Below are positions 1 to 64,000 of a stretch of 64,000 nucleotides of DNA, in pieces (the first letter of the stretch is position 1; each line of letters starts with the position of its first letter). Where the stretch lies: positions 4,648,421-4,712,420 of the forward strand of contig CM119265.1 of the NCBI GenBank assembly GCA_051294375.1, written 5' to 3'. Source of the stretch: Paraspadella gotoi. Its lineage: Eukaryota > Animalia > Chaetognatha. Position numbers and translations under genes: made by a program. Below the pieces are notes generated by a model. It worked only from the letters and a program-made list of their open reading frames with translations. It made no database searches and had not been told where the DNA came from.

Positions 1-1272
1 AGAGTGGTGGAAAAAGAAAAGCGGAAAGAGAAGGAAAATAAAATAGAAAGGCAAAACTAGAAAGGTGACAGAGAAAGTTTAATCGAAATTATTCAAAGCG
101 AAAAAAAAAAACTTCGAAAAGTTGAAAAGAAAATTAAAAAACCTTTTGTTGAGAAAGAATCAGACTTTTAAGGGTCGACAAGACAAGAATCATCTTGACC
201 CCGAGTCGGTTTCGGCCCTTGACGTGAGAGTTTTGCGCGAGCGCGAGAAATGAGCTTCTTAATCTTCGCGAACAAAATCTCTCTTCAAAGCGATGTGATG
301 ATTCGTTTTCCACGACAAAGTTGGCAGAATGACTTATCTTTTTAAACTGAGCTTGTTATCCTTGTACCCTCGTATCTTTTATGATTCCCCGATTTAATTA
401 AACTACGACTACCATTTTCGATGTCGTTCTTGACCAAAAACTCATTCAAATAATTAGACTGACCCGACGTGACCCGTGTGCCCGCAGTGACCTCCATCAT
501 GGCATCGACTCGGGCCTATCAACCACAACAACTACAACAAAATGATCAGTCAAGTCTTTATAAACGCCACGATTTGTCCAGCGATCATTGACCATCGACT
601 CTGTAAGAGATGCAGAGGCGAGATCTTGATATCATAACGAAAATAACAACTTCGTGGATATGATTAGAAAGAAACAGAAATTCATTTGGATTTGATTTTT
701 GTCTTTGAGTTATCAGTTTTCGTTATTTCGACCATAGTCACGTCGTCGTTCCGCTCTTTCCCCTTAACGGTCACAGATTTTCGTCCCACATAGTACATAT
801 TTCCAACCGCCATGATTGTTCACGAAAGAGCGTCTTTGTTAGCCACGACAATTTCCTGTCGCCTGGCGACTCTCGAGGCCACGCCCCCGGCGACGGATCA
901 ACCTTCACCTTTCCCCACTCGGAGAAAGTCCAACTAGACAATGAACCTTTGACCGACTTTGTCCTCGAGGCATAACGAGACCGTCTATAAACCCAACGAC
1001 CGGTCCGTCTTTGTCCTAAGCAATCCATGTCCTTCGAGGACATTTAGCCTCCCGGTTCTAATCGGATATCGAGACTCGGGACAAAAAATATATCCATTAA
1101 TTCCCCGCTAATCGTCGCGGGTGAAAAAAAGGGACGAAAGTCGAAGAGAATGAAAAGAGAGAGAGAGAGAGAGAGAAAGACGATATTAACCGAGATCGAT
1201 GCATACGAAATGTGTCCGCCAACTCATTTACGTAGTTATGACTTTGGCGAAAGTCGAACCTAATGGATTCTC

Positions 1273-1313
<41 letters not shown>

Positions 1314-1472
1314 TCCCTCTCTATCTCTTTTCTCTCTTTTTCTCTTATCCGTCCATTGCACTGACCTCAAAACTGGTCATTGGTCATTCGCCGTTGATCT
1401 TTCTTCGCCCCTGAAAAGAAAAAATCTCTTTCCCTCCCTCCGCCTCTCTCTCTCCCCTTCCCTTTCTGACAC

Positions 1473-1605
<133 letters not shown>

Positions 1606-2251
1606 AACTCTTCAACGCTGTCCAAGGAAATGACCTAATGAAAACAAGCTTAGAAAAAGAGGAGAAAGGCCGAGGCCAAAGAGTTTTAAACCGACAGAGT
1701 GAGTCCTCTTTAGCTCGTATGTATAAATAAGAAAAAAATCCTTTTTTTTTTGTAAAATAACTATTAATAGAAAAGATATTGAATAAAATTGTTGAGGCGG
1801 AAATCTCAAAGCTGCTTCTCCGTCAAACGAGAAAAAGAAAAAAAAAGTTTTTCTTCTTCTATATTTTATTTTTATTTTTTATTTTGAAGAAGAATTTTTT
1901 TTTTTTATTGATGTCGTTTGCGCTCAATTATGCATAACTTGTCGCTTCTCTTTGCACGAGAAGATCCTAAGATTTCATCGAAGGAAGAGGGGGAAAAAAA
2001 TCAAGAAAAAAAAAGATGAATAAATGCTTTGAATAAAAAAATGTCTGTTTGTGGATATGAGAGCGGGTGCTACTGTGGATAAATTTGCGGGGTTATCTGT
2101 GGATGTTTTAAGGAGAGAGAGAGAGAGAGNNNNNNNNNNAGAGAGAGAGAGAGAGTATAATGAGTTTTAATCAAGTTAATTAGATCTCGCCAATTTTGAA
2201 AAACGATCAGTAATTTCATTTAAAAATTTCGCTCTCTAGAAATAAAACGAC

Positions 2252-3274
2252 ATGCTTCTTGTGAAGGTAAAAAAAAACGATTTTGTTCATGCCAAAATTA
2301 ACAAAACATAAATAATTTTATGCAAATCGACTTTAGGCGCCAACGTTTGTTTTTCTATTGGCCGTGGTTATCTGTGTGAATTGCCAGGTAAAGCGTCACT
2401 TTGTAATTTTTTTAAAACTCAAGGATATATAAATAAATGATTTTAATATTTTTGTTAGGCTTGTGAGGTAATGATATTTTAAAAAGTAAATTATTTTGAT
2501 TTAAGTAATTTCTGTAAATCTCTGAATTTTCCAAAGTCGCAATTGACCGGAATCGCCGAAAAATGCGCGGCCGGTGACGTCGCCCCTTTCGAGGCCCTCG
2601 AGGCTTCAGACGGCGCCGCCGCCGTCCTTGACGCCGTTAAAGACGCCGCTATCCGCTCCTTCGGGGGCGTTTCGTGTCTCCACCTGGCGGCGAAGAACAA
2701 CCGCGTCGCCCTCGTGGCGCTTCTTCTTCGTCTCGGCGTCAATCCCAACATCCGCACCTCCATGAACCGAACGCCACTGCACCTGGCCGCCTTGCACGAC
2801 GCCTACGACGCCATCCGTCTCCTTGGCAACGCGTCCGGCGTCGAGATCGACGCCCGCGACGTATTCGGTCAAACGAGTCTTCGCATTGCCGGCTGCAATC
2901 TGACGACCATCGACGCCCTCTTGGCGCTCGGAGCCGACGCCAACGTCGCTGACAAGGATTTCTCCACGCCTCTCATCGAGGCGGCCTTCTTTGGGTGCGA
3001 GAAGCTAGTGGCGCGCCTCCTGGACGCCGCCGGGGCGAACATCGAAGCCGCCACGAGATGGGGCGAGACGGCGCTACGTGTGGCGATTCGTCAGAGGCGC
3101 GCGGATGTTGTGGAGGTGCTGTTGGCCAGGGGCGCGAGTCTGGAGGCCGCCAAGAGATCCAATAGAGAGAGATATAATTTCGCATCCGGGATGAGGGATT
3201 CCAACATCCGGGAACTCATCGAAGCTGCGACCCCACCTGATGTAGAAGACCAAGACGAAGGGGCCATCGAGTGA
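2252..3274 (+). CDS. Ankyrin-repeat protein 1 (~5 ANK repeats) with predicted N-terminal signal peptide; model join(2252..2266,2337..2387,2459..2467,2537..3274), 270 aa
   Basis: ORF 2543..3274 has ANK motifs (SCLHLAAKNN, RTPLHLAALHD, STPLIEAAFFG, ETALRVAIRQR, LLARGAS) but no in-frame ATG before the first repeat (upstream in-frame stop TAA at 2480). Three phase-0 GT-AG introns (2267-2336, 70 nt; 2388-2458, 71 nt; 2468-2536, 69 nt) give the in-frame N-terminus MLLVK|APTFVFLLAVVICVNCQ|ACE|SQLTGIAEKC. The ankyrin call is very secure; the exon model is inferred. Confidence 0.9.
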
Positions 3275-3506
3275 ACTTTGGATCGAAGAACGAAATTTTC
3301 TGAGATAATTATTAGTTAATTACGAAATAATTGTAATTGACGAACTGAGCTCGAGGTCTTTTCTTTCTGTTCGTTTCAGGGATTTCAAAGCCAAATTTTA
3401 CCTTTTATCAACTGAACTATTTTCCGGTTTTTTTTTTCAGTTGTCATTTAAAAATCCTACAACTTACAACTGAATTAATTTCGAAAGATATCTTAGGCTA
3501 CCAATA

Positions 3507-4440
3507 ATGAAGGTGACGATTAGGAACTTATCTTTTTATTATTCCCTGACTAATCAAGTTTTTTATTTACGCAGCGTCAAAATGTGACAGCCGGTGTTTT
3601 CGTTATCGTCATCATTCTTTTCGGAGGATGTCAGGTGGGAGTGATTTGTTTTTCACTCTTCCAACAGAGTCTGTTTTACTTGTAGTTGACATGAGCGAGT
3701 GTCCTTACTTCCGTCTTTAGTCTCTTCGAATGTCGTTGTCCATGTTCTCCAACTGTCTCCACGGTCGCATCGACGAAGTTCGCTCCTTGGCCGAGACTCA
3801 CGGCCCGAAGGCCGTCGCTGCGGCGCGGGATAATTTGGGCAGCGACTGCCTGTATCTCGCGGCAGGCGGCAATCACGTGGCTCTGATGGAGCTGTTGTTG
3901 TCTTACGGCGCCAACCCGATCGGCATCGGCACTCCACCGCTCCTCCAAGCCGCGCAAGAGGGCTCCGTCGAGGCCATGAGATTTTTGCTGAACCAAACCG
4001 GCGTCTTCACGAACGCTTCCGATTGGCGAAAGAAAACGGGTCTCCATCGGGCGGCGTGGAGCGGCAATGCGGCCTCTATCGACTTTCTCCTCGCCGCCGG
4101 CGCCGACGTCAACGCCGAAGATAGCGAGGGAAATACGCCGCTCCACTTGGCGGCCCGCTGGGGCAACGCCGCCGCTCTGGCGAGCCTCTTAGCGGCGCCG
4201 GAAATCGACGTCGACGCTGTGGATCTAGAGGAAGAGACGCCACTAAGGAAGGCGATTCGTCGGAAGAATGCCGGCGTCGTGGCGACGCTGTTGAGAAACG
4301 GCGCTAGTCTAGACGAAGCCAAGGATTGCACAACACGCTGGCGGGAATTCGACGCCGGGATGGCCGATGAGGCCGTGAGAAGAGCCGTGGAGGCGGCGGA
4401 GGCGGCGGAGGCGGCGGAGGAGGTGATTGAAGAGGAGTAG
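3507..4440 (+). CDS. Ankyrin-repeat protein 2 (~5 ANK repeats) with predicted N-terminal signal peptide; model join(3507..3512,3575..3634,3721..4440), 261 aa
   Basis: ORF 3730..4440 has canonical ANK repeats (KTGLHRAAWSGN, LLAAGADVNAEDSEGNTPLHLAARWGN, ETPLRKAIRRKN). Phase-0 introns 3513-3574 (62 nt; branch-like CTGACTAAT, TTTATTTACGCAG acceptor) and 3635-3720 (86 nt) give MK|RQNVTAGVFVIVIILFGGCQ|SLRMSLSMFSNC. Confidence 0.9.
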
Positions 4441-4545
4441 CGGACGTTGAAGGCGGCTGGAGCAGTTGAATCGGGAAGATGGTCACGAGAAACTACAATC
4501 GGGATCAAGCGCTTTGTGTAGTCTCGTTGCAAAGGTCGTACTGTG

Positions 4546-4551
4546 ATTAAA
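4546..4551 (+). terminator. Candidate polyadenylation signal (ATTAAA) of ankyrin gene 2
   Basis: ATTAAA about 105 nt after the stop at 4440, followed by T-rich sequence. The motif is common in AT-rich DNA. Confidence 0.3.
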
Positions 4552-4805
4552 TTTATTTTAAGTTATCCACACGAAAGAGTAGTGCGTTTAATTATAAAAC
4601 CCAGAACTGACTCATTATCAGATGTCAAGAAAAGTGATCTACTATCAATAGCTGCTATCATTTTTTGCCTCTCATCGTAAAATTCAGGCGTATGATTGCC
4701 TAATATATTGCTTGGTTCAATCAAAATTTAAAAAATAAAATAAAAATCTTTAAGGAAAAGATTTTGTTAAATAAGGAAATTGTTCTTGTTAAAAAAAATG
4801 AAGCG

Positions 4806-5100
4806 GGAGAGAGAGAGGAGAGAGAGAGAAAGGAGGAGGAGAGAAGGGATCGAAGGGAGAGGGAGAAGAGAGAGAGCGAGAAGAGGAGAGAGAAGAGAGG
4901 AGAGAGAGAGAGGAAGAGAGAAGACGAGAGGAGGGAGATGAGAATCGAGAGGAGAGGATAGAGAGACGAGAGGGAGAGATTTTATAGAGAGAGGAGACGA
5001 AGAGGAGAGACTGGAGTAGGAGAGAGGAAGAGAGAGAGAGAAGGAGAGAGAGAGAGGAGAGAAGAAGAGAGAGAGAGAGAAGAAAGGGGAGGGAGGAGGG
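4806..5100. repeat. Degenerate (AG)n / purine-rich low-complexity tract
   Basis: Interrupted GAGA/GGAG runs. Confidence 0.9.
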
Positions 5101-5219
5101 GGGGTAGCGAGGCGAAGAAAAAAGAAATCGAAGCATAAAACAGCGAGAGACGTCGTTTGTATTTCGAATGCCAAATAGCGGAGGCGAAAAAGAGAGAAAC
5201 CAAAGATTGGAACGAAGAT

Positions 5220-5254
<35 letters not shown>

Positions 5255-6425
5255 AAGAGGACAAAAAACTTTTGAGAAGGACAAAGACGCGGACGAGAAA
5301 AGACGAGACAAGGGAAGGAAGGCAACGACGGAAACAAAGGCTAAGACAGGAAGAACCCTGAAAAAAAAACTAACACGTAGACTTATAGGGAAAAAAATAT
5401 GACGGAGAACTTTTGCTATGACACTTAAAAATAACATGGCTACTATTATATTCTCATACCATGTAAAGCCTCAAGCACGTAAGAGGACTAAAGTTTCTCG
5501 AATACTCGATTTTAATCTGATAAAACAACAAGCAATTGGAAGAAGATTTCGTGTCGAAGTCTCTCTCAGCTCTGCCATTTTTTTCCCAGATATTTTCCTT
5601 GCTCCAGCTCGGATTTGAATTTTTTCGTTTGACTCAGTTTGTTTTAAAACGTAGTTTATTTTTAACTTTATCTCTAAATCTAAAAGTTACGCATTCCTTT
5701 ATCCATCGTCCTTTCGTTCGATTTTTATTTTCGTCGTCGTCGTNNNNNNNNNNGTCGTCGTCGTCGTCGTCGACTCAGAGTCATTGTCGTCTTCCCCTCC
5801 CCTCTTTGCCCTGGGGGAATATAAGCGGCCTTATGATGAAAGTCGTAACGACGACGACGACGACGACGACGAAGTCAACGACGACGACGACGACGAAGTC
5901 AACGACTGAGTTTTTGACAAACGTCGCGTCTTCGCTTCCTCTTGCGCCGCCTCGCGTCTCGCGTGTAAATTAAGAGAAGCCATTGACGACGAAATTGTAT
6001 CAGCAATTGTACCTCTAAATTTCTACAAGTCGTTGCCGCGTTGTAGTTCGAGTTGCGGAGGAGATAAAGAGGGGAAAGACGAAATGGGGCGCTGTTTCAA
6101 TAAAGAGGGCGATTAAAGACGAACGGAGGTAGAGAGATAGGAAGAGGAAGAGAGAGAGAGAGAGAGAGCTAGAGAGAGAGAGAGAGAGAGAGAGATGAGA
6201 GAGAGAGAGAGGAGAGAGACGAGAGAGAGAGAGAGAGAGAACGTTTCGCTTACATAAATGGGAAGAGGCTCCTGGCGGAAACGATGTTACGTCCAAAGTC
6301 AAAGGAACAAAGATTCCAAAGAGGAAGAACGAAGCTCGTTCCCGGAGACACGAACTTTTATATACGAAAACAGAGAAGAGCAGAGGAGACGAGAGAGAGA
6401 GAGAGTAGAGAGAGGAGATAGAGAG

Positions 6426-6472
<47 letters not shown>

Positions 6473-7416
6473 CTGTGTGTTTTACTTTGACAAATTTTTA
6501 AGACTCTTGCAAAACAAAATGAGGAAAAAAAAAGCAAAGCTATTTGTTGTTTACTAAATTTTTTTTCTTGTCTTAAAATCTTTTTCTTTTTTTCTTTTTC
6601 TTCTCTTTACTTTCCTCTTTTTTCTTTCTTTGAAACATGCAAATGTTGCTCGTCCGGAACGGAATCCAAGCCGGGTCTTCTTTCTTCTTCGCTTCTTCGC
6701 GATCAAGGTCACCCTCGAGGTTTAAAGAGTCAAACACGATCTTTCCGTCATTTCGCTTCTGCCCATAATTTTTAACGGAAAAAAGTCCCGCGAAAATATC
6801 TGTCCCAAGTTGAGCCAATTTATTATTTCCCCAATGTGCTTTACAATATGGCTACTTTTTTGACAAGCAGTCAACGACATTTTCCTATTTGCTCGACTTT
6901 CGATGGAGAAAATAAAAGAACAGAACGTTTCTTCTTAACGTTATGACTTCTTTTTTTTTTGTGACGGAAACGCGATTATCCGGAATCCATCGAAGCTAAC
7001 CTCCCTTTTCACTGCCTCTTTTTGCCGAGCAATTTTCTCTTTTCATCAATTCCAACGACTCGGGTGAGGAGGAGGGAACTCACCTTCGGCAGTCATCACC
7101 CGAGAGTCTAATCACCTTCGCAAGTCTTCTCTCACTTTGACCAATCATATCTTCGATTCTCGCTTTCAAAACTTTTTTTTTCAGCTTTGAGGAATTTATC
7201 CTGAAGCTAAATTTACTTATTCATTAAAATTTAGATGCCAGAATGAGTTGCCATTCCTGTAAGAGATTCGGAACATTTTCGAATGCGATTCCGACTAATG
7301 ACACAAAATTCTCTCAGATCTCTTCGATTAAAATGCATTAACTCTTTCATCACAACCATTTCGCGCCCTATCTCTCGACATTTACGTTTTAGAGAGAAAC
7401 GAAACGACTTTGGAAC

Positions 7417-7419
<3 letters not shown>

Positions 7420-7471
<52 letters not shown>
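7420..7471. repeat. (CGT/GAC)n trinucleotide microsatellite
   Basis: cgtcgtcgt run; similar tracts near 5732, 5850, 13245, 33621, 36191, 45348 and 46484. Confidence 0.95.
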
Positions 7472-8552
7472 TTTCGTATGTCCCATTCCCTATCAGACTT
7501 CCTTTGCTTTTTTTCCTTTTCCTCCCCCGCTTTTTTCTCTTTCATTTCATTCCCTCATTTTAGTCTGCCTTTTTTTAAACGACCTTTCCTTTTTACCTTA
7601 CCCTCCTATCTTTCTACCTCTTTTTATTTCCTTCCCAGTTTTTTTATCTTCTCCTCCTTTTCTCATTCTTCAAGATTTCCATCGCTTTCATCGCTCCCAT
7701 TCCTGTCATTAGCCCTATCTCTCCCGTCTCTTTTATTTTCTTTGCGAATCTCTTTTCTATTTTTTTTCCTATATTTTATGAAATTGGCACAACCAATATA
7801 AAATTATCCATCCATTTAATAAATAAGCTATCTTGTCTCTGACTTTTGACAGGCTTTGGTGGTTTAAGGCCTCCATCACACTTGCAAGATAATAACATAA
7901 CAGGTTTCTGCAAGCTTTTAATCAAGCCTCTCTCACAGACTTGTTTATTCACTCCCAGTGAACTTGGCTTCACTATCAATGAAGTGGTATAATATTTCAA
8001 AGAATGTTTCAATTGTATGAAAAGACCACTCCCTTAAGTATTAGATCGTATTAGATTATATTATTCCCATTTTTTTTAACTATTGTACGATTATTTTTAT
8101 TATAATCTCACTAAATTTCTCTCTGCCTTTTTTCTGCCATAATTTTTCTTTTTTTTTTCGTTGCGAGATTAACAATATTAATAGCAATCGGTAGTGACTT
8201 CGGGTGAGGAGATATAAGAGCTTGGTCAGGATTTGTCAATCATTGAACGTTTGGGTCACCTGTCACTTGCCCTCTCTTAACTAGCATCTATTTTCAAAGC
8301 ATGCATAGTTGCATACACACGACTTTCAACGTTCGGTCTCTCGCTAGTACATAACGAATCTTAAGTATGTAAACTTGATCGACCTCGTTCAGAGCCACCG
8401 GACGCCACAGATAAGCAGATGTAGTCCTATTTCATCCCAAACTTTCTGAAGCCGCCCAACTTTTATCCTAATCCGTCGTCATCCGGAGATTATGAACCTC
8501 GAAGAGAAAATTTGTATCTCGGACGCCAAAGGGGCGAGTGGATGATCTAAGG

Positions 8553-8637
<85 letters not shown>

Positions 8638-9247
8638 CCCCGTCGAGATAGCCCCGTCAACGGACTGATAAAAGGCACGAGAGCTTTGCGTCTCCTAATA
8701 TCCGGGTGATGTGCTCCGTCGGAATGGAGGGCGAGAAAAAGGGAGGAAAGGAGAAGGGGGAGAAAGAGAAAATGAAAAGAAAGAAAAAGAGGAGAAAGAA
8801 AAGGGGATGGAAAGAGGGAGAGAAAGGATCGTAATACATTCTATATATCTCGAAAGGAGGTTATAACAGGAGAAAAAACAGTAAGGAAAGAGGAAACTAA
8901 AAATAAAGGTAAGGGAAAAGATAAAAAAAAAGGAGAAAGTAAAAGGGATGAAAAGAAAATGACTTGAAATAAAAGGAGAGAAAAAATAGAAAGAAAAAAA
9001 TTGGAAAGAAAAGGAAATAGTAAAAAGGAAAGAAAAAGGAATGAAAAGGAGAAAAGAAAAGGCGAAAAAAAAGGAAAGAAGAAAGAAAGAAAGGAGAAAG
9101 GAGAAAGAGGGCGAAGGAGAGGGCGTCGGACGCTTTAAAAAACAGTCGACGATTTCCTTTCAAGCGAAGGAAAAAAAAAATCCAAGTCGAACTAGATGGG
9201 AATTTTTTATGATGGATCTCTCTCATCTCTCTCTCATCTCTCTAACT

Positions 9248-9281
<34 letters not shown>

Positions 9282-9436
9282 TCTCATCTGTCGTCTGCTC
9301 TCATCTCCTCGCTCTCCTCCCTTTTTTCCTTCCGTCGCTTTCTCCTTACCTACTCTTGGCGGTAAAGTTAAGTGAAACAGGAAAGCAAGGAAAAAAAAGT
9401 ATTGGAGTCGCTTTTTACGGCCCGATCCACAGCCTG

Positions 9437-9494
<58 letters not shown>

Positions 9495-12176
9495 CTCTTC
9501 TCCTCTCTCGATCGAGAGACACGAATTTCATTGTTTAAGGAAACAGTTCGCTCCTATTTTTCCCATCAAAGCCGGGAAATATTCCCTACTTCCGCGCCAT
9601 AGAAGAGAACAAGCTTCTATTCTTTTTCACTATCGTGAAAAGCAGGCTAAATTCTTTTTGTCACCATCATGGAAAGCAAGCTTCATTCCCTTCTTCACTT
9701 CTTCATGGAAAACATGATTCACCTTTTTCATTGGAAAATCCTTTTTTTTTCATTTATGTACTATTATATTAAAACAGTCCTCGGGTTTCTTTCAGATAGA
9801 GTTCTGATTAATACTAACAAACCTGTGTCTTTACAAAAAACCATATTAATTATCTGATTGCAATTTTTTTTCCTATCCTATTTTTTCTCCATCATATTTT
9901 CAAATAATTCTTCCTCCTATTCTTCTCCAACATATTTTAACAAATTAATCCCATTTTTTTTCCTGGATATTTTTTTAAAATTTTCCCTTTTTTTATCATT
10001 TTTTAAAAAAAATTTCATCTTATCATGCTTCCCAATCGATTTTATTAAAGGATCCTCCTTTTCTCCATCGATTCTTAAAAATAAGAAAACTACTCCTTTC
10101 TCCCAGCTTTCTTCCTCCATCGCCGCCACGAAAAAAAAAAAAACTCCTTCCTTCCACGAAACTTGAATTATCAAAACCCTTGGAACCTTTCGGACCTCTG
10201 AGCTTCTTTCCACCGCGAGGAGCCCGCCGAAATCCTCTCGACCACTGGGCGGCGCTACCATTTCTTTCCGCCTCCCCTGCCCCCGGCCTCCCGGTCGACT
10301 AATGACGGAACATGTTCCGCCCCTCCCCCCGTCCTGGACGTACGCGCGGCACAGTTTGTACACGCGGAGTGTCGACGCACGTATAGTTTCTCCCTCCCAC
10401 GCCCTCCGGTCGAAACCGCGTCCATCCGTCTTTCTTATCGCCGGGATTTTTTTTCCCGGAGTCTTAGATCCGAATAACTTATTCTTTATCCATAACCGTT
10501 TATCTCCCTCTCTCGCTCTATCTCTCGATCTCTCGCGATCTCTCTCGATATCTCTCTTCTTAAATCTCTCTCTCGATATCTTTCTTTTCTCTTTTTCTCT
10601 CCCACACCAAGTTTTGATACAACATATTTTGGACGGAGAGTTTCTTTGTTCCCCTCTGCCTTCTATTTCGCTCGCCTCACGACATTATTTAGAGGCGAAT
10701 ATGTTTATAGATATCTCTCAGTGCCCGGCCCGACCTTCCATTTAACTCAACTCATCACTAAATGAGATTACAATCTCTCTCAATCGTATAAAGTATCCTA
10801 AGAATAATTATTATTATTATAGATTTAGCTGGCAAATAATAATCATTGCTTGAATTTTTTTTTTCGTTGCGCTTGAGATTAAATCAAGTTGTAAAACGTA
10901 TTAAAAAATAATTTTCATGTTCTAAACTCGAAATCATAAAGTTTGGCCTTTAATGTCGTTGGTTTGATTCAATAATTTAACGGCTTTTAAATGTGAAGTA
11001 TTCCTGTTAACTAAATCGACCAACTTTCGGTTTCAAATTTCTACAATCTTTCCCCTCAAACTCTTTCCGTTAGTCGCCTGTGTCCGTCGTCGCGGTTGTC
11101 GTCGTCATCGTCGTCGTCGTCTGTATAAAGATATTCGTTGCCCTTGAATCATAACTCTCCACCTCTTTGCTCGACATCCAATTCCTCTTCCTCTTCCTCC
11201 TCCCCCCCCTTTGCCCCTCTGTAGTCTCCTCCTCTTTAAATTCCGTATCAGAATCAAAAACTGAAAAAAATAACTGAAGCCGAAGAAGGAGGAAGAGGAG
11301 GAGGAGGCGAAGGGGAGGGTGTACCGAGATCAATGGAGGGTTGAATAGATGAGGGGCAGAGGAAGAGAGAGAAAGAGAAAGAGAGAGACCCTATGAGAAT
11401 GAGAATTGGCCGGCGTTCGTCCCGATAGAAGATAAAATAAAATAATAATGTAATAAAAACTGTGTAAAATTTAAAAAAAAAGAAAAAAAGATTCAATATA
11501 TAAAATATAAAAAAAATCCCGGAAAGAAGAATAAAAGGGTTATTTCCTCGTAAAAATCGGGGAGACGTCACACGCACGATTCGTCATCTTGTCAAATCGG
11601 GAAATCGTAAATTTAAAAAAGGATAAAAAAAAAAAAAAAAAAAAGGAGCGGAAAATTGTTCTCCAAAAGGCGAAGGGTCTCGTCCCCTTTTCTTTTCATT
11701 CTTCGCTCATTCCCCATTTCGAGCGCGTGAGTAGAAGCGAATCTTTATGCCGGCGATTCTTTATTGATTCTTGAATTTATATTATATAAAGATATTACTA
11801 TATTTTTCGACGGAAGTTGATGGTGATCCAAAATAAAATCAAATCTTGATTGAATAAGTCACGTTCAAATCGACTAGTCGATTTATAATTTGACAGAGGC
11901 TTTAAAATATAAATTAATAATTTTAAAAGTTAAAAGTCGAAGGTCAAAAGTTTAGAGTTGAATTTTCAATTGCAAAAAAAGATGGTCGCATATCTCGTCA
12001 AAGATTGCAGTTCAAAAGTGAAATCGAAACGAAGATGCCCTGTCACGTGACCAACGAACCTCGAACATATTGAGCCTCGAAGAACGAGAGCGAAGAAAAT
12101 CGTCAGACCGACGGAAAAACGAGTTTCTCGCCTCTCGGCCTCGATTCCGGATTCGAGATGCAATAATTCCGGGCGA

Positions 12177-13357
12177 ATGACCAATTTCCCAGCCCTCATG
12201 GCCCCTCAAAGGCTCCCTTGGCCTTCTTGCATCCCCTTTGCCCACTTTACCCTGCTTCCCCTGCCCCCCCCCGTCGGCAAGCCAGGCCTTTTTATTCGTC
12301 GGGAATATGCGTCCTTACTCTTGCTCTTTTCCGACTTCCCTCACTCTCCCGTCGCCTCTTCTAAACTCTTTAGCTCCTTTTTCAACATCCTTTACTAAAT
12401 CCTTAAAACATCTTCAAAAACCCTTCTAACTCACTATAAAAGCAGCCTCGAGAACATTTCTGCAACTCACTCCATTCCCTTCGCCCCACACACCTCTTCT
12501 TTATAACCTCCCTTACCGTTTCTAACCCTACCTACCCTCTGCCTCCCCCTTTAACGCTCGGACACCGAGACTTTGCTTCCGAATTGTCGTTGACGCCTTC
12601 GTCAAAACCTCGCCCTCAGGGGGAGAAAAGGGGGAGGAAAAAAAAAGAGAGAGAAGGAAGGAAGATGTGGGGAGAGGAAAGGACTGCGTCGGACCGGAAG
12701 GTCAGTTGTGGCAAGAGGTGATATTTGCGAGTTGATGGCACTCGATCCAATTTGTGAAGGAGGTCGCGAAAATGAATAAAAAAAATTTGGGTGCCGAGTT
12801 TAAATATGAAAATGAAAGATTGTATGGGTGATAGTGATATTGCAATTTTTGAAGGTATTGATGAAGATTATAATGATTGTGAAATGATATATTTTCCGTG
12901 TTTGTAGCAAGTGTGGAGGCCAAAGTAGCTACGAAGGTCAAGCCGTTCTCGGTTCTCGGTTCTCGGTTCTCCCCACCAATTTCAAAACAACGAGAAAATC
13001 CAATGGATACAATCGAGATGGACTATGACGACAACGACGACGACTACAACGACAAGGCGACGACAGCGACCGTCAACCGTGTCGTAATCTTCGGTTCCCC
13101 CCGCTCCCTTTCATTCCACGCACCATACTATTTTTTTTTCTCTCTGTTGGTCAAGACTCGAGAGAAAGTCCTAAATTGCGGAATTCTGCCATCCACATGC
13201 TCCGCCCCCCTTCCCTTCGACGACGACAAGAACCGAGACGACAGCGACGACGATAACGACGACAGCGACGACGATAACGACGACAGCGACCGAGACAGCG
13301 ACGACGACGACGAAACCGACGCCATTCCGGGCGTCTTGACAGGAAGCGATGGCGTCG

Positions 13358-13395
<38 letters not shown>

Positions 13396-13976
13396 AGAGG
13401 TCGCATGGAGGAAAAGGTTGGACCTAAAAAAAGAAACGGGGGGGGGGAAGTTTTTCAGATTCGATTCTAGGAGAGGTCGAGGGAATTTTGGGGTGAGGGC
13501 GGTGGGTGAGTGAGGGTGAGGAGAAGCTGAGCAAGAGTTTTCAGAATTGCAGGGTTGTGTGGGTGGGGAGACAGTGTTGTAGAGGACAGTGGGTAAATCG
13601 AAAAAAAAGTGAAGTAAATACGGTAGATAAGCTAAGATTCCAGGATCTGCCTGACGGTCAGGCGAATGGAAAAAAGGGATTAGCGCGAAAATGGTGAGAA
13701 AGAGGGGGAAAAGAATTTACTCGACATAAACGCCTGACGAAAGGAAAAGAAAAGCACGGAGAGGAGAAGGAGGAGGAAGAGGTGGAGAAGGAGGAAGAAG
13801 AAGAGGAGGAGCAAGAGGTGGAGGAGGAGGAAGAAGAAGAAGAGGAGTAAGATCATCGCGATGATAGAGAGGAAAGGATATTTTCTTCTCGTCTCGCTTC
13901 CTTCGTACCACAAACCTCAAGGTCACTCCCGGGTCGAGGACAGAGAAAGAGAGACATACACGGGCTCGGGAGAAGG

Positions 13977-14018
<42 letters not shown>

Positions 14019-16681
14019 GAAGACGAAGAGAGACTTATCCCTTCCATGTTGATAAAAAAAATAACTCTTCCTCGAATGATTGACGATCCAATTGTAATAA
14101 AAAAAAACAATAACTGTTTTCATGAGGATACATAAGGGGAAATGAAGGGCAGGAATAAGAAAAAAAAAACCCCAAGGGGTTGTCAGGAAAAAAAAAAACT
14201 CTTTCCTCTCAACCCCCAAAAAAATCGATGGTGGGAAAAAATGTAGGAAAAAAGCGGGAAAAAGTGAGAGGAAAGAAAATCTGTGGAGAATTGTTTCGAC
14301 GAGCTGAGGAAAAGGAGATAGTAGAGGAAAGGGAGATTGACTGGAGGAAAGGGAGGACGAGGTGGAGGAAAGAGAGAAGAGGAGGAGGAGGAGGAGGAGA
14401 AAGAGGGGAGTAAAGGGGGGAAGAGGGGAAGGAAAAGGATATTGAGAGGGGGAAAGAGAGACAGAAGGAAGAAGGAAGAAGGAAAAAGAAATGGGGAAAA
14501 TGAAAAAGAAAACAATTGTAAGAAAATGAAATTAAATTATTGGATGGCATCGGGAGAGATAGACAATAATTTAGATAGATTCAAACAATACATAAAGACG
14601 ATTAGTACAACACTAATAAAAAAAAGAAAAAGAGTATATCAAAATGAAAAGAAAAAGCGAGAAAATGAACGCAAAGGAATCGAGAAAGATCGCAAATGAG
14701 AGAGAATGGCAAAGAGAGGAGGCAACGGAGCGATAAGCTGTATCATTGCGACTTTGCGTGTTTACATCTTTAAGTCTTTCGTCTTAAGTTTTTTTTTCTT
14801 TCACTTTAATACGGTTATTTGTCTTTTTTTATATGTTTTTAAAGTCAGAAAAGAATTTTATTCATCATTTTTTGTTTGATTTATTATAGCACTGGCGTCG
14901 ATGTCACGGTCAAGGTACAACTGGCTCTCTTTTGGGTAAAGAAATAAGAACACGATTGAGCGTCAGTCCAACTGAAAATGAAATCAATCAATGAGCGACG
15001 TTCGTTTCGTTGTTTAGACAAATATCTTTGCGGACGAACGGCCAACGTTTACCTTCTGGCATTTTTGGATTTGCTCGATGCAAAAAAAATTATTATTTTT
15101 TTCCAGTTTGTAAAATGTAGATTTCTTAGAGATTCATTAATTCGTTAATTCGGTAATTTTTAATTAATTATCAATTCATTTCTTAATTGTTATTTTTTTA
15201 TTTAGACATTTTTTATAAAGTTTAACTTAACAAAACTCGTAAATTCAGTTGCGTCAAGGTGAGGTTGAGATGAGGGGGCAGGAGGAAGAGGAAGAGGAGG
15301 AGGAAATAGATAAGAATAAAAAGATCGGAGCGCGAAGCCGAAACCAGGGCAAAGGGTGAAGGACCCACGAGGGTTGAAAGACTCCAAAATCCCCCAAAAA
15401 TGTCGATGCTATTGGATTTGGAGGAAAGGCGAGGATATTCTCCGCCGACGAATTGGGTGTTAAGTGCTGCTTGTCTCTCTCTCTGCTGCTGCTCGTCGGT
15501 CTGCCTCTCGGTCGTCTCTCTCTCGCTCTCTCGTCTCTCTCGTTCTCTCTAGTCTCTGCGTCCTCTCGTCTCGCCTTTTATCTCGTCGTCTCTCGCGTCA
15601 ATTCAATATTTTTCTATAGGTCTTTTTTTCCTCTCCGCTCATCTTTCGCCGCTTCCTCTCTCTCGGCAAGTAGCGCAAGAGGATCATGCAAGTGGTTTTT
15701 TTGTATTTTGGTAGAGATATTGTTTGAAAATGAGGCCAAATGAGAGGTTTGCAAGAAGATGCCCTATTACAAAATTAATGAGGCTGCTGACGCAAAAATT
15801 CAGTTTCCGTCTCTCCTCTCATCTCTCTCTTCGTCTCTCATCTCATCGTCTCGTCTCTCAGGTTCCTCATCTCTGCGGTCTCTCTCTCTCTCTCTCTCTG
15901 CTCTCGTCTCCGGTCCTCGTTGCTCTTTGCTCTCATTCCCCTCAGCGGTTGAAATTACCCGTCAAGCAGCTTTTGTTCGAAACTATTTTTTTTCTCTCAT
16001 CTCTGCTGCTCCGCCGCAAGGGAGCGATTTTAAGTTTTGAGTTCTTTTTCTCGACGCCAAGGTTAGTCTTTTCTCGGGGAGTTCTTTGGATGAGCGCTAA
16101 TTCCTTCGACTCCAGATATTAATTAAAAAAAAAAAAAACTCTAGTTGATTTCAAAAAAGTATCATTGATTCTCGTTGACGTATCAGCTGACCGATTTTTT
16201 TTTATCACTGACATCTTAAGCTATACTTTTGATTTTGATACTTTTGATATTTATGATTCTAATGTTGATTTTATTTTTTTGCTTTGTATTTAGTTTTAGT
16301 TTTATTTATATTGTTTCCGGAGTTGAATACGGATACCGATTTGTGACAAATATTTTTGTCAGTCTTTAGTGTATATTTGCTCCGTTTTAGATTTCGATGG
16401 AAGCTTTTACATTACAATCTAAACAAAACTCAAGATTTATTTTAGGCACAAAACCCTAATTTCGCTTCGCCGACCAGAAAAAGCGCGGGAAAATCCACTT
16501 CACTTTTCACTTTTATTTTTCACACAGACGAAAAAAAAAGAAAAACCCTGACAAAATGGCGCGAAGCATAATTATCATTAATCACTCTCTCTTTCTCAAC
16601 TCATTTTCTCTTCCTTTTTTTTTCTTCCTCTCTTGTCTCGTCTTTTGTCTCCGAAAGGGATGCTCTCAACGAGTTTTTCCT
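12177..16681 (+). repeat. Copy 1 of a ~4.5-4.9 kb tandem direct duplication
   Basis: Begins ATGACCAATTTCCCAGCCCTCATGGCC and ends GGGATGCTCTCAACGAGTTTTTCC; colinear with 16690-21611. Confidence 0.93.
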
Positions 16682-16689
16682 TTTGCGAC

Positions 16690-17874
16690 ATGACCAATTC
16701 CCAGCCCTCATGGCCCTTCAAAGGACTCCCTTGGCCTTCTTGATCCCCTTTGCCACTTACCCTGCTCCCCGTGCCCCCCCCCCCGTCGCAAGCCGGCTTT
16801 TTATTCGGGATATGCGGTCCTTTACTCTTGGCTCTTCCGACTTCCCTCACTCCCCGTCGGCTCTTTACAACTCTTTAGCTCCCTTTCAACATCCTTCTAT
16901 AAAAACGATCCTTCTATAAACATCCTTCTATAAACATCCGTTCTATAAACATCCTTCCATTTCTCAATTCCTCCATTCCCTTCGCCCCACACCACACCTC
17001 TTCTTCTAACCTCCCCCTAACTTTCTAAACCCTACCCCCCTCTTCCTCCCCTTTAACCTCGGAACCAGATTTTGCTCGAATTGTCGTGACGGCCTTCGTC
17101 AAAACCTCGCCCTCAGCGGGAGAAAAGGGGGGAGGAAAAAAAGAGAGAGAAGGAAGGAAATGTGGGAGAGGAAAGGGACCGCGTCGGACCGGAGTCAGTT
17201 GTGGCAGTAGAGGTGATATTTGCGATTGATGGCACTCGATCCAATTTGTGAAGAGTCGCGAAAAATGAATTAAAAAAAATTTTGGTGCCGAGTTTAAATA
17301 TGAAAATGAAAGATTGTCTGTGATAGTGATATTGCAATTTGAAGGTATTGATTAAGATTATAATGATTGTGAAATGATTATATTCCGTGGTTTGTAGCAA
17401 GTGTGGAGGCCAAAAGTAGCTACGAAAGCTCAAGGCGTTCTCGGTTCTTCGGTTCATCTCGGTGTTCCCCCCTACCAAATTTCAAACACAACGAGAAACC
17501 AATGGGAATACAATCGAAGATGGACTATGGACGGACACGACGACGATACAACGACAAGGCGACCGACAGCGACCGTCAACCGTGTTCGTAATCTTCGGTT
17601 TCCCCCCGCTCCCTTTCATTCCCACGCACCATACTATTTTTTTTCTCTCTGTTGGTCAAGACTCGAGAGAAAGTTCCTAAATTGCGGAATTCTGCCATCC
17701 ACATGCTCCGCCCCCCTTCCCTTCGACGACGACAAGTGAACCGAAGACGACAGCGACGACGATCACGACGACGAGCGACGACGATAACGACGACAGCGAC
17801 CGAGACAGCGACGACGGACGACGAAACCGACGGCCATTCGCGGGCTCTTGGACAGGAAGCGATGGGTTCGCCTC

Positions 17875-17906
<32 letters not shown>

Positions 17907-17916
17907 GACGAGAGAG

Positions 17917-17947
<31 letters not shown>

Positions 17948-20459
17948 AGAACCTCGAGGTTGATCTTGCAACCATAAAGTCAGAAAGGCCCCAAATGGGA
18001 TCGGGGTGGGGAAAAGGGAAGAGGGTGGGTGGGGCTGGAGAAGAGACAGAGTGGGATGGAGGAGGGAGAAATAAGACGTTTGCTGGGAGAGAGAGAGAGA
18101 GAGATGAGAAGAGAGAGAGGGAGAGATGAGAGAGAAGAGATGAAGAGGAGAGAGAGAGAGAGCCAGAGGTCGCATGTGGAGGAAAAAAAGGTTGAGACCT
18201 AAAAAAAAGAAACTGGGGGGAAGTTTTTCAGATTCGATTCTAGGAGAGGTCGATGGGAATTTTGGGGTCGAGGGCGAGTGGGTGAGTGAGGGTAGAGGAG
18301 AAAGCTGAGCAAGAGTTTTCAGAATTTTTGCAGGGTTGTTGGGTGGGGAGGACAGTTTGATAGAGGACAGTGGGCTAAATCGAAAAAAAAAAGTGAAGTA
18401 AATACGGTAGATAAGCTAAGATTCCAGGGATCTGCCTTGACGGTCAGGCGAATGGAAAAAAGGGATTATCGCGAAAAATGGTGAGAAAGAGGGTAGGGAA
18501 AAAAATTACTCGGACATAAACGCCTGGACGAAAGGAAAAGTTAAAGCACGGAGAGGAAGAAGGAGGAAAGAGTGGAGAAGGAGGAAGAAGAAGAGGAGAG
18601 CAAGAGTGGAGGAGAGGAAGAAGAAGAAGAGGAAGTAAGATCATCGCGATGATAGAGAGGATGGATATTTCTTCCGTCTCGCTTCCTTCGTACCACAACC
18701 TCAAGGTCACTCCCGGGTCGAGGACAGAGAAAGAGAGAGACAATACACCGGGCTGCGAAGAAGGCAGAGAGAGGAGAGAGAGAGAGTCGAGAGAGAGAGA
18801 ACGAGGAGAGGAGACCGAGAGATTGGAGGGGCAGAGGCGCCGCGAGAGAGGTGCAGAGGAGCGGAGAAGGGAGAGCAGAGCGATGAGAGCACGAGAGAGA
18901 GAGAATGAAAGAGAGAAGAAGACGAAGAGAGACTTATCCCTTACCATGTTTGATAAAAAAAATAAACTCTTCTCGAATGATTGACGATCCCAATTGTAAT
19001 AAAAAAAAACAATAACTTTTTCATGAGGAGGGATCTTAAAAAACATAGGGAAATGCAAGGCACGGAATAAGAAAAAAAAAACCCAAGGGTTGTCAGGAAA
19101 AACAAAAAAAACTCTTTTCCTCTCAACCCCCAAAAACTCAGATGGTGGGAAAAAATGTAGGAAAAAAAGCGGGGCAAAAAGTGAGAGGGAAAGAAAATCT
19201 GTGGAGAATTGTTTCACGAGCTGAGGAAAAAAGGAGATAGTTAGAGAAAGGGAGATTGACGAGGAAAGGGAGGACGAGCGTGGAGGAAAGAGAGAAGAGG
19301 AGGAGGGAGGAGGAGGAGAAGAGGGAGTAAAGGGGGGAGAAGAGGGGAAGGAAAAGGATATTGAGATGGGGAAAGAGAGGGTACACACTAGTGGCAACAG
19401 CAGTGGCAAGAAGGAAAAGAAATGGGAAAAAGAAAAAGAAAACAATTGTAAGAAAATGAAATTAAATTATTGAGATTGCATCGGGAGAGATAGGAAACAA
19501 TAATTTGTAGATAGATTTCAAACAATACATAAAGACGATTTAGTACAACACTAAATAAAAAAAAGAAAAAGGAGTATATCAAAATGAAAAGCAAAAAGCG
19601 AGAAAATGAACGCAAAGGAATCGAGAAAGATCGCAAATGAGAGGATGGCAAAGAGAGGAGGCAACGGAAGCGAATTTAAGCTGTATCACTGCGACTTTGC
19701 GTGTTACATCTTTAAGTCTTTCGTCTTAAAGTTTTTTTTTCTTTTCCACTTTAATACGGTTATTTGTCTCTTTTTTATATGTTTTTTAAAGTCCAGAAAA
19801 GAATTTTATTCATCATTTTTGTTTGATTTATTATAGCACTAGGCGTCGATGTCACGGTCAAGGTACAACTGGCTCTTCTTTTGGGGTAAAGAAACAAATA
19901 AAGGGGAAAACACGATGGCGTCACAGTCCAACTGAAATTGAAAATCAATCAATGAGCGACGTTCGTTTCGTTGTTTAGACAAAATATTCTTTGCGCGGGC
20001 AACGAACGGCCCCAACGTTACCTTCTTGGGCATTTTTGGATTTTGCCTCGATGCAAAAAAAATTATTAATTTTTTTCCAGTTTGTAAAATGTGTAGATTT
20101 CTTAGAGATTCATTTAATCGTTAATTCGGTTAATTTTTTAATTAATTACAATTCATTTCTTAATTGTTATTTTATTTTAGACATTTTTTATAAAGTTTAA
20201 CTTAACAAAACTCGTAAATTTCAGTTGCGTCAAGGTGAGTTGAGGATGAGGGGCAGGAGGAAGAGGAAGAGCGGAGGCAGGAATTAGGATTAAGAATAAA
20301 AAGATCGGAGCCGCGAAGCGAAACCAGGGGCCAAAGGGTGAAGGACCCACGAGGGTTGAAAACTCCAAAATCCCCCAAAAATGTCCGATGCTATTGGATT
20401 TGGAAGCGAGGATATTCTTCCGCCGGACGAATTGGGGTTGAGCTTGTCTCTCTCTCCTC

Positions 20460-20519
<60 letters not shown>

Positions 20520-20675
20520 TAATTTTTCATATCTTTTTCTCCCCTCTCTTCGCTTCTCGCAATAGCCAGAGATCATGCAAGTGGTTTTTTATGTGATTTT
20601 TGAAAAGGCCAAAGAGAGGTTTTCAAAATTGACCTATTAAAATTATTGAGCCTCCTGACGCAAATCATGTTTTCC

Positions 20676-20736
<61 letters not shown>

Positions 20737-21611
20737 CTCTCTCCTTCTCTCGTCTCCTCTCTCTCTCTCTCGTCTGCTCTCGCTTTGCTCTTCTCAGTTC
20801 CCCCACTCAGGCGTGTGATGACATTAACCGCTCGAGATTCCTTGTTGTTCGAAGAACTATTTTATTATCTCCTCTCTCGCTCGTTCGCGCCAAGCGGAAC
20901 CGATTTTTTAAGTTTTGAATTTCTTTTTTCTCGACGCAAAGGTTAGTCTTGTTCTCGGGAGTTCTTTGTGGGATGAGCGACCTAATTCCTTCGACTCCAT
21001 ATATTACATTAAAAAAAAAAAAAACTCCTAGCTGATTTCAAAAAAAGTATCATTGATCACGTTTGACGTATCAGCTGATACCGATTTTTTTTTTATCACT
21101 GGACATCTTAAGCGTATACTTTTGATTTTGATACATTTTGATATTTAATGATTCTGAATGTTGCTTTTTAGTTTTTTTGCCTTTGTATTTTAGTTGTTGA
21201 GTTTCGTATTTATATTTGTTTCCGGAGTTTGAGATAACGGATACCATTTGTGACAAATATGGTTTGTCAGTCTTTAGTGTATATTTGCTACCGTTTTAGA
21301 TTTCGTATGGAAGTCTTTTACATACAATACTACAGAACTCAAGAACTTTGATTTTTTTAGGCACAAACAACCCTAATTTTCGCTTTCGCCGACGCAGAAA
21401 AAGGCCCAGGGAAATCCACTTCACTTTGCACTTTTATTTCTTCACACAGACGAAAAAAAAAAGAAAAACCCTGCCAAAATGTGCGCGAAGCATAATTATC
21501 ATTAATCACTTCTCTCTTGTCTCACTCCATTTGCGTCTTCCTTTTTTTTTCTTCCTGCTCTTGTACTCGTCTTTTGTCTCCGAAAAGGGATGCTCTCAAC
21601 GAGTTTTTCCT
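16690..21611 (+). repeat. Copy 2 of the tandem direct duplication
   Basis: Same start and end anchors. Differs by many 1-2 nt indels and has an extra ~200 bp between AG tracts (about 17950-18160). Confidence 0.93.
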
Positions 21612-21637
21612 GTCTTTTTTTTTTTTTTTATGTCCCT

Positions 21638-21686
<49 letters not shown>

Positions 21687-22055
21687 CTCTCTCCTCTCTC
21701 TCTCTCTCTCCTTCTCTCTCTCTTGCCTGTCCCCTAAAACTCCCCCCACAAATCCATGGGTGATTTACTTGTGCCCTTTTTTTAGGCGAAAAAGAGCAGG
21801 GAAGACCTAATTACTCCTGCTCTTCGATCCCCGCCTCCCCCACCTCCACTCCTCTTCCTTTTCTTTTCCTTTTCTATTTTCTTAAATTTTCCATCTTCTC
21901 TCTCCTATTTTTCTTATTTCTTCTCTTGACGAGATGATAACTCATTTTTGCTGGGCAGCGTCTGTAGCGAGAGCTTGTTTCGTCTGAAAGTAGCGGGACC
22001 TTACAATACATGGATGATATGCGTTTCTCTTGTTTACTTAGACGAGAGGGAGAGT

Positions 22056-22120
<65 letters not shown>

Positions 22121-22252
22121 GCAATTCTCTATACGATATCATGAAAGAAAAGAACAAAATGTGAGAAGGAAACAATTGAAGAATGAGGAACATCCCCGGT
22201 TGTTTTATTGTGCTCTATACGTTCTCCTCTCTCCCTCTCTCTCTCTCCTCTC

Positions 22253-22307
<55 letters not shown>

Positions 22308-22508
22308 CTCCTTTCTCCATTGTTCTTGTTCCTTTGCCCAATATTTGTTCCCATTTGTTTTTTTCTGCGTCCTTGAACGACTTTTTTCATGTTTGCTTTT
22401 TCTTAACCTTTCTCTCTCTCTATCTCTATCTCTCCTCTTTCTCTCTCTCTCCGTCTCTCTCTCTCGTCCTCTCTCTCTGCTCTCTCTCTTCTCTTCTCTC
22501 TCTCCCTT

Positions 22509-22555
<47 letters not shown>

Positions 22556-22735
22556 GTTCATTTTTATTTTCTTTCTCTTCAGCGAAGTTTTTTTTTGAAG
22601 AAATGCAAAATTGGTTGGCGAATCAAGGCTGGTGCCAGACCGGCCTTCGTCGGCGCGGCCGCGGGCGGCCGCATCGGCCGCACGGCGGGGCGGCGCCGTG
22701 AAGCGGGCAACGGCGGTGTCGGCCGATGCCTTTGA
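21611..22735 (+). repeat. Copy 1 of a ~1.15 kb direct duplication
   Basis: Colinear with 25631-26790 (shared anchors CAAATCCATGGGTGATTTACTTGTG, GACGAGATGATAACTCATTT, CAGCGAAGTTTTTTTTGAAGAAATGCAA). Confidence 0.9.
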
Positions 22736-23712
22736 AAGAATGTTTGGTCATTATCCCATAATGAGGTTTTGAGAAGGGACGAGGAAGGGCGGCCAAAAGA
22801 AAAATAAGTTAGATTTTAGTAACGAAAATACTTTCGTTTCTATTCATCAATGTCGTTTTCGTGATCAGCGGCGGGACGTCAGTTTTGAATTTTTAATTTA
22901 CAGTACGATTTTGAAATTTTGAAAAAGAGTTTCGACTTAAAAAAATGTTTTTAAGTCATCCGCCTTTTTCCATCGTGATTTCCTCTGGCATAATCAGAAG
23001 TTTAACAAAAAAATATTTCTCAATCCAATTGTGCTGACGACGTCCCATCGTCGGCATCTGCATCGGCATCTGCGTCGGCATCTGCGTTTGGCATCCGCAT
23101 CGCCTTTTCCGATGCGTAAAGCACTCAACAGATGTCGTTGACAACTTCATTCCCTTTTTTTTTTTTTTTTGCAAAATTGAAATCATTTTTTTTCCGCCGC
23201 CGCCACCGAGACGACGCCGGCGGTAGTAGTGAGGGGGCGTGGTGAGAAACGTCTCAACCATTTCCTCGTGAGTTCTTCGCTCCAACGAATTCCGTTTTTT
23301 TTTTTCGCAACGGAATGTGTACGTACTGTACGTTTAATATACATTGTTGATGAACCAGGAAAGCTCGTATCAAAATCAAAAATTCCTAAAAAACATATTT
23401 ATAAGGAAAAAATGGAAAAAAATAAACTAAAATCCCCCAAAATGAAACTTTTAAACATTGAAAATTTACAAAAAAAAAAAACAAACAAAAAAAAAACAAA
23501 AAAAAGAGGTAAAAACAAAAAACAAAGAAGAATGACAAAGTAAAAAAAGAGCAAAGATGGAAGAATATGCTTTTTTCGCGACGCACCTGAGCATCAGCGA
23601 CATCCGGGGTTTTCACGCGGGGAGAAAACCGAGAAGAAAATGAGTTACTCACTCTGTTTAGACCGCATGAAAAAATCTTTAATCATAACGAAACACGTAG
23701 TGAGCGAGAGAG

Positions 23713-23764
<52 letters not shown>

Positions 23765-24550
23765 GACGAGGAGAGAGAGAGAGAGACGAGGAGAAGAGAG
23801 AGAGAGAGAAGCGATTTCTCTCGCGGTCCGTCCTAGGTTCCGGCGTACAAACGTTGCATTTAGGGAAAAAACGACTCTTCCACTATAAGTTCATTGTTTA
23901 CTTACCAATTGTTGATTAACTTTTTACCACAACACAAATTTAGGCCGAACGAAGGATTGGTAAAAACATCTCCACCAATTTCTTAATGAAAAATAGTGAC
24001 CATTTTTGGCAATTAGCCAAAAAAAATTTATGGTCCATTTTTGGTTCCATTTTTACTTACGACTTCTGACTTGAGATGACAAGGAAAGTTGAGAAAAATT
24101 TTTACTTTGAAATCCGTTCTTTCTGTATCTTCTTTACCTCTGGGTAATTATTAGCTTAAATTCATTTTATAGTTTGCCACTACTAAATTAATTTTACATA
24201 AGGTTAACAAGTCAAAAAGTTGGAGTTTCAGTCTTTATCATAATTTGTTAACAAACAAATAAATCAAATTGGTTGAACATTAACAGAAAATGTAGCCCTA
24301 TTGAATTAAGCTTTTAACAACCTATAAAATTATCAAAAAACACTTTTACTTGGTTTAGCCACAAATAATTTTTTAAGATGTCTTTTAATTTGTGACTTTT
24401 TGTGACTTGCTTATTTTTGCATAAAGAGAATATTTTTCAACTCATTTATTAGTTTTTAAAAGATGAGGTACATACTGCCCTGATTAATCAAAAAAAACCG
24501 CATCCTTTTAATCCACTGGAAAGCATCAGGGACTTGTTTTTTCTCAAATC

Positions 24551-24589
24551 CGACAGATTTTGCGGAAAAAATTTCCGCAAAATCTGTCG
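24551..24589. repeat. Perfect 18-bp inverted repeat (hairpin, 3-nt loop)
   Basis: CGACAGATTTTGCGGAAA-aaa-TTTCCGCAAAATCTGTCG. Confidence 0.95.
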
Positions 24590-24598
24590 ATTTACTAA

Positions 24599-24611
24599 AT
24601 TGCTAGGCAAC
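24599..24611. promoter_or_regulatory. RFX X-box-like motif (1 mismatch)
   Basis: ATTGCTAGGCAAC compared with the palindromic consensus GTTGCYANGCAAC-type X-box. Confidence 0.45.
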
Positions 24612-25630
24612 CAAAATTTGAAAGAAACAATCATTGCGCTACCATTCATTTTCTTCTAGTATAATGCTTATTAAAAGAATTTCTTTTGATTTGGCCATAT
24701 GTCAAATGTATGAGCAGTGAGACAAAGGGAAACTATAAACAGAAGGTGGAGAGAATGAAAGAGAGGGTTGAAAAGGCAAAAAAACGAAGGCAATGGGGAA
24801 AAAATTAGCTGAAACAATTGATAGCTAAGAAAAGAGGGGAAAAATGGAAAGAAAAAGAGGGCGAAAAAAAGGAAAGAATGAAATGAGGAAAAAAAAGCGT
24901 GAGGAAAGTGCCTATGAGTGACCGAAAAAAACGTAGAGGCCAAAAATGGTAAGTGACAGCGTGAGAAGTAGGGAGGGAAAGAGGAAAGAGGAAATATAAA
25001 GTAAGAGGAAGAGAAAAGGTGTAAGAAAATTATCAGACAAAGCGTATGAAAGAAAAAAAATTGTATTCAGATAATGCTGGCGTACTTACCTAAAATCTTT
25101 TGTGTCAGTTAAAAGACGATGAAGGATTCTTATAGCGGAATTTCGATCTTTTAAAAATCATCTGTACCATAAAAAATTCAAGCATACTTTTTTCTAAAAT
25201 TAGCAGTTAATGAGATTTAGAATTGACAAGCATTGAATGAAATCATGGTCTTACCGTATTTTTTAACTTATAGAAATTTACATGGGAAGTTCTAAGTTGA
25301 TTAAGAAGGAGATAACTTGAGACTACCGTCTTTTGTTGAATGAAGAAAGCTTTCCGTACTAACCATGAGAATCAGAAATATGTAATTATTGAAGTTCAGA
25401 TTCGTTGTCTAAAAGACACCGATTGTATGCGAAAACCTCTAAACATTCTTTCTTGTCTCGCTTTATCGATTTTCGCCTGCGAATTAAAAAATTTAAAATT
25501 CATCAGATTTCATTGATCCGTTTATAGCCTTTTTTTTTAAATCATTCGTTTTTTTTTTATGTGCGTGAGATAAAAAGCGCAAACAACACCGCAAATCTGG
25601 CGTTNNNNNNNNNNNNNNNNNNNNNNNNNG

Positions 25631-25686
25631 TGTCTTTTTTGTATGTTTTTTTAGTCCCTAGCGGTAAATCTCTCTCTCTCTCTCTG

Positions 25687-25719
<33 letters not shown>

Positions 25720-26287
25720 GCTCTCTCTCTCATCCCTCTCTCTCTCTCTTGCCTGTCCCCTAAACTCCCCCCACAAATCCATGGGTGATTTACTTGTGGC
25801 CTTTTTTTAGGCAGAAAAAGAGCAGGAAGACCTAATCTACCTGCTCTTCGATTCCCCGCCTCCCCACCTCACTCCTCTTCCTTTTACTTTTCCCTTTTTC
25901 TATTTCTTAAATTTTCCATCTTCTCTACTCCTATTTTTACTCTATTCTTCTCTCTGACGAGATGATAACTCATTTCTGCTGGGCAGCGTCTGTAGCGGGA
26001 AGCATTGTTTCGTTGAAAGTAGGCGCGAGCGCCTTACAATACATGGATGGAATATTGCCGTTTCTTGTTTACTTAGCGACGACGAAGGAAGTGAGACGAG
26101 GACGAGAGAGAGCAGAGAGAGAGAGAGAGAGAGAGATAGGAGAGAGAGAGAGAGCGCAATCTTTACGATATTCATGAAAGCAAAAGAACAAAATGGAGAA
26201 GAAACAATTGAAGAATGAGGAACAGTGCCCTCGGTTGTTTTATGTGCTCTATAACGTTCTCCTCTCGTATCTCTCTCTCTCTCTCTC

Positions 26288-26343
<56 letters not shown>

Positions 26344-26790
26344 CTCTCCTTTCTCCATTTTCTGTTCCTTTTGCCCAAATATTTGGTTCTCCATTTTGTT
26401 TTTCTGCGTCTCTTTGACACCGACTTTTTTACGAGGTTTGCTTATTTCTTAAACCTTTCTCGTCTCTCTAATACTCTATTCTCCTCTTCTCTTCTTCTCT
26501 CTCTCTCTTCCTTCTCTCTCTGCTCTCTCACTCTCTCCTCCCGTTCTCTCTTCGTCTCTCTCGTCTCTTTCTCTCTCTGCTCTCTCTCTCTCTTCCTCTC
26601 TCTCTCTCTTCATTTTTCTCTTTCTTTCTCTTCAGCGAAGTTTTTTTTTGAAGAAATGCAATATTTGGTTGGCGGAATCAAAGCAAGCTATGCACCAGAC
26701 TACGGCTTCGTCGCGCCGACAGGCGCTGGGGCGCGCAATACGGCCGCAAGCGCGGCGCGTGAAGCGAGCGAACGGCTGGTGTCGGGCCCG
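25631..26790 (+). repeat. Copy 2 of the ~1.15 kb direct duplication
   Basis: Starts immediately after the 25-N gap at 25605-25629; indel-rich match to 21611-22735. Confidence 0.9.
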
Positions 26791-27111
26791 TTTTTAGTTT
26801 TTTTTTCCATCGTTATCCCGCTTCCATATCAGTCAACATTCAATCCCATCTCTTTCCATCTGCATCCCTTCCAATCCCTTTCCTCAAAACCATCTCTACT
26901 CCCACCTAAAACCGTCGCCCCAATAATACGAGTAAACACCCGAAGTCGACTATGGCGCTCCTGGCGGCTCAGAATCAAACTGATTTCGGGCGCCACAACC
27001 TAAAGAGACGGAGAAAGCGAGAAAGAGAGAGAGAGAGAGAGAGGCACAAAAAAAAGGGAAGTCAAAGTGTTTTTTTTTTCTTTTTATTTTTTAGTTTAGC
27101 TTTTTCGACCT

Positions 27112-27161
27112 ATTGGTTGCCAGGCAACGCGGCCGGAAGTGACAACGCCTCCGACTTCCGG
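27112..27161. promoter_or_regulatory. Promoter-like module: CCAAT box, RFX X-box and two inverted ETS/GABP sites
   Basis: ATTGG (27112-27116), GTTGCCAGGCAAC (27116-27128), CCGGAAGT (27133-27140) and ACTTCCGG (27154-27161), all within 50 bp of a GC-richer island. Confidence 0.7.
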
Positions 27162-27749
27162 TTATCGGCGCAGACTTTGTTAGCAATTTCTTGGCAACGA
27201 AGGTGGGCGTCGTTTGAACGGAGTCGCTCGGGGCGGGAGGTGGTAGGGTTGAGCGTGAAAAGGAGGAAGGACCAGGGGTGAACATGATTGTGAACTGTGA
27301 GTGAAGGAAGGGGAGACAAAAATAATAAAATGGTAAGTAACCAAGTTTAGGAAAGGTAAGTGAAGACAAGTAATCAGCTAAAAGAAAGAGATATAGCGAG
27401 AGCGAGACGGGGTGAAAGGAGAAAAAGAAATCAGAAAAGTCAACGGGAGTCCCATTGTTGGCTTATAGCGAGTCATTGAAAGTTGAGAAGGGACCATTTG
27501 AGAGGAGCATTGGAGGAAGAGAGCAAGTTGTGGGGAAAGAGAGTGAAGTTAACCAAAGGATTTCGGGAGAAATGATGGAGGAAAAGAGAAAAGGAAATGG
27601 GTCATATGAGCAGATTGAAGAGACGAGAGAGGAGGTAGAGGAGAGGAGAAGAGAGAGAGAGAAGAGAGAGAGAGGAGAGAAGGAGGAGAGAGAGAGGAGA
27701 GTGAGAGAGCGAGAGATATGCGAGTTGAATGAGAGACAGGTATGAGGTA

Positions 27750-28592
27750 GCGACCCCGGGAGATTACGGAGTACCGTCCACGGCGGCGCCGTCTTGTCTT
27801 GTCGGTATCGCAGTTGAAGATAATTGGTGTCACTCGGGGTTTTTTTCTGTTTAGTGCTTCCGTCTGTCTGGTGGACAGTTAAAATAAAGGGGAGTAACGT
27901 CGGAGGAGAATGGTGAGTACTCCTTGCAGGCCGTAACGTCGAATCCCGGTCGACGTCTGAGCCTGCGAAAAGCAACGCCAGCCCATCCCCTTCACACGTC
28001 TCCCGGTACAGTAGGGAGGAAGTAGATCGCCTCTCAAAAGTTCCGAAGTGTTTTCCCCTTTGTACTGACCGTCACCGTGTCGTGGGCCAGTATGATTAGG
28101 AGATGTGTCGCCGTATCGGTCTCATAGATTTTTACAGGGAGTAGCGATGTTCGCTTTTGGTCCTCGAGAAAGTACTAAGTCATGAATTGTTCCTTTCTGT
28201 GTTTCCTCTTGCGCTCCGGCCTCTCGACTGCTGTTCCAACCCTTTGTCGATTTCTCGACTTCGCACTCCTCGGTTCGTTCTTCCTCGGGAGAATTGTGCA
28301 ATCTCGCCGTCTTGCGACTGCATCTTTGTTAGTCTTTTGCTTCCCCTACCCGGCCTATACCTCGCTGTCTCGCTCTCGCTCCCGTCGCTCTCGCTCGTCG
28401 CTGCTCCGTCGCTCTTTCCTGTCTGGTCTGATCTGATTTGCGCCCGCTCGGGACGCAATGATGGCGGGCGAGCGCCAATGTGTTTGTCATTCAAGCGGTA
28501 AAGCCTGTTTTTACTCTGCCTTGTTTATTGTGCTTTTTCTAGCGTCAAACCTCGAAATTCATTTTGTCAAATTGGGAATTGAGACAGAGAGA
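27750..28592 (+). repeat. Insertion-riddled copy of 28795-29380
   Basis: Same anchors in the same order (GCGACCC.GGA.ATTACG ... CTCGCTCTCGCT ... CATTCAAGCG ... CTCGAAA.TCATTTT ... GAGACAGAGAG) but about 40% longer. Lies just upstream of the 25-N gap at 28725-28749. Confidence 0.75.
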
Positions 28593-28749
28593 AGAGAGGA
28601 GAGAGGAGAGAGAGAGGATGAGAGAGAGAGAGAGAGAATGGAGAGAGGATGAGGAGGGAAGAGATGAGAGAGTAAGAGAGGATGATAAATTCGTAAGTAA
28701 AAGATAATAAAAGAAGCATCCGGANNNNNNNNNNNNNNNNNNNNNNNNN

Positions 28750-28785
<36 letters not shown>

Positions 28786-28794
28786 TGAAGAGAG

Positions 28795-29380
28795 TGCGAC
28801 CCGGAATTACGACGTCACGCGCGCGTCTTTCGTTCGGTCGCGAGAATTTCACGGGTTTTTCTGTGGTGATTAAAGGGGAGAGTCGGAGACGTGAGTCTCC
28901 TTCAGGCGAACTCGATCCCTCGACCCCTCGAAAACAACCCACCTCCCCCCCACCTCCCCTCCAAGGGGAAATGACTCCCTCTCAATCCGATTTCTTTACT
29001 GACTCAACCTCGGCCTTTAGAGATTCCCTCTCGCTCTCGATTTACGTACTTTCCTTTGTCTCAGATACATCAGGATTTTCTTTCTTCCTCTTCTCCGCCT
29101 CCGACTCTGTCAACCTTTCGATCTCGACTCGCACTCTCGTTCGTCTCGGGAGAATGTCATCTCGCGTCTTGCGACTCACTTGTTTCTTTCTCCCTACACC
29201 CTACTCGCTCTCGCTCTCGCTCTCGCTCTCGCTCTCGCTCTCTCTCTTTCCTCTGGCGACGATCGCCTCGGACCAAAGCGGGCGACGCAATTCATCAAGC
29301 GAAAGCCTTTTACTCCTGTTTATTTGCTTTTCACTCAACTCGAAATCATTTTTCAAATTGAATCGGAGACAGAGAGAGAT
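28795..29380 (+). repeat. Cleaner copy of the segment duplicated at 27750-28592
   Basis: Shares the ordered anchors listed for 27750-28592 and follows the 25-N gap and an AG tract. Confidence 0.75.
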
Positions 29381-30466
29381 CACGTGAAAAATCTACACAC
29401 GACTGTCGCCATGATGAAATGAAACAGAAGAATGAAAGAGCAAGAAAAGAAAATGATATGTAGGGAAGAGTGGGTACGTGGGTTAGGAGGAAAAGACAAT
29501 CTAGACGAAAAAAAAATGAGAAGAAAGAAAGAAAGAAAAAAAAAAGAAAGAAAGAAAAGAAAGAAAGAAAGAATAAGGAACCAAGNNNNNNNNNNNNNNN
29601 NNNNNNNNNNNNNNNNNNNNNNNNNNNNNNNNNNNNNNNNNNNNNNNNNNNNNNNNNNNNNNNNNNNNNNNNNNNNNNNNNNNNNNNNNNNNNNNNNNNN
29701 NNNNNNNNNNNNNNNNNNNNNNNNNNNNNNNNNNNNNNNNNNNNNNNNNNNNNNNNNNNNNNNNNNNNNNNNNNNNNNNNNNNNNNNNNNNNNNNNNNNN
29801 NNNNNNNNNNNNNNNNNNNNNNNNNNNNNNNNNNNNNNNNNNNNNNNNNNNNNNNNNNNNNNNNNNNNNNNNNNNNNNNNNNNNNNNNNNNNNNNNNNNN
29901 NNNNNNNNNNNNNNNNNNNNNNNNNNNNNNNNNNNNNNNNNNAAAGAAGGAAAGAAAGAAAGAAAGAAAGACTGTAAAAAAGTAATTGAGTTTGACTGAG
30001 ATTGTCAAATACAGTAAGTGTCAAAGGAAACCGTTTCCCTCATGAGTATCGACCAAGAATTATATCCGCTCGTATCAGACACACACTAATTTTTCCAAAG
30101 TCAAACATTACCCACGCCACTCTTCCGGTCAGCTCTCTCCACATATTTCCAGGAAAAACGAAAAATCTCTTTCTCCCCTCGTAAATCATTTTTTCCCCCT
30201 TATTTAATTCTCGTTTCCAAGCGACACATATTATCTCGCCTTCTCTCTCTCCCGACTTCTTGATGAACGTTTGCTCGACGCCGATCTAATTCCGCGAATG
30301 ACATCGAAGCGAGCGCCACCTTCGTAATCACCGCTGCCAGCGCATATAACTGCCGCCATAACCGTTACACCGTGGCAAGCGATTAAATCGGTCGCGAAGA
30401 CGTGTACAGCGATCGCAGAAATGCGGAACGGAGAAACCGCATGACGCGAACGCGGAAGCCCGATGG

Positions 30467-30479
30467 GTTGCTAGGCAAC
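30467..30479. promoter_or_regulatory. RFX X-box motif
   Basis: GTTGCTAGGCAAC in a CpG-rich, high-complexity island (about 30290-30580), with CGGAAG just upstream. Confidence 0.6.
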
Positions 30480-31515
30480 GGACCGTGAGGGCGGAACGTC
30501 TTCAGCGGTTAGTTACGAGGTCGCGAATTGACGGAGTTTCTTCGGCGGAGGAATCTCAATGCACTGATCTCGAGTAGATTTTATAGCGATCCCTGACTGA
30601 AGAGATTTTAATCACTTTTTCTGAGACTTCGATGAAACTGTATTATAATCTAGCGACTCTCTCTCTCTCTCTTTCTGACTTTATTTCTATCTTTTTTCTG
30701 CCTTTTTATATCTCAGTTTTGAGTTCTGTCTATCTGTCTATTTATTTTTTTTCTCTATTCGGTTCCCAATTTTTTCGTTTTTTTCCTTCTCCCCTTTTAT
30801 TTTCGTCACCATCTATTTCATTTGGCCAGTGGCGAAGACACCACGATTCCTTTATTTCGCTTCGTCGCCCCCTTTTTTTTCCCTTTCTTTTTCCTTTATT
30901 TTTTCCTCCCTTTTCCTTTTCTGCTTTGTTTCATCTCTTCTTTTTTTTCTTGATTTTCCCTTCCTTTTCTTCTTCTATTTTTTTTTCTCTAATCCCTTTC
31001 TCGCCGGCGGCTTGTTTATCTTTTGCCTGTTGTTTCTTTCTCCGGTGATTGCAATTTCCTATTCTCGTCTTTATCTTGTCTTTTTCTTTTTCAGTTATTT
31101 TTTTCTCTTTTACCTTCTTTGTCTGCAATCTAGAGATTAGTATATTATATATCTTTCTGAATATAGTGCTTGACAAAATTTGATTTGTAAACAGATTTAC
31201 TGTTACAGTTAAAAGATTCGATTTCTTTATGGAATAAAAAACTTTTTATAAATATTTACTACACAACGAAAAGAAAGGATCGATTATAATAGATTAGAAT
31301 ATGTCATGATTTATGGAGAACTTATTATTTTTGTTGTTTAACCTAATCTGCCTCGAGTTTGTAATTTGGATATTAACCTCCATTTTTATCTTATTTAAAA
31401 TTAAAAGTATTTGTTTTTCTCTTTTTAATTGATCTGTGGCTTTTTCCCTTGCCAGCTTTTCAAGTCACGAAACAGTTTATGATTCAATTTTTAAAGCATA
31501 TCGGCAAACTTGAAA

Positions 31516-31563
<48 letters not shown>

Positions 31564-31873
31564 AGAAGAGAGAGAGAGAGAGAGAGTGTCTGCAAAGGCG
31601 GGAACGATAATTTTTCCCATTTGCATTCAACGGTAATGAATTGACCACCGTTCTGTTTTTTTTTCTCAACTCGTTTTCTTTAGCTTTTATTCTCTTTTTT
31701 TTTTTCTTTTTTCCTCCTTTAATCCAGAGCAAGAAAGAGTCTACCGTTGGAAAAGGATTGAGGGGGGGGAAGGGGGCGTAACTCCCGCGATTTTAGAGTA
31801 ATAAAAATTCCGGAAAGGATGCGTAATGAGGAAGGAAAAAAAGGAGGGAATGAGAAAATGGAGTGTGAGAGAG

Positions 31874-31904
<31 letters not shown>

Positions 31905-31978
31905 CGGATAGAGATAGAGAGAGAGAGAGAGAAGAGAGAGAGAATTTGAGAGAGAGATATTGAGAAGAGAAGAGATTG

Positions 31979-32087
<109 letters not shown>

Positions 32088-33619
32088 TTAAGAAAGACGA
32101 GCAGGTAAAAAAGAAGAGAAAGTTAAAAGGCCCCAGGAACGGCGAGCGCAAAATTGGTAGAAAGGAGGCCAACCATAATCAGATGAAGAACCCGTTTCGT
32201 GTTCATTGACTCTAGATTTTTTTTCCCCTCTCTCATTTTTTCTCCTCCCATATTCAATTCCCTTTGTTGAGGAAAATTATTTCTCTCCTTTCAATGTCTT
32301 TTCCTCCTTTTTTTCATTTTCATCTTTTTAGTCTTTTTTCAGGATTTTTTTTCTCTCGTTTTCTTGACTTTTTTTTTTCTTTTCTCTTCAACTTTTCTCT
32401 TCAGATTTTCGTGTTTTTCGTCTGCTTTCATCTTGTTTTATTCTCTTCTTTTCGTTTTTATACTTTTTTATTTTTTTATTAAAAACGATTTTACAAAAGC
32501 TTTTTTTTATTTTCTCGACAATTTCTATTTTTTGTTAAGCGAGCGCCTGGGTTCATTCTTTGTTCTCCGCTTGAAAGTCCTTCATGCAAGAGATTTTCTT
32601 ACCTTCGGGATGATCTCTTCAGATAATTTTGAAGAGTCTCACAACGTTTTCGACGACAATGATGACGACGACGACAACGACGACGACATCATCCTTTTTG
32701 GAACCAAAAAATAAAGAAAACAGAGTAGGCGGGGCAAAGCCCTTGGAACGCGGATTTCCGAAAGCAGATTTACGCGATTTCGTCGGCGGGGCGACGCCAT
32801 TACCCTAATCCCAGAATCGCCTGGCCGTCGCCTTTCCCCAACTCCCGTGGTCTTGTCCCAACGCGTTTCAATAACATACGGAAAAGAATAATGGAATAAA
32901 AGAAGAAAACGGATGCACTAGTCAGATATTTACATCCGGGAGTAGAAGGGACGATGAAAAGATTGATGTTACGAGGGAAAATGGGCGGAGTTCGGACGTG
33001 GTCGATGATGAGGAGGAGCGCGAGGAGGAAAGGAGGCGGAGGAAAGGAGTTGGGAGGAAAGGAGAGGGATTGAAGGAGAAGGAGGAAAGGAAAGGAAGGT
33101 AAGGGGAGAGAGGAAAGGAGAGCGAGGAAAGGGAAAGAGAGGGGATAACTAATAGGGTGGAGAGTTGTGCGAAAAAAAAGGAGGGAGAAAGAGGTACTTG
33201 GAAAAGGGCATAATAGAGGGAGTAAAGGAGAGAAAAGAAAGAAGAGAGGGAGGAAAGGATAATGGGAAAAACGAAGAAAACGGGGGCAAGGAGAAACTAA
33301 AAATTTGAGAGGAAAGATCAAAGGAAATTGTTACAAAAAAAGTCGACAGAATAAAATTTCACCAAGAGAAAATAAATGAAACCGTGAGAGCTCGGAGATC
33401 ATAAAAGCAAGAAAAGATTGTTTGAGGAATACTTATAAAGAAAAAAAAAGATATTTGATAAGGAGTTATGAAATGGAGGTACGAAAAGAAATATATAGGG
33501 AGGAGGAAGAGGGAAGAAGAGGATCATATTTTTCGATCCATCCATCATAACAAGAAAAAAAAGAAGGCGTGCGAGGAGCAAAGCTCTGCGGTGAGGGATG
33601 ATGTTATCCTGCGAGAATG

Positions 33620-33658
<39 letters not shown>

Positions 33659-34831
33659 TTCGTCGTCGTCTTCATTCGTCTCCATCGATTTTTTTTTATT
33701 ACTCGTGTGAATTATTAACAAACCGCGCATATGTGTTTATTATTTTCCATGCCAAATAACACGACGAAGCGAGAATGCATTTTCGTTTGATTCTTTTCTA
33801 AAGTTTTAATATGTACCTCGAAAAACCGCCTTCAGCGAAAACAAAAAAGGGTAAGGAAAGTATTAGCTTTTTTTTTTTTTGTTTTTAATCTCACGTAAAA
33901 AACCATCAGCGGAAAGAAAAATCTATACTCGCGCGACGATGGGCAGAAGAAGACCCTTTGGGATAAAAGTGAGGAAAAAGAGGAACAAGATAAGGAGAGT
34001 GAGAAAAGAGGAAAGAAAAAAAGGGAGATAAGAAAAAAAATAAGCGGGGGGGGAAGACCTTGAGGAAAAAAGGAAACTCCCCCGCCCTGGAGAACCCCGG
34101 GCCAAGAAACGAAGATTGAAAATTAGAGTCTGCGAACAAATAGGAAAAATAGAAAAGAAAGCAAAAAAAAAAAAATAAATAAAATAAAATAAAGAAAAAG
34201 ATGGGGGAAAAAATAAAAATAAAAATAATCGAATGAGGAGAAAATATGGGGTTTTTATTCGACGGCAGCTGGAGAGGACGGCGCTTGCGATGCGTGGAGT
34301 ACGGAATTCGTAGCCTTTAAAAAGGTTTCTACCTCGCCCTTTCCTTTCCTCCTTTTCTCTTTTTCTTTCCTTTCCTCTTTTTCTCTTTTTCTTTCCTTTT
34401 ATCCTTTTCCTTGAGTCTCTTTGCTCCTTCTCTGCCTTCTTCCCTTATATATAAATATTGCTGGCTCTTTTCCTTAGCTCCTTTTTTTTCCTTTTTTTTT
34501 ATTATTTAATCTTCTTTTCCTTTTTTCTTCCTTGAATTTTTTTACATTTAATTTTTACTTATTTTCTTCCTTCTCTCTTAATCTTCATTCCTTGGCTTTT
34601 TTTTTTCATTCACTATTTTCCCTCCTTCCTCCCCAGTTCGTGCCCTCCTCATTTCTAGCCTGTGAAAAAAAAGGGTGAATGTCAATACAAAACATGGGGA
34701 GGAAGGGAAACGGAGAGAGAGAGAGAGAAGAGAGAGAGAGAAGAGAGAGAGAGAAGAGAAGAGATGAGAGAGAGAGAGAAGAGAGGAGAGGAGAGAGAGA
34801 GAGAAGAGAGAGAGAGGAGAAAAGAGAGAGC

Positions 34832-34862
<31 letters not shown>

Positions 34863-37630
34863 TGCAGAGAAAGAGAGAGAAAGCGTTACGCAAAACCAGA
34901 GATAAGAGGATGAGGTGGATTTAAACGGAATTTATGATGTTTCGTCAATATTATCTTCCCCCTGACGACGGTGTCGACGACGTTTGCGACGACGACAATA
35001 ACGACGACAACTCGAGACGCGCATTCTCCTCGGGGACTCGGGAGCGACGCCGAAAAAAGGGCGCCGGGCATCAGGAGGCGGCGTCGCGATTCTTAACTTT
35101 GTCGCGAATTCAAAGGCTCAAATCGTTCGAGGGAAATTGTCGCCCCTTGCCGCCCTCCCCCATTTTTTGACAAAAACCTGAATTATAGAAAGGCGAGAAC
35201 GGCTGAAGCCCTAGAACCCGAAACCCAACTCGTTGCGACGATATGAAACTATTGTTCCGCTTTTCTGCTTTTCTCCTTTTCCCTAATGCCCCACCCTACC
35301 GTGCCCTCAAGATCTCCTTCCAAATTTGGGAAATATAGCTTTCACCACCACCTTTCTTAAAGATTCCCCCTTTCTCCCCTTTTCTCTTCAACGACACAAT
35401 TTTCGCTCCGTCTGCGACTTCCTTGTAACCGGTGTACCCTTACCCTGTAGCCCTATTTTTTTCTCAGCCGCAGCTGGCGCATTTTCCTCTCCGCCGCCGA
35501 CCGTTGCTTCGATAAATCGTGGGGAAGTTCCTCATGTAATCGTGTGGAGCGACGCCGCGTATCGACCCGCGCAGCCGCCGCAGCCGACGCTCAAAAGTAT
35601 TGACTGAGGAGCTTGCAACTTGCTTGGCGTCGCGTAATGCTTGACGATTATTGGCAGCGCCAATCATTAGGCAGAGCTCTAAATATTGACTAATGTATTG
35701 GCCAACTTTGGTATCGACAGCTCGCAAAACTCCAAAGTGCCCGACGTCATATGTTGAGCAGTTTCGGAAACATGGCGAAGAGCAAATTCCCTGGCGAGGC
35801 TTATCAAGGGTCCGATTGCTTTTAGTATTGCAAACAGTCTTTATCTGTTTAACGCTAGAGAAATTAACAACTCGATGCATTGTAAATCTGAGATACGGCC
35901 CGTGAATCAGTCGGCGCCCTAACATTAAAACTGACATTCAAAAACGAAATCCGTCGCCGCCATTGCACGCCCTTGCCCCCCGGCGCCGACGCCGCGCGTT
36001 TCAACGATTTTAATCGCCTCATTTTCCGCCGAATCAAATTTTCCTCGTAATCGCGCCATTTTTTTTTCAAACGCGGAAATGCGCGGGAAAATTTGGTCGA
36101 ATGGCAGAGGCGACGACAGAGGGCAGAGAGACGGCCTTTTGTTTTTTATGGTTTTGAATTAGTCGTTATATTTTTTTTTTATGGATGCATGACGACGACG
36201 ACGACGACGACGACGACGAACGATTCGTACGGTTGTTTCGCCTCGCAACGAGATCGAGTCCCATTTGCACCAAAGGGCTTTTTTTCCTTTCTGCTCTTTC
36301 CTATTTTTTTTCTCTCTTCTCATTTGGAGTCCGACTAAATAAAAAAAGAAAATTCTTTCTCTGGAACAGACGAAGCGAATTTATCCAATGACAACAGCGG
36401 TGTTCATAAAAAATGTGCTCATTGGTTGGGAATCTCTCTTCTCTCTTGACTCTCGCTCCCTCCTCTCCTCTCGCTTCTCCTCTCCCTCTCCTCTTCTCTC
36501 TTTCTCTCTCTTCTCTCCTCTCTCTTCTCTCTCTCTCTCTCTTCTCTCGTTCTTTCCGAGGTCATGCATGTTTTGCCGTTTTTTTTCTCTGTCTCCATAC
36601 AAATGCACACTTTTTTTTCCTCCCCGCGACAGATTGTGGAAAAAAACCGAAGTAGACAGAAGAGAACGTTTATGGACAGACAGAGAACAGAGACAGGCGA
36701 AAATCGCTAGACGAATAATATGAGAAAAAAAAAAACCTATTAGGAAACTGGTCAAAAAGAAATATATAAGAAGAGAAAGAAAGCTGGGAAGGAAAACTAG
36801 TTTCTTCTTCATTTCCACTTTTCTGCTCTTCTTTCCTTTTTCTCTTCCTTCTTTTTATTTCCTACGAAACTTTCTTCCCTCCTATCTTCTATTCCCTTTC
36901 CTTTTTCTCCCCTGTTCCTTTTTCCTATTTTTATCTCCCCAAAGTGTTTAATTTTTTCAGCATCACCGCAGATTCTTTCCGACTCCTCAACCTACCTCCT
37001 CCCCGCCTCCCCACCCCTTCCTCCTCCCCCCTCCTCCCCTCTCCTACCTCCATCTTCTTCTCAGAAATAAATGCGACGCCGACGTGATATAAGGGTCAGA
37101 TGCTACATTAGTAAACCTCCTTGTGGCTTCCTCGCGCATTCGATTCCTTCTCCTCTATTTTTGTCTTTTTCTTTTTCCTTTCGAGCGAAACTCCGTCGTC
37201 TCCGTTTTCGTCGCGTCGTTTTCGTCCGTCCGTTTCGTTCTTGTCGCTTTTTCGTTTACTAACCCACGAGTTGCCCATTTTAATGGACGTTCGACACTTG
37301 GGAGAGCGAAAACTTATAAAAAAGGCTTATTCGTAACATCACGCCGGGCGGAAAGGCCTTTTAAGGATAAAGGAGATTCGTTTTGAGAAGGCTCCTTGGA
37401 CTGTTTTGGACTGGCCTTGGCGCGTTAGCGGACCTTATGTACACTATGAAAATATTAGCTGCAACTGCGCAGGCTGGTGAGGCTGGCAAATAGCTTGTTG
37501 ACAAGCACTTGGCTGGGATGTTTCTTTCTTTTTTGCTTGTCTAGCTCTGATTTAACAGAACTGACTCACTTGGCTAGCTTAGAAGAACTGATGGGCTGTT
37601 ACTTATCTTTTTAGTTCACGTCCCACTCCT

Positions 37631-37985
37631 AGTCTCAGTCTCAGCCCTCCGCCGTCTCAGTCTTCATCTCAGCCTCCAGTCTCAGTCTCAGTCTCGAAGT
37701 CGCCAGTCTCCAGTCTCAGCGCCCCAGTGTCACCAGTCTTCAACCTTCAGTCTCAGCCTCAAGTCCCAGTCTCAGTCTCCAGTCTCAGTCTCAGTCTCCA
37801 GGTCTCAGTCCAGCCTCTCAGTCTCACTTCTCCCAGTCTCAGTCTTCAACCTCAGTCTCCAGCCCTCATCGCTCAGTTCCCAGTCTCCCCAGTCTCAGTC
37901 CAATTCTCAGTCTCAGTTCCCCAGTCCCAGTCTCAGTCTCAGTCTCAGCCTCAGTCTCAGCCTGTCTCATGTTTCTCAGTCCTCG
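37631..37985. repeat. Degenerate hexanucleotide satellite (AGTCTC)n
   Basis: About 350 bp of agtctc/agcctc/agtccc variants. Confidence 0.9.
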
Positions 37986-40338
37986 TCAGTCATTTATCGT
38001 CGGTCGTCGTCCCTTTCCCATCACATCACCGATCTTGAACATTTCCGCCATCAGCTTTCAGCCCCCCCCTTCCACCTTCTCTACCCCCCGGTCCCCCACC
38101 TCCGTGCCATTTTGCCATTAAATCAAACGCTATTAATTTTTTCTTTTTAATAATATGATATTCCATCCCTCGCGTGCTTCGAGCCCCCTTTTCGGAAAAA
38201 TACTAAAACCTCGAGTGGCCCAGCGGTCNNNNNNNNNNNNNNNNNNNNNNNNNNNNNNNNNNNNNNNNNNNNNNNNNNNNNNNNNNNNNNNNNNNNNAAA
38301 AAAAAAAAGAGTGAGGCTGCGTCAAAATTACTCGCGAGAGGCGCGACCGCATTTCCGGTCCATTAATCGCGTTCGTCAGAGACTCGACGTCGCCGAAACT
38401 CGAAATTACGGGCGGGTGAGGATTGAGGGTGAGAGAAGTGTCGGGGTAGGGAATAGGGTAAGGCGAAGTCAGGAAGACGATTGAAGACGAGGATGTCGCA
38501 GAGATGGGTTGCCGAGTAAGGTTGGACGTTTGTGAGTGGGTGAGTGATAGGACGAGGTGAGTCATAAGGATACGAGGTTTGTCGAGATCTGGTGAAGTGA
38601 AAATGGTCGGAAGTGAAGAAGTGATGTTGATGAATCGCGGAGCGCTCTCAAGAAATGGTCTTGGTTGACTAACAGAAGAAGAAAAATGTTCGTGGACGAG
38701 CCAAGAAGGTAGGGCTGAAGTGAGAAAAAATAAAAGTGTGGCACAACCCTGCTTGAGGCTCGAACAAGGTTCGGGTGCGGCTAAGCCCTGGTCCAGGTGC
38801 AGCTAAGCCTCGATCTAGGTGTAACTCAACAACGGTCCAGGTGCGTTCCGCATTTTCTCTAGTTCGTCGCCGTTTTTCCATTCCCCTCGTCCTCTGGGAA
38901 TATGAGATCCGGCGATTGCCGCAAAGCGTAGGAAGGAATGAAATTCAATTTCTACTTCATTTGCATATGTTTGCTTTTTTTAAGAGTATTTATTTATAAT
39001 GAAAAGAAAAACCTCATGGTTAATAATTTTTTTTTGACTATCGTTTAAAATTTAGTTTCCCAAATATCCAATATAATCAACACATTGTACTTACCTCCGT
39101 TTTTGAAGCACAGCCACAAACGATGTACGAAAATCAAAGTTTGTGTCAAAGAGTTCATCTCTCCGTGTATCGCGGATCAATTGGCAAGTCACGAATATGC
39201 GACATCTTTTCGCTTACAAATCGTAAAGAAATATAGAAGCATGAAAAGACGAGCCAAGGCGAGAGAGAGAGACAGAGAGCGAGAGCCTTTTCCTCGCTCG
39301 CTCTCTCGCTCGCGCTCTTCGACCTCATCGGAAAAGCCGCCGCTAGGCGCCGCCTCTTTTCCTCTTTCCTTCTTATCGATTTTTTTTCCCCGTTTTACAT
39401 TTTCCTTCGCAAAAACTCGACCCACTTTGTTTCTTATCGAACGATCCACTTCTGTCGTCCGCGAGATGTAGTTTCGTTCGATGCGGAGAAAGGGAGAGAG
39501 TGATGGAAAGATTCATAGACCGAAAGACAGAAAAGATAGAAAAAGAAAGACAGAAGACAAACTGACACTTCTCACAGCATGGAACTTAGTATTATCTCAA
39601 ATCGATGGAACTTTTTTGCTGTTTTTGTTTTTTTTTTGTTTTTGTTTTTTTGTTCTAAGGTACAGACGTACTCTGTCTACATTTTTACCGAATCCTCTCT
39701 CTCTCTCACTCTCTCTCTCTCTCCCTCTCTCTCTCTCTCAAAAAGTCTAACGCGTACTCTTCCTACGTTTTTTCGTTTCCGTTGATTAAAATTTCGAAGA
39801 TCAAATTCGAGTTTTTGTTTCTCGATCTCTTCGGTTCGTTATCTCGCTTTATTCTTAAAGAGAAACAGGAGATGCAGCTGATGAGACAGTAGCAGCCCAG
39901 GCTAATAGAATCTAACAATATCTTGTTGGCAAAACTCTCCCAAACAAATACGCAATTGATAATCGAACAAAGTAGCAACAATAAGCAAATTCTTCAAAAG
40001 GATACGGACGTATTGCATCTCTTGTCTTTTTTATCTCAGGTTTGAAATTTAGCGACGACAACGACGACGACAACGGCAACAAAGACGACGACGACGACGA
40101 CAACAAACACGACGACGACTTCTTGAAATCAAGTTTCTTATCTCCTTTCATCGTGAAAAAAGCTTCGACGCCTCGTCTTTTGTCTCACCCCGTCCTCTTT
40201 CATTTTTTTCCCTTTAATTTTTTTATTTCTTTTTTTCTTTTAATATTTTTTTCTTTTCTCAGTTTTAATTATATTTTTTCTTCCTCCACTTTTTTCACGT
40301 CCCCCCCTGGAAAGAATTATCAACTGAATTAATGATTT

Positions 40339-40374
<36 letters not shown>

Positions 40375-41211
40375 NNNNNNNNNNNNNNNNNNNNNNNNNG
40401 AATACGTTTCAGTGCTGCAAAACGGACGTGTTCATTTTTTGACTGGTCTCTCCGCTCTTCTCGACTTTCCCTCTCCAATAAGTCAAAGAAGTAATCTATA
40501 ATAGTTTTTTTAAATCGTTTAATCTCATGGTGTAAAGGTTTGGGGAATATCTCCGATTTCCTCTTCTCACCTCTTCTCGTATCAAAAATACAAGATGGCA
40601 AATTAGTAAAAAAAGAATATAAAATTCATCCAATTATTACCGGTCACGCTGTTTCCTACTTAGTATTAATAAATCATAATTAAATCGAATTATAAATCTC
40701 CAATTCGAGATGACACTGCCTCTGGGCGATCATCGGAAACGAATATAATGAGGATCTTCTCAGCTCTCTCTTCTCCTCATCCTCTTCTCTCTCTCTCTCT
40801 CCTCTTCTCTCTTCATCTCTCTCTCTCCTCTTTTCTCCTCTTTCATTTCTAATTCTTTTTAGACAGAAGGAAATAAGGATTTTTTTAACTCAGACTTTTT
40901 TTTTTCTACATATTTTTTTTTCTTACAACCGGGGGTTTTTTTCCATGTAGTTTTTTTATTTTTTCCATATCTTTTTTTTACCTTTTGCTTCCCTTCGAAT
41001 TTTGGCGTCTTTTCCTTTGTTTGTTCTTAGATTTTTTATTTTTTCTCTTTAATTTTTTTTGTCACTAAAGAAAATAGATAAGAAAAGAAACAGAGATAGA
41101 AAAAAAAAAAAATGATTAAAAAACAGAGAAAATAAGGGCAGTTCTTTCCAGCCAACTGTGAGTGCTAACAAAAATGAAGAGAGAGAGGAAGGAGGAGAGA
41201 GAGAAGAGAGT

Positions 41212-41247
<36 letters not shown>

Positions 41248-41251
<4 letters not shown>

Positions 41252-41532
41252 CCTGGTCATATAAAATATATATTTATCGCTCTTTATTTGGCGTCCGCAT
41301 GCAGAGCGAAGGAGAAAAACCTGGTCGCCATGTTGGTGCCATCCTAGGAGGCCAGAAAAGTGGAAACAATTTTATTATACCCAAATAAGGAACAATGAAA
41401 TATAAATAGCCGTCCGTTCCAACGGAAAAGCAGGCGTTGGCAACTCGAGATTTTCGAGAAAGGGCATTAAAATATGATCGCTGCCACTTCGGTTGGAGTA
41501 AAGGCATTTTTTAAAAGAGAGAGGAGAGAGAG

Positions 41533-41567
<35 letters not shown>

Positions 41568-42784
41568 TGGAGGGAATTGATAAAAGCCGTACCCTGAGAA
41601 AAAAAGGAGAATGAGCTTCTTTTAATGTATCATTAAACGCGGTGATATTCGATAAAGGAGAGAAGATTAAGAATAAGAAAAAATTTATTGAAGCGGCGCA
41701 GAAACAAGGTAGAGAGAGTGGAAAAGAAAAGAGAGTAAAAAAGGAGAAGCGAGAGAGCGGCAGAGAGGGGAGGCGTATTCCTTGTGCATTTTCAAAGTCA
41801 AAGAAAGAGTGGGGAATATCGGTGGAAAGACTTTCCACCAATTTTAGTTTCAGTTTTGCCGTGTACTGTAAAAAATGCTTTCAAATATTTTTTTCCAAAT
41901 TAAAAAAATATTGATTGGCCGGGACCTTTTGTATTTAAAAATAAAGAAAAATAGTAAATTAATTTGATATTTACATGAAGTATATATAACTTTTGAATTT
42001 TTAAAAATGTAATTGAAACTTTCATAAAAGAAAAAAATTATAATTCGTTTTCGAAAAATCAAAGAATTACTTTGTCGAAGTTTAATTATAAGTTTTTTAT
42101 TATTAATCCTTAAAAAAAAATATAGATTATAGAAGGAACAACAGAGACAAAAAATATTAATTAAAGGAAAAATGGAGATTAAAATCATCACAAATGAAGA
42201 GGAAAAGGTAGAAAGGATTTCCATCATGATCTTGGGGTAGTCGCAATCCGTCCAGAGAGAGAGGAGAAGAGAGAGGGAGGAAGAGAGAGAGGTTCCTTCT
42301 ATAATCTATATTTTTTTTAAAGGATAATAAAAACTTATAATTAACGTCGAAAAGTAATTCTGATTTTCGAAAAACGAATTATGAATTTTTTTTATGAAAG
42401 TTTCAATTACATTTTAAAATTCGGAAAAGTTATATATACTTCATGTAAATATCAAATTAATTACTATTTTTTTAAATACAAAAGGTCCCGCAATCAATTT
42501 TTTTAATTTGGAAAAAATATTTGAGCATTTTTACAGTACACGGCAAAACTGAAACTAAAATTGTGAAAGTCTTCCACCGATATTCCCCACTCTTCTTTGA
42601 AAATGCACAAAGAATACGCTCCCTCTCTGCCGCTCTCTATCGCTTCTCCTTTTTTACTCTCTCTCTTTCCACTCTCTTTACTCTCTGTTCTGCTCAATTC
42701 TTAATCTTCTCTATCGAATATCACCGCGTTATGAATACATAAAGAAGCTCATCTTTTCTCAGGGTACGGCTTTATCAAATTCCC

Positions 42785-42837
<53 letters not shown>

Positions 42838-43080
42838 CTCTTTTAAAAAATGCCTTTACTCCAACCGAAGTGGCAGCGATCATAATGCCCTTCTCGAAAT
42901 CTCGAGTGCCAACGCCTGGCTTTCCGTTGGAACGGCGCTATTTATATTTCATTGTTCCTTATTTGGGTAAAATTGTTCCACTTTTCTGCCTCCTGATGGC
43001 ACCAACATGGCGACAGGTTTTTCTCCTTCGCTGCAGCGGACGCCAATAAGAGCGATATATATTTTATATGACCAGGAGTC
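41248..43080. repeat. Long imperfect inverted repeat: arms 41248-42139 and 42292-43080, spacer about 150 bp
   Basis: The left arm GACTCCTGGTCATATAAAAT...TATAGATTATAGAAGGAAC is the reverse complement of the right arm GTTCCTTCTATAATCTATA...ATTTTATATGACCAGGAGTC. Minus-strand ORF 42503..42697 mirrors plus-strand ORF 41642..41914. Confidence 0.93.
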
Positions 43081-44240
43081 TCTCTCTCTCNNNNNNNNNN
43101 NNNNNNNNNNNNNNNNNNNNNNNNNNNNNNNNNNNNNNNNNNNNNNNNNNNNNNNNNNNNNNNNNNNNNNNNNNNNNNNNNNNNNNNNNNNNNNNNNNNN
43201 NNNNNNNNNNNNNNNNNNNNNNNNNNNNNNNNNNNNNNNNNNNNNNNNNNNNNNNNNNNNNNNNNNNNNNNNNNNNNNNNNNNNNNNNNNNNNNNNNNNN
43301 NNNNNNNNNNNNNNNNNNNNNNNNNNNNNNNNNNNNNNNNNNNNNNNNNNNNNNNNNNNNNNNNNNNNNNNNNNNNNNNNNNNNNNNNNNNNNNNNNNNN
43401 NNNNNNNNNNNNNNNNNNNNNNNAAATCCTATCATCCAACATCTTTCCAATTCCTTATCTATGTAAGTTAATCTTACCACTTTTCAACTCAATCTTAAAG
43501 CTTTCTACCTACCACCCCCCACCTATTTTTACATAGTTACCCCTTCTATCCGACCCGCTAACAATTCTGTCCTTTTTCCGTCGCTCCATGGAATCTCGCA
43601 TCATGAAACGTCGTCTGCTGAAGATTGAAAAAAAAAGGTCAAATCTCGATTTTTACCTTCTGACCCAAACTCCCTTTGCGTCTGTCTCCCTTGGCTCTTC
43701 CTGGTTTGCGTCTCTCTTTTCTCTCTTCTTCTCTTCATCCCTCTCTATCGCCCCTCCCCTCTTCTCCCGATCCTCCCTCTCTCAACGCGCTGGACTTAAT
43801 GTTCGTTTTACGTGTGTTTACAATTTTTTTTTTCTCTTCCTCCCCGGTCGACTTTTTACCTCTTCCTTCGAGTATTTTCCCCTTTAAATCCGATTAATCC
43901 TTTCCTTTCTTTTTTTAACTTTTCTTTCCTTCTTTTTCAGAACATTTTTTTCTGTTCCTTTTTTTTTCTGCTCGACCATTTTTTTCGCTCAGCTGATTTT
44001 TTTTTCTTCACTTTTCCTCCATTTTTCGCTCATGAGCCTATGAATTTTTANNNNNNNNNNNNNNNNNNNNNNNNNNNNNNNNNNNNNNNNNNNNNNNNNN
44101 NNNNNNNNNNNNNNNNNNNNNNNNNNNNNNNNNNNNNNNNNNNNNNNNNNNNNNNNNNNNNNNNNNNNNNNNNNNNNNNNNNNNNNNNNNNNNNNNNNNN
44201 NNNNNNNNNNNNNNNNNNNNNNNNNNNNNNNNNNNNNNNN

Positions 44241-44273
<33 letters not shown>

Positions 44274-45346
44274 GCTCTCCCCGGGGTTCTCCCTCTAATC
44301 GTTGGAGTGAGACAATGAGGCGCGCGAGAGTCGGTTAATCTGAGACGCTTTCTTCACCAAGAAATATTCCCTTTCCTTTTGTTCCTTTCCTCCTTTTCCT
44401 CCTTTTTTCTTCTTCTTTTTGTCGACCTTGAGTCATTTTCTCCCGTCACTCGATTGTTCGTTTCGTTCCGCGTTCTCATCTCAACCTTTCTCGTTAGTTA
44501 AGGGATTTTTTTTTTTGCAGGTCGAAACGACCTAACTTTGTGCGTTTTATGTTATAAACTGTTATGAACAAAGCTATAATTAAATGGAGTTTAATTGACA
44601 ATAATTAGGTGCAGATGGGATTGTTTCAAAATATACGGTGATTTAGTTCAATAAATAAGTAAATTAAAACAGAGGAATATTTAAGTAAATGCTGAGAAAA
44701 AAGTATCGTAAAATAAAACTTGTTAATATATGCATTCCATTCGGCGATCGAATGTTACAGATTTATTTCATCAGGAAAAATTGATTTTAACTAATTGGCT
44801 GAATGGGGAATTTTCGCATTTATCCCACCAGTTTCATATAACGACGTAATTAAACTCGATTCCCGAATGTCTCGAAAAGTTGGGCCGTTTCATTTCACCG
44901 ACGGAGGCGATAACCAATCCCACTTCGTTTGTTCTCCCCAGTTTTGTGTNNNNNNNNNNNNNNNNNNNNNNNNNNNNNNNNNNNNNNNNNNNNNNNNNNN
45001 NNNNNNNNNNNNNNNNNNNNNNNNNNNNNNNNNNNNNNNNNNNNNNNNNNNNNNNNNNNNNNNNNNNNNNNNNNNNNNNNNNNNNNNNNNNNNNNNNNNN
45101 NNNNNNNNNNNNNNNNNNNNNNNNNNNNNNNNNNNNNNNNNNNNNNNNNNNNNNNNNNNNNNNNNNNNNNNNNNNNNNNNNNNNNNNNNNNNNGAGAGAG
45201 AGAGAGAGAGAGAGAATCTCACCGGATCACTTCGCTTCGAGTTCACGAGCGACCATTCATCTCCCTTCCGGTTCTCGACACTCCGCTTTGGCCGCCGCCG
45301 TTCTTTTGTTATTAAGTGCCTTTTGTCTTCTTTTCCTCTCCAGGAT

Positions 45347-45388
<42 letters not shown>

Positions 45389-46219
45389 TCCTGCGTCGAA
45401 GCTGCTCGCGACGCGAAAGACGCAATAATTTAACGTTTTATGGGCATTTTTTCCGCCGCCGATGCCAGCGCCGCCAACGGAAACGCCAACGCCACCTTCT
45501 CGCCTTGCGGCAACTCTACGCCAACGCCATCTAGAGTCGACCGCAACTCCACGCCAACGCTTTTAACGCCTCCACCCCCGAGTCCAGCGCTACCTATCTC
45601 CCTATGTGAGAGATTAAACAAAGCAATGAAATAACAATGAACTGTATTGTTTATAAACAAATATCGACTATTTATATTTTTAAACACCTTTACAAAAGGT
45701 AAATAAGATCGACGGATTATGACGAGAGTTTATGTCCAACACTTTTTCTTTAATAGAGAACAGTGTTGAGTCAGAATGGAAACTGACGTTGCAAAAATAA
45801 TTGTAATTGTAAGCGCAGTGTGAGAATCTTATGTATAATTTATTTCATTAAAACTCTTGAATTTTCCTAATTTTAAAAACCCCATTAAGAAATTTCCCTT
45901 TTTAAAACATGGGTCTTGGAAAGAGGAAGATTTCATTATACGTTATGATTATTCATTTAAGACGGTTTTGATTTGAAGCTTTGCCTTTATGCTTTGCTTT
46001 TATGGTTTTAGCAATTTATGGTTTGAATTTCAACTTTGTTTTAAATTTATTTAATTTTTTGTGGGTATTTTTTTAAATTATATTTTTAGTTAGAATTTAC
46101 CTCCACTTCCTTTTTTTGTAATTTTTTTTCTTCAAATTGAAATCTACTTTGTTTATCACATTTCCCTTCAGTTTTCAATTTTGGCTGTTTCCACTTTTGT
46201 TTTCAACGTTGGATTCGTA

Positions 46220-46266
46220 TCCGGTTTCACTTCCGGTTTCACTTCCGGTTTCACTTCCGGTTTCAC
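46220..46266. repeat. 12-bp tandem repeat (TCCGGTTTCACT) x ~4 carrying three ETS/GABP cores (ACTTCCGG)
   Basis: tccggtttcact tccggtttcact tccggtttcact tccggtttcac. Confidence 0.85.
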
Positions 46267-46344
46267 CCGAATTTTTTTTCACTAGAAAAAATATTTTTGG
46301 CTCTTGAGTTGGTGAGTAGGGAAGGAAAGGGGAAAGGAGAAAGC

Positions 46345-46400
<56 letters not shown>

Positions 46401-46480
46401 CTTTTGGACGGAATCCATCATCCATCCCCGTGTTGACGGGGTGAAGGGGGCAAAGATGAAGACGTGGAAGGCGGAGGGGG

Positions 46481-46521
<41 letters not shown>

Positions 46522-48364
46522 AAACGACGACCCGAACGACGGAGCAAAACGAGAAGAATGATGAAGAAGAAAGCATATGGAGCGAGAAGACGTTACAGGA
46601 TGCCGCTAGTGGGTGGAAGCAAATGGGGAGTAATGGACCCCGTGGGGATATGAAGACGGAGAGAGGGGGGAAGAGTGGTCATCGGTTGTGCACTGTGCAG
46701 GGGGGGGCGGAGCAAACGGCGAATGAGAGACCAATGAGGCGAATTATGAAAGGGTTGGGGTCTGCGATGAAATTGCTGAGCTGGAGACAGGGAATTATCT
46801 TGACCGGGCCCAGTCCAGAGTGGCTAATACCTTTCCGTTCTGAAGAGACAGGAGTCGTCTCGCTGAAGTTGTCTCACTGAAAACGTCTCACTGGAGTCGT
46901 CCCCGCTTTTGCCATCCACATGTCTGACCCGGGAAATCTGCAGCTGAAGTCGCTGACGCTCCGCCAGAACGATCGCTGCTGACGCGTTTCCGTCGCTGCC
47001 AATTTCGATCGAAACGCTGACCCCGAGATTGGGCTACCCTTGGCGCCTCCCGTCCGTTCCTCGGTTGCCGCGCTCGCTTCGTCCGTTTTTGTGTAGGTCG
47101 CACGTCGCCGCTGCTCAGCCGTCCGCGCCTGCCGCCCTTCTCCAGACTCGGCCTTTCCTTCCGCGCCTCTCGCGGCCGCCTCCTGCTTGCCTCTCAGTCC
47201 CGTCCGCGCTCCTCTCTCTATCATTCGCACCGCCCGCTCGCCGGCCCGAACCCAACTCCGCCCATTTTCCCTACCTCTCGCCGTCGTTCCTCCGTCCGTC
47301 GCTGAGAATCGTCCTTCGCGCCGCTGTCGCTGTGTGTAAATCTTTATATTTCATCGTATCCTATTTCATGTCCGCTATCTCTCCTCTGTTTGCGCATCGC
47401 CATTCTGGTACGCCTCTCCCGGCATGTAGAATATCGCAGCTATCTGCATCCGTTTCTTCTTTTATTCCATATTCTCGCGTATTGTTATTGAAACGCGTCT
47501 GTGTGGCAGCTCCGTTTGCAGCATATTCGATGTCCCACTTGTTTTGGTGGACAAAGATCCACTTGGAGTGGGATTAAGAGGACAGGAGTTTGACGGTCTA
47601 TAGTGGCCGATTGTTTCTGGCATCGTTTTCTCCTTTTTTATGACATCTAGTAGCCGGTTTATATATCGCCGACGCTGACGCTGACCCCCCCCCCTCACTT
47701 TGATATCCCTCTAAATGTTGATAACCGCAAGCCTCCTTTTTTTTCCTCGTCTGCTTCGTCGTCGTATTCTCCCTTTTTTTTTGTCTTCGTTTTCTTCTTC
47801 TCATTTGTTCCTTTCATTTGGTTCATTTCATTTTCTTGCCGTGGCAAGTGACTCAAAATGAAATAACCATTAGGCCGCCATGGAGATTCTTTCACTCGGT
47901 ATGCTCTCTCTCTCTCTCTCTCNNNNNNNNNNNNNNNNNNNNNNNNNNNNNNNNNNNNNNNNNNNNNNNNNNNNNNNNNNNNNNNNNNNNNNNNNNNNNN
48001 NNNNNNNNNNNNNNNNNNNNNNNNNNNNNNNNNNNNNNNNNNNNNNNNNNNNNNNNNNNNNNNNNNNNNNNNNNNNNNNNNNNNNNNTCCCTCTCACTGT
48101 TTCTTCTCCACCTCTTTTTCGCTCTCCCCCTCAATCTTCCTCTGAGTTGAACTAATGGTCATTTGTTTTTGTTTATATATTATTTTCTTTATTATCGCTC
48201 CGCGTGTAACTAACGACCTCGTTTGTCTTGTACTGCAATATGTAGACTTCACGTCCGGTCCCCCATTTCTAGCTTATGTACAAGTAGATATTTTTCTCTT
48301 TGTAATGCCAGCGGTTGTGCGGGGTTGTTTGCGGAATGTGGTCGGACATTAGCAAATCTCTCTC

Positions 48365-48408
<44 letters not shown>

Positions 48409-50559
48409 TCTCTCTTTCTTTCTCTCATTGTAGTTCGCGGTTTTTTAGTTTTTCCCTTTCGTATGAATCATTTGCGCGTCTGCCTTTTTTTCCCCGTTTT
48501 TTTGCTTTTTTCTATATTTCTTTTTGTATTTTATTCTTTAGGTGTTTTTTTTTTAAACGTTTTTTCACAGCTCATTTCTTTTCTGCTCTTTCCTCTTTTT
48601 TCCTATTTTTTTCGTAACCTTCACTCTTTCCTTCTCATTGTTCACTGTTTCTTTCCTTACCTTTCCTTTCTTTTCTTTCCTTTTTTGTCTCTCCTACCCT
48701 TCCTTCTCCATTCTTTTTCCTCCAACCTAACTCATAAAAGACGTCACGTTTTTTTCCTTAAAACCGCCAAAAAAAAAAAAAGCTCAAAAAAATTAGGTCG
48801 AGCATTAAAAGGCATTATTCTCGTTGCTCTTTTGTCATCCTTCTCCCGACANNNNNNNNNNNNNNNNNNNNNNNNNNNNNNNNNNNNNNNNNNNNNNNNN
48901 NNNNNNNNNNNNNNNNNNNNNNNNNNNNNNNNNATTTTACAGAAACCTAAAGAATAACATTTGTCGAATATTTAAATGAAACTATTCATTCCCAAAGGTC
49001 AATTAAAACATCATGCTTAACCAATATTTTTAATTAGCTAATTAGAGTCCAGTATTTTTAATTTTAGGAATTGAAAAATAATGCAGAATTTTCTTTTAAT
49101 TCGTTTTTTCAGTTGAATTTTTAAATGTTACTTTTTTTAAAAAAGCGATGCTTCTAAAACTCTTTTTTTTTTTGTCGCGTCGGGGGCGGAGTCAAAGCCG
49201 CTCTCTCCCCTCCCTTCGTCTGGTTCTCGTTACTTCGGCATCGTCTTCCGCTTTTTCGTCGTCGTCGTCGTCGCTGTCGTCGTCCTCATTATCGACGTCT
49301 TCCGAGTCTTCTCGCTCCNNNNNNNNNNNNNNNNNNNNNNNNNNNNNNNNNNNNNNNNNNNNNNNNNNNNNNNNNNNNNNNNNNNNNNNNNNNNNNNNNN
49401 NNNNNNNNNNNNNNNNNNNNNNNNNNNNNNNNNNNNNNNNNNNNNNNNNNNNNNNNNNNNNNNNNNNNNNNNNNNNNNNNNNNNNNNNNNNNNNNNNNNN
49501 NNNNNNNNNNNNNNNNNNNNNNNNNNNNNNNNNNNNNNNNNNNCTCGCACTCACCCTCTCCCTCTCTTCTTTCTCTTTTATTATTTAACTCGCAAGAACT
49601 TAAAATAAAAAAAATGTAACAAACTCAAAAAACGCACAACTTAAAAAAAAACAAACAAAAAAAACCTTTTCAGCTTCCAAAATGTGTCGATAACAAAACG
49701 ACTAATGGACTCAAAACCATCGCCTCTCATCGAGTTTTCTCTAAAAAAAATTCATCTCCGAAATTTTCTTTCGCGTTTTATCGTTTTTGTTTTTTTTTTA
49801 ACATTTCTTTTTAAACGTTCGATCTCCTTTATTTTTTAAACCTTTTTCTCTTCCTTCTCCATCGACTCTTTCTCTCACCTCGTAAAACTTGTTACTTCTT
49901 CTTCAAGGTCGACTTTCCTTTTATTTCCTTTCTCTTTTCTCCGCCGCCAGCGACTCTGCGGCGGCTGGAAAATCCGTTATATCCTATTGTTTGAAAAAAA
50001 TATTAACGCTGTATTATTTATCTCTTTTCTCTCTCTCTCACCAGATGGCAGTTGGAGACAATCGTGCGGACATTTTCCTGCTTATCAGCTCGTTGCCAGA
50101 CGGACGTCACGAATTAAACTCTCATTGTCGCCGCCAGTCGCCGCCGCCATCGTCGCCGCCGTCGCCGTCCGCGTCGCCGTAACGACGCCATGAAACGTGA
50201 CGCTCAATAACGCCAAGGATTATTTAGAGGGCGCCGCCTGTGACGCCTCGCGACGCCCTACCGACGAAAATGACGCCTGCGATGGATGCTAAAAGACTCG
50301 CGACGTGAAGAAGCGCATTCTCAAGTTTCTCGACGGCGAAAGCGAAGGCACGACGTCGTCAAGGAATCTGACACACAAACGTCTTTAACGTCTCTATAGT
50401 AGTTAAAAACTAATAAATAACGCGATTGATCTCCGTTAATAAAACAAAAAGAAAAACAATTACTAAAAGATACTACGTAAAAATGACGCTACAACAAGCC
50501 CCCTTCACCGAGTAAAAAAAAACTAAAAAAACGGAAACTTTCCACGCCAAAGTCAAAGG

Positions 50560-50594
<35 letters not shown>

Positions 50595-51531
50595 NNNNNN
50601 NNNNNNNNNNNNNNNNNNNNNNNNNNNNNNNNNNNNNNNNNNNNNNNNNNNNNNNNNNNNNNNNNNNNNNNNNNNNNNNNNNNNNNNNNNNNNNNNNNNN
50701 NNNNNNNNNNNNNNNNNNNNNNNNNNNNNNNNNNNNNNNNNNNNNNNNNNNNNNNNNNNNNNNNNNNNNNNNNNNNNNNNNNNNNNNNNNNNNNNNNNNN
50801 NNNNNNNNNNNNNNNNNNNNNNNNNNNNNNNNNNNNNNNNNNTGTGACAAGTGCGAAAGAATGAAGAGAAGGAAGAGTAGAAGGGGGAAAGGATGCAACG
50901 GGATGCGACGGTGTTTGAGCAGGTTGTANNNNNNNNNNNNNNNNNNNNNNNNNNNNNNNNNNNNNNNNNNNNNNNNNNNNNNNNNNNNNNNNNNNNNNNN
51001 NNNNNNNNNNNNNNNNNNNNNNNNNNNNNNNNNNNNNNNNNNNNNNNNNNNNNNNNNNNNNNNNNNNNNNNNNNNNNNNNNNNNNNNNNNNNNNNNNNNN
51101 NNNNNNNNNNNNNNNNNNNNNNNNNNNNNNNNNNNNNNNNNNNNNNNNNNNNNNNNNNNNNNNNNNNNNNNNNNNNNNNNNNNNNNNNNNNNNNNNNNNN
51201 NNNNNNNNNNNNNNNNNNNNNNNNNNNNNNNNNNNNNNNNNNNNNNNNNNNNNNNNNNNNNNNNNNNNNNNNNNNNNNNNNNNNNNNNNNNNNNNNNNNN
51301 NNNNNNNNNNNNNNNNNNNNNNNNNNNNNNNNNNNNNNNNNNNNNNNNNNNNNNNNNNNNNNNNNNNNNNNNNCTTTTTTTCTTTTCTTTTCTCCTTTTC
51401 AATTTTCTTTTTCTCCTCCTCCTCACACTCTTGCTGTCGATTTCGCTCTTGTAACTGTAATCAAAATACATGTTTCTCCAAGTCTATTGTGAGCTTGTAA
51501 TCTTCAGGGATCACGAACGTCGGAGGGTGAG

Positions 51532-51597
51532 AAATTTCAATTTCAATTTCAATTTCAATTTCAATTTCAATTTCAATTTCAATTTCAATTTCAATTC
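51532..51597. repeat. (AATTTC)n hexamer microsatellite inside a short duplicated unit
   Basis: About 10 AATTTC copies; GAGGGTGAGAAATTTCAAT occurs near 51523 and again near 51608. Confidence 0.9.
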
Positions 51598-54500
51598 ACG
51601 AAGGTCAGAGGGTGAGAAATTTCAATTCAGGTTCTAAACTCGTTTTTGGTTGTGGTTTGATGTTTTTATAACGGGACCTCTAATTCACTAGCGACTACAA
51701 TAATCAACGCGCAAATCGCTTCAAATAACGAAAAACTGAATTTCTTTAATCGCAGAGCACAGTTCCAATTAAAGTGTATCGTCTTAACTTTCACAAACAG
51801 TATTTCACATCGCTCTTTCCCNNNNNNNNNNNNNNNNNNNNNNNNNNNNNNNNNNNNNNNNNNNNNNNNNNNNNNNNNNNNNNNNNNNNNNNNNNNNNNN
51901 NNNNNNNNNNNNNNNNNNNNNNNNNNNNNNNNNNNNNNNNNNNNNNNNNNNNNNNNNNNNNNNNNNNNNNNNNNNNNNNNNNNNNNNNNNNNNNNNNNNN
52001 NNNNNNNNNNNNNNNNNNNNNNNNNNNNNNNNNNNNNNNNNNNNNNNNNNNNNNNNNNNNNNNNNNNNNNNNNNNNNNGAGAGAGAGAGAGAATCTTGAG
52101 TTAGTCGCCCCGGCGTGCTTTCGGCAAAAGAGATAAAAGTAAAGCGAGAGAGAGAGATGGTTTATATGGTGAAGCGTCATCCGGCGCACCACGGGAGAGC
52201 GCGAGGAGGTGCGGTGAGCGTGGCTCGTGGGTGCATTGTGAATGACGTTAGCGACAGGTGCAAGAAAGGGTGGAACGCGGGAAGATCATTATCGAGGGAA
52301 GAAGATGACGACGTGATAGCGAAGGCCGAAGACGTAGACGTATTTGCGAAGCTGAAAATAAAATTTGAAGAAAATAATAAAGTGATCAACTCAAGTTGAA
52401 AAGAAATCTGTAGAGAACAAAGTTAAAAGATTTAAACGAATTGTTTAGTTTGACATATTTAAAGGTCTTCATCATTTAACTGGAATCTGGAAAAGAGCCT
52501 CTTTCCGGTCGAACCTCAAATCTCTATCGCCACGCCCACCCTTGGACGTACTCCCCCCCTTCCCATCAGGGCCTCTCCCGAAAGACCGGCGTCCTTTCCC
52601 ATCATCGCGCCTGGAAATGACGAGGCGACGCCTGGCGACAGAGAAACCAATTAAGGTCACTCTGCCTATGAAATATATAAACTGATAGAGAGGGAAGANN
52701 NNNNNNNNNNNNNNNNNNNNNNNNNNNNNNNNNNNNNNNNNNNNNNNNNNNNNNNNNNNNNNNNNNNNNNNNNNNNNNNNNNNNNNNNNNNNNNNNNNNN
52801 NNNNNNNNNNNNNNNNNNNNNNNNNNNNNNNNNNNNNNNNNNNNNNNNNNNNNNNNNNNNNNNNNNNNNNNNNNNNNNNNNNNNNNNNNNNNNNNNNNNN
52901 NNNNNNNNNNNNNNNNNNNNNNNNNNNNNNNNNNNNNNNNNNNNNNNNNNNNNNNNNNNNNNNNNNNNNNNNNNNNNNNNNNNNNNNNNNNNNNNNNNNN
53001 NNNNNNNNNNNNNNNNNNNNNNNNNNNNNNNNNNNNNNNNNNNNNNNNNNNNNNNNNNNNNNNNNNNNNNNNNNNNNNNNNNNNNNNNNNNNNNNNNNNN
53101 NNNNNNNNNNNNNNNNNNNNNNNNNNNNNNNNNNNNNNNNNNNNNNNNNNNNNNNNNNNNNNNNNNNNNNNNNNNNNNNNNNNNNNNNNNNNNNNNNNNN
53201 NNNNNNNNNNNNNNNNNNNNNNNNNNNNNNNNNNNNNNNNNNNNNNNNNNNNNNNNNNNNNNNNNNNNNNNNNNNNNNNNNNNNNNNNNNNNNNNNNNNN
53301 NNNNNNNNNNNNNNNNNNNNNNNNNNNNNNNNNNNNNNNNNNNNNNNNNNNNNNNNNNNNNNNNNNNNNNNNNNNNNNNNNNNNNNNNNNNNNNNNNNNN
53401 NNNNNNNNNNNNNNNNNNNNNNNNNNNNNNNNNNNNNNNNNNNNNNNNNNNNAGGGATGGAGCGATGTGAAGTGGAGGAAAAAAAGGTAATAGTTTTGGA
53501 GTTTCACTATTTATGTGAGCGTAGTGCGTGATACGGGTTTAGTATGATTGGTGAATTATGTGAATAATGATGACAACGGAGAATCAGATGGTATCATAGA
53601 AGTAGAAGAACATGGAAAAAGAAAAAGAACAGCTTAGAACTGAGTTATAAAGTTTGAACGCATACGTGGAGCAGAAACCTGAAAACTGACCGAAAAAAGA
53701 AAGAGAGAGAGAGAGCGCCAGAAAAGGATTTTAAAAAAGATTAAAAAAAAGAGAGGGATAGGAAGGGGACAGTAATGGTGATTGAGCGCCACCTTGATAA
53801 TAGAAACTGAAGGCGACGCCGAACAAATGACGCGAAACGGAATAAAAAAAAGTTTAAAAAAAAAATTTAAAAAAAAGACGAAATCGTCTTTTACTAAAAA
53901 TAGAATCTCTCGCAGAGAAACTCGCTCGTGCGAGAAACGCCGAAGAAGATCTCGTTTTAACCCGCGTCGTCTGTAAAGCAAAAACGTCTTCTTTCTATCA
54001 GACAGAACCGTTTATTTTTCAGCAGCGACGACAGTAAAATTGATTTTTTTTATTTGTAAGTAAAAGTATAACAAAATAGTTAGGAAGGGGAATAGTTCTA
54101 TTCTTAGACCCCCCTGTTGATGTGCTTCAATATAATACATATCTCAACAACATTCTAGAGTCCCAGTCATTTATTTCACGCCCATTACTGTCTGTTCATC
54201 CTCTCCTTTCTTCTTCTCCGTACACAAACACGATGAGAGACCGAAAGAGGGAGATGAGGNNNNNNNNNNNNNNNNNNAGGGGGAAAAGGAATTGGCCATT
54301 CTTGGGGTCGCGTTCCTTCGCGTTTTTCTGCCACGCCCATCATCGTACTCGAGCCTCAGACATCCGCGGAATAAAAAAAAAANNNNNNNNNNNNNNNNNN
54401 NNNNNNNNNNNNNNNNNNNNNNNNNNNNNNNNNNNNNNNNNNNNNNNNNNNNNNNNNNNNNNNNNNNNNNNNNNNNNNNNNNNNNNNNNNNNNNNNNNNN

Positions 54501-56685
54501 NNNNNNNNNNNNNNNNNNNNNNNNNNNNNNNNNNNNNNNNNNNNNNNNNNNNNNNNNNNNNNNNNNNNNNNNNNNNNNNNNNNNNNNNNNNNNNNNNNNN
54601 NNNNNNNNNNNNNNNNNNNNNNNNNNNNNNNNCTCCCCACTGAGGGAATGGTCTTTTTTTTTTCTGTCGCCCTTTTGATGGTAGTAGATTTGGTAGAAGA
54701 TTTTGAGCGACCGCCAAAAGATGTCGCCGACAGTCAATAAACAGGGGAAAGAAAAAAACAGGAGACTAACGCGACTTCCGATTTCAGAGTTGGAATTTGA
54801 CTGCGTGATATATCTTTGTTGATTAGATGGGGTACTTATGGAGTCATAAAAAAGGAGATTTAATTTAAAGTATAGAGCCATGTATTCTTGAAGACAAAGT
54901 AGGTTTTAAATGTTTTAAAATAGAATAAATATTGAAACTTAGCTAAGAACATATTAATAAATAAATGTTAAATTTTATCCTGTGCAGTAGAATAATAAAC
55001 TTCTTTAAACTTCTGGCCTCAATAAATAAAGGTTCTTTTTTTAACAAACGAAACAAACTCAAATTTAATCGCGAAAAGGAAAAAAACAATCATTGACAAT
55101 TTTCAAAAAACAAACCCTTCGAAAGCGATTGAAAAATAAAAATCAACAGAACAAAGTGAAAAATTCATAAAAACAAAAAGTAAAAAAAAAAACCCCAAAC
55201 AAACAGACGAAACCAAAAATACAAAGATGAAAATTGAGAAAAAGTAAAACTTAAAAAAAACAAAAACAAAAACAAAAAAAAAACAAAAACAGCTTCGGAA
55301 AGCAAATGATCTCGTTCACATAACTTATTATTGCTCATCTTCGCGATCACGATATAATTTGCCTAATCATAATTTTGACAACATTTCGCACAACGATTAA
55401 TTAATTCCTTGTAACTTTTTTCTGACGAGAAGGACCGATACGTTTATGATATTCTTTTTTTTTTTCCGTCGTCGTTTGTCATCGTGGTCGTCTCAGCGCC
55501 TTATCGTCGCGACACCGCCAGCACCTTCACTCGACTTTGCGCCCTCGCTCGAATCCCAGCGACCCGAAATTCGACTCGAATTCGCCCTTCTGAGCCCCTC
55601 ACCCTTCCCTCGGTTGACCCGACCTCTTTCGTCTTTCGATCCGCGCGCCGATTAAAAGAAAACAATTCCCCCCTCACCCCGCTGCCGAATGACTTACCCG
55701 TATTTCCACATCGCGGTTTCCCTTTCCCGATTTGAATAAGAAAAAAAAGAAAAGAAAATCCGACCCACGAATCCAACTTCGAAATAAAAAAAAAAAACTT
55801 TCCCCAAATCTTCGCATTGATCTCGGCGACATCGCAAAACTGAAAAAGAAAAGTAAAACGTAACTTACCCGACGAATCGCCTTCCTTTTCGTCCCGCCAA
55901 TCTCGCCACACCACGTCCGCAGCTGCATCAGCGCCAACAAACTTTGCCAGACCGTTCCCGTGAGAAAAAAAATCTTATCCCACACCGAAAAAAATACCTT
56001 CCCTTTCCTAATTTTTTTTTCTCGTCATAAACCAATTTTCTTGTCCACCCTAAACACAATTTTAATACCTTCCTCTTTAGCCCTTCATCTCAATTTTTGT
56101 TTTATATTCTCTTTATTATTGTCAGCAGTGATTTCAATCCTTAATCCTCTCTCTTTATCCCACGGGTTTGATCTAAATTTCTATCCCTTGCCTCCTCGAC
56201 AAGTCAGCAGTGATAGTAATCCCTACCTACTCCCTCACGACCTGTAAATTCCTTACCCTCCCTATCTCAATTCTTCGCACCGGCGATCGACATCCTCCCA
56301 CTCTCCTTACCCGCCAAGTAGACTTTCCCCGCCAGATCGGCATCGATCGACGCCCACGAAATTCCTTACTCCTTCAAAAAAAAAAACAAAAAAACCTTCG
56401 ATATATTTGTGTCCGCTTACTCTTCGGCTGACCCCGTTCGGTTCCCGATCACCGACGCCTCCCCCCCTCCTTCTCTTCCTTCACCTCCTCCGCCACAAGG
56501 ACTTGTATAAACCGAGAGCGAGAGAGCGAGAGAACGAGAGAAAGAGAGAGCGAGAGAGAGAGAGAGTTAGAAAGGAAAAAAAAATGACCAGCCAAAACAC
56601 GGTTCAAATCTCACCTCGGAAAAACAAACAAACAAAAACATTCCACCTCCTCCTCCACCGCCGCCGCCAAACGCCGCGATCCAAG

Positions 56686-56821
56686 ATGGCGTCGGCGCCA
56701 TCGTCGTTCCCTCGCCACGCCCCGCACGCGTCCCGCGAGCGACACTTCCGGCGGTGGATCATCAATTTCGTCCTCACTTCGTCCATTTGGGTTAATTACA
56801 CCGCGTCTTCACTCGATATCA
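56686..56821 (+). CDS. Candidate first coding exon of a spliced gene (MASAPSSFPRHAPHASRERHFRRWIINFVLTSSIWVNYTASSLDI, phase-1 end); product unknown
   Basis: Strong start context CCAAGATGGCG (also a YY1-type motif), GC-rich non-repetitive sequence, consensus donor CA|GTGAGT at 56822, and TATAAA near 56505. Confidence 0.5.
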
Positions 56822-57153
56822 GTGAGTACTTTTTTCTTTTTTTAGTTCTCTCTCTCTCTCTCTCTCTCTCTCCCCCTCTCTCTTCCCGGTTTATTAACGA
56901 GGAAGACTTTATCTTACGAACACGAGCTTCTTCTCTCTTCTTCTCCACCGACTTTTTATGACGCACCGACTTGGGGCGTGTCTTTGCCGCTTAACCGAGA
57001 GAGGGAAGGGGTTAGTAATGGTATTATTGTCATGGCTTATATCTAGCCCGAAAAATTTGGAAACTTGGGAAGAAGACTGCCGAGAACCTTTTTGAGATAA
57101 TGAGTGGAAAAAGTTTAAAAAAAGTATTCAGAATTTGACGTTGCCAAAAAACA

Positions 57154-58144
57154 NNNNNNNNNNNNNNNNNNNNNNNNNNNNNNNNNNNNNNNNNNNNNNN
57201 NNNNNNNNNNNNNNNNNNNNNNNNNNNNNNNNNNNNNNNNNNNNNNNNNNNNNNNNNNNNNNNNNNNNNNNNNNNNNNNNNNNNNNNNNNNNNNNNNNNN
57301 NNNNNNNNNNNNNNNNNNNNNNNNNNNNNNNNNNNNNNNNNNNNNNNNNNNNNNNNNNNNNNNNNNNNNNNNNNNNNNNNNNNNNNNNNNNNNNNNNNNN
57401 NNNNNNNNNNNNNNNNNNNNNNNNNNNNNNNNNNNNNNNNNNNNNNNNNNNNNNNNNNNNNNNNNNNNNNNNNNNNNNNNNNNNNNNNNNNNNNNNNNNN
57501 NNNNNNNNNNNNNNNNNNNNNNNNNNNNNNNNNNNNNNNNNNNNNNNNNNNNNNNNNNNNNNNNNNNNNNNNNNNNNNNNNNNNNNNNNNNNNNNNNNNN
57601 NNNNNNNNNNNNNNNNNNNNNNNNNNNNNNNNNNNNNNNNNNNNNNNNNNNNNNNNNNNNNNNNNNNNNNNNNNNNNNNNNNNNNNNNNNNNNNNNNNNN
57701 NNNNNNNNNNNNNNNNNNNNNNNNNNNNNNNNNNNNNNNNNNNNNNNNNNNNNNNNNNNNNNNNNNNNNNNNNNNNNNNNNNNNNNNNNNNNNNNNNNNN
57801 NNNNNNNNNNNNNNNNNNNNNNNNNNNNNNNNNNNNNNNNNNNNNNNNNNNNNNNNNNNNNNNNNNNNNNNNNNNNNNNNNNNNNNNNNNNNNNNNNNNN
57901 NNNNNNNNNNNNNNNNNNNNNNNNNNNNNNNNNNNNNNNNNNNNNNNNNNNNNNNNNNNNNNNNNNNNNNNNNNNNNNNNNNNNNNNNNNNNNNNNNNNN
58001 NNNNNNNNNNNNNNNNNNNNNNNNNNNNNNNNNNNNNNNNNNNNNNNNNNNNNNNNNNNNNNNNNNNNNNNNNNNNNNNNNNNNNNNNNNNNNNNNNNNN
58101 NNNNNNNNNNNNNNNNNNNNNNNNNNNNNNNNNNNNNNNNNNNN
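57154..58144. other. Assembly gap (largest of more than 15 N runs)
   Basis: N run. Other gaps lie near 29586, 43091, 44051, 44950, 47923, 49319, 50595, 50929, 51822, 52699 and 54383; many abut AG/CT tracts. Confidence 0.99.
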
Positions 58145-58602
58145 GCAATTATCACCGAGGGAGTGAGTATCGGAATTCGATTTGTTTCATTTCTTGGTCC
58201 GTTCGTTTGTTCGACTTCTCTCTTTCTTCGCCTCCCTTCGGCTTTGAATGTCACGTTCCAAAATAATACTCCTTGGTTTCGTGTGACTCTGCCACATGAA
58301 AATAGTTGGAATAATTTGAATAGACATTGCATTATTCAATTTTACTGGAAAAATCCAATAATAAGACAATGACTTATGTTTCAAAGCATTCACTTGGCAT
58401 CAAGTTGGTCCAACACAAAGGGGAGGTGTGCATTTCTTTATGTATATCCGTGGAACGCCTATTATTATTTTTTGGATGACTTACATTTCAGATCGCCGAA
58501 TCTCTATCGTTGCTCTTTAATTATTTAACTTTTGTAGGAGAATAGTTTTTGTGGCTTTTTCGCGAAGTCAAACATACCCCCTGGATTGTTGAAGATAACA
58601 AT

Positions 58603-58649
<47 letters not shown>

Positions 58650-59386
58650 TATCTCTCTTCCCATCTCTCTCGCTCGACCGCGCTGCGAATCATATCGAAA
58701 ACCTACTGACTCTTTCGGACATGTTTCGACGTTTTTAAGGTTTATTTTTGAAATAATTATTTCGAGTTGAATCGGTTCCGAAAGAAATATATCATCGCCT
58801 TAAAAAAAGATAAAGTTTTTCGGTTCCGCTTGGAAGTTCGACTTAAAGTTTGTGATGAAATCTCTCCCGTCGGCATTTTTCGATTTATCTCCGACAAAAT
58901 GATGGTATACAATATACAATGTATACAATGTATATTGAGCCGATTACTGTTCTTTATATTTTTTTTTTCATCAGGGTTCCTTAAAAATACCCTTTTTAGG
59001 TCAGTCGGAATTTTTTTTTTAAAATGCCTCTAGTGAAAAAAATGTTTCTCACGCTCATCTCGTGATCTTCCTTTGCCTTAGTTCAGCCTTTAGGATTGCC
59101 TTGTAAAAATGTCCAAAAACGAAAATAAACAACTAAAGGAGTCGCTCTTGTCAATTTTTTCGTGAACAAACGGGGGTACCTAAAGGGGGTACCCAAGGGG
59201 TTTTTTTTTTCTTCATCTAAAACGGTCACGCATTGTCTCTCTTCATGCCGACCATTCGGTCTCATATTACGCGGTAGATCGAAAAACCATCTTCTGAGAT
59301 TTCGATTTTGGTTAATTTGTTTGATTTCTCGATAATGCCATATCCAGAATTTATTCTCGCCACTTTCGATTTTATTGCTCTCTCTC

Positions 59387-59455
<69 letters not shown>

Positions 59456-62400
59456 CTCTCTTTATTTCATTTTTCATTATCCCTCTCATTCCCTCCTCTC
59501 CAAAAAATGTCCTCTCCCACCTCGCTCTTAATTCCCCTTCTCCTCCACCTCCCTCTCTCCCTCTCCGATAATCGTCATTAAAAAAGTCGCTGCATGATGA
59601 TTCGTCTCGTCCTCTCCGTCGCCTCGCCCCCCCCCTCCCCCCCTCCTCTGGCTCCTTGAGTCTTTCGACTCTCGGCGTTATTAACATATCTCTTCCGAGT
59701 CGAACAATCATATTTATTAGCGATCGAAATCAAAAAGCTGGAAGAATGACGGTTCATTCCTCGATATGACAGCGGACGAAGAGGAATGAATTTCTTCTTT
59801 TCTTTTTTCCGACTCTTTCGTTATCTTTCTCTCTTTATTTTCCTTTTTTTTTTTTTAAATATCATACGTGGCCTTTCACTCGGCTTATCGCCAGTTGAGT
59901 GACGTGATAAAGGAATCCATTTTTTTCATTTGACCCTGTAAATGTTTTCTTCTCCCATAAACGAAATATAATTCGAGCTTTATTCATTGTTCCGAATATT
60001 TTCCTTCGAAAAAAAAAAAACACGAAGAAGGCTGACTACTCTGGTATATTCAGTCTTTCTGTGGTTCTTTCAAAAAAAAATAAAAGATCTAAATAAAAAG
60101 GTGGTTTTTTGGTCGACTTGATCCGTTTCGTCGCCTCAAAATATTACATCGTGTCGAATTTTATTACGGTAATACCGTTTTTCATTCATTATTTCTGCCC
60201 GACTTGGTTTTTTTTCATATATTAACCTCAGTGTCATATTCTGTTTTATTTGATTTTCGTTTTCTGTTTTTCTTTTGTTTCAAAAGTAAAACAAAAAATC
60301 TTTTTTTTTTTTTAATAAATTCTCGTCGCGGTTTTGCCCGGTCGACGCCGCGAACCCGATAAATCTGATATTTCCGCCTTTCCAAAAAAAATTCCAATAT
60401 ATTTCTTCGACTTTGGGGGAAACCGTTATTGTCAAGTTTTTACCCGAATCGGAATGACACGCTCGAAATGACAGGCTCGAGTTTCTAAAGGCGACCGTCG
60501 GATGTGTTTGGCGGCGAAAACGTTTTGTCCTCGAACATGGCATCGTCGTCGTGGTCGTCGTCGTCCACGTCGTCTTTGTCATCTAAAATCGAAAAGGATC
60601 TTCAAGAATGAAATTTTTTTTTGGTTGGGGGGGGGAGAGAGCGAAAATGAATCGGCGCGATGAAGCGAAAACGAAATTGAAAAACGAAAAAAAAAAAAAA
60701 AAATTAAAGAAGATGAATGAGAGAAAGAGAAAAAAAAAACTAAATCAAATAAATAAATAAATAAGAATCTTAGCTAAATTCAAGGGAACGAGAGGAGACA
60801 CGAGACGACGGCGTCGACGCCCGAACGACCGTCGGGTCTGAAGCGCCGTTTTGGGTGCGACCGGCGTCAGGGGGCCGACGGTCTGCCCTCCCGTCCGCTC
60901 GCTGGTCCCCGACCGAAGGTGTCGGGCCGACATCTCAGGCAACAAGGCTAATCCTCTTTCGCCATTATGCGCAGTCTGATGGTATCGAATTACGGGAAAA
61001 CTTTCGAATCAAATTTTTTTTTTGGTTTGAGTCTCCGAAAAATATGATAAGAAGATCTTAGACTGAGTTGCGGGTCTGAGTTGCAGCTTTTCGGAAGTTT
61101 GAGCAGATTTTTAAATGCTCTTCGAGAATTTCGAATGACTGTCACTTGTATTTGAGAGAAAGATAGACAATGTTGGTATTTTAATTACTAAGTGCAATAG
61201 AGTCAGCCTGGAATTTTAACCAAGCGCAGGTGTACCAAACGTTTAAAACTGAACGCGGCTGTCGACTTATATTTTTTCACAAAGTTTTCGATTCGTTCCC
61301 AGAATCGGCTTAGCCTATTTTCCTTGTTTTTTAAGTCGCTATATCTCGCTTGGGTTTATTCATAAAAATTCCCTCGTCCCCTAGTTTCTTCTTGAGTAAA
61401 CACGGTTAAAATGGTTTTATCGCTCAACAAATTTTTTTTTCGAATTCGAATGTGTTGGTTTTTTTGGGGTTGAGGAGGGGGGGGGCGACGGCTAGGATTT
61501 GCATTTTATAATCTCGTGGATTCTTTATTGAAACAAGCGAAGAATTTTAAATTTACGGAGAAAGGTTTTATCTCGTTAGGGAAAGATAATTCCAGGAGAA
61601 AGAGTTTGGAAAAGAAAAAGATAAACTTTGTCATAAAGAGCGGCAGAGAGTTAGACGTTAGATAGATTTAAAACCTTTTTTTTTCCGTTTTCATGGTCAA
61701 GTATATAAATTATAAAGCCGTCAGTTGTCAAGTTATTTATAAAACTGTTTCTTTAGCCATAATTTCTCCGCTTCGGCTCTTCCAGTTACGTCTTAATTAA
61801 CGTTCTCCGTGCGAGATTCTACTCGACCAAAAAGAAAAACAAAAAGAAGACGATATTTGGTCAAATATTAAAAAAAATATATATTTCGTCTGGTCGGCAG
61901 CGGCGGTTATTTGTTATTCCTTTCAGCGAGGATTGTTTATCTTTTCGGCGTTTGACTTGTTTTTCTTTGTTTCTCGTCAAACGTCGGTGACGTCAAGTCG
62001 GTGTCGTGGACCGTCGAGATGCCATGTTTTTAATTACCACACGGTTTGAGATTCGTCGGAAATTATAAAACTACCATGGGCCATCTAATCTTGTCTGCAT
62101 TCAGCCTTATCTCAACGAGCGGGTGAATTTACTTCTTTTCAACTGTTCCTCCAAGGTTGGATCTCGGTTCTCTGGCTAAATGCAATAGGAACTTATTAAT
62201 AACAGAATGTGCCATTTGAGAAGATTTCCCACGCTTCGGTCATCACTGACAATCCAACTATTGCTCTAATAGAATATTTAAAAATTTTATAAAATAAAAT
62301 AGATTTGTTATTTTTCTTTCATTTCTCTGGTGTAAGTTTAAAAAGAGAAAAATTAAAATAAAAAAATCTAATTTTGATAAGTAACAGCAATGATAATGAA

Positions 62401-62793
62401 AAATGAACAACCCGTTGTTACTTGAACCTATTCGTTTTATCTCCGTGTCCGTCAGGTCGAGAGAGAAAGAGTTAAATCGATCCGCAATTCGATCCTCTCC
62501 ATCTTCATGTGCGACGAAAACTTTGGGCTGGGACGAAGGTGGGGGGGAGAGAGAGAGAGAGCGGACGTTGGCGCCACCCGATAGCGTGGGGAAAGATGAG
62601 GTGGCGCCGGACGGGATTATCCGGCGCCGATTCGCTGGCGGAGAGAGGGGGCGTGGTTGTGGGCGTGGTTGACGCCGGAGATTCTAGAGAAAATGGCTCC
62701 CGTTTGGTTGGGCCAGAATTTTGTGGAATCTCGGTGTCGTGGAGATGGTGACGAGTTCCAGGCAGGACTATGAGAATGCCAACCAGGATTGCT

Positions 62794-63137
62794 TTAATAA
62801 TTGTACGTGTGATTTGTTCGGTCGATCGATCGTTCGCTATAGAGCGCGATGAATGATCGCGCGGCAAGGATGCTTGCTATTAGTCATTTGTCTCCCTTTG
62901 ATCGACCGATCGTGCCAAGAATTACGATCGCGTCGGGGCAACAACAACGACGACAACAATCGGTTTCTTCTTACATTCTCCCACTGATTATCTTGTTCGC
63001 CTTGTTTCTCTCCTTCCTTCTTAACGCCGCTAAGGTCGTTGTCGTAGCGGCGCCGTCGTCGTCCTCGTCGTCGTCATCGTCGTCGTCGTCGGGCGACGCC
63101 GTCTCGGGTTTCCATTGGCTGTCGTCATAAATCGAAA
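62794..63137 (-). CDS. Candidate 3' exons of a minus-strand gene: 63137..62975 and 62836..62794 (..SIYDDSQWKPETASPDDDDDDDDEDDDGAATTTTLAALRRKERNKANKIISGRIERSIDRTNHTYNY*); product unknown
   Basis: On the minus strand: acceptor TCTCTCCAAG, donor AT|GTAAGA, and a 138-nt intron with branch-like GACTAAT and acceptor CTCTATAG. The phases are compatible. Confidence 0.33.
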
Positions 63138-63383
63138 CTTGGAGAGACACGAAAATCATCGAAAGTGAAAAGAGGTTAAACCAGCGCCTTTTTCGTGTCT
63201 CCGACTCCGTAACTCATTAGGTTTTACTCGAGGGTGGTATTTGCTTTTATAACTTTATACGAACCGGGTTACTTGGGGGGATTAAAAATGGAATGGAAGG
63301 GTCTCCGTTGAGAGATTGACATTTATTAAGTTCTTTTTTTTGTGTGGCTTTTTAATAAGTATTTTTTTATAAGATTATACTTT

Positions 63384-63512
<129 letters not shown>

Positions 63513-64000
63513 ACAGACAAGGACCTCGATTGGCCAATCATCGCTTTCGGTTCACAATCTTGTTGAATCTCTAGTGTGTTTGTTTTGTTATCGGAATATT
63601 CACGATTTTTTTTTCAAAAATATAAAAAATAAAAATATAATCAGACTCTCGAACAAATCGCCTCAGGCGCCGTGCAGAGTTGACAAAGCGATAGAATTAA
63701 AAAAAAAAAACTAACAAAAGACAAAAGAAAAATATAAGAATAGAAAAAGAGAAAACAATAAATGAGACCAAAAAAAGTTTCCTTACAATAAAGCTACGCG
63801 GGAGCTCTCAATCTCAATAATAAAAAAAAACAGTATTTTGAAAAGAAAACCAAAATAAATTTTCTCAAAAACGAAAAAAAAAAAATAATACGAAATTTTT
63901 TCTTTTCTTCGTGAATTTTGTTTTGATTTGAGGTTTTTAAGTTTCTCCGCAATAAAAAAAAAACTGTTTTGATTCGATGTCTTTAAACGGGATCGACTTT

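Follow-up and report, generated by a model that had tools for sequence, protein, structure and literature searches.

Transcribed three-exon ankyrin-repeat paralogs with predicted signal peptides, likely in one operon, in the arrow worm Paraspadella gotoi

Two adjacent genes of Paraspadella gotoi form a real, transcript-supported, lineage-specific pair of three-exon paralogs, each encoding an ankyrin-repeat protein behind a hydrophobic leader. They lie near one end of the 64,000-nucleotide stretch of contig CM119265.1 that was analysed (the window). The explanation we consider probable on balance is that these transcribed paralogs, likely arranged in one operon, make predicted secreted, non-enzymatic ankyrin-repeat binding proteins. 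Table 1 gives the coordinates of their features.

Transcript structures of the two genes

Four of 11 candidate sequencing runs were compared with the locus. None of the 11 is on record as RNA; X8 and X9, which come from two studies, were taken as RNA from their spliced contigs, and X3 and X5 are genomic DNA. The RNA evidence consists of assembled contigs, which drop rare variants.

A first-pass annotation made from the letters alone had drawn five cis-introns, all in phase 0, of 70, 71, 69, 62 and 86 nt. All of its exon and intron coordinates are present in the sequence, with GT-AG ends and open frames, and in both genes the introns are AT-rich versus GC-rich last exons. Three of its predicted junctions, 2266/2337, 3512/3575 and 3634/3721, were present in contigs of both X8 and X9. 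The remaining two, 2387/2459 and 2467/2537, which would include a 9-nt micro-exon in gene 1, were not seen in either run and were replaced by a direct 2387/2537 joint that skips 149 nt, giving four spliced GT-AG introns in all. None of these four joints occurred in the genomic runs X3 and X5, and X3 was continuous through the introns. Depth was zero in the bin 2406-2492 in both RNA runs. The micro-exon has flanks that resemble good splice sites and would leave introns of 71 and 69 nt in place of the one of 149 nt, and a minor isoform carrying it is possible. Together with its donor (2455-2472) the micro-exon resembles the exon 1 end and donor; it may be what is left of a small duplication, or a micro-exon that is used only rarely.

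The spliced proteins have 267 residues for gene 1 (270 with the micro-exon) and 261 for gene 2. With the micro-exon removed, the proposal that both paralogs share one exon architecture holds: a tiny exon ending in Lys is followed by a hydrophobic-core exon ending in Cys-Gln and by a large exon beginning with Ser.

Table 1. Positions in the window of the features of the two ankyrin-repeat genes, with the evidence for each
Feature	Position	Strand	Evidence
Gene 1 transcription start (A2218), initiator-like motif	2216-2221	+	5' end of X8 contig with template-switch oligo and one extra untemplated G
Gene 1 coding exon 1: ATG, n-region, final Lys	2252-2266	+	Joint 2266/2337 in X8 and X9; first AUG of the mRNA
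Gene 1 exon 2: hydrophobic core, c-region, final Cys-Gln	2337-2387	+	Joints in X8 and X9; hydrophobicity
First-pass 9-nt micro-exon with good AG/GT flanks, a minor isoform at best	2459-2467	+	149-nt skip 2387/2537 in X8 and X9
Gene 1 exon 3: five core ankyrin repeats between N-cap and C-cap, then a short acidic tail and stop	2537-3274	+	Pfam Ank families; AlphaFold pLDDT 90.5; Foldseek matches to DARPins and gankyrin
Gene 1 3' UTR, filling nearly the whole intergenic gap	3275-3436	+	X9 contig 2535-3408; X8 contig 3294-3436
Gene 2 trans-splice acceptor: poly-T tract and AG	3427-3440	+	14-nt loose end in X8; three mismatches in 3431-3510; SL2.0 match
Gene 2 exon 1: 66-nt UTR, ATG 3507, Met-Lys	3441-3512	+	RNA contigs; spliced frame
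Gene 2 exon 2: basic n-region, hydrophobic core, final Cys-Gln	3575-3634	+	Joints 3512/3575 and 3634/3721 in X8 and X9
Gene 2 exon 3: ankyrin repeats and caps, acidic Glu/Ala tail, stop	3721-4440	+	Pfam; 215 aa aligned to gene 1 at 39% identity; X8 contig on to 4745
Cysteine pair (N-cap helix and start of repeat 1), candidate disulfide	Gene 1, 2564-2677; gene 2, 3754-3849	+	Both paralogs; 0 of 65 aligned homologs

The DNA runs differed from the assembly by a C>T at 2611 (X3) and by one extra T in the poly-T tract at 3427, before the trans-splice acceptor (X5). The end of gene 2 (4387-4425) is a short tandem 9-nt repeat coding Glu-Ala-Ala, on which many unrelated contigs stack; X5 joints there skip 42 nt or step back by 36 nt, a pattern that may reflect length variation or mis-mapping. 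The window contains 20 assembly gaps (4,723 N), and (AG)n and (ACG)n microsatellites abound in it from 4700 to 64000. Searching nine of its open reading frames against Pfam gave one weak low-complexity match below the cut-off, and an Rfam search found nothing. A 157-aa open frame on the minus strand (35464-35937) has a Cys/His-bearing tail and no Pfam match; the tail recalls the end of a piggyBac-type transposase.

Transcription start, spliced leader and origin of the pair

The mRNA of gene 1 was shown to start at the cap-marked position 2218, at an initiator-like motif that we liken to the Inr consensus. Such motifs occur at 128 sites on the plus strand of the 64-kb window, about 0.2% of bases. 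At its 5' end, at 2218, the X8 contig carries the SMARTer template-switch oligo plus a single additional G that is absent from the genome; the oligo sequence is given in PMC9245221, where the extra G is counted as a cap signature.

The 5' end of gene 2 is of another kind. Its X8 contig carries a 14-nt loose end that occurs nowhere in the 64-kb window, and the contigs of both RNA runs (X8 and X9) have three mismatches within 3431-3510. These 14 nt belong to the spliced leader SL2.0 of chaetognaths (PMC2481426, Table 3), and the last ten bases of SL2.0 differ from 3431-3440 at exactly three positions, so that SL2.0 predicts the three contig mismatches. The gene 2 mRNA is therefore trans-spliced to SL2.0 at 3440/3441, with its acceptor AG at 3440, and the leader by itself makes an arrow worm the most likely source of the DNA. 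Neither this leader nor an operon arrangement was part of the first-pass account.

The stop codon of gene 1 and the acceptor of gene 2 are separated by 166 nt on the same strand. RNA covers the 3' UTR of gene 1 to 3408 in X9 and to 3436 in X8, only a few bases short of the acceptor, and a known chaetognath operon has 3 nt from poly(A) site to acceptor (PMC2481426). A working rule for chaetognath operons asks for less than 250 bp between genes together with a spliced leader (PMC12460157), and the pair conforms to it in strand, spacing and the SL2.0 on gene 2. It thus resembles the described operons in leader, orientation, spacing and the closeness of the upstream 3' end to the acceptor; in those operons ribosomal, proteasome and metabolic genes are frequent, whereas here the members are two paralogs with predicted signal peptides (PMC2481426, PMC12460157). 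These data suggest that genes 1 and 2 likely form a two-gene operon, in which one promoter would drive a two-gene precursor RNA that is cut by 3'-end formation and trans-splicing.

We think it unlikely that gene 2 instead has its own promoter and a short outron, or also starts at a copied initiator motif. It does keep the 12-nt start-site motif of gene 1, many chaetognath genes are trans-spliced outside operons (PMC12460157), and none of the X8 and X9 RNA contigs listed bridges the two genes, although such contigs are unable to show a two-gene precursor. Against a separate promoter, the 166-nt gap is almost wholly occupied by the 3' UTR of gene 1, and the SL-type mismatches are found at the 5' end of gene 2 in both RNA runs.

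The same 12 nt also bear on the origin of the pair. Their recurrence at 3444-3455 in exon 1 of gene 2 suggests a tandem duplication as the source of the pair, with a duplicated unit that extended back as far as the start site. The downstream copy would then have been captured by the SL acceptor, which lies 5 nt ahead of the copied motif. Tandem duplication is reported to be widespread in Chaetognatha.

Leader peptides and ankyrin domains

The first-pass annotation held that hydrophobic leaders are encoded by small upstream exons, and allowed that transcripts might start downstream of them. The leader exons were found in the mRNAs of both genes. In each mRNA the first AUG is the leader AUG, in frame with a purine at -3, and the 5' UTRs contain no AUG. 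The best 11-residue Kyte-Doolittle mean in the leader is 3.53 for gene 1 and 3.35 for gene 2. When the bases of the leader exons were shuffled 20,000 times, this hydrophobicity was reached in 4 shuffles for gene 1 and 2 for gene 2 (8,253 and 5,757 of the shuffles, respectively, had open frames), which places both leaders beyond chance. Both also exceed the 95th percentile (3.04) of N-terminal hydrophobicity in 252 retrieved homologs. The trait alone is not rare: 24 of the 252 homologs examined, from 270 retrieved, have a strongly hydrophobic N-terminus (at least 2.9).

Both paralogs have a hydrophobic core of about 10-13 residues and a small-residue -3/-1 site at residue 23, and this leader plan was preserved while the repeats diverged to 39% identity. 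No second membrane-length segment was found after residue 30 (best 19-residue means 1.26 and 1.25) and no KDEL-type tail, in line with what had been noted before. The mature parts are acidic, with a pI of about 5. Each has two predicted N-glycan sequons, a density of 0.82-0.84 per 100 aa that lies within the homolog range (90th percentile 0.93) and is not a significant enrichment over the homologs. Both proteins are predicted to be secreted through signal-peptide-like leaders with n-, h- and c-regions. In gene 1 the full domain is impossible without the leader, because exon 3 has no in-frame Met before residue 76.

In both proteins Pfam matches to Ank and Ank_2 were above the cut-off, and only ankyrin families were matched. 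The AlphaFold model of gene 1, built on a 67-sequence alignment, shows an N-cap with an extra helix ahead of the core repeats. With this model, the nearest Foldseek structures were DARPins and gankyrin (TM-score 0.77 for gankyrin); for gene 2, a single-sequence model was of low quality (pLDDT 60) and was set aside. Like gankyrin and the designed DARPins, the products are capped, stand-alone ankyrin solenoids of similar size, DARPins being artificial and the proteins described here natural. Gankyrin is intracellular and leaderless. Orthology with gankyrin (PSMD10) was rejected, given 23-24% identity in the structural match and the presence of a leader.

A Cys in the N-cap helix and a Cys at the start of repeat 1 are shared by both paralogs, and none of the 65 aligned homologs has both. 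Among 4,899 repeat motifs, 113 have a Cys at the second place and none has the upstream partner. A disulfide between the two is plausible.

Each paralog is the other's best match, and none of 388 retrieved homologs outscored the sister. Homolog searches returned 300 and 140 matches among 7,998 candidates each, all generic ankyrin proteins; none of the 120 matches listed exceeded 46% local identity, and orthologs elsewhere are still possible. A search of representative sequences was dominated by long multi-repeat proteins, and Atlas returned generic ankyrin clusters. The products thus appear, as previously proposed, to be ankyrin-only proteins without close relatives. No further copies were found by tblastn in the 64-kb window beyond genes 1 and 2. 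The matches span bacteria and eukaryotes, with a repeat-level identity of 30-40%, and since exon 3 is also intronless, its derivation as a cassette by gene transfer from bacteria or as a retrocopy was considered.

Proposed function and comparison with known systems

According to the explanation we favour, the leader would direct each protein into the ER, with cleavage predicted after the shared Cys-Gln-Ser at residue 23. The mature product is predicted to be an acidic solenoid of 25-26 kDa, consisting of an N-cap, five repeats and a C-cap, perhaps N-glycosylated and held by one disulfide. Lacking an anchor or retention signal, it is predicted to leave the cell. The least certain step is the last one, in which the proteins would be components of gland or epidermal secretions and their concave faces would grip extracellular protein partners. 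The two paralogs may have diverged in target.

Ankyrin repeats are mostly an intracellular fold, and an in-frame ATG (3730) lies at the beginning of exon 3 in gene 2; the products could then be ordinary cytosolic proteins made from downstream start codons, with the leader exons as UTR. We regard this as very unlikely, given the position and context of the leader AUG in both mRNAs and the hydrophobicity of both leaders, and initiation at the next in-frame Met of gene 1 would lose the N-cap and the first repeat. Entry into the ER followed by retention in the secretory pathway or on a membrane, either through an uncleaved signal anchor or as partner-held lumenal adaptors, is improbable in our view rather than very unlikely. 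The first 19 residues of gene 1 have a mean hydrophobicity of 2.53, which would suffice to cross a membrane. In chaetognaths, operon genes and trans-spliced genes tend towards broad expression, and signalling genes are under-represented among them (PMC12460157); such expression would suit a housekeeping role and is counted as a mild point against a gland role. The short hydrophobic cores, the small-residue site at position 23 in both paralogs and the absence of a KDEL-type tail argue against retention. A narrower form of the favoured explanation, in which the proteins are prey-directed venom or salivary effectors released from the head to bind a prey protein, seems a little less probable than retention. 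Arrow-worm venom immobilises copepods (PMC2857358), secreted ankyrins are predicted from insect salivary glands (PMC8207144) and latrotoxins contain ankyrin repeats (PMC4058007). Against this, the gene 1 model consists of repeats and caps only and leaves no space for a toxin or pore domain, latrotoxins have 11-20 repeats and distinctive N- and C-terminal domains (PMC4058007), and the arrow-worm venom that has been reviewed is tetrodotoxin (PMC2857358).

Ankyrin proteins with signal peptides have been predicted in other eukaryotes, and the rarity assigned to exported ankyrins in the first-pass annotation was overstated. The salivary secretome of the stink bug Halyomorpha halys alone includes 20 ankyrin proteins with a predicted (SignalP-positive) signal peptide (PMC8207144). 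Like the arrow-worm pair, these are paralogous animal proteins in which a signal peptide is predicted and a membrane segment is lacking; the 20 members have no assigned function, and their best matches are scattered over many taxa (PMC8207144). They differ in coming from a plant-feeding insect with salivary expression, whereas here two copies are found in a likely SL-type operon of a marine predator (PMC8207144). The oomycete ANK effectors of Phytophthora sojae similarly combine a eukaryotic signal peptide with ankyrin repeats, are lineage-specific and keep the fold more than the sequence, but they are pathogen effectors tested in plant leaves and belong to a large expanded family (PMC11139960). 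Ankyrin regions have also been noted in spittlebug foam proteins (PMC12911473).

The latrotoxins of widow spiders are likewise animal ankyrin-repeat proteins; they act outside the producing cell, a site that is predicted for the pair described here (PMC4058007). They exceed 1,000 residues and carry their 11-20 repeats between distinctive terminal domains, compared with 261-267 residues and five core repeats plus caps in the arrow worm (PMC4058007). Membership in the latrotoxin family was rejected on size and domains, as only ankyrin Pfam families and five core repeats are present.

Among the papers listed by a literature search, titles and abstract openings showed no report of a secreted ankyrin from arrow worms. 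The word ankyrin is absent from the main text of PMC2481426 and PMC12460157 and from three supplementary PDFs of the genome paper, whose spreadsheet lay outside this search and may bear on the question. Signal-peptide ankyrins are thus a known but thinly studied kind, as in stink-bug saliva and oomycetes, and the arrow-worm pair is a lineage-specific variant of it.

A bolder reading, which we find doubtful, is that arrow worms independently built natural secreted DARPins by joining an intron-free ankyrin cassette to leader exons and a disulfide and multiplying it in tandem. The products would be diversified binders whose targets are prey or microbes at the surface of the body; the locus would be an operon being born, in which the old start of the duplicate was replaced by an SL acceptor 5 nt upstream.

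The locus would be a small example of tandem duplication feeding a gene into a trans-spliced operon, and annotation based on open reading frames would overlook both leaders. Genes 1 and 2 provide concrete candidates for the protein component of what arrow worms secrete; the venom reviewed for these animals is tetrodotoxin (PMC2857358). If secretion is true, the pair would be a clear-cut natural instance, from a free-living animal phylum, of a repeat fold of the cell interior being put to use as an extracellular binder; its leader exons are supported by transcripts.
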